This document shows, in pieces, positions 1 through 64,000 of a DNA stretch of 64,000 nucleotides. The notes below the pieces were generated by a model. It ran no database searches, was not told the origin of the DNA, and worked only from the letters and a program-made list of their open reading frames with translations. The position numbers and the translations under genes are program-made. Source of the DNA: a virus (Duplodnaviria; Caudoviricetes); the IMG/VR virus record IMGVR_UViG_2885633469_000002, positions 64,001 to 128,000 of that record, one strand, 5' to 3'. Within the stretch, counting starts at the first letter, position 1. Every line of letters starts with the position of its first letter.

Positions 1-18
1 CTTTCAAAGATATTAAAA

Positions 19-50
19 TAAAAAGGCTAGATTTATTTCTAGCCCTTAAA
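19..50 (-). terminator. Rho-independent terminator after the capsid gene
   Basis: GGCTAGA/TCTAGCC stem followed by a T-run on the minus strand. Confidence 0.6.
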
Positions 51-61
51 ATTGTTTTATA

Positions 62-1057
62 TTATGCTATTTCAAAAGAGCCATACATAGCATTAAATAC
101 TACACCCACTCCAAATTTCTTTTGAAAAGCATATTCCATAGACATATCCATATTGGTTATTCCATCACTAACTTCCTTTATTATAGTTTGTCCCTCATTA
201 ACTAGTTTTACTGGTTTTATGTTGTTTGGTATTATTAATAACTTTTTGTCATTCAATAAGAAATCAAATGTATTTGCTTTATGTACCTGACTTATAGGCA
301 TACATTCTATACCATCCCAATGTGAGATTATACCTTTTAGATTTTTAGCTTCTTTCATTCCTTCTGAAATCCACTCACTGTTAATTGTTCCTGTCATTTT
401 ATTTAAAGCAGTTCTTGTTCCAACTATAGTTATAGGTGCATTACCACAAGAACTAGAAACATGGTCACATATTTCTAACATTCTACTTTCAGTAAAATCA
501 CCTTTTTCTCTAAACGCAGATGGTAGATAAGATGAAGCGTTCATGAACGAAGTATATATTTCACCATTAATAAAATCATCATAAGATTTCTTTACTTTAT
601 TAACAAAAGCTACCCAATCTACTCTACCAGATAAAAACCTCGCAAAATCTGCATATATTTTAGCACCGTAAAATTTAGTTGGTACATTAAAACTTTCACC
701 AACATTTAATTTTTGTCTTCTTATATCCCAATGATTTCCACTAAATCTACTTATTGTTAATAAACTTCTATCTTCAACATAAAACTCATTTTTATCTCCA
801 AAATCTAAATCTTTTCTTTCAACAAATCTTTCAAAGAACATATTCTGATCCCAACCTTCTACTATAAGTTGGTCTATTGTTTCTTCTATAACTTCAAATA
901 TTTCATTTTGATGCCTTCTAAATATTTTATAGTCTATTTTGTCTGTACCCACCATATCAACAAAAGCTTTTCTTATTACCTCGCTTGAATCTTTTGCTGA
1001 AAAATTTGGGACTTGTCCTCTATAAGTATCTAAACATAATTTTGCTAACTCTTTCAT
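62..1057 (-). CDS. Major capsid protein (SPbeta YonB-like)
   Basis: 331 aa; last gene of the terminase-portal-protease-decoration series; strong RBS; resembles SPbeta-type capsid proteins. Confidence 0.8.
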   Translation of the reverse strand: MKELAKLCLDTYRGQVPNFSAKDSSEVIRKAFVDMVGTDKIDYKIFRRHQNEIFEVIEETIDQLIVEGWDQNMFFERFVERKDLDFGDKNEFYVEDRSLLTISRFSGNHWDIRRQKLNVGESFNVPTKFYGAKIYADFARFLSGRVDWVAFVNKVKKSYDDFINGEIYTSFMNASSYLPSAFREKGDFTESRMLEICDHVSSSCGNAPITIVGTRTALNKMTGTINSEWISEGMKEAKNLKGIISHWDGIECMPISQVHKANTFDFLLNDKKLLIIPNNIKPVKLVNEGQTIIKEVSDGITNMDMSMEYAFQKKFGVGVVFNAMYGSFEIA

Positions 1058-1105
1058 ATTTGTTTTCCTCCTTGAATTCTGTAATTTGTTTTAAAATTAT
1101 TTTAT

Positions 1106-1660
1106 TTAAGCTTTTTTAACCTGAACTGGTATAATCTTAGTCATTCTTCCCATATGTCCTGGCATACCAATTACAGTTGTTGTTCCTATTGATTCTAACG
1201 ATAATATTTTTGCTACAAACACTTCTGTTCCATCTAAAGCTTCCACTTCCTTTAACTTAAATGAACCTTCTTGTGCGACAACATAATTGCCCTTCTTTGC
1301 ACCATTTGATTTATCAATAACATCTATCATATTATCACTTACAGAAAATATATCTGTTTCACTTAATTCATAAGCTCTACTTGCTTCATTTGCTGGTATT
1401 GAATAGTTTTCTAAAGCATAATCACTCATTGTTCTTTCTTCGTAATTTATTTCAGGATTGGCTACAAGAACTATCTTATCTTTTTTAATACTATCAGCCG
1501 TAGGTTTTACAAGAGAATACACTTCTCTTTCACCATCTATTAATTCACCTAAATGTCCTATAAATCCATTTTGTAACTCTTCATTTGTCTGAACAGAGTA
1601 TATATGTCCTACATAACAACTTTTAACTTTATCTAATCTAACTATACCTTTCTTTTCCAT
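1106..1660 (-). CDS. Head decoration/structural protein (YonC-like)
   Basis: 184 aa between the protease/scaffold and capsid genes; synteny. Confidence 0.6.
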   Translation of the reverse strand: MEKKGIVRLDKVKSCYVGHIYSVQTNEELQNGFIGHLGELIDGEREVYSLVKPTADSIKKDKIVLVANPEINYEERTMSDYALENYSIPANEASRAYELSETDIFSVSDNMIDVIDKSNGAKKGNYVVAQEGSFKLKEVEALDGTEVFVAKILSLESIGTTTVIGMPGHMGRMTKIIPVQVKKA

Positions 1661-1708
1661 ATTATTTCCTCCTTAAATTTGTTAATTTATTTTACTTAAT
1701 AGATGGTT

Positions 1709-3151
1709 TTACTTTTCAACATATTTGTTTAATAAACCACCATAACCATCATCTTGGTCTTCTGTTTTTTCCACTTGGAATTTTACAGTTTTCTTTTCTT
1801 CTGTTGAGTTTTTAGAAAACTTCCTTTGATTTTTAACATATAATAACGCTAATTCTTTTTCTAAATCCTCTAATTTCTGAAATTTATTAGAAGTGTTTTT
1901 TAGTTCACTAAATTCTTTAACATCTTCTAATTCTTCGTATTGTGAAAACAATTCATTCTCTGCTTGTTTTCTATCTTCTTTTAATCTTGAAGATTTAAAT
2001 TCGGATAACTTTTTATTTTCATTTTCTAAATTAGAATATTTTACTTGTAATTCTTTATATTCTTTTGTAGGTGTTACATTACATTTTGAAATTGTTTTTT
2101 TAATTAAATTACTTGAGAAGTCTTTTACTATTTCATCAAATTCTTTCTTTAATTTTGAAAAATCAGCAGTTACATTTACATCTTCTCCAACAATTTCCTT
2201 CCAATCACCCCTCATATAAGGTTTTTTACTATCATAATCTAATTTGGCAACATCTCCTGTAATTGTATAAGGAATACCATAATAGTAACTCCAAGTTTTA
2301 CAGTCCGTAACTATTGCTAAATTTTCAGAAACAATCAAGTCAGAAACACAATATTCTGCTGTTTCTATTTTATCTCCACACCAGTCTTCAATTGTAATTG
2401 TTCTCTTAGCTAATTCTTTTCTTAATATCTCATAAATTTGATCATTACTTAAAGTATATTTTGTTTTACCCACATTATCTTCCTCGCTTTCCTTCATATA
2501 TTCTTTAAACATTTCTAACTTATTTTGAATTTCCTTTGCAAAATTTTTATATGAAAACTCTTGCAACTCAACTGACGCTGAACGCATCGCAGGTTGTACA
2601 TCTTTTCCTAATATACAAGCACCAAAGAATTGAAATTTTGTATAATGAAATAACTCATCTTCATCAAAAAAACCATCATAGTTTTCGTGCAGTTCCATTG
2701 ATTGCTGTTTTTTTACATCTCTATTCATAATGTCCTGTATATCAGTCCATTTATTCCATATAAGTCCTTCACAAGTTAAAAAAGTTCTTTCTATACCATC
2801 ATCACAAACTCTACTTTCCAATTTGGCATTATTTGTTTCAGGAATAACACCTACCGCCTGTCCTAAATATTTAATTTTACATTCCCCATTTTGTACTGTT
2901 AAAACTTCTCTATGATCAGAACAATCTTTTTCTCCATCGCTATTATCTTCTATATATGTCAATATAGGCGTATTTGCTAATGATGGAATAGCTTTCTTAG
3001 TAACCTCTTCATCAAAATAACTACCATTTAAGTTTTTCCCTAGATGCATAAGCCAAATTTTAACTGTTGTAAATCGAGTATCTTTGACATCAAACTCATT
3101 TAATTTCTGAAAGATAATTGGAACATTTGTATTTAGTCTCTTTTTTTTCAT
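1709..3151 (-). CDS. Prohead protease/scaffold (YonD-like)
   Basis: N-terminal HLGKNLNGS and QSMEL...GACILG..VQPAM motifs; coiled-coil C-terminus; start moved to ATG 3151 behind GGAGGTG. Confidence 0.7.
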   Translation of the reverse strand: MKKKRLNTNVPIIFQKLNEFDVKDTRFTTVKIWLMHLGKNLNGSYFDEEVTKKAIPSLANTPILTYIEDNSDGEKDCSDHREVLTVQNGECKIKYLGQAVGVIPETNNAKLESRVCDDGIERTFLTCEGLIWNKWTDIQDIMNRDVKKQQSMELHENYDGFFDEDELFHYTKFQFFGACILGKDVQPAMRSASVELQEFSYKNFAKEIQNKLEMFKEYMKESEEDNVGKTKYTLSNDQIYEILRKELAKRTITIEDWCGDKIETAEYCVSDLIVSENLAIVTDCKTWSYYYGIPYTITGDVAKLDYDSKKPYMRGDWKEIVGEDVNVTADFSKLKKEFDEIVKDFSSNLIKKTISKCNVTPTKEYKELQVKYSNLENENKKLSEFKSSRLKEDRKQAENELFSQYEELEDVKEFSELKNTSNKFQKLEDLEKELALLYVKNQRKFSKNSTEEKKTVKFQVEKTEDQDDGYGGLLNKYVEK

Positions 3152-3165
3152 TTGTTCACCTCCTC

Positions 3166-4686
3166 TCAGCAATATCTATCCCTATTAGAATCATTTTCTC
3201 TGGTTTGTTCCCCAGCTTCTTGTAAGTCCTCTGTATCTTTCCTCGGCTTACCAACTTTTTTTTCTTCATTAGTTTGAGTATGGCTACTATTAAGTGGTAA
3301 CCAACTTTCATGTAATTTCAATACATCATTTTCTAACCATGTATTGATTTGCATATCTATAGGAGAAAGTCCTACCAACGAACCTAAAATTGTTTTTACA
3401 GGTACTCCATATTGTGCTAACTTGAAATGCTTGTCTATCATTTTTTCTTGGTTATTAATAGTAACGTCCAAAAAACTAAATTTATAGTTAAATTGGTTAT
3501 TAGAAAATTTTATTTTTCTATTTATCCATCTAGTACACTGTTTTAAAATTTTAAAAACAATAGATTCATCTGTTTTTATAGATAAATCTACAACAGAACC
3601 ACTATTACCTTTTGAATTAAATAAATTTCCATTTACTCCAGCACTAGACCAAAATAAGTCTTCGGCTTCAATAACTCTATCGTTATTAAGAGTATCTCTT
3701 TCAAATTTAATAGAATCAATCTTCATAGGGGTTAGTATAGCCCCTATTTGGTCAGGCAAAACATTTAACGCTTGGGTATAGAAATCCTTTGCTGTAGTAA
3801 AATCTAACATAGGGACATCAGGTTCTTTATTACTCATTGGAATATTCATTGATAACAATTGATAATTTCCTATTTCTTCTTTTGCTTTTTTAAGCAGTTT
3901 ATAATCATTAATATCATATAAAGCTTCAAATACATTGGCAAAAGGAGGTATGGGATACTCTATTTCTTCATTTATTTTAATACAAATAGTTTTTTTACTA
4001 TTTAATTCTTGATATCTGTTATTCTTCCTATCCTTTAAATATCTATTGTATTTTGTTTCGAATTCTTTTCCATATTCCTGTAATTTTTCTTTTTTATTAT
4101 CAAAAAACGTAAAGTCAAATTGATAATTATAAACACCATCTTCTATTGAACTTATAGAGCAATAATCTGGGTCTAAATTTTTAATAAAATAAGAATCTGT
4201 CGTTTCATATTCGTATCCATAAAAAATATCTTCTTTAAATGCTATCGTTAATATCTTTGCAAACTCATGGGCAAGATTCATTTTATCAATCTTTCTACAT
4301 ATCGTATAATATTCTTTTAAAAACTTTTTTTTATTAATTTTTGAAAAATCTATTATCCCTGTAGGTTTAAAATCATAATAAAATAAAGACATATTAGCAA
4401 AATAGTTAATAAGTCTTTTATAATGTGCTGAATTAACATATAAAAATCTTGATATTTCTCTTAGTGCTTTTTCATATTTTTGTGGATTTTGTAAATAGTC
4501 TATAACATCTTGTTTTTTATATTTTTTAAAAAAACTATTCTTTTTATTATTTTTGTTTAAATCATGTACTACTAAAGATGCTAAACTAGAAAAGAATATT
4601 TGCATTTTTTGTTTCTCTTTTTCTTCTTCTGAAACTTCTGTTACTTTTACTTCAGGCAAACTTTCACCTTCTTTCTTTTTATACAC
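3166..4686 (-). CDS. Portal protein (YonE-like)
   Basis: About 500 aa directly after the terminase; true start probably the TTG near 4659 behind an AAGGTG RBS. Confidence 0.75.
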   Translation of the reverse strand: MYKKKEGESLPEVKVTEVSEEEKEKQKMQIFFSSLASLVVHDLNKNNKKNSFFKKYKKQDVIDYLQNPQKYEKALREISRFLYVNSAHYKRLINYFANMSLFYYDFKPTGIIDFSKINKKKFLKEYYTICRKIDKMNLAHEFAKILTIAFKEDIFYGYEYETTDSYFIKNLDPDYCSISSIEDGVYNYQFDFTFFDNKKEKLQEYGKEFETKYNRYLKDRKNNRYQELNSKKTICIKINEEIEYPIPPFANVFEALYDINDYKLLKKAKEEIGNYQLLSMNIPMSNKEPDVPMLDFTTAKDFYTQALNVLPDQIGAILTPMKIDSIKFERDTLNNDRVIEAEDLFWSSAGVNGNLFNSKGNSGSVVDLSIKTDESIVFKILKQCTRWINRKIKFSNNQFNYKFSFLDVTINNQEKMIDKHFKLAQYGVPVKTILGSLVGLSPIDMQINTWLENDVLKLHESWLPLNSSHTQTNEEKKVGKPRKDTEDLQEAGEQTRENDSNRDRYC

Positions 4687-4701
4687 TAAATTATTTTACA
4701 T

Positions 4702-6501
4702 TTAAATTTTTCTTATATTTGGTGCTTTAAAACCAAACAAATCTGATATATTTAAATTAGATTTTCTTGGCTTTTGCAAATCTCTTTCTTTTTCAGTTAT
4801 ATAATAATTTCCATATGCAATTGATATATATCTATCTTTTGTCCCACTTCTAGGTTCTACTAATTTAATCTTACTATCTCCTGTCAATTCGTAAGATAAA
4901 TTTATCATTTCATTAATTAATAAATCAGTTTGCAAATTAGGCATTTCAAAATTAGCTTGTTCTTCTGGATTTGCATTATTGTATTCTTTTTTCTTTGATA
5001 AATAATCTTTTGCTTCTATTGAATTTACTAGAAATTTAATTTTTCCTTTTTCTAAAGCGTTTTTCATAAAAGTATGTATTTGATGATTTAAAGTAGCATT
5101 TGCTTTTATACTATATATTACAGGTAAAGCTTGTTTGTTTTTGATTCTTTCTGCGACATTTTCATCATTAAAACAAGTCCATGCAGAATATTCACAGTCT
5201 CTCTTTTCATCATATAACACTTTCCCTAATTCGTCACTTATTCCAAGTCCTGCATTTTGTGTGTCTAAGCATATTATATCTGCATTAAAATCTGTAAAAA
5301 TTTGTTTTATTCTAATTGCTTGTTCTGTTGTATTACCACCATTAAAAGCTTCAATGTAAACAACTTGTCTTTCATAAGAATCCTTTACAGGCAAAGCCCT
5401 TATGCAAGAAATTGCGGTATTATCATTACCTTTTCTTTTAACCATAGCTATATCGACAGAAACAACCCTTAATTCGCCATTTTGTTTTGATATATCAAAT
5501 GTATTTTTTTTCTTTTCTACAAAATCTATATGTTTTCTTGGATAAAATGCTTTTTTAATTGTTTGTTGCTTACTTAATAAATTAAATTCATAATAAGCAT
5601 TTTCAGCTCCACCAACCATAAGATTTTGATATTCCATAGCAAAGGACATATTGTCTAATTTCTTCTTTTCTTTAATTAATTGTTTCTTTGTTCTTATACC
5701 ATGTTTTAATGTGATAGCATAATCAAATCCTATTAACAATGAATCTTTTGTTTTATACATCATATTTACAGCCATTTTCATGTGTTCCCACATCCAATGT
5801 GACTTATGCCATGCAGAAGATATATATATTTCCATAGGTTCTTCTTTTAAATGCTCATATTCTTTCTTTTTCAAGTATCGTGCTGGTCTAACAATCAAAA
5901 ATGGAGAAAGTACAGAATCTATAATTTCCTTTTTTATCATTCTAAATTCTTCATAAATTATTACGGTGGCTCTTAAACCTCTAGCATTGTCAGATGCAGG
6001 ACACACCGTAATAGTTGAACCATTATGAAATATGACTTCTGTTTGATTAGAACTTGTTTTTATGTCTTTGATTTCTCTAGCTAAGTTTGGACTATCAGGT
6101 ATTAATTCCTTTTGTATTTTTTCCGTTACTATTAAAGATGCTTGACCTTTTGTGGCTGAAGCAATGACAATCTTGCTATTTGGAAAAAGTATACATCTAG
6201 CACAAGCAAAAATAGCTATTATAAAAGATTTTGCAGCAGCACGACAAGCTACTACTACAATTAAAGGATACAAATTCATCAAATAAATTAATATTTTTTG
6301 ATACAAATGTAATTCTAATTGTAAATAATGTTCTACAAATCTATGTAAATTACGTCTATAAAAAGTTACCCAGTCTATTAATTTTTTCTCGAACTCTATT
6401 TTTTTACTTACTTTCTTAATGTGATTTTTAGGCTTTTTAGCTAAGTTTTTAACATTCATATTCTTTTTTCTTTCAGTTTGATAATTTTTGTAAGAAGCCA
6501 T
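4702..6501 (-). CDS. Terminase large subunit (YonF-like)
   Basis: LHLYQ Q-motif, ACRAAAKS Walker A variant, IIYEE Walker B, C-terminal nuclease motifs VSVDIA and KDRYIS. Confidence 0.9.
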   Translation of the reverse strand: MASYKNYQTERKKNMNVKNLAKKPKNHIKKVSKKIEFEKKLIDWVTFYRRNLHRFVEHYLQLELHLYQKILIYLMNLYPLIVVVACRAAAKSFIIAIFACARCILFPNSKIVIASATKGQASLIVTEKIQKELIPDSPNLAREIKDIKTSSNQTEVIFHNGSTITVCPASDNARGLRATVIIYEEFRMIKKEIIDSVLSPFLIVRPARYLKKKEYEHLKEEPMEIYISSAWHKSHWMWEHMKMAVNMMYKTKDSLLIGFDYAITLKHGIRTKKQLIKEKKKLDNMSFAMEYQNLMVGGAENAYYEFNLLSKQQTIKKAFYPRKHIDFVEKKKNTFDISKQNGELRVVSVDIAMVKRKGNDNTAISCIRALPVKDSYERQVVYIEAFNGGNTTEQAIRIKQIFTDFNADIICLDTQNAGLGISDELGKVLYDEKRDCEYSAWTCFNDENVAERIKNKQALPVIYSIKANATLNHQIHTFMKNALEKGKIKFLVNSIEAKDYLSKKKEYNNANPEEQANFEMPNLQTDLLINEMINLSYELTGDSKIKLVEPRSGTKDRYISIAYGNYYITEKERDLQKPRKSNLNISDLFGFKAPNIRKI

Positions 6502-7421
6502 TATTCATCACCAGCTTCTTCATCTTCATTCCCATCTTCTACATTAAAATCTTTATCAAAATCTCTTGAGCCTGTTAATAAGTTTTTTAACGGTCTGTAT
6601 ATCATTCTATCTAAATATTCTAAGAATCCATCAAAATCAACATATATCTTTTTATCTTTAAAATATTCAGCAGGTTTATATTTTTCTATATCTTTAATCC
6701 ATAGTCCTAAAGCACTCATATTTTCAGGGTCATTTGCGACATTAGCATCTTTAGGAGTTAACCCACCATCAGATAACAATTTTCTATACGTCTCCTCTAG
6801 CTTGTCTACATTTTCTCCTTTTTCTCTTGACTTCATAATTTCTAGTTCCTTTAAGCATAAAAATTTATATGTTTTTTCTTCTGCTAATGTATCGCATTTA
6901 TATCTGGTAGTCCATTCCGTAAAAGCACTATCCAAGAATTCATAATCTTCGGGTGTGTAATCTTTTCCTCTACCCCAAAAACGTATCATTTCTTTTGTAA
7001 TTTTAAAATCTGAATTAATTGTAATCTCAGGAATTCCTTCTTGTCTTTTAATATTCTTCTTTTCAATTTCTAATTTTTCTTCTGTTTCTCCATCTTTCCA
7101 TGTAGCATTTTTTGCTATTCCTCTATTTAAATTTAATCTTGTAATATAATCACCTAGAGGATTCTTAGGTTTCTTCCCTAATACTTTTAAAAATATATCA
7201 TTAAAAAATGGCTTATTTAAGTAATTTTTTAATACATCTTTTAATGCAGTAGCATCTATATCACCATTTACATCACAAGCTAGTATTTGTAAACACTTCT
7301 TGCAAATTGGACAAATTCCATTATATAGTTTTTCATACTGTGGTAAATTACTTGAATAAAAACCAGCTTTGGTCATTTTGCCTTCGCAATTCTTACATTT
7401 TATTTTTTGTTCACTAGCCAT
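6501..7421 (-). CDS. Probable terminase small subunit (YonG-like)
   Basis: CxxC...CPICKKC zinc motif; coupled to terL; start moved to ATG 7421. Confidence 0.55.
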   Translation of the reverse strand: MASEQKIKCKNCEGKMTKAGFYSSNLPQYEKLYNGICPICKKCLQILACDVNGDIDATALKDVLKNYLNKPFFNDIFLKVLGKKPKNPLGDYITRLNLNRGIAKNATWKDGETEEKLEIEKKNIKRQEGIPEITINSDFKITKEMIRFWGRGKDYTPEDYEFLDSAFTEWTTRYKCDTLAEEKTYKFLCLKELEIMKSREKGENVDKLEETYRKLLSDGGLTPKDANVANDPENMSALGLWIKDIEKYKPAEYFKDKKIYVDFDGFLEYLDRMIYRPLKNLLTGSRDFDKDFNVEDGNEDEEAGDE

Positions 7422-7487
7422 TTTCCATTCACTTCCTTTCTTTCCCAAATAATAAAAAGAAGCTACATAGTAGCAACCTCTCTAAAA

Positions 7488-8306
7488 TTAATTTTCTTTT
7501 TTCAATTCGTATTTAATTTTTAAAATCATATCTAGCAATTTTTCTCTAGTCATTACAGTATTATTACAATTAGGTATTTTACTAAATTCATTTTGAAGTT
7601 TATTTAAATTTTCTTTTAAAAACATATAATTATCTATATCACCAATTTCAGGAATTGAATATATCTCAAATTCATCATAATAATTAATAAAATCATCTAT
7701 TCTTAATTTTTTTAGCCAATTACAATTTGCATTTTTATTAAATTGTTTAAAATTTTCTTCTGTAGTTTCATGGATACTAACATTTGTAGGAAACATTTTT
7801 CTTGTTAAAGTTTTATATCCATTGTTAAAACTATTAAATGATATAATCTGATTTGCACTAATATTTGATATATTATAAGGTAAACTTTCATCAAATATTA
7901 TTAAATCAAAATGAGGCTTTAAACTCCTTGTTTCTTCATTTTTGTACCAATATATTTCAGAAATATTTCTGTCTTCATATTCTATACTTAATGATGTATA
8001 ATATCTATCATTTGTTTTGTTTGTCTTAATATTTTTTATGTTTGAATTGTTTGATAACTTTTTAATTTCATCTATTTTTGAACAAAAGTATACAAAAAAA
8101 CTATTTATAGGAGCTACATATAAAACTCTCCTTGGTCTGCTTCTTAAAACTTTACACATAGCTGTAAATGTTTTTCCTAAACCTCTTGATCAATTTACTA
8201 TCATTGTAGAATTTTTATCTTCTACTACTTTTCTTTGATAATCATAAAGAAAAATAAACTCATCATTGTAAAATTTACTTTCATTAAAATTGCTTGTCTC
8301 TAACAT
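7488..8306 (-). pseudogene. Terminase-like P-loop ATPase fragment with an in-frame TGA
   Basis: ATG 8306 is in frame with ORF 7488-8159; reads LYDYQ...IVN*SRGLGKT with TGA at 8190-8192. Confidence 0.6.
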
Positions 8307-8475
8307 AATCCACTCTCACTCTCTTATTTTATAAATAATAAAAACACACCAATACTGATGTGCTTTATAATACTTACAAAAATATTCAATAATAAATAAA
8401 GCCACCATCATTTAGACAGTAGCTTTGTTTATTAAATTGTTATTAATTAACTTTTAATAAAATTCCTATTTTAAC

Positions 8476-9057
8476 CTATTCCTCTGTTCTTTCTAAACAA
8501 AATTCTTCTAAAACCATACCTGCAAATTCAGTTAAAGCATGTCCCAAAACTTCCTCTTTACATTCATTATCCAATATTAAACCAACATAATCCTCTATCA
8601 AATCAGCTAACTCTAAATAACAGTCGACTGTTTCCTCCATTTCATTGTCTTCACATTCTTCACAACATTCACAGCAATCACAATTGTCTTCATCATAATC
8701 TATTATTTCTACCTGAAACTCTACCTCGTCTCGTCCAGTCTCTAAATAATTAAATAAAGTAGGATTATCCTTTAGAATTTTATTATCTATAATAAAATAA
8801 TTACTACTTGTTATTTTTATTTTATTATTAGATTTTAATGGCTCGACACAGAAACATTTCTCTCCAAATTTAGTAACATAATATTCATTCACATCTGATT
8901 GTAAGTCAATTCCTTTATATTCTTTATAATCCATAATACCAAACTCATACATTAACAAATCTGCTAATTCATAGTTGCAAATTGCTTGTATCTCATCCTC
9001 TTCAGTGAACTTATCTACCACATATTTTATAAATTCATCATAATTATCTAATCTCAT
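8476..9057 (-). CDS. Hypothetical acidic protein with a Cys-rich tract
   Basis: 193 aa, RBS, CDCCECCEEC run. Confidence 0.6.
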   Translation of the reverse strand: MRLDNYDEFIKYVVDKFTEEDEIQAICNYELADLLMYEFGIMDYKEYKGIDLQSDVNEYYVTKFGEKCFCVEPLKSNNKIKITSSNYFIIDNKILKDNPTLFNYLETGRDEVEFQVEIIDYDEDNCDCCECCEECEDNEMEETVDCYLELADLIEDYVGLILDNECKEEVLGHALTEFAGMVLEEFCLERTEE

Positions 9058-9114
9058 ATTTAAAATCTCCTTTATAATTATATTTCATTAAATTATTTTA
9101 TATTATTTTGTTTT

Positions 9115-10332
9115 TTAATTTAAAATAATATCATATGTAATTCTTCTACCTCTACCTTCTTGAAAAATATCAAATATAATTCCTGCTTTTGAACCTGTTA
9201 ATAAATCATCACTATAATCATCACTTCCCATAATACTAGGAGTTATTATTATCTCACAATTATTGTTAATACCATTCATAACTGTTTTATTCATTTTGTG
9301 ATGTAAATGTCCTAAGTACAAATAATCTATAAAAGTCCTATATTGCATAGATAAGTTTTGTATTGCTTTTTCTATGTTTTTTATTTTATGTTTTCCAAAA
9401 ATTTTATATCCAAATATGTCTAATTTAATATTTCCATCCTCATACTCAGGAATTATTATCCTATTATTTTCAGATAACATGTCTTTTATGTACATAAACA
9501 CAACTCTTTCCATATTCTCTTTAGGAAACATATCTGCTTTAGTACCTAAAGGTCTTATTTGACTATGGTTTCCTGTATAAGAGTGATGATAAGTTATTTC
9601 AATATGCTTAGATAATTCATTTAAAAAATTAACCATATATCTTGCATACCTTATTACCATATCTGTCATCCCCATTTGCAAACTCATCAATTGAGATACT
9701 CTTAAACACATTCCTTCTATGTTATCTCCTAGATTCAAAATATGTATATGATTCAATTTTTGCTCATTGCAAACATTTAATATTTCTTCTGTAATTTGAT
9801 TCATCCTTTGATAAAATATATCCTCAGAATAATTATTATTTAAACTTGAAAATATTTTCCCGAAATGTTCATCGGCTAAAACAACTACTCCTTCTTTTGG
9901 TGAATTATTTTCTTTAATTATTGGTTTAAATTCTGGCACATTCACTCGTCCTATAGACTTTTGCAATTCTTCAAATAATAAATCATTTCTTGATTTTTCT
10001 CTGAGAATTTTATTATATTCTATAGATATAGTTTGTTTCTTTTTTCTCTCTTCTTCTAATTCAATCTTTTTCATTTCTATTTCATTTAAAATATCATCAT
10101 CTTTTATATTATTCTTCATTTTATTTTTAAAATATTTCATTACATTGTAAGAACTGAACTCTGTTGTATTACAGGCTTTTCTCAGAGAATCTCTATGTAT
10201 ATTTAGATTTAAATAATCAATAATGCTTTGCCAATCTAAATCTTGTGGGTTTTCTTCGCATTTGATTTCTATAAGTCTTAACCCGTATTCAAAATCCGTT
10301 TCATTTTCTTTTTTTAAATATCTATTCGACAT
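9115..10332 (-). CDS. Calcineurin-like metallophosphoesterase
   Basis: DEHFG, LGDNIEG, GNH and GHLHH motifs; start ATG 10332. Confidence 0.8.
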   Translation of the reverse strand: MSNRYLKKENETDFEYGLRLIEIKCEENPQDLDWQSIIDYLNLNIHRDSLRKACNTTEFSSYNVMKYFKNKMKNNIKDDDILNEIEMKKIELEEERKKKQTISIEYNKILREKSRNDLLFEELQKSIGRVNVPEFKPIIKENNSPKEGVVVLADEHFGKIFSSLNNNYSEDIFYQRMNQITEEILNVCNEQKLNHIHILNLGDNIEGMCLRVSQLMSLQMGMTDMVIRYARYMVNFLNELSKHIEITYHHSYTGNHSQIRPLGTKADMFPKENMERVVFMYIKDMLSENNRIIIPEYEDGNIKLDIFGYKIFGKHKIKNIEKAIQNLSMQYRTFIDYLYLGHLHHKMNKTVMNGINNNCEIIITPSIMGSDDYSDDLLTGSKAGIIFDIFQEGRGRRITYDIILN

Positions 10333-10379
10333 TACCTCTCTCCTTTTAAAATACAATTATTGAATTATTTTATATTTAA

Positions 10380-10526
10380 TTAATCCAATAAGAACTCACA
10401 TCCATTTTCACAATAAACCACTACTGTATTAACTCCAATTGCTTCTGTACTAAATTCATCTAATATTATTTCTCTACCACATTCTTTACATCTGATTTTT
10501 TGTCCATATCTTTCTTTCATATTCAT
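10380..10526 (-). CDS. Small zinc-ribbon-like protein (48 aa)
   Basis: Read by hand, below the ORF-track cut-off: MNMKERYGQKIRCKECG...YCENGC; AGGAG RBS. Confidence 0.5.
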   Translation of the reverse strand: MNMKERYGQKIRCKECGREIILDEFSTEAIGVNTVVVYCENGCEFLLD

Positions 10527-10574
10527 CTTTTAAAAATTCTCCTTTTAAAATATGTATTATTTATATTTATTAAA

Positions 10575-11351
10575 TTATTTATCCATTCTTAAATCACTAT
10601 ATTGACTTTTACAAATATTTTCTATGATTTTAGACCTTTCTTCAAAGATTACTCCTGCTGTAACCAATCCGATTATCATATTCTGTAAAAAATCTATTGC
10701 TTTATTATGTTTTATTTGTAAATGCTCTCTTGTTTCTTTATCAACATAACCTAATTTACTTCTTACTTCATTTGCTTTAAATCCTAATAAATTTTGATTT
10801 ATCATATTACTTTCTCTAATCATTAAATAATTAATATCAAATTCAGTAACATTATTATGCTTACTAGAATAATCTTTTATAATTGCTTCTTTCATTAAAT
10901 TATAATTTTCTTTCTCTGGTTCTCTAACTTCATTATGTTGCTGAAGTCCTCGAATTGATTTTTCAATTAATATAAAATATTGTCTAAACCTATATGAGTT
11001 TTCTGTTCTTGCCATCATAGATAAATGTTTTGCCATTTCTATAGATATAGAAAAATCTTTAGCAAAATTTCCTTCAGACCTTGATTTGTCTCCATTCGTC
11101 TTAAAGAAGAGTGACTTCCAATCAATATTTTCTTTGAAAAATTCATTGTTTAATATGTTTTTCTTACTCCATCTTGACCAGTTTGTTTCTTTTAAACCTA
11201 ATTTAAGATATAGTTCTCTAGCACTGTCAATTTCTTTCGCCTCATTTATTAATAATTCTGGAAATTTTCTTTGACATTCCATTGTTAATTTAACTTCTTC
11301 TTCATTAAAACCTAAAACTTCTTTTAAAAATCTTTTACTAAATTTTTTCAT
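10575..11351 (-). CDS. AntA/AntB-type antirepressor
   Basis: SARELY..LG....WSRW, F.ENIDW and SIEMAKHLSM..R.YFI motifs. Confidence 0.75.
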   Translation of the reverse strand: MKKFSKRFLKEVLGFNEEEVKLTMECQRKFPELLINEAKEIDSARELYLKLGLKETNWSRWSKKNILNNEFFKENIDWKSLFFKTNGDKSRSEGNFAKDFSISIEMAKHLSMMARTENSYRFRQYFILIEKSIRGLQQHNEVREPEKENYNLMKEAIIKDYSSKHNNVTEFDINYLMIRESNMINQNLLGFKANEVRSKLGYVDKETREHLQIKHNKAIDFLQNMIIGLVTAGVIFEERSKIIENICKSQYSDLRMDK

Positions 11352-11525
11352 ACTTATGCCTCCTACAGCTTAAAAATTAGATAACTAAAAAGCTATCTTT
11401 GAAGAAGGAATTAAATCCGTTCTATCCCTTCTCCTTAGTATCTAAATCGCTGTAGGAGTGCGATAGAGTGTTTAATTCACTCTTCAAAAATAGCTTTGAA
11501 AATTCATTATTAAATTATGTAAATT

Positions 11526-11600
11526 TGGCATGGACTGAGGGATTCGAACCCTCACTAACAGTTTTGGAGACTGTCGTGCTACACATTACACTAAACCCAT
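11526..11600 (-). tRNA. trnW: tRNA-Trp (anticodon CCA)
   Basis: Cloverleaf with ACAGT-CTCCAAA-ACTGT anticodon arm, GGTTCGAATCC T-arm, G discriminator and encoded CCA. Confidence 0.93.
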
Positions 11601-11754
11601 ATACTTTTTCTATAAATACTAAAAATTCACCCATCATGTAAGATAAAAGATGAATTTTATGATATCTACAAATTATTTTAAATTTAATAAAGAGGCAGAT
11701 ATAACTATCTACCCCTAATTAGTTTAGTCTATGCTTGTACAAGTCATAGCTATA

Positions 11755-12048
11755 TTACATTTTTAACTTTTTAAAATATTCTTTTTCAATTTTATCTCTT
11801 TTTATCCATTGCTTAATGGAATCTCCATAATTAAACCATTCGTTTTTTACTCTTTCTAAACTAAAATAATTATGCAGACTGCATTCATAATCCATATTGC
11901 AATTATCTATTTTATGTATTAATTCCAAATTACAGTTAGATGTTTCTAGTTGTTTAATTCTTCTTTTTAAATTTCTAGTAAATCCAATTTTAACTAGATC
12001 AGCAGATGTATCTAATATAAAATAGACTGTACCATTTTTATTATTCAT
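11755..12048 (-). CDS. GIY-YIG (T5orf172/MUG113-like) domain protein
   Basis: VYFI...VKIGFT..L.RRIKQL...E..LH..F...R..NEWF pattern. Confidence 0.75.
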   Translation of the reverse strand: MNNKNGTVYFILDTSADLVKIGFTRNLKRRIKQLETSNCNLELIHKIDNCNMDYECSLHNYFSLERVKNEWFNYGDSIKQWIKRDKIEKEYFKKLKM

Positions 12049-12065
12049 ATAATTTCCCTTTTCTT

Positions 12066-12278
12066 TTATTCTTCTGGAATCTCTTCAACTTTATCAGTTA
12101 TTGATATTTTTACAAACTTACCATTAAATTTATTTATTAAGTATTTTAAATCTTTTTCCCCTTCGTCTTCTAATTCAGCCATCAACATTCCTTCTTGTAG
12201 ACTATCTACATTTAATGTACCTTCAATATCTAATTTATGAGTTGTTATTATTTTTTCATTTATTGACTGCTTCGCCAT
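12066..12278 (-). CDS. YonK-family small protein
   Basis: 70 aa, LINKFNGKFVKISI C-terminal motif, SPbeta-like position. Confidence 0.6.
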   Translation of the reverse strand: MAKQSINEKIITTHKLDIEGTLNVDSLQEGMLMAELEDEGEKDLKYLINKFNGKFVKISITDKVEEIPEE

Positions 12279-12315
12279 TATAAAATCTCTCCCTTAAAAA
12301 TATTATTTTATACTA

Positions 12316-13539
12316 TTAAAAATCTGCAAATAACTTACTTGCACTAGATCTTACATCTTCATCAAGCACTACTATCCCTACTAATGGATTCCCTTTTGCA
12401 TATTTTATAAATTGAATCAATCCGTTATCATGCACATATTTTGCCTCAGCTTGTTTCCAATCTCCTACAAAAGCCACACATGAGTTACTTCCTATTCTTG
12501 AACCTATTAATTTAAATATTTTCTTATTTAAATCTTCACATTCATCAACTAAAACAAATGTATCTTTTAAACTCATACCCTTCATATAATATGGTATTTC
12601 CATTTCCAATTGTCCTTTTATTACCATATCATTTAATTGAAATTCTCCACCATCTAAATTTTGTTCTATTGGTTTGTAAAATTCTCTTATTTTATCTTCC
12701 TTTGTACCTTTTAGATAACCAATTTCCTCACCTGATCCTAAAGGATTTCTTACTAACATTATCTTAGAATAATTTCCTTTATCTAAAACATGATATACTG
12801 CTGATCTAATACTGAGAACAGTTTTCCCACTCCCAAAATTACCTGCTATTATTTTAATAGGAATATTCTTATCCATTAACAAATCTAAAGCACATCGTTG
12901 TTTACTATTCCATCCCTTGATAACTTTTGATGGAGGTAGTTTTATTAAATTCAGCTTCCCATTATTAAATCTATATTCATAAACTTTATCTAAGTCTGTA
13001 TTTTTCAAAATTAAATATTCATTTTCCAATAAATTCAATGAATTGTTTTTCTTTTCATATTGTAAAAATAATTTATTAACATCATCTGTATTTCCTATGA
13101 ATTCTTTAAAGCCTTTATATTCATCTTCTTGTTGAATTAGTCTCATTGAGTCTAAGTGAAACATTTCCTTGGCTATTTTATAAGCTAAAATATCATTACT
13201 TATAAACTTAACTTCATTTCTCTGACTTTCTTCATAAGCAGTTGCAATAATTAAATTATCATTACTCTGCTCTAAATGCTTTTCATCACAAATCTTTCTA
13301 TGTTTGTCTTCACATAATATTATTTTATACTTATCTTCGTTGTGAATTATATGTCTTAATGCGATTCTTCCTCTAAATTTAACTTCATTGTCTTTTCTGG
13401 AGTCTGTTTTTATTGATTCTAATTCTTCAATAACTATACTAGATAAATACAATTCACCATATTCCTCTAATAATATATCTAAGTTATTAGTATGTAATAA
13501 AATGTTTGTATCTATGAACACTTTGATATTTTTATCCAT
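12316..13539 (-). CDS. phoH: PIN domain-PhoH ATPase
   Basis: PIN motifs FIDTNILL, EELE, NDNLII, SND; GNFGSGKT, LVDECED and GDWKQ; start ATG 13539. Confidence 0.85.
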   Translation of the reverse strand: MDKNIKVFIDTNILLHTNNLDILLEEYGELYLSSIVIEELESIKTDSRKDNEVKFRGRIALRHIIHNEDKYKIILCEDKHRKICDEKHLEQSNDNLIIATAYEESQRNEVKFISNDILAYKIAKEMFHLDSMRLIQQEDEYKGFKEFIGNTDDVNKLFLQYEKKNNSLNLLENEYLILKNTDLDKVYEYRFNNGKLNLIKLPPSKVIKGWNSKQRCALDLLMDKNIPIKIIAGNFGSGKTVLSIRSAVYHVLDKGNYSKIMLVRNPLGSGEEIGYLKGTKEDKIREFYKPIEQNLDGGEFQLNDMVIKGQLEMEIPYYMKGMSLKDTFVLVDECEDLNKKIFKLIGSRIGSNSCVAFVGDWKQAEAKYVHDNGLIQFIKYAKGNPLVGIVVLDEDVRSSASKLFADF

Positions 13540-13643
13540 TATAATACTCCCTTTCTTACAGAGGTGAGAGAATCTGAGTTCTCTCACATATAAGTTTATT
13601 TATGTATAATTATACATTTGTTAAAAATTATTTTATATTTATT

Positions 13644-13928
13644 TTATTTATGTGCTTCTTTTACTTTTTCTTTTAATTTTTTTCCTACTTTGAATGCAGG
13701 TACTACTGATGCAGGTATAGTTATTTCTTCTCCTGTAGACGGATTCCTGCCTTGTCTCTCAGCCCTCTGTCTAGTTTCAAAAGTACCAAATCCTATTAAC
13801 TGTACCTTTTCTCCGCATTCTAGTGCTTCCTCAACACTTTCTATAAATGCCTTTAAAGCTAACTCTGCATCCTTCTGTGTTAATCCTGATTTCTCACTCA
13901 TTTTTATTAATAAACCTTTTTTATTCAT
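13644..13928 (-). CDS. hup: HU family DNA-binding protein
   Basis: GEKVQLIGFGTFE.R.R.ERQGRNPSTGEEI..PA..VPAFK.GK signature. Confidence 0.95.
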   Translation of the reverse strand: MNKKGLLIKMSEKSGLTQKDAELALKAFIESVEEALECGEKVQLIGFGTFETRQRAERQGRNPSTGEEITIPASVVPAFKVGKKLKEKVKEAHK

Positions 13929-14084
13929 AATTGTACTCTCCTTTTTATAATTATATTTTTTAAATTATTAAGTTATTTTACATAAAATAACGAATTTATT
14001 ACATTTATTTATTGTTAAAATATATTCCATTTTAATCCATCGCAACTTTATTTCCTTCTAATATTTTCCATTAGATATTACTTT

Positions 14085-14750
14085 TTAATTTTTAAATACA
14101 ATATTAAATTCAATATCCTTATTAAATCTAATAGGAATATATCTACCCTTACAAATTAAATTATAATGATAAAGCCCAATTAAATCTGTATCTTGTACAA
14201 AGTCAAGTTCTAATTTGTTTATATAATTTATAAAATTAATATTCTTATCTTTACAGGAATATATATTATCTTCTTTTTTATTGTATGAATCAATTATTTC
14301 TTTAAGTGTTTCGATGTCTTTTAATTCTATATGGTCTATTTTCTTTATTTCAGAATAAAATAATTTTTTAATCTTATCTATTTGAATATTTCTAATAGAT
14401 TCATACAAATCTTTGTACTCCCTTATAATATTCTCATAAGTATATATTAATTTTTTATAATTTTTTCTATTTCCATTAAACAAAGAGTTCATATTATTTT
14501 TCAAGTTATACTTAATTCTATATAATACATTTCTTCTTTTTATATAGAAATTTAAAGCATTTTCAATTGCACTATTATAATTATCTGTGTAAATACGCAT
14601 TAATCTTTGGTATATCTCATACAAGTGAATAAACTCTTCTGGATAATATGTTTCCATATCAAAGGTTAATAGTTCATATTCGACTTTTTTAATATGTCTC
14701 TTTATCAAATCTAAATCACTTTTGATTTCTCTTTCTAAAAAACAGTTCAT
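14085..14750 (-). CDS. Hypothetical protein
   Basis: 221 aa with AAGGAG RBS. Confidence 0.55.
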   Translation of the reverse strand: MNCFLEREIKSDLDLIKRHIKKVEYELLTFDMETYYPEEFIHLYEIYQRLMRIYTDNYNSAIENALNFYIKRRNVLYRIKYNLKNNMNSLFNGNRKNYKKLIYTYENIIREYKDLYESIRNIQIDKIKKLFYSEIKKIDHIELKDIETLKEIIDSYNKKEDNIYSCKDKNINFINYINKLELDFVQDTDLIGLYHYNLICKGRYIPIRFNKDIEFNIVFKN

Positions 14751-15082
14751 ATAAAATTCTCCTTTAGTGATTGGTCACTACCCTTTATTTTTATATAAAT
14801 CCTTGTAGATAACATACTTTATTTATTTTATTTTTAAGTCACTCATTAGTAAATAAGCCAACTTATTTAGTTTATTATTTGTTTGGAATTGAAATATTAA
14901 TTCTTTATTCTCTTTTTTTTAATTTCCTCTTAAAAATTCCTCACCTGATACAAGTTTCATTTTCAACACTCCTTTTTAATACCTTCCCTTTTAAAATAGG
15001 AGGGAGGGATTGGGTAAATACAAATCTACCCATATCAATGAAAAAAATTATCTATTTAATTAAGTTACTTCCTATTGTCAAA

Positions 15083-15739
15083 TTATTTTATATTATTTAA
15101 TTTATTTATATTTTTATTTATAACAACATCTTCACTATTACACAAAGCTACTTTAAATGGACTGGTAATTACATTGTAGTTCATAGGTAATTTCATTTCT
15201 ATTAATTCACATAATGAAATTGCATCATTTTGATTCATTAATAATTTACCATCTTTATTTCTTGGTATTTCAAATATAATAATCTTATCTTTCTTTACTT
15301 TTTCTTTTTCATGAAAAAATTTATTATATTTCTCATTAGATTCTTTTTCTTGTTGTTTTCTTTTTTCACATTCTTTTTTATATTCCTTTTCATTTTCTTC
15401 AAATTTTATATTCCATTCTTCTAATAACTCATTATATTTATTTTTTATATCTACATCGTAATCTTCTATTGTTTCTGCAACATATGTAATATTGTAAATT
15501 ATATTTCCATTAGTATCTCTTGTTTTCTTTTGAATTTTTGTATACTTTTCTAATTCTTCTAAATAAATTTCTTCATTTACTTCAAATTCAAAATCCATTT
15601 CTTTTTCTAAAACTTTAACTCTTTCTAATGTTTCAGTATTTTCCACTAAGCTTGGTTTACTGTATTCGGATTCATATAAGCTCCAATATTTTCTAACCTT
15701 TCTTCCTAAGAATACACTTTTTACATTTTTCTTTTCCAT
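15083..15739 (-). CDS. Hypothetical protein with a charged central coiled coil
   Basis: 218 aa with RBS. Confidence 0.55.
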   Translation of the reverse strand: MEKKNVKSVFLGRKVRKYWSLYESEYSKPSLVENTETLERVKVLEKEMDFEFEVNEEIYLEELEKYTKIQKKTRDTNGNIIYNITYVAETIEDYDVDIKNKYNELLEEWNIKFEENEKEYKKECEKRKQQEKESNEKYNKFFHEKEKVKKDKIIIFEIPRNKDGKLLMNQNDAISLCELIEMKLPMNYNVITSPFKVALCNSEDVVINKNINKLNNIK

Positions 15740-15829
15740 AATTTAAACACTCTCTTTCTGGCTATGCCAATATATTTTTATTTTAAGAACTATGTTCTAT
15801 ATCAATATACCTATTGTTAAATTATTTTA

Positions 15830-16062
15830 TACTAGCATCAGACCGTATTCTCGGCTAGACCATGCTAATTGCGTTGACTTGTACTTCGTCCACTAATACT
15901 GCACTCGGTTCGCATTGTTAAGAGGCGTAGTGGGTCAATTTTTTAAGTCGTCTATTAACGCAAGACCTCTCGTATTTTATATTTTTAAAATTGTCTTGAT
16001 TAATTGGAGCTTTACTCCGTTGTTTATATTTTAGCACCAAGGGAGTCATTCATACTCCCTCA
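15830..16062 (-). ncRNA. Candidate structured non-coding RNA
   Basis: GC-enriched intergenic tract with nested stems: GGGAGT/ACTCCC, CAAGAC/GTCTTG, TTGCG/CGCAA, TTGAC/GTCAA, CCACTA/TAGTGG, TAGCAT/ATGCTA. Confidence 0.55.
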
Positions 16063-16239
16063 TATTTGTCTTATATTACTATCTCAATCATCTGATTAAA
16101 ATTTATTTGTCAAATTGTTTTATTTATAAATTCTTGATTTTATTAAAATAGTATTATTTACTACTACATTATAACAAACTGCACATTTTATTTAAAATCA
16201 TGCTATAACCATTGATATAGCTATATTGTAACTATTTTT

Positions 16240-17082
16240 CTATTTTCTTAACACGCCATTTTTTCGTTCATTTCTTAGTCTTCTCATACTTTCTCTTGCT
16301 ACATTTTTTGTTTGTTCTTTTTTATTTTTTTTAGCACAACTTAAACAATACTTAGCTTTATTATTTTTTATCCTTATCCATTTTTCACAATTTTCACCTT
16401 CACATCTTTTCCACTTCTCTCCTTTATATATTAAGTATTGATATACCACTCCATCAAAATCAATAATTATTAAATCATCTTCCCTTTTAACACTTTCTTT
16501 GTCTCCAAAATTTAATTTAATATTTGTTTTAGTATTTATATTACTTGTTGTTATGTATTCTTTTTTATATAATTCATTCATTATTCTTTTTTGTTTATCA
16601 CCTCTTAATCCCACCTTAGCTTCTCTACAAATTACTGAACATGATTTATTAACCCAATAATCATTATTTTCTCGCTGCATTTGCATTTTTGAAATTTTAG
16701 CATAAACCAACATTATAAATGCTATTTTTTCTAATACTAAATTATCTAATTGCCTAATTGTTTGTAATTCATTTTGACTAATTCTTATTTCATTTATATC
16801 ATTCATTTTTACTTCAAATTTATAAATTGATTTATCTCTATAAAATCTATTAACTATGCCTTTAACTGTTTTATTCCATTTAGTATAAATAAATTTATTG
16901 CCTAATGTTTTCTTTAAGTCTTCCATAATAAGTTTGTAAACTTCTTTTCTTTCTTTGTTTTGTAAGCAATAATCTTTTGTTAATAAATATATAATATCAG
17001 TAATCTTAATTTTTTCAGGTATACGATGATTTTGTTTATATTCTTTTAATATTTCTGTTTCATTTAATATCTCATCTAGCAT
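16240..17082 (-). CDS. Protein with C-terminal zinc finger, coupled to the phage RNA polymerase gene
   Basis: TAAATG junction with yonO; CEGENC...YCLSC. Confidence 0.7.
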   Translation of the reverse strand: MLDEILNETEILKEYKQNHRIPEKIKITDIIYLLTKDYCLQNKERKEVYKLIMEDLKKTLGNKFIYTKWNKTVKGIVNRFYRDKSIYKFEVKMNDINEIRISQNELQTIRQLDNLVLEKIAFIMLVYAKISKMQMQRENNDYWVNKSCSVICREAKVGLRGDKQKRIMNELYKKEYITTSNINTKTNIKLNFGDKESVKREDDLIIIDFDGVVYQYLIYKGEKWKRCEGENCEKWIRIKNNKAKYCLSCAKKNKKEQTKNVARESMRRLRNERKNGVLRK

Positions 17083-19920
17083 TTATATATCATCCTCCTC
17101 AACTTGCACATTTTCTAATTCATAATATTCACCTTGCCAATATGTATTAGTTTTCTTATTTGTTACAACTGGTATATTTATTGAATGATTATTTTTCTTT
17201 AATAATCTATCAATGATTACATCCCCACACATATCCCATACAAATTGCTTATTTTGATTAGAGCCATAGCAAATATCTAATAATATATCACAAACCATAT
17301 CCTCATTGTTACATACTCCAAATATTTTTCTTTGATACTTATCAATTAATACTTGTCTATTATCTTCTGTGTTTTCTTCGTTTTCATCTGAGTTTTTTTG
17401 GGACATTTTATATAGCTTGGCTTCTTTTTTATATTCATTATAAATTTCATTAATTATCTCTTTATCTTTTTTTGAATACTTAGCATTCAATTTTAAAAAA
17501 TCATAATCAAAATTATTATTTTCTTGTCTAATGTTTGTTTCAATATCTTTAAATTTATCTTCTAATATCCAGCAAAGTCTGTTCATTAAACTTTTTTCTA
17601 TAGATACTGGCATCATTAAATTATAATATTTAATAAATTCTTCTTGATCTTCACTTTTATTTTCTTTTTTTATTAATTCATCCAATGTTAAACCAAATTT
17701 TATTAAACAGTTTGTATTATTATTTTCTATATATTTTTTGTATTTTCTCTTTAATTTTGAGTAGTTATATATAAAAAAATATGGTTTTTTATTACTTAAT
17801 AATTTTTGATTAAATTTCTTCCACTCTATAGTTTTTTCATCATCTTTTTCTTTTATAATTACACCATTTTTATCTACCTTGTATTCATAGTTTATCTTCA
17901 ACTCTTTATAATTGTACCAATGTGAAGGTACTTTTTTAGGTATGATTCCTTTTATTGAGTCAATTATCTCCTGCTGATATCCTTGCATACAAGCTATTCT
18001 ATATGACATTTCTTCATATTCTGGAGTATCTGCCTTAAATTTAACTAAAACATCATACATACCAGTACACTTGTTAGTTACATCACCAACATTATTACCA
18101 AATCCATTTTTATTTGCTTTTTTTAATAATGTTTTATTTATCTTTTTCTTTTCTGCTGATTTTTGTTCGCATATGATAGGTAATGTTTCTCTTGTGTTTG
18201 TTATTAATATTTCATTATCTGTAGTAATATTAGCGTCCCCGTCAAAATCCTCTCCATTCATAGTTTCAGCAGTACAATCCCAAGCATTAATTATTAAACA
18301 AGTTTTCATAAATCTATACCATTTTCTTGTATCTTCATTTTCAATTAAAGGCATTACCTTTATATTGTTATGTAATGTCATAGGAGCTCTATATGCTACA
18401 ATCTTATTTACATCTCTATCCAACCACGTTCTTGAATAAAATTCATTAGCTTTTAGTATCCCTGTAATCTTCATACCATACATATACTGACATAACGCAT
18501 ACAAATCCCCACTTACTATTTCATATGACCCTTGTACTTCTATTACTCCTTTTTTAGAATCATTTATTTTTTTTCTAATCATTCTATATACTTTTTGCTG
18601 TATAAAAGGGTCTTTTTTCATTCTTTTATCTATCATTAATGCTTTTAGATAATCATAATCTTCTTTTAAAAAATCTTCTTTCGTTAGTTTACAACCTTTC
18701 AAAAATAAAATCATTTTTAAATAATCTTCTGATAAAGCACCTTTTATTGAATCTACTGTTGGTTGTACTAAATCTTTGATCTCATTATCAGTTAGTTTGT
18801 ATGATTCTAAAAATTGATAATTCATATTTCTTGTTTTTTCTAAATATTCAGGTAGTATTTTAGCTACACAAAATTCAAAATCATTTTCCTTGCAACATTC
18901 AAGATAATGATCTATAGAATCATAAGCTTTCCAAAGTTTTAACATATTTGTTGTTAATATTATATCTACTTTTCTTATGTCTATCATATTGCCCCAAGCA
19001 TCTTCTACCATGTAGTTATGTGCTACATCCTCCGCAAACTCTAGAAACGGAAAAGTAAACAACATACCTTTACAAAAGGCATTACGAATATTAAAACCAC
19101 TAGGAGTATAAGTTGCTTCTTTTTCTTTTTTATCATTATATTTATAGCAACCCATATCAATCGCCCATTGCTTACTCAATTCTTCACTTATCATTCCACA
19201 ACCATCAGTAAATTGCCTATTAATTTTATAATTTTCTCTCTTGTTTAAGTCAAATCCTCCTTTTTCATTGTCAGATAATAACAACACATCCCTTTCTATT
19301 TCATGTTCCCCATCTTTTATAACTAACACTCCCTTTGGTTGTGTTACTGGTGTAGAACCACTAAATGCTAATGCCTTATATGCTTCAAATTTTGCAGGTA
19401 CATATTTTATTTTTTCATTTCTTCCATTATTTAACCTTTTATCTAATTCCTTATGTATATCCTCATCACAAAATAAGACTGTATCCTTTTTAACACCACC
19501 ACTTGTACCTATTGTCCTAATTCTATTAGTTTTATTTAATTTAATTCCTTTTTTAGAATTTGCCCTATTCCAATCTGCTATAGATTCAAAAACAATAGAA
19601 TTTAATTCTTTAACCAAAATTTTATCTTCTAATTCTTTATATTTTTGTTTAATTTTTTCTATGTTGGTTTTGGTTTTCCCCTTCTTTTTTAATTTTTTAA
19701 TCTCTAGTTTTAACCTATCTATTTCTTTTTCATCAACTTCTTGTCCAGTCATTTTTCTTATCATTCTTAAAGCTATACTATCATTAATAGATACTATCTC
19801 TTTATTTTTTTTAGCTGTTTCTACATCTAATTCTAAGTCCCAATTAAAATCTTTAAATCTGCTTGAAGCGTTTTTGTAAATTTGTCTTTGATTTATAATT
19901 GCTTTAGACATATCTTGCAT
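17083..19920 (-). CDS. yonO: YonO-type single-chain two-barrel RNA polymerase
   Basis: 945 aa with DGCGMI, IRNAFCKG, YRAPM and catalytic NGEDFDGD (DxDGD); SPbeta-like context. Confidence 0.85.
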   Translation of the reverse strand: MQDMSKAIINQRQIYKNASSRFKDFNWDLELDVETAKKNKEIVSINDSIALRMIRKMTGQEVDEKEIDRLKLEIKKLKKKGKTKTNIEKIKQKYKELEDKILVKELNSIVFESIADWNRANSKKGIKLNKTNRIRTIGTSGGVKKDTVLFCDEDIHKELDKRLNNGRNEKIKYVPAKFEAYKALAFSGSTPVTQPKGVLVIKDGEHEIERDVLLLSDNEKGGFDLNKRENYKINRQFTDGCGMISEELSKQWAIDMGCYKYNDKKEKEATYTPSGFNIRNAFCKGMLFTFPFLEFAEDVAHNYMVEDAWGNMIDIRKVDIILTTNMLKLWKAYDSIDHYLECCKENDFEFCVAKILPEYLEKTRNMNYQFLESYKLTDNEIKDLVQPTVDSIKGALSEDYLKMILFLKGCKLTKEDFLKEDYDYLKALMIDKRMKKDPFIQQKVYRMIRKKINDSKKGVIEVQGSYEIVSGDLYALCQYMYGMKITGILKANEFYSRTWLDRDVNKIVAYRAPMTLHNNIKVMPLIENEDTRKWYRFMKTCLIINAWDCTAETMNGEDFDGDANITTDNEILITNTRETLPIICEQKSAEKKKINKTLLKKANKNGFGNNVGDVTNKCTGMYDVLVKFKADTPEYEEMSYRIACMQGYQQEIIDSIKGIIPKKVPSHWYNYKELKINYEYKVDKNGVIIKEKDDEKTIEWKKFNQKLLSNKKPYFFIYNYSKLKRKYKKYIENNNTNCLIKFGLTLDELIKKENKSEDQEEFIKYYNLMMPVSIEKSLMNRLCWILEDKFKDIETNIRQENNNFDYDFLKLNAKYSKKDKEIINEIYNEYKKEAKLYKMSQKNSDENEENTEDNRQVLIDKYQRKIFGVCNNEDMVCDILLDICYGSNQNKQFVWDMCGDVIIDRLLKKNNHSINIPVVTNKKTNTYWQGEYYELENVQVEEDDI

Positions 19921-19951
19921 AATTCCCTCCTAAATTATCTTATTTATATAT

Positions 19952-20905
19952 TTAAACAAAAGGTGCAAAAAATATTTCATTATAAATTATTTGAAATAAT
20001 GCTTTATCTTTAAACATTAAAATTCCCCATACAATATCATATAAATGTATTTTTACTCGTCTTAAAGTTTTATCATCGTGAGTATTAAATTTTATATGTA
20101 TATAATTATTTTTAATAACATAGTTCTTAATTATTACTGGTACTTGCACAGATGGATTATGATTTAGACTTTTCATGAACCATAATATGTTTTTAGTTAC
20201 TTTTATTAATTCATTATAATAATCTATATTATCAAACATTAATTTTAAAAATTTATCTGAATTAAAATTAATACAAATAAAATCAACTTCTGATTTCCAA
20301 TTTAAAAAGTCACTAAATTCCTTATTACTTTTTGCTATATCATTGGCAATCAACTCTGTAAATAAAACTATTTCTTCATTTTGTGTTTTTAATTCAAAAC
20401 CTGTTAAATCTTCTGTTTGTATATCAATAGATTTAAAATACTCCTTATTTAATTTTTCGTTATCTTTATATTCAATATAATTTTTATATAACTCTTTTAG
20501 TTCTTTCAAAGTTTTTGTTTTTAAATTTTCAATATCATATTCTTCTTCATTGTCCATATCATCCATTGCACATTTAACATCATGTAAATATTGAAGTTTT
20601 CTAAATAAATCATTCCAACTACCTTCTGGAAACGTTGCTCCTTCTCCTCCGTTTGTTAAATTACATTTACATTGATTAATATTTCTATATTTTTCTATTA
20701 ATTCTATTTCATAATTAAAGGCTTCTTTTTCTGTTAAATTTTCTTTTACTTTTCTTACACTACATTCGTACTTATTATAATAATTTTTAAAATATTGATT
20801 TCTTTTAGTCGTGTTTTTATATCTTTTATTTTTACCTTTTCCTACATAGAATACTTCTTTACTATCCATATTGTACCACTCATAAACATAAAAATTATTA
20901 TCCAT
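19952..20905 (-). CDS. Free-standing GIY-YIG endonuclease-like protein
   Basis: FYVYEW...FYVGKGK..R...EA..YE..LI...NLTNGGEG. Confidence 0.75.
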   Translation of the reverse strand: MDNNFYVYEWYNMDSKEVFYVGKGKNKRYKNTTKRNQYFKNYYNKYECSVRKVKENLTEKEAFNYEIELIEKYRNINQCKCNLTNGGEGATFPEGSWNDLFRKLQYLHDVKCAMDDMDNEEEYDIENLKTKTLKELKELYKNYIEYKDNEKLNKEYFKSIDIQTEDLTGFELKTQNEEIVLFTELIANDIAKSNKEFSDFLNWKSEVDFICINFNSDKFLKLMFDNIDYYNELIKVTKNILWFMKSLNHNPSVQVPVIIKNYVIKNNYIHIKFNTHDDKTLRRVKIHLYDIVWGILMFKDKALFQIIYNEIFFAPFV

Positions 20906-21369
20906 TCAGCCCCTCCTTAATTATTAAATTATTTTATCTTTGTTTTTAATCACTAGAAAAAGGTCTATTTCTATCACAAGATATTGAAATTTCATTTTCT
21001 TCAACTTTAATTTTTATATTACTCCAACCTTTGCCTTCTCTAAATATCATCATTTTGTCTAAATCATTCCTATTTACTCTTTCTAAAAAATCTTTTAAAG
21101 TCATATTACATCACTTCCTTCCTCAACGGTACTTTGGTTAAAAAAATGCTTTAAAATGAAATTAAACCATAAAATGAACAACTATAAATAAAAACACTAT
21201 ATCTTCATTTAAACCCATTTTTAGTAACCAATTCAAGGCGTTTGTAGAGGTTTTAATATTATATATTTTTGTGATTCTGGGATAGTTTTTGTTTTAAAAA
21301 ATTATATCCGCATTAGTTTAAATAAAATACTTGATTTATTATATTTATTAAATTGTTTTATATTGTAAA

Positions 21370-21555
21370 TTATTTATAAAAAACTTTTAATTCTTCTGCA
21401 TTAATGCAATCAATCATAACAACTTCTTTTTCATATAGTTTTAATTTTATTTCTTCTTTTACTTCACTCAAATTATCATAATGATTGTCAAATTCTTGGA
21501 AACATAATATTACCATTCCCTTATTAATTATATTTAATAAATCTTTTATTTTCAT
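21370..21555 (-). CDS. Hypothetical protein
   Basis: 61 aa, co-oriented with neighbours. Confidence 0.45.
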   Translation of the reverse strand: MKIKDLLNIINKGMVILCFQEFDNHYDNLSEVKEEIKLKLYEKEVVMIDCINAEELKVFYK

Positions 21556-21610
21556 TCCTATATGCCTTTCATAATAGGTTTTAAATCGTACAATATATTT
21601 GTATTATAAA

Positions 21611-22369
21611 CTAACTTGCTAATCTTGAATTGGTAATTTCAACTGCTCTTTCATTAGCATCACATCCTATATAATTCCTTTTACCGTTTTTGGCACTTTC
21701 AATCATACTTCCACTACCACAGAAAAAATCACCGATTAAATCTTCTTCATTTGTGTATAAATCCCTTATTCTGTCCATTAATTTTAAAGGTTTCTGTGTT
21801 GCATAATCCAATCTTTCACTTGATGTTCTTCCTACCATTGGTATGTTCCAAATACATCTCATACCCACTAGCGTGTACCATCTTCCACATTTATCTTGAT
21901 ATTCTTCCACACCTTTAAACCTATAAGGTTTATAATCTCTGTTGTAGCTTATCTCTGTCATATAATTAAACTTTTGCTTTTTAGGATTTTTAGCATAAAT
22001 TATTATTTCATCATTTTTTTGTGATAATTTATGCTTACTACTTCCACCACTTGAATATTGCCATTGAACCACATTTATACAGTTTTTATATCCAAAGTAA
22101 ATATCACATATATCCCTAATCCAATGAGATATCCTATAATCCATTTGTAAAGCCAACGTTCCAGTTTCTTTTAAAAGCCTTTGTATTTCCTTTATTCTAG
22201 GTATATAAAAATTGTATACTTCATCTTTATTATAAGACAAGTCTTTATAATCTTTGAAGTTTCTGCCAGTAGCATATAAAATATCCCCATATATGAGGTC
22301 TATAGATTCATTAGATAACTGTTTCATGAAATCTAAATTATCCATACAAACTACTTTGTTTATTTCCAT
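21611..22369 (-). CDS. N6A/N4C DNA methyltransferase (beta-type motif order)
   Basis: SIDLIYGDILY (motif IV position), YATQKP, GDFFCGSGS SAM-binding motif. Confidence 0.85.
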   Translation of the reverse strand: MEINKVVCMDNLDFMKQLSNESIDLIYGDILYATGRNFKDYKDLSYNKDEVYNFYIPRIKEIQRLLKETGTLALQMDYRISHWIRDICDIYFGYKNCINVVQWQYSSGGSSKHKLSQKNDEIIIYAKNPKKQKFNYMTEISYNRDYKPYRFKGVEEYQDKCGRWYTLVGMRCIWNIPMVGRTSSERLDYATQKPLKLMDRIRDLYTNEEDLIGDFFCGSGSMIESAKNGKRNYIGCDANERAVEITNSRLAS

Positions 22370-22390
22370 ATAAAATCCCCCTTAATTAAT

Positions 22391-22911
22391 ATTCTGATAG
22401 GTAAGGCTTTGAAGTTATCTCCACCTTTTCCCCCAGTTAACACCGGACATGAGAGTTTCCAACTCATCCGGCGTCCCATCAATACTTACTTATTTACTAT
22501 ATTTCACAATTTCCAACCATTTTACGAAATCTATTTAACTTACTAATTTGGTCTTTATTAAGCTTAGCTATATTTTTATATTTTTCTATGGTTTCTGTTA
22601 CTGTAGCATGTATTAGTTTGTGTATAGTATTACTAACAACTATTAAGTTTTTATATTTATCTGTTCCACCTTTCCCCTTCGGGATTTTATGGTGTATCTC
22701 TATTTCTCCATGCTCTAGTACTTTGCCTGTTATTCCACATTTCCCATTTTGACTTATATATAGTGAAATTCTATTATCATTAAACTCTGTTGTAGCACCC
22801 TTAACAGGGTTTTCGGTAATATATTTTAGTAATTTCACATTATATTTATTTAAATTTTCATGTATTTTATTTCTGCCTTCCACAGTATAATTATTTACAC
22901 CCTTTGGAAAA
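22391..22911 (-). mobile_element. 3' remnant of a group II intron (IEP C-terminus with HNH domain, domains V-VI)
   Basis: Minus-strand DV ACGCCGGATGAGTTGGAAACTCTCATGTCCGGTGT, DVI ending CCTATCAGAAT; IEP tail NNYT.EGR..IH...CGITG..EIHHKIP..GGTD.YKNL...HKLIH; no RT domain. Confidence 0.85.
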
Positions 22912-23144
22912 GTGAACCTCACATGGCTGAAGCCACGTGCTTCCCTCATTACTTTAGGATTTCCTGCTTCCACGACCTCGTAACCTACTATCTCCACAGG
23001 CGTTAATTCCCGTAGTTCCTACGGTACTTTATTTATAGCTTTATATTAGCTAACTTTTTCTAATTAAGTATATTTATTCTAATTTTATATTAACATATGT
23101 CGCCACTAACTCATAACTGAAGTCACGAGTATGCGTGGCGATTC
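22912..23144 (-). mobile_element. Non-autonomous mini IS200/IS605 element (left end, omegaRNA scaffold, right end)
   Basis: Ends near-identical to the element at 49569-51402; TTGAA precedes the left end; ends in GGTTCAC; no tnpA or tnpB. Confidence 0.9.
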
Positions 23145-23495
23145 TTCAATTAAATCTATAATTATTTTTATTTCATCTATTGTATCTGTGTATGTCCACA
23201 ATACATCATCTAAACATTTATCTCCTACGAATATTCTCCACAGAGAACCTCCTAAATCGTTTTTATATTCTAGTAGACCTTTGCTATTAAATATTTCTTT
23301 TCTGCCATCTAACAGTCTTATATGTACAATTTCACCCAAATTTTGATTTAATATATCTGTTATATAATAATTTTTTAAATCCTCTTTTTTAGATTCTAAT
23401 ATTCTGTAATTGCATAGCTTAGAATCTCCTTTAAACTCCCCTATTATTTGTCCTTTAACTTTTAATAAATTTTTCATAATTATATCCCCTTTCAA
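23145..23495 (-). pseudogene. Hypothetical gene cut at its 3' end by the mini IS
   Basis: Its C-terminal ESPRILVTSVMS is IS left-end sequence, as in ORF 49311-49607. Confidence 0.6.
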
Positions 23496-23612
23496 ATTTT
23501 AAAGTTTTGTTTATTAATTGTTTTTAATTTACTTTTGAATGAAATATACCTTTTTTTATTTATCTTTGATTATTGCTATTAAATTTTTGCACTACCTATA
23601 AAATTTGAATAT

Positions 23613-23954
23613 CTAAGCCTTACTTTTATATTTATTTTTTGGTTTAATATCTTTTCCTTTTATTACTGGTGGAAATATTTTTAATACCTTTTCTAAATCT
23701 TTTTCATGAAATTTTATTTGTGTCTCTAAGCTGGTGTTAAAATAATCTATTATTTTGATTCCTTTTAACTTGTCCATAGTTTTAGTCCTTTGCGTTACAA
23801 ACGGAGTATACAACATCAATATTTCTTCTGTAGCCCTATAAATTTAAATTCCACGATAACATTTAATATATGTATTATCTCCATTATTAATTGCTTTGCT
23901 AGTTTCTACATCTCTTTCACATAGGACTCTGTATTTTCCAATATATTTTTTTAT
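23613..23954 (-). pseudogene. Hypothetical gene with an internal TAA
   Basis: AGGAGG RBS, then KKYIGKYRV...YIKCYRGI*IYRATEE; TAA at 23844-23846 in frame with ORF 23613-23819. Confidence 0.55.
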
Positions 23955-24000
23955 ATCAATCTCCTCCTATTTAATCATGTTTTTATTTTACTAAATTATT

Positions 24001-24858
24001 TTATATTAAACTTTCTAATTTTTTAGTTAAAAATTTTCTTCTATCTTCATAGTTAAATTCATTTTGTATTTCTATTAAATCTGAATCATACTGTTCTAAT
24101 ATATGTACTAATTCTAACTCTTTTTCACTAAAACTATTTCTAATGGGGAAATGTTTAGCAAAACCTTTTCTTTTTCTATATTCTTTAGCTGACATTCCAA
24201 TAATGACTTCATTTAATAAACAAAACTCAGCTATGAATTGATTATTATGCATATATTGGGGAATTGTTTTTATTACCTCTTTTTTATATTTTATTAAAGC
24301 ACCTTTTAAAGTTTTGCATTTTATAAGAGTATTTTCTCTATCTAAATTCCATTCATATCTATTTTTAAAGGCTTTTTCTATGTATATAAAGTATTTTCTA
24401 GCAATTTTACTTTTTTCTTTTAATTCTTTACCTGTTCGTCCACCTTTTGCTCCTGCAACCATAGATATTTCTTTTGCTATTTCTATAATCATAAAATATT
24501 CTTTATTATAACCTAAAGCTACCATTCTATTGGAATTACTAGCGTCCCCTTTGAAGGTGTCGCTTCCTTTTATCCATTTTATATTATATTCTTCGTCTTC
24601 TTCTAAGTCCAAATCTTCTATCTGTTGTTTTATCCATGTTGTAAAATCTCTACCTACTCCTAACTCATTATGTATAGTTCTTGCATTGATCCAATTTTGA
24701 TTTTCTCCTTGTAACACAGGTAATTTTTCTTGATACTCTAAAATCATATTTATCTCTTTATCTTCTAAAGCATATAATTTTAATTCATCTTTGGTTAGTT
24801 TACCTTTTTTTAAATTTTTGCTTGTTTTTGTTTTTTTCATTCTATCATTTCCTTTCAT
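24001..24858 (-). CDS. AntA/AntB-type antirepressor
   Basis: INARTIHNELGVGRDFTTWIK...IEIAKEISM...ARKYFI.IEK. Confidence 0.8.
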   Translation of the reverse strand: MKGNDRMKKTKTSKNLKKGKLTKDELKLYALEDKEINMILEYQEKLPVLQGENQNWINARTIHNELGVGRDFTTWIKQQIEDLDLEEDEEYNIKWIKGSDTFKGDASNSNRMVALGYNKEYFMIIEIAKEISMVAGAKGGRTGKELKEKSKIARKYFIYIEKAFKNRYEWNLDRENTLIKCKTLKGALIKYKKEVIKTIPQYMHNNQFIAEFCLLNEVIIGMSAKEYRKRKGFAKHFPIRNSFSEKELELVHILEQYDSDLIEIQNEFNYEDRRKFLTKKLESLI

Positions 24859-24919
24859 TCTTAAATTATTTTACGGTACTAATTCTATTATTTAATTCCC
24901 TTATCGTTGCCACGCTTAT

Positions 24920-24948
24920 ATATTATCAAATTGTTTTATATTAGTCAA
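24920..24948 (-). promoter_or_regulatory. SigmaA promoter with operator in its spacer
   Basis: TTGACT-17-TAATAT; spacer ends TAAAACAATTTGA. Confidence 0.65.
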
Positions 24949-25029
24949 GCCTTATTATGAAAAACTTTCTATTTTACAATAAAATTGTACATTTATATTC
25001 TTAAATTGTTTTAAATTCACTGTAAGTTA

Positions 25030-25875
25030 TTAAAGTTTATCATATATTTTTTTTATTTGCCTTGCTCCAGTAGTATCTCCTACTTTCTCTAAATGATTAA
25101 ATTTCTGTTTTAAACTTCTTTTTTTATTACTTTTTTTCTTTCCTGAAGTTGTTTGTGATTTTAGATTATTATCTTCTTTAAATCTTTTTGCATATTCTTT
25201 TAAACAATCTCTATCTTCATATCTACAATAGTAATTAACATCTTGTTTTACTTTACCCCTAACAATTCTGTATCCCCCATTAATATAGTCTATTAATTGT
25301 AATTCTTTTAAAATAGCATTATAAGACATTATTGCTTTTATACCTATTCCCACATCATACTCAATTTTATCAAACGAAGGATAACAAATTTTATTTTCCT
25401 TATTCATTCTCATAATTAGGTAACAAAAATATCCTATTAATTTAAATTTATCTGTGTTCTTTTTGCCTTTACAATATTCTAATATCTTTCTGATTTCATC
25501 GTCATACACTATAAAAAAACTATTATCAAATACATAATTTAATTGTACATAATATATTTCTCCTTTTTTTAATTTGCTTATGTCTGTAATTTCTTTCTCT
25601 AAATAAAAATCTTGATAATATTCAAAAATATCCATCTCTTTTAATTCAATTAAACAATTTCTTATTTTTTCTATCATTTTTGTTTGAGTTCTATTTACAT
25701 ATAAAATGTCTAACAATTGATTAATTGAAAAACTACAATGATTTCTTATTGTTATAGTTTGTGAAATTAATATGTATATAATCAAAGATTCATTAGATAA
25801 AATATAATTGTCCTTTGAATTTTTATTATCTAATATCATATAATTAGATATTTGTATAAACCAATCTTTATCCAT
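25030..25875 (-). CDS. Putative replication initiator with HTH domains
   Basis: CYPSFDKIEYDVGIG.KAI..Y..ILKELQLI winged-HTH pattern; adjacent to the partition locus; start ATG 25875 after AGGAGG. Confidence 0.55.
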   Translation of the reverse strand: MDKDWFIQISNYMILDNKNSKDNYILSNESLIIYILISQTITIRNHCSFSINQLLDILYVNRTQTKMIEKIRNCLIELKEMDIFEYYQDFYLEKEITDISKLKKGEIYYVQLNYVFDNSFFIVYDDEIRKILEYCKGKKNTDKFKLIGYFCYLIMRMNKENKICYPSFDKIEYDVGIGIKAIMSYNAILKELQLIDYINGGYRIVRGKVKQDVNYYCRYEDRDCLKEYAKRFKEDNNLKSQTTSGKKKSNKKRSLKQKFNHLEKVGDTTGARQIKKIYDKL

Positions 25876-26173
25876 TAATGCACTCCTCCTTTCTATATTT
25901 ATATCTTTTAACATTTACACTCTTTCCTTTGTAACTAGGAAAAACATTACATAGATATGTTATACTTATATTGGTAAATAGAATTTTATTTACATCGTAG
26001 AGTCTGAGTAACTAAAATTTGGACACTAAAGAGAGTGAAACAATATATACTAATATAACAATATATACTAATAAGTTAATAAGATAGACTTATAAAGAAA
26101 CAAAACCTTCGTACCTCAGTTTTTGTTTCTTATACTTTATTATTTTTTTATTTTTCGTTTCCTTTATGTTTTT

Positions 26174-26202
26174 ATCTTACCAAATTATTTTATATTAGTC
26201 AA
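26174..26202 (-). promoter_or_regulatory. SigmaA promoter of the rep leader with operator in its spacer
   Basis: TTGACT-17-TAAGAT; spacer ends TAAAATAATTTGG. Confidence 0.55.
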
Positions 26203-26370
26203 CTATTATTTTTAGATTTTATTAAATTATTTTATATATTTTTAAAACTCTTTCTAAACTATTTTAAAGCATATTATCTTTTGCTAGTCTTATTATACCT
26301 ATTTATTTTTATTCCTCTTTATATCCCCTCTCATAAAGTTCTAAATTTATAATTTTAGGTATAAGGAAGA

Positions 26371-27099
26371 TTATCTTCCAAATAACCTTCCCAAAAATGA
26401 TTTTTTCTTTTTTGCTTCCAATTCTTCTTGTTGCTTTTTTCTTTCCTGTAAATTATGTTTTAACATATCAATCATTTCTATATCTCTTGAAGTAGCTTGT
26501 CTCTCTTTATCATCTACATAAGATTTGAATTCTGAAATAGATTGGTCTAACTTTTCAGATATTATCTCATCTACTGTCAATGCTATAGTTTCATTAAGTT
26601 TATCGTTCATTTCTTGCTTAATTACAATTCCTTTATTTTGTTTTTCATCAATTTTACTTAATAACTCATTTGAAAAACAATTTAATTTCCTATCTATTTC
26701 TACTGATAAAGCTGAGATTATAGTCTGAATGGCTAATGGATTACTAGAATCTACTACACTTTGTTCTATTTCATTTATATCAAAACCTTTTGAACTACAA
26801 TAATCTGACACTTGTTTCAAAGTTAATCCATCCTCTTTAGTTAATTTTTTTATAAATTTTAATTTTTCTATGTCTATTTTTCTATATCGTTTATTTTCTA
26901 CATCTAATAAATCTTTAAACACTCTAGTCCAATATGTTATTGTTGATTTTGGTAAGCCTACCTTTTGTGCAACCTGAGAAGTTGTGTAAAAAAAAGGTTC
27001 CCCTCTAATAACTTTTGTTTTTGAATCTTTATTTTCTATTTCATCATCTACATCAAAAAATTCAGCATCAACTACTTTATCTTCACTAAAATTTTTCAT
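26371..27099 (-). CDS. tubY: TubY-like MerR-HTH/coiled-coil partition modulator
   Basis: YTTSQVAQKVGLPKSTITYW MerR HTH, coiled coil, amphipathic tail KKSFLGRLFGR; divergent from tubRZ. Confidence 0.75.
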   Translation of the reverse strand: MKNFSEDKVVDAEFFDVDDEIENKDSKTKVIRGEPFFYTTSQVAQKVGLPKSTITYWTRVFKDLLDVENKRYRKIDIEKLKFIKKLTKEDGLTLKQVSDYCSSKGFDINEIEQSVVDSSNPLAIQTIISALSVEIDRKLNCFSNELLSKIDEKQNKGIVIKQEMNDKLNETIALTVDEIISEKLDQSISEFKSYVDDKERQATSRDIEMIDMLKHNLQERKKQQEELEAKKKKSFLGRLFGR

Positions 27100-27169
27100 G
27101 GAAAATCACTCCTTAAAGAAAAGTATAGTTAAAGTATACCATATATAAATAAAAAGATATAGGTTTGTT

Positions 27170-27620
27170 TTAATCCAATTAAACAGAACTTTAACTTTAC
27201 TTCACTTATTATTTTAATAGCTTTTACTTAACTTTACTTTAAAATAATAAGTGTATTACATTTATTATTTTTAAATAAAAGATAAATGGTAAAAATATTT
27301 TAATTCAAAATATAAATCTTAATAACTATTGTTTTAATTATATTTTAATACCATATAAGTTCTATTTAAATACTATTATTGTTCTATTTTAAGTATAATA
27401 AATATTAGTTATTCTTACATTTCAATTCAATTTAAAGTATTTTATAATTCTATTTATATTCTATATAAGTTCTAAATTATTACCATTTTCATACTAAATA
27501 AATAATAAATAAATACTATTTTATAACACTATTGCATATACCACTATAATATAGTATTATATTGGTAAGGTTAAATAAGTTCTAAGTTATTTCCAAATAA
27601 GTTACAATTTAAGCATAAAA
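27170..27620. repeat. Probable tubC centromere/operator region
   Basis: Degenerate ATAAGTTCTA repeats (about 27355, 27465, 27575, 27597) and AACTTTACTT repeats (about 27193, 27230). Confidence 0.5.
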
Positions 27621-27696
27621 GCTTTCTACATTAATCAGCTTTAGTTAAAACTTTATTTTATTTTATTACTTAATTGATTAGAGGTGAGTTATAAAT

Positions 27697-27984
27697 ATGG
27701 ACTCTGTCATATTTACAGAAAACGATTATAGGATATTAAAAGCTATAATTGATAGAAATGACAATAAAAAAGGTTTGTGTAAAGGCAATGGGACTACGAT
27801 TAAAGAAATTATAGAAAAAACTTGTTTGTCAGATAAAAAAGTTAGACAAACATTAAAAAGATTTGAAACATTAGAATTTGTAAGTAAAGGATTAAAAATT
27901 GTAAAAGCAGATACTTTTTTACTTACAGAAAAAGGTTTTGAAGAATTAAATAGTTTAAGAGAAAATATTTTTGGGGAGGTATAA
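27697..27984 (+). CDS. tubR: TubR winged-helix centromere-binding protein
   Basis: 95 aa wHTH directly upstream of tubZ. Confidence 0.75.
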   Translation: MDSVIFTENDYRILKAIIDRNDNKKGLCKGNGTTIKEIIEKTCLSDKKVRQTLKRFETLEFVSKGLKIVKADTFLLTEKGFEELNSLRENIFGEV

Positions 27985-27987
27985 TAT

Positions 27988-29055
27988 ATGGAAAAAGAGA
28001 AAAATCTAATTATAGGTTGTGGAGGAGCAGGCAATAGACTGGCAAATACTTTAATGAACTTAGATAGGCGTTATACCACTATATTTTTAAATTCTAATAT
28101 GAGTGAAATGGAAAATTTAAAACACTTTGATAGCGAAAGACGTTGTTTTTATATTCCTAACGCTGATGGTTGTGGCAAAGACATGGATAAAATGGAAATG
28201 TTTTGTAAAGAAGAAGCTCCAAAATTTATGGTTATGATAAAAAAATTCACAACTCATAAGTATGTTACATTCTTAACTAGTGCAAATGGTGGAACAGGTG
28301 CTGAGGCAACTATTATGTATTCAGAGTTAATAAAAAAAGCTTGTCCAGAAAAATCTATAAATGTAATAGCAACTTATCCTTCTTTAACAGAAACAAGTAT
28401 TGATTTTGATAATGCTACAAGATTTTGGAATGAAATGATAAATCTTAAAAAGAAAGGCTATATTGATTCTATAAGATATATAGATAACAATAAAGGTGAT
28501 GAGGAAGAAATAAACATAAGAGCCATGAAGGAATTAAATGAAAGTTATGACATGGCAAATGGTAAACTAGACACTACTGATTCAGCAAAAGTACATTGTA
28601 CAAACGGATATAAAGTATATTTAAAATTAGATAAAAATTGTTCTGATTTGGAAGAAGCCATAGATAAAGCTATAAAAGAAAGTGTTTTCTATATGCCTGA
28701 TATCTTTGAATGTGATAAAATGATTGCAGACATCAACACACAAGATTTTGATTCACAATTAATTGAAGAAGAATTTGAATATTATGATTTTGGTAAATTT
28801 AACGAAAATACAAATGGAGAAACCAAAATACTTTTAGGCGGTTGCGAAATGCCAAGAGAAACTATTGAATTAGTACGTGAAGCATTAAAAGAAACTAAAA
28901 AAAGAAAAAGAAGAAGAAATATCCAAGAGGATTTAATTATAAGAACAGAAAATAACGAAGATAAGAAAGAAAATATAAAAACAAAGACAAAAACTAGATT
29001 GTCAGCAGATGATTTAAATAATATGTTTGCGGATGACAGTTTTTGGGATGATTAA
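27988..29055 (+). CDS. tubZ: TubZ tubulin/FtsZ-family GTPase
   Basis: IGCGGAGN, DGCGKD, ANGGTGA, IDNN and LDTTD tubulin-family loops; 355 aa. Confidence 0.9.
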   Translation: MEKEKNLIIGCGGAGNRLANTLMNLDRRYTTIFLNSNMSEMENLKHFDSERRCFYIPNADGCGKDMDKMEMFCKEEAPKFMVMIKKFTTHKYVTFLTSANGGTGAEATIMYSELIKKACPEKSINVIATYPSLTETSIDFDNATRFWNEMINLKKKGYIDSIRYIDNNKGDEEEINIRAMKELNESYDMANGKLDTTDSAKVHCTNGYKVYLKLDKNCSDLEEAIDKAIKESVFYMPDIFECDKMIADINTQDFDSQLIEEEFEYYDFGKFNENTNGETKILLGGCEMPRETIELVREALKETKKRKRRRNIQEDLIIRTENNEDKKENIKTKTKTRLSADDLNNMFADDSFWDD

Positions 29056-29169
29056 TAATACAATTAAATTAATATTTATACATTAAATAGGTTTTTAGTT
29101 AGCTTTAAAGGCAAGTAGGTGTTTAATTTCAGCACCTACTTAACCCTACCTGAAAAAATACCTAGTGAA

Positions 29170-29808
29170 TTATGATACATTATTTACTTTAAACATTACT
29201 CTCTGAATTTCATTACTTTTTAATTTGAAAAGTAAAAACTTAATGTCATTTTCGTTCATCAACTCTAAATTTTTAACACTTCTTGCAACTTCAATACTGT
29301 TTTTATTAAACTTGCCTGTAGAACATATAATACCTTTATCAGCATTAAACATTTGCATTGAACCTAATAATTTAAAACAAATATCTCTACCAATACAACT
29401 GTTTTTATCATAATATTTACATTCTACATAAGTAGTTTCAATTACTCCATTCACTTTTCTTTTTAAAATAATATCTCTGCCATAATCGTGAGTAAATTTA
29501 GTTAGTTTAACATCATAATAACCTTGATATTTAAATACTTCTGCCATCATTACTTCAAACTGTCTAGGTGTTAAATAGTTTAATTTACTTATTAACTCAT
29601 TTAAATTATATCCGTTATTATAGCTTATATTGAAGTTTCTAATTAATATGGGTAAATATTTAATTCCTTTATACATTTCCATACAAATATAACGAATCAT
29701 TTCAAAAAATCTTATTGTAAATTTAAAAAAGTTTTTTTCAAATTTGCTTAATTTTATAATATTTAATAAATTATAATTGCTTTTATAGAATTTTGTTCTT
29801 TTTTTCAT
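29170..29808 (-). CDS. Mrr-like restriction endonuclease domain protein
   Basis: LTPRQFE..AEVF..QGY...D.GRDII...VECK.Y...STGKF. Confidence 0.8.
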   Translation of the reverse strand: MKKRTKFYKSNYNLLNIIKLSKFEKNFFKFTIRFFEMIRYICMEMYKGIKYLPILIRNFNISYNNGYNLNELISKLNYLTPRQFEVMMAEVFKYQGYYDVKLTKFTHDYGRDIILKRKVNGVIETTYVECKYYDKNSCIGRDICFKLLGSMQMFNADKGIICSTGKFNKNSIEVARSVKNLELMNENDIKFLLFKLKSNEIQRVMFKVNNVS

Positions 29809-29876
29809 ATATACCACCTCAGTTATATATATCTATATTATAGACAAGAAATAATATTATATTCTATAAATAGTAG

Positions 29877-29906
29877 TGTCATTTTGGGGTGTTACTGCAT
29901 AGTATA
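29877..29906 (+). promoter_or_regulatory. Possible sporulation (sigmaE/sigmaK-like) promoter
   Basis: GTCATTTT-12-CATAGTATA; spacer slightly short for sigmaE. Confidence 0.3.
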
Positions 29907-29943
29907 TATTAATAGATAAATAAAGAAAGGATGAATATATATT

Positions 29944-30117
29944 TTGTATACTGTAGTAATTATAGGAACAGGCTTCATTGTAGGCATAATTAGATGTTAT
30001 ATATATAAGAAAAATAAAAATTCTAATAAGATTCAATATTATAATTATAGTAAGTATGCAGTTAAATATAAAAGATTAAATAATAATATAAACCAACAAT
30101 CAAAAAATATATTTTGA
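29944..30117 (+). CDS. Small membrane protein (57 aa)
   Basis: Read by hand: AAGGATG RBS, TTG start, MYTVVIIGTGFIVGIIRCYIYKK. Confidence 0.55.
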   Translation: MYTVVIIGTGFIVGIIRCYIYKKNKNSNKIQYYNYSKYAVKYKRLNNNINQQSKNIF

Positions 30118-30130
30118 TTAGATAATGTAG

Positions 30131-31657
30131 GTGAAATTTATGGATTTTATAAATAAAAATATTAATAAACAAAGTAGTAAAATTAAGCAAGAAAAATCAA
30201 AAGAAGATGAAATAAAAATAAATCAATTAATTTATAATTGGAAAAATACTTTTGGAAATTTAGAAAAATGGAATAAAGAATATAATGGATATACACTTTC
30301 TAATATTAAAGTAGAAACATATGGTTTTAGCTCTAGAGTATATGCTCCTTGGGGAATGAATCTTTTTGCACTTAGCAATTATACAGATATTATTGAAACA
30401 GGGTGTAAATGCGAATTTTTATATGAAATTCCTCAACATAGACAATTTGCTTTAGCTAAATTCATATATCCTGAACAAATAAAAATTAATAGTTGGGATT
30501 TTACTCCTGTTAAAGTTAAACCATATGAGTTTTGCCCAGGTTATGATATAACAGGGAAACCAATAGTTTTTAATCTAAATAACTCCCCACATATTTTAGT
30601 GGCTGGACAACAAAGAAGAGGGAAAAATGCTTCTGTAGATAACGCAATAGTTTCATGGATATATTCTTGTACTCATAGAGAAATAATGTTTTACATGTTT
30701 CAATGTGCTAAAAATGACCTTGTAAAATATAAAGAATGTAGTCAAGTTTATTGCTATGCAAGTACTTTAGGTGAAATTTTAATTGCCCTAAAACATTTAG
30801 AAAAGGAATTATTCAGAAGAACAAAGCTATTTGAATCAATGGTAAAAAAAGCTGATGGTAATGACAATATTTTTCATTATAATAAACTACATCCTTATAA
30901 TAAATTACCTTATATTATAGTTATTATAGATGAATTTATAGAACTCATGCCTGATAATTCAACTGATGATAAAGATATAAAAATAATTAAAAATGAAATA
31001 TTAAAAAGGCTACAAATGATAGGTCAATGGGGAGGTAGTTTAGGTATTAACTATTGCCCATTACATCAAAAACCTTCTGCTAAACTTATGCCACCTTTTA
31101 TTAAAAATCAATCTAGTATTAGAATATGCTTTGGATTTGAAGACTTAGTATGTTGTGCAATTGTTTTAGGGGATGAGTTAGCAAAACATGCTTATAAACT
31201 TCCGCCTAGAAAGGCATATTTCTCAAATAATGAACAAAATGGTTACCTATACACTCCTAATTTAAAAGGTCGCATAAGAATGTTTATAAAAGATTCCATT
31301 AAACCAAATCATAGAAATTTATTCAGTGATTTAGAAAAATTAAAATCTTCTAATAAGAAATTACAGATAAATAAAACTTCATTAAGTAAAAATATTCAAA
31401 ATAAAGAAGATTACTTACATAAAGATAAGGGAGTAGCACCAATTCCTAAAAATATAAATAAAAACTACACTAAAGAACTTAACTTTGATAAAGTAGACCC
31501 TTTCAAAAGTACATTCGATAATAAAAAATTAATTAATAATATTAAAAATAACATTCCTAATTTTGTTCCATATAATGCCAAAACAAATCCCGAAATAATA
31601 ATAGATAAAACTAAATTTGACCCATCCAAAACTAAAAAACCCATTAAAAATAAATAA
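30131..31657 (+). CDS. FtsK/SpoIIIE-family ATPase
   Basis: PHILVAGQQRRGKN (Walker A variant), E..RR, IIVIIDEF, LGI..LHQKP, IRICF. Confidence 0.8.
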   Translation: MKFMDFINKNINKQSSKIKQEKSKEDEIKINQLIYNWKNTFGNLEKWNKEYNGYTLSNIKVETYGFSSRVYAPWGMNLFALSNYTDIIETGCKCEFLYEIPQHRQFALAKFIYPEQIKINSWDFTPVKVKPYEFCPGYDITGKPIVFNLNNSPHILVAGQQRRGKNASVDNAIVSWIYSCTHREIMFYMFQCAKNDLVKYKECSQVYCYASTLGEILIALKHLEKELFRRTKLFESMVKKADGNDNIFHYNKLHPYNKLPYIIVIIDEFIELMPDNSTDDKDIKIIKNEILKRLQMIGQWGGSLGINYCPLHQKPSAKLMPPFIKNQSSIRICFGFEDLVCCAIVLGDELAKHAYKLPPRKAYFSNNEQNGYLYTPNLKGRIRMFIKDSIKPNHRNLFSDLEKLKSSNKKLQINKTSLSKNIQNKEDYLHKDKGVAPIPKNINKNYTKELNFDKVDPFKSTFDNKKLINNIKNNIPNFVPYNAKTNPEIIIDKTKFDPSKTKKPIKNK

Positions 31658-31694
31658 AAATTTTATAATATTGTTTATAAAAGGAGTGACTCTT

Positions 31695-32330
31695 ATGCCT
31701 TTGAGAATATATTATACAGATGAAGATCATAAAATACTACAATTTGTTGAAGAATATGGTTCTATAACAATTAAACAATGCCAAAATATGTTCTATAATA
31801 GACAAGATAAAGGATATGAAATGGCTAGAAGACATTTAGCAAAACTAACTAATTATGGAAAACTTAAAATGGCAGTTAGAGATTTTAATTGTGGAGGTAG
31901 AAATGTTTATTATATAAACAAAAAACTTAATTTTCATAATTTATTAACCTTAGATTATTATTCAAATTTAATAAAACATGGGGCTAAAATTGTATACTTT
32001 AAGCAGGAGCAACCTTGGTTAAATAATAAGTATTTCAGCGATGCTTATTGTTGTTATATTATTGGTAATAAAGTTATATTTGATATTATAGAAGTCGTAA
32101 GAACTAAAAATATTGAAGTAGATAAATATATACAAATCTTCAATTCAAACGAAGCTCATGATTTAAGTAAATATATATATAATCAGCTTGGAGGAGAAAA
32201 TTTAGAATTATTTCCCCATTTAATTGTTATAGACGATGTTAAACATAAAAAAAAATTATACATTAACGATGATATCAAAGTCATACAATTGAATTTTAAC
32301 TTAGATAACTTTACAAATATCTTTATATAA
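31695..32330 (+). CDS. Replication-relaxation-like protein (wHTH plus PD-(D/E)xK fold)
   Basis: ILQFVEEYG.IT...ARRHL.KL...YY...H...SDAY...IEV; usual FtsK partner in Firmicutes phages; start ATG 31695 after AAGGAG. Confidence 0.6.
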   Translation: MPLRIYYTDEDHKILQFVEEYGSITIKQCQNMFYNRQDKGYEMARRHLAKLTNYGKLKMAVRDFNCGGRNVYYINKKLNFHNLLTLDYYSNLIKHGAKIVYFKQEQPWLNNKYFSDAYCCYIIGNKVIFDIIEVVRTKNIEVDKYIQIFNSNEAHDLSKYIYNQLGGENLELFPHLIVIDDVKHKKKLYINDDIKVIQLNFNLDNFTNIFI

Positions 32331-32885
32331 TTTGTAATCCATACCACAATGTATTACCCCAACATGTCATTATACAACCTCAAGACCACACTTACCTCAT
32401 AAAATAACATTGATATATAATGGTTTTAAATTTCTAAATAGAGGGTTATAAGCGATAGTAAAATAACCCTCTGATAAAATGTAATACAATACATATCACA
32501 AAAGATAGATACATTCTCAAAAGTTTAAACTTTCATAATATTATTAAATACTAATAAAAACTAAAGATATATTTAGTAACTAAAATTATAATAATATATA
32601 TTTATTATTGAGTATTTTATCCAATTTATTATAGTAACAAATACTTAAATAGGTAAAGGGCTGGATGCTATCTTCCTGTAAAAGTAAGTTTTATTATAAT
32701 AAATTAATAAAATTTTTAATAATAAATTCTATATTGTTATTTATTTAAAGTTATATATAAATATATTATATAAGTTTTTTTAATTATAATATTTGATATT
32801 TATTAAGAAAGTTAAAAACAAATGTTAGATACATAAACAAAATTTAAATTGATTAACGAAAGAGTAAAAATTAAAAAATAAACCG

Positions 32886-33185
32886 ATGGAGGAGTTTTTG
32901 ATGAACTTAATTTATATTTTATTAGGTACTTTATTTATAAAAACATTGCACATTAAAAAAATTAAATTTAAATATTATAAAAGAAGTTTTAGTAAATTGT
33001 GTGACTTTTTATTTGAATTTATTTGCAATATTGTGCAATTAATTAACATGATATTGGCTTTTGTATTCTCAATTATTAAAAAGATTAATAAAAATATCTC
33101 TCAATACAAGAGAGTGAAGTATTCTATTAATAACAATAGTAAAGTAATTAATTTTGAGAAGTATAAGTCAAAAAAAGCAAAATAA
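32886..33185 (+). CDS. Membrane protein
   Basis: Two hydrophobic segments and a KVINFEKYK tail. Confidence 0.6.
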   Translation: MEEFLMNLIYILLGTLFIKTLHIKKIKFKYYKRSFSKLCDFLFEFICNIVQLINMILAFVFSIIKKINKNISQYKRVKYSINNNSKVINFEKYKSKKAK

Positions 33186-33274
33186 TTGTAAAATACATTT
33201 TATAAAAAGCCATAAGTTAGTAAATTAATTGGATTTATATAATAATTGTTATATTTAATAAAGGAGGTATTTTT

Positions 33275-33466
33275 ATGTCAATGGGGATAATAATTACTAT
33301 GGGTTCAATTTCAGTTGGTGGTGTAATAGTACAAAAAATATTATCTCAAATGGGTAAAATTGATGAGGCAAATATGATTGGTATTGTAGTTATTAGTATG
33401 TTAAGCTCCACAGTAATAGGTTGTATTATAAAAGTTTTTGAAGAAGTGGCTACATTAGGTCAATAA
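33275..33466 (+). CDS. SpoIIIAC/AD-like small membrane protein
   Basis: 63 aa; TM-KILSQMGKIDEANMI-TM-IIKVFEEV pattern resembles SpoIIIAC; AAGGAGG RBS. Confidence 0.6.
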   Translation: MSMGIIITMGSISVGGVIVQKILSQMGKIDEANMIGIVVISMLSSTVIGCIIKVFEEVATLGQ

Positions 33467-33496
33467 ATTTAATAATATATTTAGGGAGGAAAATTT

Positions 33497-33727
33497 ATGG
33501 ATTTAATTCTATATGGAATCTTTTTAGCACATTTGTATTCATATAAAGCCTACTATATAAAAATTTTTATATTTTTCTCTATTACTTTTGTTATTAAGAG
33601 AATAATAAAACAGGGAAACGTTGATTATGCAAATTTAATTGGATTAGGAGGATATAGTTTAACATTATTAGAGTTCATAAAATTAATTAATGCTATGGCA
33701 AAAGCAGGTTTTAGAATGACCAATTAA
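33497..33727 (+). CDS. Second SpoIIIAC/AD-like membrane protein
   Basis: TM-RIIKQGNVDYANLIGLGG-TM. Confidence 0.45.
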   Translation: MDLILYGIFLAHLYSYKAYYIKIFIFFSITFVIKRIIKQGNVDYANLIGLGGYSLTLLEFIKLINAMAKAGFRMTN

Positions 33728-34715
33728 TTTTAAGTATATTAATTATTTAAGTTTTTATTAGAGATTTATCGGTACAAACTAATGTTCTCAATAAGATTGA
33801 GTTGTTTTAAGTATTTTTTAAGAAAATTTAATTTAAAATATAGCAAAATCGAACAAATGTATTAATATTAATGTTTAAACTACTTTTATTGGTAAAAACT
33901 ACTTTATCGATAGAAAGGTTGTAAGTAATATAAACGTTGATATTAAAGGGTTTGTTCGATTTTGTTTTTTGTATTTTGGGTTACTGTCAAAATGTGTACA
34001 AACCTTGATATTATAAGGTTTTGTCGAGATTGAAAAATTAACTGTGTGGTGTGAATAGAAGTGTTGCGACAATTAATAATGATTATTGATTAATAATAAA
34101 TGTAAATATACCCCCGTATATAGGTTTACATAATAATTCAGCTTAATATACATTAAGCTAAACTTATTATCCATTTTTTACTATTTTATATTTATATTAT
34201 TACTTTTTATATATACATATAAAGCTTATATCATATTTAATAATAGGCTCTCTAAAATACTTCGAGATTGTTCTAGATAAAATGTATGAGTATTTATACC
34301 TTTGAAAAAATAAACGCTTAGAAAGGACGTAGGAAGGTTTTAAGCATATAAAATACTTTGCAAGTCTATTTTTAAAAATTGCATACTTAAAATATAAGAA
34401 AGATAGTTATTATTAAATACTATTTAATTTTATTTTTATAAATTATTTATATATAGTGTTTATATTATTATAAATGTAAAGTAAACTTTACATCGGATTT
34501 TATTGCAACAAAGTTCTTTTACACGAACACTTCTTATTATCCAAAAATATATTATACTATTTAAATATCTATACTACTTAATATATGTATCTAATAAATA
34601 ATTACTATTAACTCATTATTGCTATTATTACTTTAAAACAATTTAATTAAATAACATTTAAACGTTTTATAAGTGCAAAAAACTTGGGAATAATTATATA
34701 AAATGGTAGAAAACC

Positions 34716-34744
34716 TTGACAAATATAAAATAATTTGATATAAT
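34716..34744 (+). promoter_or_regulatory. Consensus sigmaA promoter with operator in its spacer
   Basis: TTGACA-17-TATAAT with TG extension; spacer ends TAAAATAATTTGA. Confidence 0.85.
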
Positions 34745-34771
34745 AAAAGTGTAGTAAAGGAGGTGCAAAAC

Positions 34772-34927
34772 GTGAATTTAGGTACAATAAAAGACCTTTT
34801 AGACTTCTTATGTGCTTTATTAAATGTATGGATTCTAATTTCGCAGTTAAAAGACATACATAATAAAAAACATAAGAAAAAGTCTAAAAGGTCTAAAAGA
34901 ACTAAAAATCACAGGAAAGGGCGTTAA
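34772..34927 (+). CDS. Type I toxin-like peptide (51 aa)
   Basis: AAGGAGGTG RBS, GTG start, hydrophobic helix and Lys/Arg tail; convergent promoter at 34948-34975. Confidence 0.6.
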   Translation: MNLGTIKDLLDFLCALLNVWILISQLKDIHNKKHKKKSKRSKRTKNHRKGR

Positions 34928-34955
34928 GCCTTTTCCCACCTAAATTCATTATATC

Positions 34956-35099
34956 ATGATGGGAATAAAAAACAACAGGAAAATTTTGCTATCAACTTTA
35001 ATTTTATTTTTAATTTATAGTATTTATAGTAAAAATATATTAATAATAGTCTTAACTATAATAAACTTAATATTATTATTCATTAATAAAAAAAGATAA
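34956..35099 (+). CDS. Small two-TM peptide (47 aa)
   Basis: Read by hand: MMGIKNNRKILLSTLILFLIYSIYSKNILIIVLTIINLILLFINKKR; no clear RBS. Confidence 0.35.
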   Translation: MMGIKNNRKILLSTLILFLIYSIYSKNILIIVLTIINLILLFINKKR

Positions 35100-35493
35100 C
35101 TTAATATATATTTTTATAGTAGTTTTTAAGCTACTATATTTTTTTATTTAAATACAAAATAATTCAATAAACTAGTTGACAATATGTTGTTATAAGTGTA
35201 TAATATAATTAAAGGTTAAGAGATATTTTAGGAATAGATTAATATAGAAAATAAATTTATTCATATGATGTCTTAAGATAATGAATCAAAAAAATATAAA
35301 CTCATCTAATAAACTCAATTAAATCATTTCAGGTTAACAACTGCAAGTGTAAGAACATAAATCAATTAATAAAAAATAATTTAATAAATTATATGAAAGG
35401 ATTTGCAAGTCAATTTGAGGAAATATTAAAAGCAATAGAAAACGAAAAAGTTATTAATTTAAATAATTATAGATAAAAAGGGAGGGTGTTAAA

Positions 35494-35784
35494 ATGAAAA
35501 AAGTAACTAAAAAAGAAGTAAGAGAGTTTTTAAAAGAATGCAGGGAGGATAATCCTTTTGGTTGGAGGCTCTGGAGATGTGGAGCATTTATATACAATGA
35601 CAAAGTTAGTTTATTCGTTGCTTATCATGGGCAAGGATTAAATGAGATAGTATACAACCAAAAATATGATGATATTGTAGAATTTGAGGATTTATGCAAC
35701 ACATATGAATATAATTTAAAAACTGCAACAAATATAGCACACGAACAAATAAAAAATATGATAGAAAATTATTTAGAAAAATAA
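35494..35784 (+). CDS. Hypothetical early protein
   Basis: 96 aa with RBS. Confidence 0.6.
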   Translation: MKKVTKKEVREFLKECREDNPFGWRLWRCGAFIYNDKVSLFVAYHGQGLNEIVYNQKYDDIVEFEDLCNTYEYNLKTATNIAHEQIKNMIENYLEK

Positions 35785-35854
35785 AAGATATTTTAACAAT
35801 AAAATAAGTTAGTATTAATGTGAAAAATAATTTAATAAAAATAAAGGGAGTTGT

Positions 35855-36349
35855 TTGAAAATGAAATTAAATTCTAAAAAATTCAATTTTAATTTTTTCT
35901 TAGGAGGTGTTAAAAAAGTACAGTCTTTGGAATCTGGGGCTTTAGAAAATGGTGGAGCTACAAAGTTTGAAAGTGGAATATATAGCAATATAGAAAAAGA
36001 CGAGTATATAAACATAAACAAAGAAAATAATAAAATAAGTTTGTTTGTGCCAGACACAATAAATGTAAATAATAAAACAGATAATAGTAAATACATAGAA
36101 TTTTGTATTAATCAATTGCAAAATTTATATAATGATGTTAATTTAAAATATTATAACACTCAAGGCAGTTGGTATTCAGAAGATCTTAAAAAAGTTGTAT
36201 ATGATAATATAACAATTCTAACTTTACAACTTAATACCTTAACAGAAAAGGATATAGAAAATTTTATAGATTTAGCAAATTGGATTAAAACAGAAATGCA
36301 TCAAGAAGGTGTAAGCATAAATATAAATGATGCTTTAGCAATAGTATAA
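35855..36349 (+). CDS. Hypothetical early protein
   Basis: 164 aa, GGAGTTG RBS, terminator after. Confidence 0.6.
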   Translation: MKMKLNSKKFNFNFFLGGVKKVQSLESGALENGGATKFESGIYSNIEKDEYININKENNKISLFVPDTINVNNKTDNSKYIEFCINQLQNLYNDVNLKYYNTQGSWYSEDLKKVVYDNITILTLQLNTLTEKDIENFIDLANWIKTEMHQEGVSININDALAIV

Positions 36350-36437
36350 AAGGGCTTTAAAGCCCTTTATTTTAACTTTAACTTAACTAATGTATATGTT
36401 ATAATAAAAATTATAATAAACTATAAGGAGTTTTAAA

Positions 36438-36632
36438 ATGGATTTAAAGGAGAACAAAAAAAACGGATATGTGATTCATAAAGTAACAGATAATAATTAT
36501 TGTTTATGTAAAATTTTGAATGAATATAATACAAAAGAAGAATGCAATAAAGATTTAATAAAACTACTTACAAACAAGAAAAAAGAAAAGGACGTATTAA
36601 AAGATTATAGTAAAAAAGATATATTAAAATAG
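36438..36632 (+). CDS. Hypothetical protein
   Basis: 64 aa with RBS. Confidence 0.55.
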   Translation: MDLKENKKNGYVIHKVTDNNYCLCKILNEYNTKEECNKDLIKLLTNKKKEKDVLKDYSKKDILK

Positions 36633-36782
36633 AATTATAAAAATTCGATATAACAGAAAAGTTTTAATAATTCATGTAAAATAATTCTATAAAATCCATT
36701 GACATTTTATCTGATAAGAGTATAATAATAATTGTAAGATAAATATAAACAATTTAATAGACATAAAAGGAGTTGTGTTAAA

Positions 36783-37028
36783 ATGAATAAAAATTTATTT
36801 GAAGAAATATCTAATTACATTGTAAAAACAGTACAAGAAGAAAGCACACTAGAGGGGTTTCCGTACACTATTAGCTATGCTGTCATTCAAGAAAGATTTG
36901 GGAAGGAAATAGATGAATATATAAATGATAAAATAATAGAAGCAACTTCTAAAAAAGAAGAAGTAGCAGATATATTCACAGATACAGACGGGTTTGACAT
37001 TACATTATACAATGATAATAATAAATAA
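36783..37028 (+). CDS. Hypothetical early protein
   Basis: TTGACA-17-TATAAT promoter at about 36699-36727 and RBS. Confidence 0.6.
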   Translation: MNKNLFEEISNYIVKTVQEESTLEGFPYTISYAVIQERFGKEIDEYINDKIIEATSKKEEVADIFTDTDGFDITLYNDNNK

Positions 37029-37252
37029 CCTTCTGAGATGCTCCAGAATAGATTTAAATTAATTATTAATGTATTTGTATGTATAAAAATATAATAGTCT
37101 TATATCGTCTTAGAATTAATTATATACAAAATTCATGTAAATATAAAATAGTTTAATAATTTACAAAAACCTATTGCAAAATAATTTGATTATGGTATAA
37201 TTATAAGTGTGATAGGGGATTAATAAATTAAATAGTAAGGAGTTGTTTTAAA

Positions 37253-37522
37253 ATGAAAATATTTGTAAATGAAATTATAGGAAATGTATATAATAAAAGT
37301 GAATATCTTGAATTATTAAAAAGAGAAAATGAACTATGTGATAATTTAGATACTACAACACCTTTTAAAAATAATGCAGTAAAAGATATTTTAGAAAATA
37401 AAAGTATATCTTATAAAATAATAGATAGTTGGAATTTAAATGTTGAGTTTGATATAATAGAGCTAGATAAAGAAAATTTAATAGAAAGTATAATAAAAAT
37501 TACTAACATAGAATTAGTATAG
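37253..37522 (+). CDS. Hypothetical early protein
   Basis: SigmaA-like promoter and RBS. Confidence 0.6.
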   Translation: MKIFVNEIIGNVYNKSEYLELLKRENELCDNLDTTTPFKNNAVKDILENKSISYKIIDSWNLNVEFDIIELDKENLIESIIKITNIELV

Positions 37523-37590
37523 TAGATTTAAATCTACTATACTATGCTATAAATTACAACTTTTATATTAATAAAAAGAGGTGGGATTAT

Positions 37591-37941
37591 ATGAAGGAAA
37601 TTAAAAAAGCATTTCAAAAAATGTATAAGGAATATAATAAAATTAATAATACAGAGTTAACGGGTAATTTTAGGGAAAAGAACAAAATCGCTTTAATATC
37701 TTTTGGAAAATATAGTATAGAAAACGGGATAATTCAAGATAGACACAATAATAATCATGGTGAAAATGAGCAACTATGGGAAAAACAATTACAAAGAGAT
37801 AGAGATACTTTTATGCGTTCTGACCAGTTTAAAGAATTTATAAATTTTTCATGTTCAACTTATACGGAGGAAGATAATATAAATTGGAGTGTTGGATCTG
37901 GTATTATAGTAATGTCAAAGCAAATTAGATTTAAATTTTAA
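37591..37941 (+). CDS. Hypothetical protein
   Basis: 116 aa with RBS. Confidence 0.55.
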   Translation: MKEIKKAFQKMYKEYNKINNTELTGNFREKNKIALISFGKYSIENGIIQDRHNNNHGENEQLWEKQLQRDRDTFMRSDQFKEFINFSCSTYTEEDNINWSVGSGIIVMSKQIRFKF

Positions 37942-37958
37942 TAAAGAGGTGTTTTAAA

Positions 37959-38273
37959 ATGTTAAATAAATTAGAAGAAATTAAAAATATAGATTTTGGA
38001 GAAATAAAAACTGAAGAAGAATTTAAAAAAGTTCTTGAAATATCAAGTAGTGAATGGGAGAAAATAATCACATTTTCACAATGTAGTTCAGACGAAACAA
38101 CTCCCGAAGGTTTAGAGGATATTAGAATAGGAATTAATGTTATAGATGAGGAAGGGTACAGTAATGTATTAAACTTTGATTTAGTATACAATATCAAAAA
38201 TGAAAAAACAGAAGAAGATGGATATAGACATTATGATTTAGATAGTTTAAATCATGTTATAGTTTATTTTTAG
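37959..38273 (+). CDS. Hypothetical acidic protein
   Basis: 104 aa with RBS. Confidence 0.55.
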   Translation: MLNKLEEIKNIDFGEIKTEEEFKKVLEISSSEWEKIITFSQCSSDETTPEGLEDIRIGINVIDEEGYSNVLNFDLVYNIKNEKTEEDGYRHYDLDSLNHVIVYF

Positions 38274-38419
38274 AAGCAGACAGGGCATAATTTATAATAT
38301 AGATTTTGTAAAAAACTATAAAGAAGAGTTTGTAAAAGAAATTAAAAATAAATTTGGTAATATGCTAGAAATTGCTTAAACTAGTATTAATATAAAAAAT
38401 AAATTTTATCATATAATGA

Positions 38420-38676
38420 CTTTACCAGAAGGCTTTTAAAACCATTTAAATCAATTTAAGGTGTAATTATATTTGTAAAATTAAAATCGTTTAAAAGTCC
38501 TTACATTAAGTTTTAGATTAGAATAAATATTTTTTATTAAATTAAAAATAATTTAATAAAAAGCATTGACATTACTTATAATATAGTGTAATATTATAAT
38601 TGTAGTAAGGAGATAGAAAAAATAAATAATAATTCAAAACAATTTAATAATTAAATAAACGGGAGTTGTTACATAA
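38420..38676 (+). repeat. Repeated promoter cassette (phased arm element, operator, sigmaA promoter, RBS)
   Basis: Aligns over its length with 45011-45262; partial copies near 48152, 37029 and 34243. Confidence 0.75.
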
Positions 38677-39258
38677 ATGAAAATATTAAATTTAAAAATA
38701 GGTCAAAAGGTATCAATTTTAAAATCACACGATTTAGTACCAACTTTATACAAAGGAGTTTTAAAAGGTTATTATTTTAGCAATTTTGCACAATATAGAA
38801 ATGCATTATATATGTATATACAACGTCCAAGAGCTAAAAAAGTAGATAGAATTATTTTAATAGAAAATGAAACATTTTTCATTTTTGATAGTTATAAATT
38901 TAAAGACACACATAAAAAAGAAGTAATAAAAGATACTAAAGAAATAACACATACATTATTGAATAGATGGACATATTCAGATTTAAAAGATAACAAAGAT
39001 TTAGTTTTTGCTCATAAATACAGTGAAAAATTTGAAGGTGTTGAAGATGATTTTAATACATTTGTAGACCTAACAGGAGATTATATATGTTGTAATAACA
39101 TAAAGCCGAAAGAAGCTGTTAAAAGTGAAAAATATATAAATTACATTAAAGAGTTAATACAAGGCTTTAACGTAAATAATCTATTAGTTACTGCTAAAGA
39201 ATTGGAGTTTTGTATATTAGAGGATTGTTTAAAACAAGCTATAAATTATAACTGGTAA
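38677..39258 (+). CDS. Hypothetical early protein
   Basis: 193 aa with promoter and RBS. Confidence 0.6.
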   Translation: MKILNLKIGQKVSILKSHDLVPTLYKGVLKGYYFSNFAQYRNALYMYIQRPRAKKVDRIILIENETFFIFDSYKFKDTHKKEVIKDTKEITHTLLNRWTYSDLKDNKDLVFAHKYSEKFEGVEDDFNTFVDLTGDYICCNNIKPKEAVKSEKYINYIKELIQGFNVNNLLVTAKELEFCILEDCLKQAINYNW

Positions 39259-39298
39259 CTTAAAATAATTTAATGAATTCCAATTAGGAGGGTTTTAT

Positions 39299-39493
39299 AT
39301 GATATTTTGTGCAGATATTAGAGAGAAAAAAACAGGAAATACAATTAAAACGGTTTTAAAAACTGCTTCACATGATGAAGCATATCAAGCCGTTAATGAA
39401 TATAATAAAGAGTATGGAACATTCGCAATACTATTACAAGAATATCCAAAGAAAAAATATTTTATAGATATTTACAAAGATGAAATAGAATAG
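39299..39493 (+). CDS. Hypothetical protein
   Basis: 64 aa, AGGAGG RBS. Confidence 0.55.
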   Translation: MIFCADIREKKTGNTIKTVLKTASHDEAYQAVNEYNKEYGTFAILLQEYPKKKYFIDIYKDEIE

Positions 39494-39556
39494 AATAGAA
39501 TAACTTAAAATGTAGATTTTAAATCAAAATATCTTATATTAACAGGAGGATTCACA

Positions 39557-39814
39557 ATGACAAAAATAAAAGTGTTTAATTTTGAAGTTTCTAATTTTGC
39601 ATATCATGCAAGTGGTGAAGATTTAATTAGAGAATGGTATAAAAAACAAGTAAAAAAATTAGTACCTTATAGTGATATTGAAAAAATATTAAATAAATTT
39701 TTAGAAAATAAAACATTGATAAGTTTAAACGTTAATACTGTAGATGCTTATTATCATAATAATGGTAGGGCAAACATAATCCAGTTAGTTTATACTATAA
39801 TTTATTCTGAATAG
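39557..39814 (+). CDS. Hypothetical protein
   Basis: 85 aa, AGGAGG RBS. Confidence 0.55.
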   Translation: MTKIKVFNFEVSNFAYHASGEDLIREWYKKQVKKLVPYSDIEKILNKFLENKTLISLNVNTVDAYYHNNGRANIIQLVYTIIYSE

Positions 39815-39960
39815 AAATAAAATCCTAGGCTATAGACATATAACAGATTTAAGCCTATAGCCTAAATTTAAATTTTAATATGAGTTATCAAAAATAAAAA
39901 TTCTATAACAGAAAAGCTTTGATAATTGATATAAAAATTTAAAGAGGAGTTGTTACATAA

Positions 39961-40527
39961 ATGAAAAAAGATTATATAATTGAGCAAACAGCCGAAACAG
40001 TTTGGTTTTATAAATTTACAGATGTAAATGAAAAAGGTGAAAAATTAATTCTTGAATTGTCTTTATGTGAAGATTGGAAGAAAGATAAAAATTCACTACC
40101 TAAACTATGGAAAAAAGAAGGATATATTGACAGGGTTTTAGAAACGTATTGGAGCATTCAAACGTATGTCGAAGATACAGAAGGAAACAGTTATGGTATG
40201 TATAACCCACAAAGCAAAAGAGAAAATGGAAGAAATGTTATAAATTTTGATTGGATGTTTGAAGCTACAGAAGAGAATAAGGAAAAATTAATTAATGAGG
40301 TTTACAGACTATTTTCAGCAGCTAAAGGAGAAACAGCAACAGAAGAAAAGCATAGAAAAATAAGAGAATACGCAAAAGAACACAATATTGATATTTATAA
40401 GACTATTCCAAAAGGGTGGAAAGAATTAAATGGTGCTTTAACTGCTCCGATGGGTACGGTTTGGGTAAGTAACATGGAATTATTTAAAAGTGGAAATTTA
40501 AAAAGAGGTATATTACTTGCAGATTAG
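39961..40527 (+). CDS. Hypothetical protein
   Basis: 188 aa with RBS. Confidence 0.6.
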   Translation: MKKDYIIEQTAETVWFYKFTDVNEKGEKLILELSLCEDWKKDKNSLPKLWKKEGYIDRVLETYWSIQTYVEDTEGNSYGMYNPQSKRENGRNVINFDWMFEATEENKEKLINEVYRLFSAAKGETATEEKHRKIREYAKEHNIDIYKTIPKGWKELNGALTAPMGTVWVSNMELFKSGNLKRGILLAD

Positions 40528-40893
40528 TAGTTGGTAAATAAAAAATCAAAGGAGTTGTTTTAAATGAATAATAATATAGAAGGTTATCACAAGGATTGGA
40601 ACAAAATTCAAGAGGTTAAAAGCAATTTATTCAAAGGTATAAAAATAGATAGTTTAATAAATCTAAGAGATACAGCAGAATCAGAAGTAACAAAGAACAA
40701 AATTCAAAATATAATACATGATATAGGCAACATGATGAATGGTATTAGTGATAGTTTAGACGATTTACAATCATGTGCGGAAAGCCCACTCCTTCAGGTG
40801 TGGGATGGATAGCACACAATAATATAAAAAACATTTTTAATAATTGTGTATAAATATATTGACTACATACACAATAAGTTATATAATATACTT

Positions 40894-41295
40894 ATGGAAA
40901 ATAATTATAGAAGTACTAAAACAACAGTAAGTTTAATTAATTATCATTTTGTGTTTTGTCCAAGATATAGAAGGAAAATATTTAATATTCCTAATGTAGA
41001 AGATAGGTTTAAACATATAGTCAAATATATATGTAAGGAGTTGAATATTGAAATAATTGCTATTGAATGTGATAAAGACCATACACATATGTTTCTAAAT
41101 TGTCTTCCAACATTAAGCCCCTCAGATATAATGCAAAAAATAAAAGGTGTAACAAGTAGGATATTAAGAGATGAATTTAAGGAATTATCAAAGATGCCTA
41201 GTTTATGGACTAGAAGCTATTTTGTTTCAACTGCTGGAAATGTGTGTAGTGAAACTATTAAAAGATATGTAGAAAATCAAAAAACAAGATATTAG
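40894..41295 (+). CDS. tnpA: Y1 HUH transposase
   Basis: YHFVFCPRYRR, DHTH (HUH), LWTRSYFVST, RYVENQ. Confidence 0.95.
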   Translation: MENNYRSTKTTVSLINYHFVFCPRYRRKIFNIPNVEDRFKHIVKYICKELNIEIIAIECDKDHTHMFLNCLPTLSPSDIMQKIKGVTSRILRDEFKELSKMPSLWTRSYFVSTAGNVCSETIKRYVENQKTRY

Positions 41296-41313
41296 AAAGT
41301 GAGGTGAATATTC

Positions 41314-42831
41314 ATGAGTAAAACTCCTAAACAAAGATATGTTTTAAATTTAAAGTTAAAAACTCAATTATTTCAAGAAGATATATTAGATAAGCGTTTT
41401 GATATAGGAAGAAAAATATATAATGCTGTTTTAGGTCAAGCTTTAAAGAGATATAGAGAAATGATTAAAACTAAAAGATGGAGAGAAAATCAAAATAATA
41501 TATTAAATGTATACAAAGTTCACAAAGATGGTAAAGAAAGAAATAAACTTTACAAACCATATTTTAATATTAAAAACGATATGTTGAAAGAATTTAGATT
41601 AAATGAATATTCACTTCACGCAGATGTTAAACCAATACAAAGACATTTTAAAAAGAATATAGATAGTTTCAGTGCCCAAAAGATAGCAAGTAGAGTTTGG
41701 ATTTCCTTGAATGATAATTTATTTGGAAAAGGCGAAGAAGTACATTTTAAAGGTATAAACAAACCATTGAATTCCTTGGAAGGTAAATCTAATGGTACTG
41801 GTATTAGATATAATATAGAAACTAATATGTTCTCATGGAATGGGTTAGAAATACCAGTTAAATTAGATATTAATAATAAATATGAAACAGATGCTTTAAG
41901 AGATAAAATTTGTTTTTGTAGAATTAAAAGAAAATTTGTTCGTGGAAAATACAAATACATTTTACAATTAATATTAGAAGGAATTCCTCCTATTAAAATT
42001 AATAAGCAAGGTGAAGTTAAGAATGATATAGGTTTAGGCGTTTGTGGTATTGATATTGGCACTCAAACAGTTGCTTATATATCTGATTATGATTGTAAAT
42101 TATTAGAATTAGTACCTAGAGTTCAAAATATAGAAAATGAAAAAAGAAAAATATTAAGATATATGGATAGAAGTAAAAGAGCAACTAATCCTAATAATTT
42201 TAATGAAAATGGTACTATCAAACGTGGTATTAAATTGGAGTGGAATTATTCAAAGAGGTATATAAAAGCAAAGAATATCCTTAAAGATTTATATAGAAAA
42301 CAAGCAGATGTAAGAGAACAAGACCATAATATAATGATTAATGAAATACTAAGAAATTGTGATACTGTTTATGTAGAAGATATGAACTATAAGGGATTAC
42401 AAAAACGTAGCAAAATCACAGAAAAGAATGATAAGGGTAAGTTTAAAAGAAAGAAACGTTTTGGTAAATCATTAGCAAATAAAGCACCAAGTATGTTTTT
42501 AACTATGTTACAAAATAAATTAAAAGCTAAGGGTGGTTTATATAAAGAGGTAAATACTAGAGAAGTTAAAGCATCTCAATATAATCATTTAAATCAAGAA
42601 TATAATAAAAAGAAATTAAGTCAAAGATGGAATTATTTTAATTATAATGAAGAACAAATTAAAGTTCAGAGAGATATTTATAGTGCATATTTAATAAAAA
42701 ATGTAAATGATGATTTAAAAAGTATAAATAATGAATTATGTATAAAAGATTTTGATAAATTTCTAAAAATGCATAACAAAGAAATATTAAGACTACAAGG
42801 ATTAAGTAATTTAAGTAGTATGGGAATATAA
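41314..42831 (+). CDS. tnpB: Long TnpB RNA-guided nuclease (505 aa, no zinc finger)
   Basis: RuvC motifs GIDIG, VYVEDM and QRD all retain their acidic residues. Confidence 0.9.
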   Translation: MSKTPKQRYVLNLKLKTQLFQEDILDKRFDIGRKIYNAVLGQALKRYREMIKTKRWRENQNNILNVYKVHKDGKERNKLYKPYFNIKNDMLKEFRLNEYSLHADVKPIQRHFKKNIDSFSAQKIASRVWISLNDNLFGKGEEVHFKGINKPLNSLEGKSNGTGIRYNIETNMFSWNGLEIPVKLDINNKYETDALRDKICFCRIKRKFVRGKYKYILQLILEGIPPIKINKQGEVKNDIGLGVCGIDIGTQTVAYISDYDCKLLELVPRVQNIENEKRKILRYMDRSKRATNPNNFNENGTIKRGIKLEWNYSKRYIKAKNILKDLYRKQADVREQDHNIMINEILRNCDTVYVEDMNYKGLQKRSKITEKNDKGKFKRKKRFGKSLANKAPSMFLTMLQNKLKAKGGLYKEVNTREVKASQYNHLNQEYNKKKLSQRWNYFNYNEEQIKVQRDIYSAYLIKNVNDDLKSINNELCIKDFDKFLKMHNKEILRLQGLSNLSSMGI

Positions 42832-43203
42832 AAAACAATAAACGTCTTAAAACGGGCGTTATACTATCGTTAATATGGTCATGGGACTGTTTGATAGTGA
42901 AAGTCTTAGGGAAAATAATTAGTGATATTATACTTTCGAGGTAATATAGAAGTTATTTAGTACCTAAGAACCCCATGCCTTTAGGCTTGGGAGTTTCAGA
43001 GGAAGATTTGCACGACTTGGAAATGAAGGAATATACAAAAGATTGGACTGCTCAAGAATGGGCAGAATATCATATGTCATGCAATAATATAGATTAAGAT
43101 ATAAATAATTATAGGGGTTATAGGGATTATTTTAAATCCTATACAACAGAAAAAGTCCTGTAACTCCTATAATAACAAATAATTTAAAAGGTGGTTATCG
43201 AAT

Positions 43204-43569
43204 ATGAAAAAGTATATAATTAATAACACTAATAATTTAACTTTTCAAACTAGAGACAAAGCGGACGAATATGCAGAGGAAGTTTTAAAATTAAAAAAAT
43301 ATATTATTACTGATAAAGTTAGTAATCAGATATGGGAATATGAACTAACAAAAACAGGATATAAGTACAGAATATCATCTCTTCAAGCAAGTTCAAGTAA
43401 ATACGGCAAATGTAAATGTTGTGGTAAACATGTTAGTGAAGTATTCCTTCAAGATGAAGCAAGATATCTTAAATATGAAGAAAATGAAGAAATTGATAAC
43501 GGATATACCTGTCATAGATGTAATAATTATGTTGGTCATAAAGAATGTTTAGAAGCTAAAAGAAGATAA
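43204..43569 (+). CDS. Hypothetical zinc-binding protein
   Basis: YGKCKCCGKHVSEVF...GHKECL. Confidence 0.6.
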   Translation: MKKYIINNTNNLTFQTRDKADEYAEEVLKLKKYIITDKVSNQIWEYELTKTGYKYRISSLQASSSKYGKCKCCGKHVSEVFLQDEARYLKYEENEEIDNGYTCHRCNNYVGHKECLEAKRR

Positions 43570-43661
43570 TCGTATATAATATAATTTAATAAAAGGTAGG
43601 TTTTATAAAAATGAAATGAAAAGGATGATTTATTATAAAATTTAATACAGAAAAAGAGGCT

Positions 43662-44039
43662 ATGGAATTTGCAGGTGAATCTTATAAAAAACAAGATTGT
43701 ATGACTATTATGAAACATTCACAAAATACAAATAAGTTTCTTAATGAATTTACAAGCAAATACAAAAGACAGATTGGAGAGCCTAACATACAATACGAAA
43801 ACAATCAATATTTTTATGTGGAGTTTGATAAAGAGTCTTGTTTTAATTGTAAAGATTTAATATTAAGTGAAGAAGAAGTAAAATCTAAGCATCCATATCA
43901 ATATTATAATATTCAATATGAAGAAATGCTTAAAGATAGTAATAATTGGGTGTTTGACGAGTATATAACAAAAAAAATGATAAAAAATAGAAATGAGATA
44001 TTTAAGGGCATATGTAAAGTTTTTATGAGAATAGGTTAA
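43662..44039 (+). CDS. Hypothetical protein (start uncertain)
   Basis: 125 aa; frame remains open upstream to about 43629. Confidence 0.5.
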   Translation: MEFAGESYKKQDCMTIMKHSQNTNKFLNEFTSKYKRQIGEPNIQYENNQYFYVEFDKESCFNCKDLILSEEEVKSKHPYQYYNIQYEEMLKDSNNWVFDEYITKKMIKNRNEIFKGICKVFMRIG

Positions 44040-44187
44040 CCAAAATAAAAACATGTATTTTGGTTTCAGTGGGAAATTTATTATATATTTTCTTATTAAT
44101 CTTTTTATGTATTCTTGCATGGGGTTAATATGATGTAATAAATGTCAAATTTTATTAAAAATAATTTTAAAATATAAATAATTACTA

Positions 44188-44216
44188 TTGACTTATATAA
44201 AACAATTTGATAAAAT
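44188..44216 (+). promoter_or_regulatory. SigmaA promoter with operator in its spacer
   Basis: TTGACT-17-TAAAAT; spacer ends TAAAACAATTTGA. Confidence 0.75.
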
Positions 44217-44264
44217 ATAATTAAAGATAAGGACAGAAATTAAATAAAAGGGAGTTGTTGAGAA

Positions 44265-44564
44265 ATGAAAAAATTAATAAATAATTATAAAGAACTTAAA
44301 AAAGGTATTTATCAATTAAAACCTTTAAATAATAAAGGAGAATATGCAAATATAAATACTAATACAGGAATCATTATATATTATAAAAAAGTTACTAATA
44401 TGCCTATGCCTGCGAGTAAAATTACAATTAAGGAATTTGAAAAGGAATTAAATAAAAATAATGCTAAATGGTTATTAAAAGACTATAAAGCATGGCGAGG
44501 GAAATATCCAGAAGCTTATAATAATATGATAGATAAAATTAATCAAGGAGATATTTTACAATAA
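44265..44564 (+). CDS. Hypothetical early protein
   Basis: 99 aa with promoter and RBS. Confidence 0.6.
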   Translation: MKKLINNYKELKKGIYQLKPLNNKGEYANINTNTGIIIYYKKVTNMPMPASKITIKEFEKELNKNNAKWLLKDYKAWRGKYPEAYNNMIDKINQGDILQ

Positions 44565-44576
44565 AAATTTTAGGAG

Positions 44577-44951
44577 GTGTATTTAATGGAGCATTATAAT
44601 ATTAATTTTGAAAAAGCAAAATTAATGAATATATATAAATATTCAAAATATGTAAATAACATAGAAGAATATTTTAAAAATTATAAAAATCAAGATAAGG
44701 AAATTTTAGCAGATTTAGAGTTCGGAAATATTGCTATAGAATTGAATGTTGATAATGTTGACGGTGTAAAATCACTAGATTACTATGTTTGTTCCAAATG
44801 TTCTGAAGACCATTGTAGTAACGGGGGATGGTATAGTGATTATAAGCCATTAGATGATAAAGCGGATTTAGATAATTTAGAAGAAAATATGTATAATTGT
44901 TTAATGAAATATGCAAAAGAAAATAATTTAAAATGGAGCAAGTTAAATTAA
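44577..44951 (+). CDS. Hypothetical protein
   Basis: ORF with AGGAGGTG RBS; likely ATG start at 44586. Confidence 0.55.
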   Translation: MYLMEHYNINFEKAKLMNIYKYSKYVNNIEEYFKNYKNQDKEILADLEFGNIAIELNVDNVDGVKSLDYYVCSKCSEDHCSNGGWYSDYKPLDDKADLDNLEENMYNCLMKYAKENNLKWSKLN

Positions 44952-45010
44952 AAAAGGAATATACAATAACTTCAAAAGCTGAGTAATATCAGCTTTTTTA
45001 TATTATCTTA

Positions 45011-45262
45011 CTTTACTAGAAGGGATTTAAAGGCATTTAGAATATATTATAGTATAATTACACTTATAAAATTAAAACCGTTTAAAACAGGTTAGAACAA
45101 GTTTTGTATTAAAAATAAAAGGTTTTATTAAATTAAAAATAATTTGATAAATTCTATTGACATTGTATATAATATAGTGTAATATAATAAGTGTCAGGAG
45201 GAAATGAAAACTTACATAGTAATTCAAAATAATTTAATAAAAATAAAAGGAGTTGTTCAAAA
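45011..45262 (+). repeat. Second copy of the promoter cassette
   Basis: Homologous to 38420-38676. Confidence 0.75.
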
Positions 45263-45673
45263 ATGAATAAATTAATAGGATGTATAAATAATTCAAGTTG
45301 CAAAGTAATAAAAACTAGGTGGTTCTATTTAGATAACAAAAATAATATATGTAAAGATGTAACTAAAGAATTATTTATAATAATAGATAAATTTAATAAA
45401 AAACAAAGACAAATAAAAGATACTTATCATGTTTTCAATATACCATATGAATATAAGAATGGCTTAACAGAATATAGTCTTGGTTGTGGTTTATCTCATT
45501 ATTTACAAGAGGATTTGTTTGACGAACTTAACAAAGTAGGTAAAAACATATTAACTTTTAATTTAACAGAGTGTAAATTGCAAATGTTGACTAAAAATGA
45601 TATAAATAATATCCTTAACTGTAAAAATAGTTGGGATTTAAATATTGAAGAATCACTAATTGAGAATTTATAA
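45263..45673 (+). CDS. Hypothetical early protein
   Basis: 136 aa with promoter and RBS. Confidence 0.6.
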   Translation: MNKLIGCINNSSCKVIKTRWFYLDNKNNICKDVTKELFIIIDKFNKKQRQIKDTYHVFNIPYEYKNGLTEYSLGCGLSHYLQEDLFDELNKVGKNILTFNLTECKLQMLTKNDINNILNCKNSWDLNIEESLIENL

Positions 45674-45783
45674 AATAAATTAAGTTAAAATATACTAATG
45701 ACTTCTATTTTTACAATACTATTAGAATTATGATAAAATAAATTATATAACAAAGCTAATATTAAAAGGAGATTATAGAGACA

Positions 45784-46014
45784 ATGATAAAAATTGAAGT
45801 TATAAATAAAATAGGTGTAAAGATAGATGAATATATTAATAATACAGGAGCGACAAAGACATGGATTGCTAAACAATTGGGATATAAAACAAGACAGTCA
45901 TTAGATGGAGCTGTAAACTCAACAAATTTAACTATAAAGACTATAGGATTATTTTCAACTTTTCTTAATTGTAAGCCAGAGGAACTATACGAGATAAAGG
46001 TAGTGAAAGAATAG
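45784..46014 (+). CDS. Cro/CI-type HTH regulator
   Basis: TKTWIAKQLG..TRQSL...LNCKPEELY. Confidence 0.75.
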   Translation: MIKIEVINKIGVKIDEYINNTGATKTWIAKQLGYKTRQSLDGAVNSTNLTIKTIGLFSTFLNCKPEELYEIKVVKE

Positions 46015-46176
46015 AAATTTATATTTTAAATAAAGGAAAGATAAATTTTAAAATATAGCAAATTATATATTGACATTCTTAATTAATAGGTGTATTATAA
46101 TATTTGTAAGGTGATTGAAGGAAATTAAGTAAAAAATAAACACCTTGCAAATATTATAATAAAGGATTGATAAATT

Positions 46177-46461
46177 ATGATAAAAAATTTATTAAATGTA
46201 TTAAAAAAGACATCTATGATAAGTTGGGTCACAAATGATGATGTGCCTACTATGTTTAATATTAAAGTTAAAAATACCAACAATGAAATTATTATGATAG
46301 GGAATGTACTCGTACAAGAAGCTACAGCAGAAATGAATATCTTACATAATTACGAATTAAAAATAAATAAAAATAATTTGACTAAATTTAATAAAAGTTT
46401 AGATGATATCTTAACAATATTTTGTAATGATTATAACAAAGAATTAATATTAAATTGTTAA
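46177..46461 (+). CDS. Hypothetical protein, paralog of 48967-49251
   Basis: Shared MIKNLLNVL.KTSMISW.TN.DVPTMFNIK...KFNKSLD. Confidence 0.7.
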   Translation: MIKNLLNVLKKTSMISWVTNDDVPTMFNIKVKNTNNEIIMIGNVLVQEATAEMNILHNYELKINKNNLTKFNKSLDDILTIFCNDYNKELILNC

Positions 46462-46513
46462 TATAAAATAAAAATAATTTAAAAAATATTTATTAATGAG
46501 GAGAGTGTATTAA

Positions 46514-47266
46514 ATGAAAAAAGAACAAATGGAAACAAAATTAATTAATTTTAATGGAGATGAATTGTTAGGCATTAAAACAAAAGAAAATAATATTTAT
46601 TTAGGTGTTAAAAAGGCTTGTTTAGATATTGGATTTAATGAAAGACAATCAAAATATCAAGTCGAAAAATTATCAGATGATTTAGTTTTAAATAAAGGTG
46701 TCCGAAATTTTGTACTACCTTCAAGAGGAGGAAAACAGGAAACTGTATGTTTACACGAAGATTTAGTTACTCTATGGTTAGCTAAAATAACATTAACTCC
46801 AAAAATGCAGAAAGAAAATCCAAGAGTAATAGAAAAGTTAATTAAATATCAATTACAATGTGCAAAAGTTCTTCATGATGCTTTTATGGGTACGGAAGAA
46901 AAGAAGAAAGATTTCTACAATGAAATAGGATTAAAAGGTAAAATAGTAGAACTTCAAGACAATGTACAAGGTTTAACAAATGAATTACATCAAACTAGAG
47001 AAACGTTAGATACTTTAATAGATAACTCTGTAATTAATAGTTATCAAGCACAAAAATTAAATAAATTAGCTAGAAATAGAGTTAAAGAATTATCAGGTGG
47101 AAGTATTCAAACAAAAGAATATAAAAAGAATTCAAGAATGTATTTTAAAAGATTATGGAATAATTTAAATGACACTTTAATGGTAAGTACATATAAAGAT
47201 ATAAATCCAATGGATTATGAAAAAGCTATTCACATAATTGAGTCATGGGAAAATACAGTATATTAA
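46514..47266 (+). CDS. Antirepressor (P22_AR_N-like N-terminus, ORF6C-like C-terminus)
   Basis: INFNGDELLG...GGKQETVCL...LWLAKI...KLIKYQLQCAKVL; C-terminal STYKDI...YEKAI..IESW. Confidence 0.75.
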   Translation: MKKEQMETKLINFNGDELLGIKTKENNIYLGVKKACLDIGFNERQSKYQVEKLSDDLVLNKGVRNFVLPSRGGKQETVCLHEDLVTLWLAKITLTPKMQKENPRVIEKLIKYQLQCAKVLHDAFMGTEEKKKDFYNEIGLKGKIVELQDNVQGLTNELHQTRETLDTLIDNSVINSYQAQKLNKLARNRVKELSGGSIQTKEYKKNSRMYFKRLWNNLNDTLMVSTYKDINPMDYEKAIHIIESWENTVY

Positions 47267-47432
47267 AATATATCAATAAAAAGTTGGGTATAACTAAAAA
47301 TTATATCCAACTATATAAAATAATTCAACAACAAATGAAAGATTACAAAGGGTTTGATTTTAAGTATTTATAATCTTTACTGCTAGAAGATAAAAAAGAT
47401 GTTATAATAAATATAAGAGGAGTTGGGAAAAC

Positions 47433-47780
47433 ATGTATAAAAATGAATATTTGGAAAAAGGCATAGAAAATGCAAAAGGGAATGAATATTTGTTGCGAGG
47501 GTATATTCATACTCAAAATAATAAGTATAATGAATTAGTAATTAATGATTTAGGTTTTATCAGTAATAACATAGATGAATTAAAAAATTTTAAAGATGAG
47601 CTTGTAAAAGCAAATATAAAGAAATTTATATTAACAGAATCAAGTTCAGGACTTATGAGTAATTTGCATTGGTTAGATAAGGTTAGCATAAAAATTAAAG
47701 GTGTGAAGAAAGTTTCATATATAGATAAATGGGAGAAGGAAGAATGTTTCAAAGAAGGGTTAGAAATGATAGTGAAATAA
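47433..47780 (+). CDS. Hypothetical protein
   Basis: 115 aa with RBS. Confidence 0.55.
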   Translation: MYKNEYLEKGIENAKGNEYLLRGYIHTQNNKYNELVINDLGFISNNIDELKNFKDELVKANIKKFILTESSSGLMSNLHWLDKVSIKIKGVKKVSYIDKWEKEECFKEGLEMIVK

Positions 47781-47839
47781 GTATTTATTATCGAAGTATT
47801 GAATAAGTATAAAATATAGATATTAAGGAGTGTTTTATT

Positions 47840-48103
47840 GTGGAAAAATATATAGTATGTGGCAAAAATAAAATACCTACAGATAAAGAATATAAAATAG
47901 GTGATAGATTTATGACTAAAAATTTAACACCTATTAAATGTACAAAAATTGAAGAAATTAATAATGAAATATTATATCATTTCATTACTAATGATGAAAA
48001 TTTTAATATAGATGAAGCGTTAAATATGCCAGAAGACCCAGCAATTGATAAGCTTTTAGACTTTTTGCAAGAAAATTATAAAAACCAATTGAATAATAAA
48101 TAA
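47840..48103 (+). CDS. Hypothetical protein
   Basis: 87 aa with RBS and terminator. Confidence 0.55.
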   Translation: MEKYIVCGKNKIPTDKEYKIGDRFMTKNLTPIKCTKIEEINNEILYHFITNDENFNIDEALNMPEDPAIDKLLDFLQENYKNQLNNK

Positions 48104-48622
48104 AGATATTCTTAAGTAGCTAATTTAAAATTAGCTACTTATTTTTGTTTTTCTACTAGAATGAATCTCACCACACTATTTGCCAAGCTTTAGCTTGTGC
48201 AAAGGTTCAGTAGGGGTATAATAACACCTATAAAATTAAAATCGTTTAAAACAGCTTAGAATAGCATTTTGTGGATACAATAAAAGATTTTCTTTAATAT
48301 AAAATAATTTAATAATTTCTTGACAATATGGATAAAAGTGTTATACTTATAAGTATAGAAAGAAAATACATCAATCAAATTCAATTCAAAAAATCTATTT
48401 TGACACCTGCAAGGATTAAGACACAAAGCAATCAATAAAAAATAATTTATAATTTTAATCAGGTAGATAAATGATAAAAGAATTAAATCTAAAAGCGTAT
48501 TAATCAATACAGAGGTGATAAAATTTGTTTTTTATTATATGTTTTATAATTCTAATAATATATGCATTTAGCTAACTATGTTATAATTATTGTATTATAA
48601 TATTTAATTTTGGAGGATAATT

Positions 48623-48829
48623 ATGGCAGTAAAAAATAGATTAAAAGAAATAATAGATGGCAAAGGTATAAAGCAAGTATGGTTAGCCAAACATGTAGGA
48701 GTTAATAAATCTACTATATCTAATATAATTAATAATAGATATAAAACTACTATTGAACTGGGGTTTAAAATTGCAGATGTTTTAGGGGTAGAATTTACAG
48801 ATATTTTTTATTATGAAAAGGAAGATTAG
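48623..48829 (+). CDS. XRE/Cro-type HTH regulator
   Basis: NRLKEI...GIKQVWLAKHVGVNKSTISNI...KIADVLG..FTDIF. Confidence 0.85.
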   Translation: MAVKNRLKEIIDGKGIKQVWLAKHVGVNKSTISNIINNRYKTTIELGFKIADVLGVEFTDIFYYEKED

Positions 48830-48966
48830 TATTATTATATAATTTTACTAAAATATTCATAAATAAGTATTGACATACGCAACTATAAGGTGTATTATAT
48901 ATTTGTAAGGTAAAACAAACCAATTAATCCAAACCTTGCAAATATTATAATAGGGATGTGTTAAAT

Positions 48967-49251
48967 ATGATAAAAAATTTATTAAATGTATTAAGAAAAA
49001 CTTCTATGATAAGTTGGAACACAAATAATGATGTGCCTACTATGTTTAATATTAAAATTCAGGATAATAATAATGTAATTCTTATTATAGCCGACTTACT
49101 TATACAAGAAGCTACGGGACAAATGGATATAATACATAATTATAAAATTAAAATAGAAAAAGGTGAATTAATTAAATTTAATAAAAGTTTAGATGGTGTC
49201 TTAACATTATTTTATAAAGATTGTAGTAAAAATTTAATCTTAAGCTACTAA
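48967..49251 (+). CDS. Hypothetical protein, paralog of 46177-46461
   Basis: Clear sequence similarity and the same leader architecture. Confidence 0.7.
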   Translation: MIKNLLNVLRKTSMISWNTNNDVPTMFNIKIQDNNNVILIIADLLIQEATGQMDIIHNYKIKIEKGELIKFNKSLDGVLTLFYKDCSKNLILSY

Positions 49252-49704
49252 TATTAAATAAAAATAATTTTAAAAAATAATAATGGTATACGAAAGGTAA
49301 GGGTGATAAAATGTCTGATGTAAAAGAACAATTAAAATGGGATATAGTATGTACTGGAAATGAAGTCGAAATTTCTGATATTCCTATCAAAATTAAAGAA
49401 TTGTATGGTGGTTTTGGTCAAGGTCAAAAAATATTAACAGTACCACAGATTGCAAAACTCCATTGTGACAATCCGAATGATAAAAAAGATATAACTAAAA
49501 AAGTAGCAAGAATAAATGAACTAATTAATAATAATATTATTCTAGATAGTGGAGATAAATATTTTGAAGAATCGCCACGCACTCTCGTGACTTCAGTCAT
49601 GAGTTAGTGGCGACATATGTTAATATAAACTTATAATAAATACACTATAAATACTTGATTTACTAATATACATATGTTATATTATATATAGAGGTGAATA
49701 ACAT

Positions 49705-50109
49705 ATGTCAGAAATGCATAAAGGCAGAGGATACGTATATTCTATAGAATACCATATAGTATGGTGTGTGAAATATAGACATAAAATATTAACTGATGAA
49801 ATAGAAAATAAATTGATAGAAATATTAAATAAAATAGCAAGTGATAATAATTTTAAAATATTAGAAATCAATGGAGATTTAGACCATATACATTTATTAA
49901 TAGAATGTAGTCCTCAGCATTATATTCCGAACCTTATGAGAGCATTAAAAGGTGTTAGTGCTAGATTATTAATGAAAGAATATGGCAATGAATTAAAAAA
50001 GAAACTATGGGGAGGACATTTGTGGAATCCTAGTTATTTCGTAGCTACTGTATCAGAAAATACAGAAGAACAAATAAAACAATATATTCAAAGTCAAAAA
50101 CAAAAATAG
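49705..50109 (+). CDS. tnpA: Y1 HUH transposase
   Basis: YHIVWCVKYR, DHIH, LWGGHLWNPSYFVAT, YIQSQ. Confidence 0.95.
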   Translation: MSEMHKGRGYVYSIEYHIVWCVKYRHKILTDEIENKLIEILNKIASDNNFKILEINGDLDHIHLLIECSPQHYIPNLMRALKGVSARLLMKEYGNELKKKLWGGHLWNPSYFVATVSENTEEQIKQYIQSQKQK

Positions 50110-50129
50110 AAAGGTAGGTGAATTTATCT

Positions 50130-51266
50130 ATGAATACAGTTATAAAAGGTTTCAAATATCGTATATATCCAACTGAAAAACAAGAAATACAATTAAATAA
50201 AACATTTGGATGTGTTAGATTCGTATATAATCAAATACTAGCAAAGAAAATAGATTTATATAAGGAAGATAAAGATAATAAACAACTAAAAAATAAAACA
50301 ACTTGTAATAATTATTGTAATAGAGAACTTAAAAAAGAATATCCTTGGCTTAAAGAAGTAGATAAATTCGCTTTAACTAATTCTATTTACAATTTAGATA
50401 ATGCTTATAAGAAATTTTTCACTGAGCATATTGGATTTCCTAAGTTTAAATCAAAGAAAAATCATTATTATTCTTATATTACTAATTTTACAAATAATAA
50501 TATAAAGGTAGATTTTAATAATAATAAAATTCAATTGCCTAAATTAAAATGGATAAAGGCTAAGTTACACAGGGAATTTAAAGGTAAAATATTATTTGCA
50601 ACAGTATCTAAAACTCCTAGTGGTAAATATTTTGTTAGTTTTAATGTGGAATGTGAACATCAAGAATTAAAACAAAATAATAATAAAATAGCTATGGATT
50701 TAGGTATTAAAGATTTATTAATTACATCAAATGGTACTAAAATAGATAATAAAAAATTAACATATAAATACGAACAAAAGTTAGCAAAACTACAAAGACA
50801 AATTGCTAAAAAGAAAATAGGTAGTCAAAATTGGAAAAAACAAAGAATAAAAATTGCTAGATTACATGAAAAAATAACTAATACTAGAAAAGATAATTTA
50901 CATAAGATTTCTCATAAAATGATTAAGGAAAACCAACTTATATTTAGTGAGAATCTTAATATTAAAGGTATGGTTAAAAATCATAATTTAGCTAAATCAA
51001 TACATGATTGTGGATGGTATGAATTAACAAGACAATTAACTTATAAATCAGAATGGAATGGACGTAAGTATCATAAAGTAGATAGATATTATCCTAGTAG
51101 TCAATTATGTAATGTATGTGGATATAAAAATGAAGATACTAAAAATCTAAATATAAGATTTTGGGAATGTCCACAATGCAATACAAAACATGATAGGGAT
51201 GAAAATGCAAGTATAAATATACTTAATCAAGGATTAAAAGAATTAGAATTAGAAAAAGTTAGTTAA
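50130..51266 (+). CDS. tnpB: TnpB RNA-guided nuclease
   Basis: KYRIYP HTH, AMDLG, SENL, CNVC/CPQC zinc finger, HDRDENA. Confidence 0.95.
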   Translation: MNTVIKGFKYRIYPTEKQEIQLNKTFGCVRFVYNQILAKKIDLYKEDKDNKQLKNKTTCNNYCNRELKKEYPWLKEVDKFALTNSIYNLDNAYKKFFTEHIGFPKFKSKKNHYYSYITNFTNNNIKVDFNNNKIQLPKLKWIKAKLHREFKGKILFATVSKTPSGKYFVSFNVECEHQELKQNNNKIAMDLGIKDLLITSNGTKIDNKKLTYKYEQKLAKLQRQIAKKKIGSQNWKKQRIKIARLHEKITNTRKDNLHKISHKMIKENQLIFSENLNIKGMVKNHNLAKSIHDCGWYELTRQLTYKSEWNGRKYHKVDRYYPSSQLCNVCGYKNEDTKNLNIRFWECPQCNTKHDRDENASINILNQGLKELELEKVS

Positions 51267-52130
51267 TATAAAACTATATAAATAAAATAGGGTAGGGACT
51301 ATCCAAATTTACGCCTGTGGAGATAGTAGGTTACGAGGTCGTAGAAACAGGAAATCCTAAAGTAATGAGGGAAGCACGTGGCTTCAGCCATGTGAGGTTC
51401 ACTTTGGTATTGATATAATAGATTTAAAACAAGACGTTTCAAACGTGGTGTTTTCAAATCTAAAAAAAGCTAAAATTTATACACAATCACAAATAGGTAA
51501 TGCTAAAAATTTATATATTTTATCTGAACAAGGCTATTCTCTATTAATAAATTTAATGAAAGATACAAAATCTAAGATTATTTATAAAAAAGTAATTAGA
51601 GATTACTTCAGAATGAAAGAATTAATTCTAAATAAGGATGATACAGAACAATATATGCTTAGATTGTTAGGTAAAAAAGAAAGAAAGAAAACTACCGATA
51701 CAATAAAATATTTTATTGAAAAAGGTGATTTTCCTTGGCATAATCCAAAAGATGTAAAAAATAATGCTTATGCTAGAGAAACTAATTATGTATATAAATT
51801 ATTATTTGGAATGACAGCAAAAAAGATAGAAGATTTTTTAGGATTAAAATTAAAATCCTATGATACAGTTAGAAATTATTTATCAGTACAAGATATCGAT
51901 GATATAAGAGATATTGAAGGTAGAGTTGGATATATGCAACAAGATGGTAAAAGTTATCAAGAAATTCATAAAAGATTAAAAGAATTATATCCAATTCCTA
52001 GACGTCCTAAAATGGCAGATAAGAATATTTCAATTATAAGAAGATTGATGCTAGAACAATAGAGTTATTGGGTATAATTAAATTTATACCTAATAATATA
52101 AAACAATCTAATAATTAAGGAGGATATAAA

Positions 52131-52352
52131 ATGGAAATTTTATCACAAGAGTATAATAGTAAAAAAAATACTAAAAGTAATAAAACCCGTTTAAAAGTCA
52201 CTATTTTAGGAAAGACTTGGATCGTTAAAAAAGAAGCTTACAATAGATGGAATAGGTTTATTAAACTTAAAAATTTCCTTAATTCAATTTCAGATGCTGT
52301 GAGTGTAATTTTCATAATTGTAACTGGATATGTATTATTGCTTTTGTTATAA
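52131..52352 (+). CDS. Small protein with C-terminal TM segment
   Basis: AAGGAGG RBS; hydrophobic tail. Confidence 0.55.
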   Translation: MEILSQEYNSKKNTKSNKTRLKVTILGKTWIVKKEAYNRWNRFIKLKNFLNSISDAVSVIFIIVTGYVLLLLL

Positions 52353-52593
52353 AAAAAATTGTAGATTGGAGTTAAAAGATGCTATATTTAATATTGTTTT
52401 TAATATTATCAATTGGTATTTATTTAGGGACTTCTATTTGCTACTATCTTTGTGTTTATAATAGCATTATCCACAAAATTATAAATTATTGTCAACTGCC
52501 AACTACCCTAAATGGTAGTGGCTTTCTAGCTAGAACTTTGTAAAATAAAACAAGAAGTGCAAAGTTTACATAGTTTTCAGCAACGGTGTTTAA

Positions 52594-52788
52594 ATGAATA
52601 AAAAATTTAAGTTAAAACAATTTAATATCAAAACAAATCTCTATAACAGAAAAAATCCTGTAACTGTGGGCAAAGAAATAAAAATTATATTTCATGATGC
52701 TATAGTTTTTTCAGGGCAAATTACAGAAAAGAATATAGATAAGATACAGAAAATGATAGGTTATTCAGATAATTATATCATAAAATAA
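52594..52788 (+). CDS. Hypothetical protein
   Basis: 64 aa, weak RBS. Confidence 0.35.
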   Translation: MNKKFKLKQFNIKTNLYNRKNPVTVGKEIKIIFHDAIVFSGQITEKNIDKIQKMIGYSDNYIIK

Positions 52789-52920
52789 TTTATTAATATT
52801 AATCAATATAACAGCCACAGTTATAAAACTGTGGTGATGACATAAATTAATAATAAATCAAACCGTTGCGTTTAAAACGTGATGGTAAAATCAAAAATAA
52901 AGAAAGAGGGAATGTGTTTT

Positions 52921-53817
52921 ATGAGAAATGAAGAGATAATGGAAAGAAAAGATTTAAGAGAAAAATTAATAGAAAATGTGGAGGTATTAGATAAAGTTAA
53001 GAAGGTGATGTTATTGCCTTATGGAAAATGCATGACTATGCAGATGGTTGCTGATTATTTTGAAGTGGGTGAGAAAGCTATTAATTCTTTAATGCTTAGA
53101 AATAAAGATGAATTATTAGCTAATGGGTTAAAAATTTTAAAAGGTAAAGAATTAAAAGATTTTAAAGGTAAACTTCAGGATGAAGTTACCCTTGAAAAAT
53201 TAAAGTTCACCTCACAATTAGCTATATTTATTCGTAGAACTATATTAAATATAGCTATGTTGTTAACTGAAAGTGATGTAGCAAAAGAAATAAGAACAAG
53301 ACTATTAGATATATCAGAAAATGAACAAATAATTAAAAATATTACAAATGAAATAGATGAAGAAAAGCAATTAATGTTGAATATAATGATGGCTAAAGAT
53401 GATATGGAACAGGCTATGGCAGTAAATAAATTAAAACAATATAAGGATGAGAAAGAAAAGAAGATTAAAGAAGAAAGAGATAGAGCAGTTAAAAAAGTAA
53501 TTAATTTAACTGATTCAGATGCAACATTCGGATTAAGAGAAGCTAAAAATAATCTTGGTGTAAAAGAAAAGCAGTTCAAAAACTGGTTAATACATAATAA
53601 ATATATGTATAGGCAGATAAAAACAAGTGATAAGAAAAATAAGCCTACTGGTAGGTTAAAAGCATTTTCAAAATACACACAAGAAGATACTAGATATTTT
53701 ACGGATATAAAAATTGTAGATAGAATAGGTAGAGAATTCAGCCAAACAGTCTTCACAATAGAAGGAATAGAATTTTTTAGAACTAAAATAGATGAAATAA
53801 ATAAATTTAATAAATAA
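52921..53817 (+). CDS. Antirepressor-like protein with KilA-C/ANT-type C-terminus
   Basis: MVADYFEV...SDVAKEIRT; LREAK..LGVKEKQF..WL..NKY...TVFT.EGIEFF. Confidence 0.7.
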   Translation: MRNEEIMERKDLREKLIENVEVLDKVKKVMLLPYGKCMTMQMVADYFEVGEKAINSLMLRNKDELLANGLKILKGKELKDFKGKLQDEVTLEKLKFTSQLAIFIRRTILNIAMLLTESDVAKEIRTRLLDISENEQIIKNITNEIDEEKQLMLNIMMAKDDMEQAMAVNKLKQYKDEKEKKIKEERDRAVKKVINLTDSDATFGLREAKNNLGVKEKQFKNWLIHNKYMYRQIKTSDKKNKPTGRLKAFSKYTQEDTRYFTDIKIVDRIGREFSQTVFTIEGIEFFRTKIDEINKFNK

Positions 53818-54149
53818 AAGTTTTTACTTTATATACATAAAACAATTTAATATAAATACATATATTTGTGAAAAAACTGAAACTTATAATATTTTATGGT
53901 ATAATTGGAATATAATAATATTCATCAAATGAGGAGCTGATTTATATTGCAAAAAGTAATAGATATTATTACAAAAATGATTAAATCATCAAAAATAGTT
54001 GCTATAATAATTTTATTATTTACAAAACATGTGCGAAAAGCCCACTCCTTCAGGTGTGGGATGGATAGCACAAGATAATATAAAAAATAATTTAAATAAA
54101 AATGTATAAAGGTATTGACTACATACACAAATAATAATATAATAAAAAT

Positions 54150-54551
54150 ATGGAAAATAATTATAGAAAAACAAAAACAACAGTAAGTTTAATTAATTAT
54201 CATTTTGTATTTTGTCCTAGATATAGAAGAAAAATATTTAATATTCCTAATGTAGAAGAAAGATTTAAGCATATAGTCAAATATGTATGTAAGGAGTTGG
54301 ATATTGAAATAATAGCCATTGAGTGTGATAAAGACCATACGTATATGTTTTTAAATTGTTTACCTACATTAAGTCCTTCAGATATTATGCAAAAGATAAA
54401 AGGTGTGACAAGTAGAGTTTTAAGAGATGAATTTCAAGAATTATCAAAAATGCCTAGTTTGTGGACTAGAAGTTATTTTGTTTCAACTGCTGGAAATGTA
54501 TGTAGTGAAACAATAAAGAAATATGTAGAAAATCAAAAAAAGAGATATTAG
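54150..54551 (+). CDS. tnpA: Y1 transposase with HUH changed to H-T-Y
   Basis: DHTY versus DHTH in copy 1. Confidence 0.9.
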   Translation: MENNYRKTKTTVSLINYHFVFCPRYRRKIFNIPNVEERFKHIVKYVCKELDIEIIAIECDKDHTYMFLNCLPTLSPSDIMQKIKGVTSRVLRDEFQELSKMPSLWTRSYFVSTAGNVCSETIKKYVENQKKRY

Positions 54552-54569
54552 AAAGTGAGGTGAATATTC

Positions 54570-56087
54570 ATGAGTAAAACTCCTAAACAAAGATATGTTT
54601 TAAATTTAAAGTTAAAAACTCAATTATTTCAAGAAGATATATTAGATAAGCGTTTTGATATAGGAAGAAAAATATATAATGCTGTTTTAGGTCAAGCTTT
54701 AAAGAGATATAGAGAAATGATTAAAACTAAAAGATGGAGAGAAAATCAAAATAATATATTAAATGTATACAAAGTTCACAAAGATGGTAAAGAAAGAAAT
54801 AAACTTTACAAACCATATTTTAATATTAAAAACGATATGTTGAAAGAATTTAGATTAAATGAATATTCACTTCATACAGATGTTAAACCAATACAAAGAC
54901 ATTTTAAAAAGAATATAGATAGTTTCAGTGCCCAAAAGATAGCAAGTAGAGTTTGGATTTCCTTGAATGATAATTTATTTGGAAAAGGCGAAGAAGTACA
55001 TTTTAAAGGTATAAACAAACCATTGAATTCCTTGGAAGGTAAATCTAATGGTACTGGTATTAGATATAATATAGAAACTAATATGTTCTCATGGAATGGG
55101 TTAGAAATACCAGTTAAATTAGATATTAATAATAAATATGAAACAGATGCTTTAAGAGATAAAATTTGTTTTTGTAGAATTAAAAGAAAATTTGTTCGTG
55201 GAAAATACAAATACATTTTACAATTAATATTAGAAGGTATTCCACCTATTAAAATTAATAAGCAAGGTGAAGTTAAGAATGATATAGGTTTAGGCGTTTG
55301 TGGTATTGATATTGGCACTCAAACAGTTGCTTATATATCTGATTATGATTGTAAATTATTAGAATTAGTACCTAGAGTTCAAAATATAGAAAATGAAAAA
55401 AGAAAAATATTAAGATATATGGATAGAAGTAAAAGAGCAACTAATCCTAATAATTTTAATGAAAATGGTACTATCAAACGTGGTATTAAATTGGAGTGGA
55501 ATTATTCAAAGAGGTATATAAAAGCAAAGAATATCCTTAAAGATTTATATAGAAAACAAGCAGATGTAAGAGAACAAGACCATAATATAATGATTAATGA
55601 AATACTAAGAAATTGTGATACTGTTTATGTAGAAGATATGAACTATAAGGGATTACAAAAACGTAGCAAAATCACAGAAAAGAATGATAAGGGTAAATTT
55701 AAAAGGAAGAAAAGATTTGGTAAATCATTAGCAAATAAAGCACCAAGTATGTTTTTAACTATATTGAAAAATAAATTAAAAGCTAAAGGTGGATTGTATT
55801 ATGAGATAAATACTAGAGAAGTGAAAGCATCTCAATATAATCATTTAAATCAAGAATATAATAAAAAGAAATTAAGTCAAAGATGGAATTATTTTAAATA
55901 TAATGAAGAACAAATTAAAGTTCAAAGAGATTTATATTCTAGTTATTTAATTAAAAATGTAAATAATGATTTAAAAAGCATTAATAATGAATTATGTATA
56001 AAAGATTTTGATAGATTTTTAGAATTGCATAATAAAGAAATATTAAGACTACAAGGATTAAAGAATCTAAGTAGTATGGGTATATAA
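54570..56087 (+). CDS. tnpB: Long TnpB (505 aa)
   Basis: Near-identical to 41314-42831; RuvC acidic residues intact. Confidence 0.9.
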   Translation: MSKTPKQRYVLNLKLKTQLFQEDILDKRFDIGRKIYNAVLGQALKRYREMIKTKRWRENQNNILNVYKVHKDGKERNKLYKPYFNIKNDMLKEFRLNEYSLHTDVKPIQRHFKKNIDSFSAQKIASRVWISLNDNLFGKGEEVHFKGINKPLNSLEGKSNGTGIRYNIETNMFSWNGLEIPVKLDINNKYETDALRDKICFCRIKRKFVRGKYKYILQLILEGIPPIKINKQGEVKNDIGLGVCGIDIGTQTVAYISDYDCKLLELVPRVQNIENEKRKILRYMDRSKRATNPNNFNENGTIKRGIKLEWNYSKRYIKAKNILKDLYRKQADVREQDHNIMINEILRNCDTVYVEDMNYKGLQKRSKITEKNDKGKFKRKKRFGKSLANKAPSMFLTILKNKLKAKGGLYYEINTREVKASQYNHLNQEYNKKKLSQRWNYFKYNEEQIKVQRDLYSSYLIKNVNNDLKSINNELCIKDFDRFLELHNKEILRLQGLKNLSSMGI

Positions 56088-56472
56088 GTTATTAAAACGC
56101 CTTGAAATGGGCGTTATACTATTGTTAATAAATTGGTAGCAATTTTTGATAGTGAAAGTTTTAGGGAAAATAATTAGTGATATTATACTTTCGAGATAAT
56201 ATAGAAATTATTTAGTACCTAAGAACCCCATGCCTTTAGGCTTGGGAGTTTCAGAGGAACCAGAATTAAGTTCATTGACAAATAAAAATATTGATACAGT
56301 ATCGTACTTTTAAGAGCGATAATTTAGGTTGTCGCTCTATTTATTAAAATTTGTATTAAAAAGATAGTTTTATAAAAATATTCCATTTATCTATTGACAT
56401 ATATAAAATAATTTCATAAACGAAAAATATGGAGAAAATGTGCTAAAGGTAATTGAATATTTTATTTAATGC

Positions 56473-56501
56473 TTGACAATCATAAAACAATTTGATAAAA
56501 T
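56473..56501 (+). promoter_or_regulatory. SigmaA promoter with operator in its spacer
   Basis: TTGACA-17-TAAAAT; spacer ends TAAAACAATTTGA. Confidence 0.75.
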
Positions 56502-56533
56502 TAAATTGTAATCAAGAGGATATATAAAAGGAG

Positions 56534-56728
56534 ATGTTAAAAATGACTTATGCGTATATAGTAATATACAATAATTCGGTAAGTACAACAGGATTTTTCA
56601 CAGTAGATAAAGCTATAAATTTCATAGAAGGCAGATATGGCAATCCAATACAAAATAAAGACAGAGGTTGGCTATGGACTAATTCAAAAGGCAATGAATA
56701 CAGGATTAAGGAAATTAAAATAGAATAA
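56534..56728 (+). CDS. Hypothetical protein
   Basis: Small ORF behind promoter and RBS. Confidence 0.55.
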   Translation: MLKMTYAYIVIYNNSVSTTGFFTVDKAINFIEGRYGNPIQNKDRGWLWTNSKGNEYRIKEIKIE

Positions 56729-56772
56729 AGGGTACTAGCTTAGGCTAGTATTCCTTTATAGGAGGTTTAATA

Positions 56773-57162
56773 ATGGAAAATAAATGTTTTAATTGTAGAT
56801 TTTATAATAACGGAAAATGTTATAATAAAGATTTTAGAGGAAGTTTCAATCAAAATGTTATAGAAGATAACTTTGTAGCATTAACCGAATCAGGTGTTCT
56901 TGCAGAACATATAAGAGAAAATGATGATAAGATATATAATTTAGCAAATATAATATTAGAAAACTTAAATGAATTAGAATACATAAAAAAATCTAAAAAG
57001 AAAATTAATAACTATAGAGGTATAGATAGTTATGAAGAATTTTTAATTAATTCTACAGAGATTATGGATGATTTAATAAGTAGTTTTGTAATACCTAAAT
57101 TAATAAATGTAAAAATAAATTATAATGTTGATAATGAATTCTGTTGTAAATTTTGGAAATAG
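56773..57162 (+). CDS. Hypothetical protein with terminal Cys motifs
   Basis: CFNCRFY..GKC and FCCKFWK; AGGAGG RBS. Confidence 0.6.
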   Translation: MENKCFNCRFYNNGKCYNKDFRGSFNQNVIEDNFVALTESGVLAEHIRENDDKIYNLANIILENLNELEYIKKSKKKINNYRGIDSYEEFLINSTEIMDDLISSFVIPKLINVKINYNVDNEFCCKFWK

Positions 57163-57677
57163 AAATTATAATTAAAATGAAAGGAAGATGTAAAATGGAA
57201 AATATTCAACAAATAAATAAAGGTGAAATTAAGTTTATCTATATTGACGTAGATGATATAACAGACGAAATAGAACAATTAATTAATAAAGGTTTGATAA
57301 AATATGTTTATGGAGAAGAAGCTTGTGAGCCTGAATTTATATTTCTAGCTAAAAATGAAGATGTTATAAAAAATACTTTAACATCAGATTATAGAATTTT
57401 AAATATTGTTGATAAATTATCTGAAATGTTTGATGGTGCAGATATGTCAGTAAGAAATTCAGGGAGAAATGAATTATCTATTTATCATGGAACAGTAGAA
57501 AGCTTAATAAGTGATGATTTGTACGGATATATTTCAGAGGATAAACAAAAGGAAATATTCTATGCTAAGAATCCATCAGAAAAGATTACAGAAATTTTTA
57601 ATAAAATAGGAAGAGAACAATTAAAAATGCAAATAAAAGAATTATTAAAAGAAGTAGATAATGCAGAGTTTATATGA
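57153..57677 (+). CDS. Hypothetical acidic protein
   Basis: Likely ATG start at 57195. Confidence 0.55.
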   Translation: MEIEIIIKMKGRCKMENIQQINKGEIKFIYIDVDDITDEIEQLINKGLIKYVYGEEACEPEFIFLAKNEDVIKNTLTSDYRILNIVDKLSEMFDGADMSVRNSGRNELSIYHGTVESLISDDLYGYISEDKQKEIFYAKNPSEKITEIFNKIGREQLKMQIKELLKEVDNAEFI

Positions 57678-57815
57678 CTGTAGAATAAGTATAACAGCCA
57701 TAAAATCATAAGTGTGGTTGTTATACTATATATTTTAATAAATGAGGGTTTTTATTATAACTTAAAATAATTTAATGCATAATAAACACTTTAAAATAAA
57801 TGGGGGATTGATAAA

Positions 57816-58613
57816 ATGATAAGTGATGAAAGTTTAATGGTATTAGTGGAAAGTTTGGTCGCAGACGGGGATTCTGATAAGGAAACTATAAATATTTATT
57901 TAATAGATAAAACAAAAACTATTAGTGATTTTGCGAAAGAATTAAATGAAGAATTTAAAGATTCATTGTTTAATATATTATATATTGGTAATAAAAACAC
58001 TGAATTTATAAATAAATTTAGTAAAGAATATATAGATAGTAGATTCAAATATTTGATAGATTTTTATAAAAACAATAAATACATATATAAACAATATAGT
58101 GAATGCAAAGTATTAGAGAAATACGATGAGCAAGGGAATTTTTATAATTTTTTTAAGAAAATTGATAAAATATATAAGATTAAAAATAAATTCACTATAG
58201 ATGAAATGATAAAAAACAAAGAGTGTTTTTTTAAAACATGCTATATAGACTATAAAATTTGTAATGGAAATCATAGTTATTGGAATGATAGTGAAAGTGA
58301 ATATGCAAATATTAATAGTTTTGAAGGTTTTTCTATGAATTTAGTTGGTCGTATTTTTGAATCTAAATTCGAAGAGAATAAAGAAAATTACAAAGACTAT
58401 TGTAAAAAAGAGATTGAGAGTATATTAGAGGCATATTTACAAAAGAACATATATAATAAAGATACTTTTATAGAATTTAATAGATGGGGAAATATAAAAA
58501 TAGAATTAGGATTTTCTTGTAATAATGATGAAGATAGTATTATTTCATTATTAGAAAGAAGTATTATTGAAAACAATATTGAGAATGATTTTGAGAGTTT
58601 ATTAGATTATTAA
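57816..58613 (+). CDS. Hypothetical protein
   Basis: 265 aa with RBS and terminator. Confidence 0.6.
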   Translation: MISDESLMVLVESLVADGDSDKETINIYLIDKTKTISDFAKELNEEFKDSLFNILYIGNKNTEFINKFSKEYIDSRFKYLIDFYKNNKYIYKQYSECKVLEKYDEQGNFYNFFKKIDKIYKIKNKFTIDEMIKNKECFFKTCYIDYKICNGNHSYWNDSESEYANINSFEGFSMNLVGRIFESKFEENKENYKDYCKKEIESILEAYLQKNIYNKDTFIEFNRWGNIKIELGFSCNNDEDSIISLLERSIIENNIENDFESLLDY

Positions 58614-58909
58614 TTTCAATTAGTTAAATTGCCTATAGAATACTTAGTTAATTACACTATATTTCTATAGGCAATTTGTATAAATTCCTTCTTTTATCTT
58701 ATTTTGACCACAATATATATACATTTTAAAACACCAAACCACAACATATAGTATAATTTAAGATTAATATAAAATAATTTAAAATTAATTATAAAAAGTA
58801 TTGACATTATACTTATAGTATAATATACTATAGTTAATAAACAAATTAAAAATAATTTTAAAAAATAAATGGGGTTGAAAATAAATAAAATGGAAAGGAA
58901 GAATAATAA

Positions 58910-59509
58910 ATGATAAAAAGAGGATATGTTATAGAAGTAAATTTTGGAGAAAGGTTAACAGGCGTACAAGGAGGAATAAGACCTTGTATTGTTGTTGCAA
59001 ACAACTTGTGTAACAAATATAGTCCAGCCATACATGTTGTTCCACTTACATCCAAGTTGAACAAAAAAAGAATGATAACTCATATCTTTATAAAGAAAGA
59101 TATGTTTAATAATTTAAAATATGATTCTCTTATTTTAACAGAACAGGTTACTCTAATTAGTACAAAGCAAATAATTGGCTACATAGGAAGAGCTTCAGGA
59201 GAAATTATGGAACAAGTAGATTCCAAACTTATAATACAGTTAGCTTTAGATAGTAACTCCAGACCATCAAATATATTAAATATTAACAAACCAGATGTAA
59301 AAAGAATAAAAAGAATGGCTGAAGCTATAAAAGAATTGGAATCTTATATTATAAGTCAAAAATACCAAAAAATAGATTTATTAAATTCTTTAAATTTACA
59401 GATAAATAATTTTAAAGATTATTGTACAGAGTATAATATAGATTATTCAAAGTATTATATTTCAAAAATAAAAGAAATTAACAATTACTTGAATAAAACA
59501 GCAGCTTAA
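58910..59509 (+). CDS. PemK/MazF-family protein with C-terminal extension
   Basis: IKRG.V..V.FG...QGGIRPCIVV.N...NKYSP...VVPLTS...H...DS.IL.EQV. Confidence 0.85.
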   Translation: MIKRGYVIEVNFGERLTGVQGGIRPCIVVANNLCNKYSPAIHVVPLTSKLNKKRMITHIFIKKDMFNNLKYDSLILTEQVTLISTKQIIGYIGRASGEIMEQVDSKLIIQLALDSNSRPSNILNINKPDVKRIKRMAEAIKELESYIISQKYQKIDLLNSLNLQINNFKDYCTEYNIDYSKYYISKIKEINNYLNKTAA

Positions 59510-59527
59510 ATAACTAAAGAGGGGGAT

Positions 59528-60052
59528 ATGTCTTTTATGGATTACACGTTTTTAAAAATTAATATACGGAACTTATATAATAAGTGTAATTATGCAAAGT
59601 GTAATTTAATTCTAAAAAACCTACTAGTATGTATATTACAAGATATGCTATTAGATGGGTATGAACGAAATAGTTTAATTTGGTTTTATTATTTTTATAA
59701 ATCAAACATAGAAAAAAGAAATGGCAATTATAAAGACTCATTATTATTATGTAATAAGAGTCTTGAGTTTGTAGAGGAAGATGAAAAAGATTGTTATAAT
59801 TATAAATACCTATCTTCGTTATTTTTATTGGGTAAAATCCATGAAGATAAGGGTTCTATTTCTAAATCAATTAAACAATACGAAAAAATTTTAAGTATAT
59901 TAAACAACAAAAAACATAAAGAAAAAATGTTACTATTATATTTGATTAATAAATTAAGTAACAATTCAAGATTTAAAGAAATAGAAGCCAATTACAATAA
60001 AATATTTAAAAATAGCATACAGGAAAGTTTGAATTTTTATTGCTATTTTTAA
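59528..60052 (+). CDS. TPR-like helical protein
   Basis: GNYKDSL..CNKSLE and LGKIHEDKG.ISKSIKQYEKIL repeats. Confidence 0.6.
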   Translation: MSFMDYTFLKINIRNLYNKCNYAKCNLILKNLLVCILQDMLLDGYERNSLIWFYYFYKSNIEKRNGNYKDSLLLCNKSLEFVEEDEKDCYNYKYLSSLFLLGKIHEDKGSISKSIKQYEKILSILNNKKHKEKMLLLYLINKLSNNSRFKEIEANYNKIFKNSIQESLNFYCYF

Positions 60053-60098
60053 ATATTAGTTGTAAAATAAATTTATACTAAACAAGGAGTTGTTTTAA

Positions 60099-60395
60099 AT
60101 GAAAGATAAAAAATTAGAAACAGAAGAAAGAAAAAGGGTATCTCTGTTTCAACTCGAAGAGTATGCTAAAAATTATAATTTAACAATACAGAAAATTAAC
60201 GACACTATAATAGTTATATCTTTATTCGATGAATGGTTTATAGAACCTTTTAAAAATAATTTGTTTGTATTACATCATTATAATAAAAAAAATACTAATT
60301 CAAAAGGTAAGTTTCACAAACAAGGTATTTTCTATTCTTATTTTTCTGCAATAAGACATATTGCAGAGCATGATAAAAATAAGCTTATTATCTAA
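60099..60395 (+). CDS. Hypothetical protein
   Basis: 98 aa, GGAGTTG RBS. Confidence 0.6.
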   Translation: MKDKKLETEERKRVSLFQLEEYAKNYNLTIQKINDTIIVISLFDEWFIEPFKNNLFVLHHYNKKNTNSKGKFHKQGIFYSYFSAIRHIAEHDKNKLII

Positions 60396-60533
60396 AATTT
60401 TAAATAATAAGTTATTAAATTCTATATTTTTCTATAATTTGCTAACTTTAAGGGATATATAACAATGTTTTCATTGCAAATTGTTGTATATAAATGATAT
60501 AATGTATTATATACTTTTAAGGGAGGATTTTAA

Positions 60534-61949
60534 ATGTTAGAAGATAAATATAACAAATTAGTAAAGGAACTAACAGGCTGTTTAAGCCTAAAACAATTTT
60601 TAATGAAAAAGGGATTTGTAATTAAACAATTGGAAAATAAAGTAGATGAAGATATTATAAATAATTTGTATAATCAAGATATACAAATTGATATGCTTAA
60701 TGAGAGGGAATTATATTTAATAACAGAAACATTTTACAAAATGTTATTAGACGAAGATTTTCTTTCTAAATTAAACGAACTACAACAACAATTACAAAAA
60801 GAGCTAAACCCTCAATTGTATTTCACAGAGGATGAAATAAGAAAATATAAAAACTCAATATTACCCATAGAAGAAGAAAAGGATTATAAAACAGTCATTT
60901 TTAAAAATGTTAGTTTTATGAAAGAAGGTGTGTATAGCACAGTTGGTGACTTTAACTATATTTTAGATTTAAGAGAGAAGGGTATTCTATATTACAATAT
61001 AGATTGCCAGAGAGAGACGGAGAAATATGAGTGGAGAGGAACTTATGTTGAAAAGGCAAAAGTATTTCCAAAATCAGTGAATGAGATATCTAAAAGCATG
61101 TTTGAGGATACGTATATACCGACTTATATAGCTATAAATGTTCCTGCCAATGGAAGTGAAGATTTTCACGTAATTGAAAAAGAAGATAATTTATATGATA
61201 TTGTTATAAAGATAAATAAAAATACAAGTTTAAATTTAGTAGATGGAAACCATAGAACTACTGGTGGAAGTTTAGCTAGAAATATGTGTCGTAGAAAAGG
61301 TAAAGATTTTATTCTAAATATGGGTATTCAAATCATGAATTTAGATCCATATTTGGCTAGACAATATATCTTTCAAGAAAGTAAAAAGAACCCTCTTGAC
61401 GAATCTTTAACGAAATCTATGGAAATGACTATAGAGAACAAAATGGCTTACTATATGAACAGAGGTGGTGGACTATCTGGTAATCCACTTGCAAATAGGC
61501 TTGGTAAAGATTTAAAGGATGTTAAAAGATTAGATAAACTTACACCTTTATATATATTTGCAGATGGGTTAAAATATTTTAAATTAGATGAATTGGATAT
61601 TATAAGAGAAGATAAAGTTAAGATTTTTTTGAAAGAATTCTTTAAATATATATTAAGCTATCATAAAAACCATTTAAGAGATATTAAATTATCAAGAGAA
61701 AATGGTTATGAGTTAAATATGCATATGTTCAGAGGATATTTATATTTAGCTTCTAAATTATTCAATGATATTAATTGGAGAGAACGATTAATTAATGTAT
61801 TAAAGAAAATAGACTATAGAAAAGGTGGAATATTAGAAGATATGCACTTGCACAAAGATGAAATTAGTAAAAAAAATATAAAAAAACTAGAAGATTATTT
61901 AGATAATCTTTTAGAAGTCGAAAGTGGTGAAAAGGATAATGATAGGTAG
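60534..61949 (+). CDS. DGQHR/ParB-like domain protein (SPbeta YopQ-like)
   Basis: YN..CQR and LVDGNHR motifs; overlaps the downstream integrase-fold gene. Confidence 0.65.
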   Translation: MLEDKYNKLVKELTGCLSLKQFLMKKGFVIKQLENKVDEDIINNLYNQDIQIDMLNERELYLITETFYKMLLDEDFLSKLNELQQQLQKELNPQLYFTEDEIRKYKNSILPIEEEKDYKTVIFKNVSFMKEGVYSTVGDFNYILDLREKGILYYNIDCQRETEKYEWRGTYVEKAKVFPKSVNEISKSMFEDTYIPTYIAINVPANGSEDFHVIEKEDNLYDIVIKINKNTSLNLVDGNHRTTGGSLARNMCRRKGKDFILNMGIQIMNLDPYLARQYIFQESKKNPLDESLTKSMEMTIENKMAYYMNRGGGLSGNPLANRLGKDLKDVKRLDKLTPLYIFADGLKYFKLDELDIIREDKVKIFLKEFFKYILSYHKNHLRDIKLSRENGYELNMHMFRGYLYLASKLFNDINWRERLINVLKKIDYRKGGILEDMHLHKDEISKKNIKKLEDYLDNLLEVESGEKDNDR

Positions 61950-63003
61950 AACAAGAGAGTTTACTAGTCTTAATAAATTATATTATAGAGAATTAGATTC
62001 TAGAAAAAAAGAATATATTGATTTTTTAAAGAACGAACAAGACTTACAGAATGTGACTATAGATAATTATGAAAATCAGATGTATAAAATTCGTACCTTT
62101 GAAGAAACAATAGACAAAAATAGAAATATAGAATATTACACTGTAGATGAAATTTCCAGGCTATTAGAAAACATGACTTTTAGTTCTGAAAGTTCAGCGA
62201 TGGTTTATAAGAATAGAATTTTAGACTATTTAAAATTTTGCACAGAGCATTATGGCATTCAAAAAGATATTGGTTTACTAAATACTATATCTCAAAAATC
62301 TTATTTACAAGGACTAGTAAATAAAAGGCTAAAGTATTTAAAATATATAACAGAAAGTATGTTATATGAAGCTGTACAAGATTTAGTAAACCCTCAAGAT
62401 ATTGTTATATCTCTTTTAATTTTTGAAGGAATAAAAGGAACTAATAATCAAGACTTAATTAATATTAAAAAAGAACAATATAATAAAGAAACTAAAATAT
62501 TAGAATATGTAAAGCAAGATACACTAGAAACAATAGAAATAAAATGCAATGAATTTCTTTCAGATGCAATAGAAAGATCATTATTATCAGATACTTATTA
62601 TTTCAAGAATGGTAAGGGAATGGGATGTCACGACATGACAAAAATAGTTGATTCTCCTTATTTAATAGCTCCTACTGCTCAGTTAAACGCTAGGATAAAT
62701 AATTACAGTGGTCAAAAAGTTTATGGGCAGACAATTCAATCTAGAGTACTTAAGATATTTAAGCATTTTTTAAATGTTAATTCTCAGCATGTAACTGTTC
62801 AAAGTCTCTATCATTCAGGCATTATCAACAGAATGGTAAAACTTACAGAAAATAAATATAGTGGGAATAAGTTAAGAAAGATAGATTTTGCTCGATATAT
62901 TGAGCAAAACGAAAAATTAGGTATCCAAACAGGATATCGTCTTTATGATATATATGATATTTTATACAATAAATTCAAATTAGATATAATAGATTTATCA
63001 TAA
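61939..63003 (+). CDS. Tyrosine-recombinase-fold protein, probable master repressor (YopR/MrpR-like)
   Basis: SAM-like N-domain; LIFEGIKG lacks the catalytic Arg; SLYHSG replaces HxxR; synteny with the YopQ-like gene. Confidence 0.65.
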   Translation: MIGRTREFTSLNKLYYRELDSRKKEYIDFLKNEQDLQNVTIDNYENQMYKIRTFEETIDKNRNIEYYTVDEISRLLENMTFSSESSAMVYKNRILDYLKFCTEHYGIQKDIGLLNTISQKSYLQGLVNKRLKYLKYITESMLYEAVQDLVNPQDIVISLLIFEGIKGTNNQDLINIKKEQYNKETKILEYVKQDTLETIEIKCNEFLSDAIERSLLSDTYYFKNGKGMGCHDMTKIVDSPYLIAPTAQLNARINNYSGQKVYGQTIQSRVLKIFKHFLNVNSQHVTVQSLYHSGIINRMVKLTENKYSGNKLRKIDFARYIEQNEKLGIQTGYRLYDIYDILYNKFKLDIIDLS

Positions 63004-63014
63004 TTTAAAATTGA

Positions 63015-63060
63015 CTTTTTCCAATTAACCCTATATTTTATTGGGTTAATTGGAAAAAGT
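63015..63060 (+). terminator. Long perfect hairpin after the repressor-like gene
   Basis: ACTTTTTCCAATTAACCC / GGGTTAATTGGAAAAAGT. Confidence 0.7.
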
Positions 63061-63271
63061 ATTATTATATAAAATTCGACAAGTTTATATTTTTTTATAC
63101 TCCTATTCAAAATAATTTTAAAACATTCTTCATTATATTATTTAATTTCAGTTATAGTATTATTAAACTTATCGTTGTAAATAAATTGTATAATAACAAA
63201 TATATTTAAAAAGTATAAAAAATTGATTGTTCCAATATTTAGGTTGTGGTATAATTAAAATATATCATAAT

Positions 63272-63285
63272 CGAACATTTGTTCG
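63272..63285 (+). promoter_or_regulatory. LexA (Cheo/SOS) box
   Basis: Perfect CGAAC-ATTT-GTTCG downstream of an extended -10 TGGTATAAT (63247-63255). Confidence 0.8.
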
Positions 63286-63333
63286 CAGTATTGAAAATTT
63301 TATAACTTTAAAAGAAAAATGGAGGTATTATTA

Positions 63334-63594
63334 ATGAAAATAGAAATTATAGATTATTTAAATGAAAACAAAGGATATGGTATAACTATTTCCGAAATAG
63401 AAGGAAACGAAAAGGTTTTAAGTAATGTCAGATATAATTTTGATAAGAATATAACAATAGAAGGTTTAAATGAATTTAGAGAAATGGAGAAATACATAAT
63501 AGACACAAAAGAAATAAAAAAAATTGAAAAAGATGTAACTAATATCATTATACATACTACTACAAAACAAATAATCATTGAAAATTGGAATTGA
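63334..63594 (+). CDS. Putative SOS-inducible small protein
   Basis: GGAGGT RBS before ATG 63334; downstream of the SOS box. Confidence 0.6.
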   Translation: MKIEIIDYLNENKGYGITISEIEGNEKVLSNVRYNFDKNITIEGLNEFREMEKYIIDTKEIKKIEKDVTNIIIHTTTKQIIIENWN

Positions 63595-63810
63595 TAATTA
63601 TTTGTTGGAAATGTAAATAAAAACAATTCAATCAAAGAAATATTAATACTTATGTAATAATTAGAGTTTGTATATTATTATTAAACTGTCCAAGCATTAA
63701 TAATAAATGTCTTAAAACGACTTAAAAATTTATGTATTATATAAAAATTAATAAAAAAAAGATTAAAAGAAAGGAATAGGGAAGATTAGAGTTTTTTCTT
63801 CTTATATCTA

Positions 63811-63993
63811 TTTCTTATAATATATTCTTATAAAGTTCTTATAAAGTTCTTATTGGAATTTATAAGTGTTGGTGTTAAAAGGTTTATGCACATTTTAAGT
63901 TCATAAGAATACTCGATAAGGTTCATGAACTAACTATAGTAAGAGCATGGTTGTACTATAGTTAGTTCATGAGAATACTTGATAAGGTTCATG
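63811..63993. repeat. Direct and inverted repeat cluster (cut by the window edge)
   Basis: Tandem TTCTTATAAAG; 27-bp direct repeat TCAT(A/G)AGAATACT(C/T)GATAAGGTTCATG; 18-bp perfect inverted repeat CATGAACTAACTATAGTA. Confidence 0.75.
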
Positions 63994-64000
63994 GTTCTAC

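Follow-up and report, generated by a model that had tools for sequence, protein, structure and literature searches.

A gene-less, PATE-like IS605 remnant in a clostridial phage, most likely left by a deletion joining a phage gene to a group II intron

The window analysed here, a stretch of 64,000 nucleotides (positions 64,001 to 128,000 of virus record IMGVR_UViG_2885633469_000002), is part of the 146-kb contig C26 (25% GC) in a genome totalling 3.28 Mb. Its genes include a terminase, an RdRP-like polymerase, a tubulin-family gene and antirepressors, which together mark it as a large phage or phage-plasmid. The nearest named relatives of the region are Clostridium botulinum plasmids of 197–215 kb (88–89% identity), and the host genus is represented by this one genome only in the collection searched. 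A search of the host for a neurotoxin light chain, run without a positive control, gave no match. The RdRP-like polymerase module (17083–19920, −) is swapped among sister phages: L031 and L034 match the window at 90%, and L032, L033, L035 and L036 carry dissimilar genes of 850–920 aa at that position. Elsewhere in the window, a tubulin/FtsZ-family gene, an Mrr-type endonuclease on the opposite strand and an FtsK-like gene are neighbours (27988–31657, +), and 40769–43004 and 54025–56259 form a near-identical pair of another element, composed of tnpA and a 505-aa gene without a Pfam match, at a spacing of 13,256 bases.

The locus of interest comprises a short insertion sequence (IS) with no genes of its own, its two flanks, and a full-length relative elsewhere in the window:

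21611..22369, minus strand: DNA methyltransferase gene (Pfam N6_N4_Mtase), downstream of the intron 3′ end; missing here in all six sister loci
22391..22476, minus strand: group II intron domains V/VI and 3′ end (Rfam RF00029, 42.8 bits), the 3′ end as in loci L002 and L003
22497..22910, minus strand: HNH-bearing (Pfam) C-terminal part of the intron-encoded protein (IEP) of a group II intron, 137–138 codons, open, without RT domain
22896..22911, minus strand: predicted guide, the first 16 nt of the right flank, IEP sequence, assigned by the known TnpB guide rule
22912..23144, minus strand: gene-less IS605 element (left end, tnpB tail, omegaRNA scaffold, right end), 233 bp, GAATCG to GGTTCAC
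22912..23024, minus strand: predicted scaffold of the omegaRNA, terminating with the right-end hairpin and TTCAC
23045..23065, minus strand: remnant of the tnpB 3′ end including the stop codon, aligned to 51247–51266
23067..23144, minus strand: left end of the gene-less element with subterminal hairpin; likeness to the full IS ends before the promoter-like site upstream of tnpA
23145..23149, minus strand: TTGAA target motif, native to the phage gene (empty site in L031–L035)
23145..23477, minus strand: hypothetical phage gene, 111 codons to the junction, without Pfam or PHROG family
49569..51402, plus strand: full-length IS605 copy from the family of the gene-less element, preceded by TTGAA within an antirepressor-like gene
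49705..50109, plus strand: tnpA (Y1 transposase; Pfam Y1_Tnp)
50130..51266, plus strand: tnpB, 378 aa (Pfam; RuvC residues D190, E274 and D357)

The original prediction described a protein-less form of the full IS that keeps its left end, omegaRNA scaffold and right end. These parts are all present in the 233-bp element (hereafter the mini-element), whose exact bounds are 23144–22912 on the minus strand. After roughly 80 nt of left end the sequence passes directly to the final ~20 nt of tnpB and everything beyond, so that those ~20 nt, with the stop codon, are the sole remainder of the two transposon genes. Alignment to the full IS gives 93% identity across 83 nt for the left arm and 89% across 138 nt for the right arm; 58 of the first 62 nt and 94 of the last 100 nt match. 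The aligned ends place both copies in one family. With only 90–94% identity and a different 5′ hairpin, however, the mini-element descends from a relative of the resident IS and not from that copy itself.

The two copies also differ in their surroundings. The flanks of the full IS, two halves of the antirepressor-like gene, rejoin in one frame, matching expectation for a single insertion, whereas those of the mini-element do not rejoin to a single empty site. On its left, the phage gene reads through into the left end, which replaces its last six codons (EGGAAR in sisters) and brings a stop at 23106. Comparison with sister phages, which the original prediction had proposed as a check, revealed element-free junctions of the form GATTTAATTGAA|GAAGGAGGGG in five of six loci (L031–L035), the sixth being more divergent there. 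The motif is thus native to a phage gene that ends in TTGAA and is unrelated to the right flank, as had been proposed. Past TTGAA the sisters go on with GAAGGAGGGG, and the window with intron sequence; beyond that point the five loci hold three small genes and neither intron nor methylase, and the sixth likewise lacks both, so the intron is found in 0 of 6. Four small sister genes used as queries against the window's own genome gave no match (0/4), and the methylase, used as a query for the pre-deletion locus, found no viral relative and only distant plasmid matches (~30% at best).

TTGAA directly precedes the left end in both window copies and in a lone left end at C26:138235, as well as in L037 (a tnpB-only copy in a sister phage), L040, L041, L045, L064, L065, L078 and L079. 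Two weaker left-end matches, L055 and L063, have no TTGAA before the left end. Right ends of the family terminate in TCAC, with TCAG seen once. The lone left end (G000:C26:138235–138296) is a 62-bp piece after TTGAA at a gene end, without a right end, and represents a second deletion scar; a new gene with a ribosome-binding site begins ~20 nt further on. A left-truncated family copy was also seen on a named plasmid, and the two cases together show that partial deletions of this family are common in these phage-plasmids.

The right flank is the remainder of a group II intron, 521 nt in length and corresponding to the last 20% of an intron whose intact relative measures 2,658 nt. That this flank is IEP sequence, in frame with TTGAA, was part of the original prediction and is corroborated by the Pfam HNH domain, the match to Rfam RF00029 and the reading register: TTGAA followed by the right flank translates as L-N-F-P-K-G-V-N-N-Y-T, in the register of P-L-N-F-P-I-G-V-N-S-Y (L002) and P-M-N-F-P-R-D-V-N-N-Y (L003). 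The closest intact introns, in G185 and G211, are 85% identical and ~2.65 kb long, so ~2.1 kb including the RT is gone from the window's intron. In the searches for intron relatives and IS605-family genomes, about two candidates per genome were scored and 20 and 21 genomes went unscored, which makes the tallies floors. The remaining IEP frame has neither stop nor frameshift; this suggests a recent loss and, with 80% of the intron missing, fits a single one. The right end contains an ATG from which the IEP tail can be read in frame (22949–22497, −), and this could yield a free-standing HNH protein of ~150 aa, an arrangement with a one-in-three chance by frame alone. Elsewhere in the genome, an intact, distantly related group II intron with a 615-codon open frame splits a chromosomal gene (G000:C18:34538–36385).

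The position of the right junction is informative. It coincides exactly with the family's TTCAC end, and the 5-mer ahead of it is one mismatch from TTGAA in both closest intact introns, as is true at 59 of 2,623 aligned positions (2.2%). Given how rarely such a TAM-like 5-mer would fall there by chance, the right junction is very likely a site chosen by TnpA. The parent intron itself was sought with the IEP fragment, which found none in viral contigs and only 29–43% relatives in genome and metagenome contigs, and with degenerate flank patterns, which gave 0 matches in the viral, metagenome and genome collections. A contig of run X2 carries a closer intron, with 29 differences over 383 nt, and ends 11 nt before the junction; runs X6 and X7 gave short chance pieces only.

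We consider it most likely, at a probability of roughly three in four, that the mini-element is a PATE-like gene-less IS605 remnant, with its left end in a phage gene and its right end in a group II intron, created by a deletion between two copies. Copies in the phage gene and in the intron would each have inserted after a TTGAA-type site, and a single deletion would then have joined them, removing the DNA between, including the intron RT. The most economical deletion would start near base 80 of the upstream copy and extend as far as the tnpB end of the copy inside the intron; along this route the mini-element and its mismatched flanks would arise in one step. The deletion scar suggested by the original prediction accords with flanks from two sites, with the survival of 521 of 2,658 nt and with the TAM-like junction (2.2%), from which we infer the two-copy deletion itself. 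Gene-less mini-elements of 171–209 bp, each after TTGAA, occur in the Clostridiaceae genomes G273, G126 and G290, that is, in at least 3 of the 28 other genomes with a match. Searches for a phage with the pre-deletion arrangement found none, and the 233-bp element is single copy in its own genome, with no second copy in 380 scored family genomes (two candidates each), plasmids or viral contigs. These negatives speak against this explanation, as do the lack of decay in the scaffold and a block in run X1 (below) that could have moved to another phage background.

Could the same arrangement have come from a single insertion? TnpA might have cleaved the right end and linked it to a TTGAA or ATGAA further downstream, in the intron, with loss of the DNA between; the mini-element may already have existed by then. 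This would need no second copy, and ATGAA, the commonest 5-mer at the site in intact introns (13/41), departs from the target motif in its first base only. Target choice by TnpA relies on base pairing to a short guide in the left end, in the account given in 10.1101/2023.03.14.532601, from which one-ended events might be derived. We regard this route as unlikely, since the full TTGAA stands in the left flanks observed for the family, a literature search for adjacent deletion by IS605 TnpA gave nothing on topic, and two steps (mini-element, then deletion) would be needed rather than one. Insertion of a 5′-truncated group II intron at the element's right end is very improbable: what adjoins the right end is sequence from mid-IEP, not an intron 5′ end, and the break comes after a TAM-like 5-mer (2.2%). 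Moreover, the DNA past the intron 3′ end mismatches the sister empty site, so that a deletion is required anyway.

Both junctions recur in run X1. There, a 1,291-nt contig is identical to 21824–23114, the mini-element–intron block, and bridges the right junction; a second contig bridges the left junction and covers 23085–23503, with 17 differences in 419 letters and 2 gaps. Other parts of the stretch were uncovered in this run, so it probably contains a related phage; it may, however, be linked to the source sample. A misassembly joining two repeat copies could be imagined, given that the element ends are repeated on the contig. We judge this extremely improbable, because the mini-element differs by 6–10% from the other copies and the X1 contigs span the right junction without a difference, and the left junction as well, although X1 is perhaps not independent of the source.

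The lack of decay in the scaffold raises the question of function. An alignment of 16 right-end regions yields 26 consensus pairs, 13 with two-sided changes, and the mini-element keeps all 26. In this alignment 99% of cells are paired, against 25–46% in slid controls, in a test where the structure was derived from the very alignment being scored. The mini-element scaffold folds as a single sequence with z = −3.39, and no Rfam family matched it. One family member (L057, G296:C446) carries a 26-nt insertion in a loop of the scaffold. The 5′ hairpin of the mini-element (23010–23024) shows a paired CC/GG swap relative to the other 15 aligned members. We considered this swap as a sign of selection on the mini-element and rejected it: the same hairpin is present in at least 8 of 390 other family genomes, beside other TnpB genes in most loci long enough to include one. 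Being shared with other clostridial TnpB lineages, the hairpin looks inherited or recombined rather than selected here. Its union with the scaffold of the resident family possibly makes a chimeric omegaRNA, and its plus strand scores as a terminator-like site.

The resident TnpB may be able to use such an RNA. It aligned to the TnpB of PDB 8h1j with an E value of 1.5e-87 over residues 6–369, with D190, E274 and D357 in place. The residues matching these three are the catalytic ones in the solved TnpB. An omegaRNA given in trans works for a clostridial IS607-family TnpB, according to 10.1101/2023.11.20.567912; with trans use published and both scaffold and TnpB intact, loading of the mini-element RNA by the resident TnpB is plausible. 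The source of this RNA is less evident. Promoter-like sites near the mini-element are at chance level (20 found versus 20.1 expected), and the promoter-like site that the full IS has upstream of tnpA is absent. Judged from the sequence, expression would probably depend on read-through from the co-oriented phage gene. TnpB is described as able to trim a longer transcript at its 5′ side (PMC10278001), and the read-through RNA may be trimmed and then loaded in this way.

What such an RNA would be directed against follows from the guide rule. TnpB guides come from the right flank, and TnpB cuts the joint left by excision, restoring the element, as set out in 10.1101/2023.03.14.532601. Excision of the mini-element by TnpA would leave a joint of TTGAA plus guide, which would be its natural target and lead to ordinary restorative homing; ordinary function would thus explain the arrangement. 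Any copy that inserts into an intron acquires an intron-matching guide by default, without selection. The match here reflects where the element landed and is not a selected defence.

The original prediction went further, proposing that TnpB acting in trans could cut intact copies of the intron, a form of RNA-guided memory, and named the presence of TTGAA in the intact intron as a test. We entered 47 intron loci, of which 41 were scored after leaving out 4 without cover of the site and 2 duplicates. The 5-mer at the junction site was TTGAA in 0 of 41, ATGAA in 13 and TTAAA in 1. The three closest loci combine TTAAA or ATGAA with 3–6 guide mismatches, the two closest having 3 and 6, including position 1. 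Among 125 homologous proteins the codons at the site read Leu-Asn in 5 and Met-Asn in 45; all 11 of the closest proteins checked have Met-Asn, which rules out TTGAA in them. As the parent intron is not among these relatives, TTGAA in the parent stands as inferred rather than refuted.

No target came to light in the window's own genome, where, among 13,092 TTGAA sites compared with the guide, the closest mismatches it at 5 of 16 positions. An intact copy of the window's intron is absent from the genome, and the only other intron there is 67% identical, with ATGAA and 7 guide mismatches. Target-pattern scans of the viral, metagenome and genome collections found no match. A 16-mer scan of 401 genomes with one mismatch allowed returned mostly noise, six inspected sites having no IEP; exact 16-mers numbered 2 among the 150 matches listed (93 further), neither in an intron. 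The introns found in viral contigs are only 43–56% identical to the closest IEP. On this evidence the claim of a TnpB memory or defence against the intron is not sustained. The guide would reach near-identical intron copies only, and the sole target sure to be reachable in this cell is the mini-element's own excision joint.

A functional role is best weighed against these results. The resident TnpB and the mini-element RNA might cut the intact parent intron; in a co-infecting sister with the intron at this locus, repair templated by the carrier would then transfer the deletion allele and eliminate the RT. In its stronger form, the scar would be a small RNA-guided drive, in which trans-loaded TnpB cuts the parent intron in co-infecting sisters or on arrival and repair spreads the intron-deleted allele. 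The intact scaffold and TnpB triad would allow this, as would the activity of trans-supplied omegaRNA with a clostridial IS607-family TnpB (10.1101/2023.11.20.567912), and non-restorative homing between phages or plasmids is among the mechanisms discussed in PMC13565253. The left-junction contig of run X1 also resembles a conversion tract: it agrees with the window at 10 listed variable places (23281–23331) and differs at 7 listed places from 23337. Homing with co-conversion leaves an identical block in a different background, on the description in PMC13565253, and the mini-element–intron block could have passed from one phage background to another, an outcome not expected from neutral decay but compatible with phage mosaicism. 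Ordinary mosaicism would leave the same block equally well, and one case cannot separate it from homing. Against a functional guide stand the absence of TTGAA from all 41 intact loci, the mismatches in the closest introns, the Met-Asn codons of the 11 closest proteins, the empty pattern scans, exact 16-mers that lie outside introns, sister loci and viral contigs with no close copy of the intron, and promoter-like sites at chance level. We therefore think a functional anti-intron guide improbable, and the drive slightly more so.

The features expected of a domesticated defence are likewise absent. Neither the 41 intact loci nor the scans offered a real target, with motif and guide match, in another mobile element. 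Nor is the guide kept across lineages and uncoupled from the ends, since both transposon ends are retained; guide and mini-element are absent from all six sister loci and the plasmid relative compared, and occur elsewhere only in run X1. In sum, the mini-element is of a known type and sits at a deletion junction, without the marks of a domesticated defence locus. If drive or memory did prove true, an orphan omegaRNA would direct TnpB at a second mobile element with no need for a CRISPR array, a simple step from transposon nuclease toward immunity, and a drive would mean one mobile element purging another from a phage population. The deletion between two copies, which we favour, would instead make the locus a clear example of IS605 copies deleting DNA in large clostridial phages, with leftover guide-RNA scaffolds that carry a guide foreign to their left flank.

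Several known systems bear on this reading. The target motif of ISDra2 is TTGAT, whereas TTGAA is the motif inferred for the resident family. The resident TnpB aligns to that of ISDra2 (PDB 8h1j, 8bf8) over residues 6–369 with the catalytic acidic residues kept. TnpB genes beside CRISPR arrays targeting other elements have been proposed in archaea, as outlined in 10.1101/2023.08.02.551345, and group II introns are known in phages (PMC12350094); searches of the open-access literature, mostly at the level of abstracts, showed no orphan omegaRNA aimed at a group II intron. IStrons, which combine a group I intron with IS605 or IS607, are likewise clostridial and set intron and omegaRNA side by side, and a PATE with IStron ends features in 10.1101/2023.11.20.567912. 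In an IStron, however, the group I intron lies inside the element ends; in the window the intron is group II, with domains V/VI beyond the right end, has lost its first 80% and is not expected to splice, and no functional coupling is indicated. Restorative and non-restorative homing by IS605 TnpB, as presented in PMC13565253, uses a guide against motif plus right flank, the element-free site, as the mini-element would; here, by contrast, the site from which the guide derives belonged to a different mobile element, and unrelated phage DNA has taken the place of the left homology arm. The closest parallel is with the PATEs of Geobacillus stearothermophilus, described by Meers et al. (10.1101/2023.03.14.532601) as gene-less IS200/IS605 elements that encode omegaRNAs and need TnpB in trans. 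The mini-element shares with them the ends with subterminal hairpins of an autonomous family, TTGAA directly before the left end, an omegaRNA scaffold with a right-flank guide, and the lack of tnpA and tnpB, which another copy would have to supply. It differs in being single copy and in flanks that do not rejoin to one empty site, and for the latter reason we class it as a PATE-like remnant at a deletion junction rather than as a mobile PATE.

What the first reader, a model, noticed from the sequence alone, without database searches (positions are those of the whole stretch)
29877..33727. Candidate sporulation-linked DNA-transfer module: FtsK/SpoIIIE, replication-relaxation protein and two SpoIIIAC-like membrane proteins
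Seen: a co-oriented cluster of a TM peptide, an FtsK ATPase, a wHTH-nuclease-fold protein, a 550-bp gap with a 10-bp inverted repeat (AGAGGGTTAT/ATAACCCTCT, 32440-32473), a membrane protein and two SpoIIIAC-like proteins. Upstream sites resemble mother-cell promoters (CATAGTAT at 29898, CATAAGTT at 33211), and I saw no sigmaA-plus-operator promoter here. Known: SpoIIIE pumps DNA into the forespore, and SpoIIIAC/AD belong to the mother cell-forespore channel. Inference: a minimal conjugation-like device that delivers the phage-plasmid into the spore or modifies that channel. I know of no functional characterisation of such a module.
Basis: partly seen in the sequence, partly recalled or inferred. 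Interest (0 to 1): 0.78.

Follow-up and report, generated by a model that had tools for sequence, protein, structure and literature searches.

The report
Phage-plasmid DNA-pump cassette with RNA hairpin
A Clostridium plasmid-like phage related to phage c-st carries a conserved gene set for a DNA-pumping motor, a DNA-cutting protein and small membrane proteins faintly like spore-channel parts, split by a long folded RNA; the gene set is known from Bacillus phages but its job is untested.

Summary
The cluster keeps its order in phage c-st (CST191-197), C. botulinum plasmid pNPD1_1, 10 distinct metagenome or viral loci and 5 genomes of the host's family.

It is a clostridial variant of the informatically described phage "DNA translocation operon" (PMC3357382). 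That operon has a TM-less FtsK/TcpA-like ATPase, a wHTH + PD-(D/E)XK protein distantly related to Replic_Relax/MOB_C relaxases, and small membrane proteins.

- **SpoIIIAC likeness:** supported for the 63-aa protein by hhalign (95.5%, score 42.2 against at most 19.1 in 40 shuffles), TIGR02848 (E 5e-4) and the ESM Atlas (0.92). It is weaker for the 76-aa protein. Neither reaches a curated cut-off.
- **Promoters:** CATAGTATA at 29898 is conserved as CATAnnnTA in 7 of 8 loci and fits mother-cell sigma promoters. CATAAGTT at 33211 is not conserved (0 of 7).
- **The gap:** its main feature is not the 10-bp repeat. It is a single-copy hairpin of about 130 nt (32600-32727) with covariation. It folds on the sense strand and as RNA, so an oriT there is unlikely.

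Function is inferred: DNA handling at the membrane, possibly in the sporulating mother cell. This scan noted similar cassettes before on other DNA.

The parts
29877..29906 (+). Conserved promoter-like element upstream of the first operon: T..C at -21/-18 and CATAGTATA at 29898-29906. It is of the mother-cell sigma (sigE/sigK) type.
   Evidence: 8 loci aligned. C, T, A and T of the -10 are invariant. CATAnnnTA is present in 7 of 8. AC lies 17 nt upstream in 7 of 8; the window has TC. The consensus wording is from PMC3789822 passages.
29944..30117 (+). 57-aa single-TM peptide with a conserved basic tail (YYNYSK motif). Candidate membrane anchor for the TM-less ATPase (inferred).
   Evidence: homologues directly upstream of the ATPase gene in 6 distinct loci. 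Invariant residues G8, R17, K22, K29, Y33, N34, K43, K54.
30131..31657 (+). FtsK/TcpA-like P-loop ATPase, 508 aa from GTG 30131 (ATG 30140 is also possible). It has no TM segment and no gamma domain. Walker A is GQQRRGKN and Walker B is IIDEF. The C-terminal motif IPNFVPYN is conserved.
   Evidence: PF01580, E 9.3e-17; phrog_17074, E 4e-99; 43-45% identity to c-st and C. botulinum plasmid homologues; invariant G159, G164, K165, D267, E268, R331, P480, Y481.
31695..32330 (+). 211-aa wHTH + PD-(D/E)XK-fold protein. It is a divergent relative of Replic_Relax (PF13814, MOB_C relaxases).
   Evidence: D116 and E133 are invariant in 25 homologues. 6 of 10 distant relatives give weak PF13814 hits, one above the cut-off. 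Fusions to the ATPase exist (P0095, P0139).
32440..32472 (+). Role unknown; possibly the end of the first transcript.
   Evidence: dG -14.7, z -5.4. The loop motif GCGRTAG is in 5 of 14 gaps, and a GC-rich stem of the same kind only in the window and L019. No T-run follows it in the window.
32477..32599 (+). Conserved non-coding block upstream of the long hairpin (TACATA...CACAAAAG...TAAACTAATGATAA in relatives). Candidate promoter or leader of the second operon.
   Evidence: alignment of 10 loci with many invariant columns. No promoter could be assigned with confidence.
32600..32727 (+). Long hairpin of about 130 nt, sense-strand-specific and best read as RNA. Single copy in the genome.
   Evidence: 36 pairs, 89.4% paired against 44-56% in slid controls, 20 pairs changed on both sides, 0 of 500 shuffles as high.: + strand -36.2 (z -6.2), - strand -26.9; one copy; see the report.
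32886..33185 (+). Small two-TM membrane protein of no known family: 99 aa from ATG 32886, more likely 94 aa from ATG 32901 behind GGAGG. The C-terminal motif (V/I)xFxxYKxKKAK is shared with relatives.
   Evidence: No Pfam, PADLOC or NCBIfam hit. The Atlas gave no usable hit.
33275..33466 (+). 63-aa two-TM protein, a remote homologue of SpoIIIAC (PF06686 / TIGR02848 family).
   Evidence: hhalign 95.5%, score 42.2 over 59 columns. Reversed control scores 10.5; the maximum of 40 block shuffles is 19.1. TIGR02848, E 5.4e-4, 20.4 bits. Atlas 0.92. PF06686 is the top hit for 2 relatives (16.0 and 18.8 bits, cut-off 24).
33497..33727 (+). 76-aa membrane protein. It is a paralogue of the 63-aa protein and weakly SpoIIIAC-like.
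   Evidence: hhalign to the 63-aa family 88.7%, to SpoIIIAC 71.5% (score 28.1); the maximum of 40 shuffles is 15.7.
33844..33977 (+). Very long hairpin followed by a T-run. Probable terminator of the membrane-protein operon.
   Evidence: arms of 42 nt, 81% complementary; the T-run.: -48.4 kcal/mol, z -7.7.

Best explanation
This is the c-st-type clostridial version of the phage 'DNA translocation operon'. It lies in the plasmid-maintenance region, next to tubR/tubZ, a MerR-type gene where c-st has CST188, and an Mrr-type nuclease gene.

Unit 1 encodes a small TM peptide, a soluble FtsK/TcpA-like ATPase and a wHTH + PD-(D/E)XK protein related to MOB_C relaxases. Together they would bind, cut or nick the element's own DNA and pump it at the membrane. 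The peptide's role as anchor is inferred.

Unit 2 encodes three small membrane proteins, two of them SpoIIIAC-family relatives. They would form or dock to the membrane site.

Between the units lies a long sense-strand RNA hairpin. It most likely acts on the transcript, in processing, stability or read-through control of unit 2. It is not likely to be a DNA nick site.

Unit 1 sits behind a conserved promoter-like site of the mother-cell type. The most likely time of action is therefore sporulation, but this is inference.

Shown here: homologies, synteny, the RNA structure and the promoter conservation. Inferred: every activity, the timing and the direction of DNA movement.
For: - **Domains.** PF01580 at E 9.3e-17. 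The relaxase-like protein model has pLDDT 88.9 with a wHTH and a nuclease fold.
- **Replic_Relax link.** 411 representatives match at E<=1e-3. Of 10 sampled, 6 give PF13814 hits (E 2e-6 to 4e-3), and one scores 28.5 bits against a cut-off of 25.3. Two of the 10 are ATPase-relaxase fusions of about 630 aa.
- **What PF13814 is.** It is the MOB_C relaxase family (PMC5357655 passages) and has a PD-(D/E)XK fold (PMC3424549 passages).
- **Prior description.** PMC3357382 (abstract and sections 7-9 and 15 read) describes a MOB_C-like relaxase, a TM-less translocase and membrane proteins in 0305phi8-36, SPO1, GBSV1, Bacillus virus 1 and Gamma-like phages.
- **Synteny.** c-st CST191-197 and pNPD1_1. 10 distinct loci. 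5 of 5 further genomes keep the ATPase directly followed by the relaxase-like gene, and 2 of 5 also keep both SpoIIIAC-like genes.
- **SpoIIIAC likeness.**
- **RNA hairpin.** Covariation. 62 G-U cells against 8 A-C cells of 358. The c-st counterpart scores -53.5 (z -10.3) on the + strand, -15.1 (z -1.2) on the - strand, and z +0.29 with DNA parameters.
- **Promoter.**
Against: - No expression or bench data exist for any member. No RNA run holds the stretch.
- The window's relaxase-like protein has no Pfam hit at E<=0.1, and none of its 26 close homologues carries a Pfam domain.
- The expected ExK lysine is not in place. Residues 133-138 read E-V-V-R-T-K, so nuclease activity is uncertain.
- Walker A ends in GKN in 7 of 8 homologues, not GKS/T.
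- No VirB4-, VirB6- or TcpC-type channel parts were found among the module's proteins.
- The window's own -35 reads TC, not AC. The strict AC-N17-CATANNNTA pattern does not match at 29880, and occurs once in the window against 4.05 expected.
- Deleting the Bacillus-phage cassette gave no growth defect (PMC3357382), so its role is unknown even there.
- The hairpin model R1 does not find the c-st or pNPD1 hairpins, nor any near the gene in 5 further genomes. Their equivalence rests on position and fold only.
Confidence: 0.62

Rival explanations
1. Plasmid replication or multimer-resolution module. The Replic_Relax-like protein would initiate replication or resolve dimers of the plasmid prophage. 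The FtsK-like ATPase would help segregation alongside TubZRY. The membrane proteins would be unrelated passengers.
For: - The module sits in the maintenance region next to tubR/tubZ and near ParB in c-st and pNPD1_1.
- The GC skew changes sign near 27-28 kb.
- Phage papers treat Replic_Relax and FtsK genes as plasmid-replication helpers (PMC9658697 and PMC7685451 passages).
- PF13814 is annotated 'plasmid replication and relaxation' (PMC3424549).
Against: - The skew switch lies about 3-5 kb upstream of the module, between the MerR-type gene and tubR.
- A separate candidate initiator exists: a 294-aa protein with a weak HTH_36 hit (E 8e-4).
- The small membrane proteins are kept with the pair in the window's group, in c-st and pNPD1_1, and in 2 of 5 further genomes.
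- The conserved element in the gap folds as RNA, not as a DNA origin hairpin.
Confidence: 0.15
2. Mobilisation module for cell-to-cell transfer. It would comprise a relaxase, a coupling protein and an oriT, and would let the phage-plasmid hitch a ride on a conjugative element's pore.
For: A relaxase gene next to a TcpA/FtsK-type coupling-protein gene is the standard layout in Firmicutes ICEs and IMEs (PMC5357655 passages). C. perfringens plasmid TcpA-type genes are hit at 27-28% identity. Pathria et al. argued the same.
Against: - PLSDB types pNPD1_1 as non-mobilizable.
- In streptococcal IMEs, MOB_C relaxases pair with VirD4 and never with TcpA.
- The best candidate cis site folds as RNA but not as DNA: c-st z +0.29 with DNA parameters.
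- The narrow family was found in 48 of 388 genomes of one bacterial family and in 0 of 350 other genomes of the phylum sample. This fits phage host range better than promiscuous mobilisation.
Confidence: 0.1
3. Defence or exclusion system. An FtsK/HerA-type ATPase and a PD-(D/E)XK nuclease would attack incoming DNA, beside an Mrr-type restriction gene. The small membrane proteins would act as effectors or holin-like proteins.
For: - An adjacent Mrr_cat nuclease gene (E 6e-21) with PADLOC hits to PDC-S02 and mREase_IV.
- The ATPase weakly matches the ATPase part of PADLOC SspH (E 6.5e-11).
- One relative of the 63-aa protein has a weak holin hit (PF16083, E 0.007).
Against: - No PADLOC hit for the relaxase-like protein or any small protein.
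- The SspH match covers only the shared P-loop domain.
- Fusion and adjacency to a relaxase family, and the match to the described phage cassette, fit DNA handling of self.
Confidence: 0.07

Closest known systems
Phage 'DNA translocation operon' of B. thuringiensis phage 0305phi8-36 (orf200, 201, 203, 207), with partial versions in SPO1, GBSV1, Bacillus virus 1 and Gamma-like phages (Pathria et al. 2012, PMC3357382)
   Same: A MOB_C-like wHTH relaxase relative sits next to a TM-less translocase ATPase, with separate small membrane proteins. It is carried by phages of spore-forming Firmicutes. No function has been shown.
   Different: - The gene order is ATPase then relaxase-like here; Pathria et al. 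describe their operon as beginning with the relaxase and continuing with the translocase (abstract).
- The ATPase is PF01580 here, whereas orf201 was assigned to AAA_10.
- No VirB6-like or MreB-like partner was found here.
- Here the cassette is split by a gap of about 420-970 nt that holds a long RNA hairpin.
- Here the membrane proteins are SpoIIIAC-like, and the cassette is linked to TubZRY.
Clostridium phage c-st CST191-CST197 and C. botulinum plasmid pNPD1_1 NPD1_RS01175-01205
   Same: Same order: Mrr-type nuclease gene (minus strand), small peptide, FtsK-like gene, gene of about 200 aa, gap of about 570-620 bp, then three small genes, all beside tubR/tubZ. A strong sense-strand-only hairpin lies in the gap.
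   Different: Only 36-45% identity for the ATPase, with no DNA-level match. The genes are annotated 'hypothetical' there. The hairpins are not alignable and are not found by model R1.
TcpA coupling protein plus non-canonical relaxase modules of Firmicutes ICEs, IMEs and pCW3-type plasmids; MOB_C relaxases (pAD1 TraX, CloDF13 MobC)
   Same: An FtsK-related ATPase gene lies directly upstream of a relaxase gene. The relaxase relative has a wHTH and a restriction-endonuclease-like domain (PMC5357655 and PMC5714925 passages).
   Different: There is no type IV secretion set. The TM domain is on a separate peptide. The window protein does not reach any PF13814 threshold. MOB_C was seen with VirD4, not TcpA, in streptococcal IMEs.
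SpoIIIAC / SpoIIIAD of the spoIIIA operon (PF06686, TIGR02848)
   Same: About 63 aa, a two-TM hairpin with a G-K-x-(D/E)-x-A loop, alignable end to end. A paralogous pair lies side by side, as AC and AD do.
   Different: - Scores are below the curated cut-offs.
- The genes are not in a spoIIIA operon.
- The host has its own spoIIIAC/AD on another contig.
- The 76-aa protein does not carry the duplicated domain of SpoIIIAD.

Membership tests
FtsK/SpoIIIE DNA translocases (SpoIIIE orthologue) | FtsK_SpoIIIE P-loop ATPase domain (PF01580) with Walker A and Walker B | tested here: met
   E 9.3e-17, 61.6 bits (cut-off 24). G159, G164, K165, D267, E268 invariant in 8 homologues. The residue after K is N in 7 of 8.
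FtsK/SpoIIIE DNA translocases (SpoIIIE orthologue) | N-terminal membrane domain and C-terminal gamma (sequence-reading wHTH) domain in the same protein | tested here: not met
   One search reports only PF01580, with no gamma-domain family. By eye, the N-terminus is polar and has no hydrophobic stretch. The host's own FtsK/SpoIIIE-like frame (758 aa, contig C12) is 27% identical.
TcpA-type coupling proteins of Firmicutes conjugative and mobilisable elements | FtsK-like ATPase gene directly upstream of the element's relaxase gene | tested here: met
   the pair is adjacent in every locus examined, including 5 of 5 further genomes. Fusions exist.
TcpA-type coupling proteins of Firmicutes conjugative and mobilisable elements | Works with a type IV secretion set on the same or a helper element | not testable with these tools
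   No T4SS family was hit among the module's proteins. The rest of the element and the host were not surveyed for one.
Replic_Relax / MOB_C relaxases (PF13814) | Match to the PF13814 profile above the gathering score | tested here: not met
   The window protein has no hit at E<=0.1. Of 10 distant relatives, 6 have hits at E 2e-6 to 4e-3, and only P0177 (28.5 bits) passes the 25.3-bit cut-off.
Replic_Relax / MOB_C relaxases (PF13814) | N-terminal wHTH followed by a PD-(D/E)XK-type nuclease domain | tested here: met
   the model; wHTH, Z 9.2, rmsd 1.9-3.1 over 62-69 residues. Cdn1, VC1899, Bax1, FokI, NucS and McrC, best E 5e-4. D116 and E133 are invariant.
Replic_Relax / MOB_C relaxases (PF13814) | Site-specific nicking at an oriT | not testable with these tools
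The conserved hairpin in the gap does not fold with DNA parameters in c-st (z +0.29).
SpoIIIAC/AD family (PF06686, TIGR02848) | Profile match above the curated cut-off | tested here: not met
   - PF06686: none for the window proteins or for 9 and 8 family members.
- PF06686 on two further relatives: 16.0 and 18.8 bits against a cut-off of 24.
- TIGR02848: 20.4 bits against a cut-off of 56.65.
- The genome-wide PF06686 search hits only the host operon on C18.
SpoIIIAC/AD family (PF06686, TIGR02848) | Remote homology over the whole two-TM hairpin | tested here: met
   For the 63-aa family: hhalign 95.5%, 59 columns, score 42.2, against 10.5 reversed and at most 19.1 in 40 block shuffles. The Atlas has 29 of 30 nearest clusters in the SpoIIIAC set. 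For the 76-aa family: 71.5%, score 28.1 against at most 15.7.
SpoIIIAC/AD family (PF06686, TIGR02848) | Encoded in a spoIIIAA-AH operon | tested here: not met
   The neighbours are the ATPase, the relaxase-like gene and unrelated small genes. The host operon is on contig C18.
Phage DNA translocation operon (Pathria et al. 2012) | MOB_C-like relaxase, TM-less translocase and separate membrane proteins in a phage genome | tested here: met
   The VirB6-like and MreB-like members of the 0305phi8-36 version were not found here.
Mother-cell (sigE/sigK) promoters | -10 CATA-type box with a -35 AC about 17 nt upstream | tested here: inconclusive
   the -10 is conserved in 7 of 8 loci and AC in 7 of 8, while the window has TC. 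The consensus wording is from C. difficile (PMC3789822 passages). The paper's promoter tables are supplements I could not open. The host spoIIIAA upstream region reads GTCATATT-N14-AATACTTT. No expression data exist.

The most novel reading that the evidence does not exclude
The cassette is a mother-cell-expressed device. It would use SpoIIIAC-like membrane proteins to dock onto or imitate the SpoIIIA-SpoIIQ channel. With the relaxase-like nuclease and the FtsK-like motor, it would push a copy of the plasmid prophage into the forespore after asymmetric division. That would guarantee spore inheritance of a low-copy phage-plasmid: an intracellular 'conjugation' between the two compartments of one sporangium. 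The long RNA hairpin would time the membrane parts.
Probability: 0.15. Interest if true: 0.9.

Novelty: new variant of a known kind. Interest (0 to 1): 0.55.

Why it matters
c-st-type phage-plasmids include the carriers of botulinum C/D toxin genes, and I recall that they are easily lost. How they stay in a spore-forming host is an open practical question.

- **A testable cassette.** It is conserved next to the TubZRY partition system. It carries a mother-cell-type promoter and spore-channel-like membrane proteins. This gives a concrete hypothesis for spore inheritance, and for the purpose of the unexplained 'DNA translocation operon' of Bacillus phages.
- **A new RNA candidate.** The long hairpin is single-copy and covarying, and it folds on the sense strand only. 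It marks this cassette in at least three diverged lineages.
- **A negative result.** The hairpin argues against placing an oriT at that hairpin.

Tried and rejected
- **DNA-level relatives.** Megablast of 29800-33800 against phages and plasmids gave no match.
- **Known RNA families.** Rfam over 26000-36000 gave only three chance-level hits (E 0.07-0.25).
- **Solved relatives.** The profile of the relaxase-like family found 0 PDB sequences at E<=10. pdb_via_wide listed only wHTH matches for residues 1-76, so the C-terminal domain was not tested by that search.
- **Genome-contig scan with A1.** 285 pattern hits, none confirmed.
- **oriT or single-strand DNA origin reading of the long hairpin.** Rejected as the first choice. 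With DNA parameters the z-scores are +0.29 (c-st), -1.6 (pNPD1), -2.6 (L012) and -3.8 (window). With RNA parameters they are -10.3, -6.6, -9.1 and -6.2.
- **Repeated promoter or terminator cassette reading.** Rejected, because R1 finds one copy in the window and one in the genome.
- **R1 on more distant relatives.** No match in c-st or pNPD1. In 5 further genomes, none near the gene and one weak hit elsewhere (E 0.04). A fold scan instead found strong hairpins downstream of the gene in 5 of 5, stronger on the + strand in 4 of 5.
- **Circular-shift controls for hhalign.** These were not a valid null, because they keep the aligned segment. I used reversed and block-shuffled controls instead.
- **Restriction to spore-formers.** It could not be separated from host range. 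The narrow family is in 48 of 388 scored genomes of the host's family (12 more not scored) and in 0 of 350 other genomes of the phylum sample.
- **Phage f2b1.** Listed with a Staphylococcus host, it is a Bastillevirinae phage, so it says nothing about non-spore-formers.
- **Geobacillus phage PK5.2.** The small proteins after its relaxase gene show no HMM likeness to the 63-aa family.
- **The 99-aa protein.** No family and no usable Atlas hit.
- **Expression.** No RNA holder is listed for the stretch.
- **Literature.** Searches (SpoIIIAC + phage, 9 papers, listing only; c-st + TubZ + FtsK, 2 papers, one read in passages) and 85 turned up no paper on CST192-197 or on phage-borne SpoIIIAC-like proteins.
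- **Francia et al. 2013 (PNAS).** Not held. What I say of MOB_C rests on passages of PMC5714925 and PMC5357655. My memory that the pAD1 oriT holds a large inverted repeat is recall only.
- **Supplements.** Closed. Table S7 of PMC3789822 (promoter lists) and Table S3 of PMC3424549 may bear on the promoter and fold claims.

Full report
**Setting.** The window is G000:C26:64001-128000, with about 24% G+C. Genes run leftwards before about 27 kb and rightwards after it. Upstream of the finding lie four genes:
- a MerR-type gene, 26371-27099 on the minus strand (PF13411, E 1.5e-11);
- a small wHTH gene, 27697-27984;
- a tubulin/FtsZ-like gene, 27988-1 29055 in short form 27988-29055 (PF00091, E 1e-8);
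- an Mrr-type nuclease gene, 29170-29817 on the minus strand (PF04471, E 6e-21).

This is the TubR/TubZ region of a c-st-like phage-plasmid. Calling the MerR-type gene TubY is my recall of the c-st literature, not a call result.

**The observation.** Every listed feature is at the stated place.
- The relaxase-like gene more likely starts at ATG 31695, 37 nt after the ATPase stop and behind AAGGAG. It then encodes 211 aa, like its 205-219-aa homologues.
- The 99-aa gene more likely starts at ATG 32901, behind GGAGG.

**Conservation of the cluster.** There is no DNA-level relative in the phage or plasmid collections. By protein, the ATPase is 43-45% identical to that of phages c-st and D-1873 and of C. 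botulinum plasmids. It is 36% identical to that of plasmid pNPD1_1.

In c-st (CST191-197) and pNPD1_1 the order is the same. It runs: Mrr-type gene (minus strand), small peptide, FtsK-like gene, gene of about 200 aa, gap of 571-624 bp, then three small genes, all beside tubR/tubZ and ParB.

Closer relatives (56-68% identity for the relaxase-like protein) came from 3 viral and 11 metagenome loci, some of them the same contig. The gap after the relaxase-like gene measures 419-967 bp wherever the next gene could be placed.

Five further genomes of the host's family were cut out. All five have the ATPase gene directly followed by the relaxase-like gene. Two also have both SpoIIIAC-like genes.

The narrow relaxase-like family occurs in 48 of 388 scored genomes of the host's family, with 12 more not scored. 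It occurs in 0 of 350 other genomes of a phylum-wide sample.

**The ATPase.** It matches PF01580 (E 9.3e-17) and nothing else in Pfam. It matches phrog_17074 (unknown function, E 4e-99) and phrog_1358 (FtsK/SpoIIIE-like).
- There is no TM segment and no gamma domain.
- The host's own FtsK/SpoIIIE-like gene is only 27% identical. The gene is therefore not a copy of spoIIIE.
- Walker A (G159, G164, K165) and Walker B (D267, E268) are invariant in 8 homologues. The residue after the lysine is N in 7 of 8.
- After a low-complexity linker comes a conserved C-terminal motif, IPNFVPYN. It looks like a docking peptide, which is inference.

The 57-aa peptide encoded 13 nt upstream has one hydrophobic segment and a conserved basic tail. 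I read it as a separate membrane anchor.

**The relaxase-like protein.** It has no Pfam hit at E<=0.1, no PDB relative by sequence, and matches phrog_9996 (unknown function). The AF2 model from 25 homologues is confident (pLDDT 88.9, pTM 0.86).
- Residues 1-76 are a winged helix (Z 9.2).
- Foldseek aligns the whole protein to PD-(D/E)XK enzymes: Cdn1, VC1899, Bax1, FokI, NucS and McrC, best E 5e-4 with low TM scores.
- D116 and E133 are invariant. The usual ExK lysine is replaced by E-V-V-R-T-K.

A profile search of 1.84 billion representatives found 411 relatives at E<=1e-3. I scanned 10 of them:
- 6 gave PF13814 (Replic_Relax) hits;
- 1 was above the gathering score;
- 2 were fusions of about 630 aa, with PF01580 followed by this domain.

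PF13814 is the MOB_C relaxase family (PMC5357655). It was assigned to the PD-(D/E)XK fold in PMC3424549.

**The small membrane proteins.** The 63-aa protein has no Pfam hit. Four results link it to SpoIIIAC:
- Its family profile aligns end to end with a profile of 28 SpoIIIAC proteins taken from the host and 27 related genomes. hhalign gives 95.5% with score 42.2 over 59 columns. The reversed control scores 10.5, and the best of 40 block shuffles scores 19.1.
- NCBIfam TIGR02848 matches residues 3-60 to profile positions 3-60 of 64, at E 5.4e-4 and 20.4 bits, far below the 56.65-bit cut-off.
- In the ESM Atlas, 29 of the 30 nearest clusters are in the SpoIIIAC set (score 0.92, 209 shared features).
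- Two more distant family members have PF06686 as their top Pfam hit, at 16.0 and 18.8 bits against a cut-off of 24.

The 76-aa protein is a paralogue of the 63-aa protein (88.7%) and weakly SpoIIIAC-like (71.5%, score 28.1 against at most 15.7 in shuffles). The host keeps its own spoIIIAC/AD on contig C18. The 99-aa protein belongs to no known family.

**The gap.** Its loop motif GCGRTAG recurs in only 5 of 14 gaps, and a GC-rich stem of the same kind appears only in L019.

The dominant feature is different. An alignment of 10 loci shows a conserved core, and RNAalifold predicts one long hairpin. Counted on that MAFFT alignment:
- 36 pairs are 89.4% paired, against 44-56% when partners are slid by 1-3 columns.
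- 20 pairs changed on both sides, against 4-10 in the slid controls.
- The covariation score is 0.43, against 0.12-0.18.
- 0 of 500 shuffles reach any of the five measures.

The structure was derived from the same alignment, which favours it somewhat.

In the window the hairpin is 32600-32727. It scores -36.2 kcal/mol (z -6.2) on the + strand and -26.9 (z -4.7) on the - strand. A covariance model finds exactly one copy in the window and one in the whole genome.

G-U pairs outnumber A-C mismatches 62 to 8 among 358 cells. The fold therefore belongs to the sense strand.

c-st and pNPD1_1 have unalignable hairpins at the same position. Each is the strongest or near-strongest fold of its module region.

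| Element | RNA, + strand | RNA, - strand | DNA parameters, + strand |
|---|---|---|---|
| c-st | -53.5 (z -10.3) | -15.1 (z -1.2) | z +0.29 |
| pNPD1_1 | -43.7 (z -6.6) | -17.0 (z -2.4) | z -1.6 |

I conclude that this is an RNA structure. It is not an oriT, a single-strand origin or a cruciform.

Four of five further genomes also have their best sense-biased fold downstream of the gene. What the RNA does is unknown. A stem of about 60 bp between two gene sets suggests a processing, stability or read-through element (inference).

A second giant hairpin at 33844-33964 is followed by a T-run. It probably terminates unit 2.

**Promoters.** The sigma-70 scan is uninformative, with 58 sites found against 58.4 expected.
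- *Upstream of the TM peptide.* Eight loci align with an invariant C, T, A and T in CATAnnnTA (7 of 8 complete). An invariant C lies at -18, preceded by A in 7 of 8; the window has T. In C. difficile a CATA-type -10 is 'canonical for mother cell sigma factors', and sigK promoters have a -35 AC (PMC3789822 passages).
- *The host's own spoIIIAA* is preceded by GTCATATT-N14-AATACTTT.
- *The strict pattern.* AC-N17-CATANNNTA occurs once in the window against 4.05 expected, and not at this site. It is therefore not a general promoter of the element. The evidence here is conservation, not a count.
- *CATAAGTT at 33211* has no counterpart in 7 other loci, which instead show small hairpins there.

**What is known.** A note of an earlier agent of this scan pointed me to Pathria et al. 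2012, of which I read the abstract and four sections. They described a 'DNA translocation operon' in phage 0305phi8-36:
- a relaxase related to CloDF13 MobC (HHpred E 4e-22);
- a TM-less translocase;
- membrane proteins;
- partial versions in SPO1, GBSV1, Bacillus virus 1 and Gamma-like phages.

They deleted the operon without a growth defect and noted that its association with phages is unexplained. Other phage papers list Replic_Relax and FtsK genes beside partition genes, and one mentions a TrbC/VirB2-like protein next to them. The scan's earlier notes describe similar cassettes in at least four other genomes, one of them a Clostridium phage-plasmid with tubRZ. I found no paper on CST192-197 or on phage-borne SpoIIIAC-like proteins.

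**Verdict.** This is a real, conserved module and a new variant of a known but functionally unexplained kind. Its SpoIIIAC call is supported as remote homology. One of its two promoter calls is supported by conservation. Its candidate nick region is better read as RNA. Delivery of the element into the spore is the boldest reading that the data allow. It fits four observations:
- the promoter type;
- the SpoIIIAC likeness;
- the hosts, which are all spore-formers in the examples seen;
- the lack of a lytic-growth phenotype in 0305phi8-36.

Nothing here tests it.

Noticed in passing
window 26371-29055: A tubR-like wHTH gene (27697-27984) and a tubZ-like tubulin gene (27988-29055) lie beside a divergently transcribed MerR-type gene (26371-27099). 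The 597-bp intergenic region between them coincides with the GC-skew sign change. It is a candidate centromere or origin region.
   Followed up: partly
window 29170-29817 (-): An Mrr_cat restriction-type nuclease gene is divergent from the cassette. It is kept at the same place in c-st (CST191), pNPD1_1 and L005, and has PADLOC hits to PDC-S02 and type IV methyl-directed restriction enzymes.
   Followed up: partly
window 33728-34760: About 1 kb has no convincing gene. It holds direct repeats (33929-33964 and 33997-34032; 34347-34380 and 34411-34444). It ends at a perfect TTGACA-17-TATAAT promoter with TG at 34716-34744.
   Followed up: no
proteins P0095, P0139, P0158, P0169, P0172: In other lineages the relaxase-like domain lies at the C-terminal end (about residues 430-610) of proteins of about 612-650 aa. 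The two scanned (P0095, P0139) have an FtsK-like domain in front of it. This is independent support that the two proteins work together.
   Followed up: partly
window 30131-31657, residues 159-166 and 470-482: Walker A reads GQQRRGKN, with N where S/T is usual, in 7 of 8 homologues. A conserved C-terminal peptide, IPNFVPYN, follows a low-complexity linker.
   Followed up: no
window 25030-25914 (-) and 24001-24858 (-): A 294-aa protein has a weak HTH_36 hit (E 8e-4) and is a possible replication initiator. An AntA/AntB antirepressor-domain protein (E 1e-14) lies next to it.
   Followed up: no
L005 7432-8282: In one related viral contig, three extra small genes are inserted between the 88-aa membrane gene and the SpoIIIAC-like pair. 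Unit 2 therefore tolerates insertions.
   Followed up: no
L007, L016, L019, L015, L005 upstream of the 63-aa gene: Short GC-containing hairpins (TATAG(A/G)GG...CC(T/C)TATA) recur just upstream of the 63-aa gene in relatives, but not in the window.
   Followed up: no
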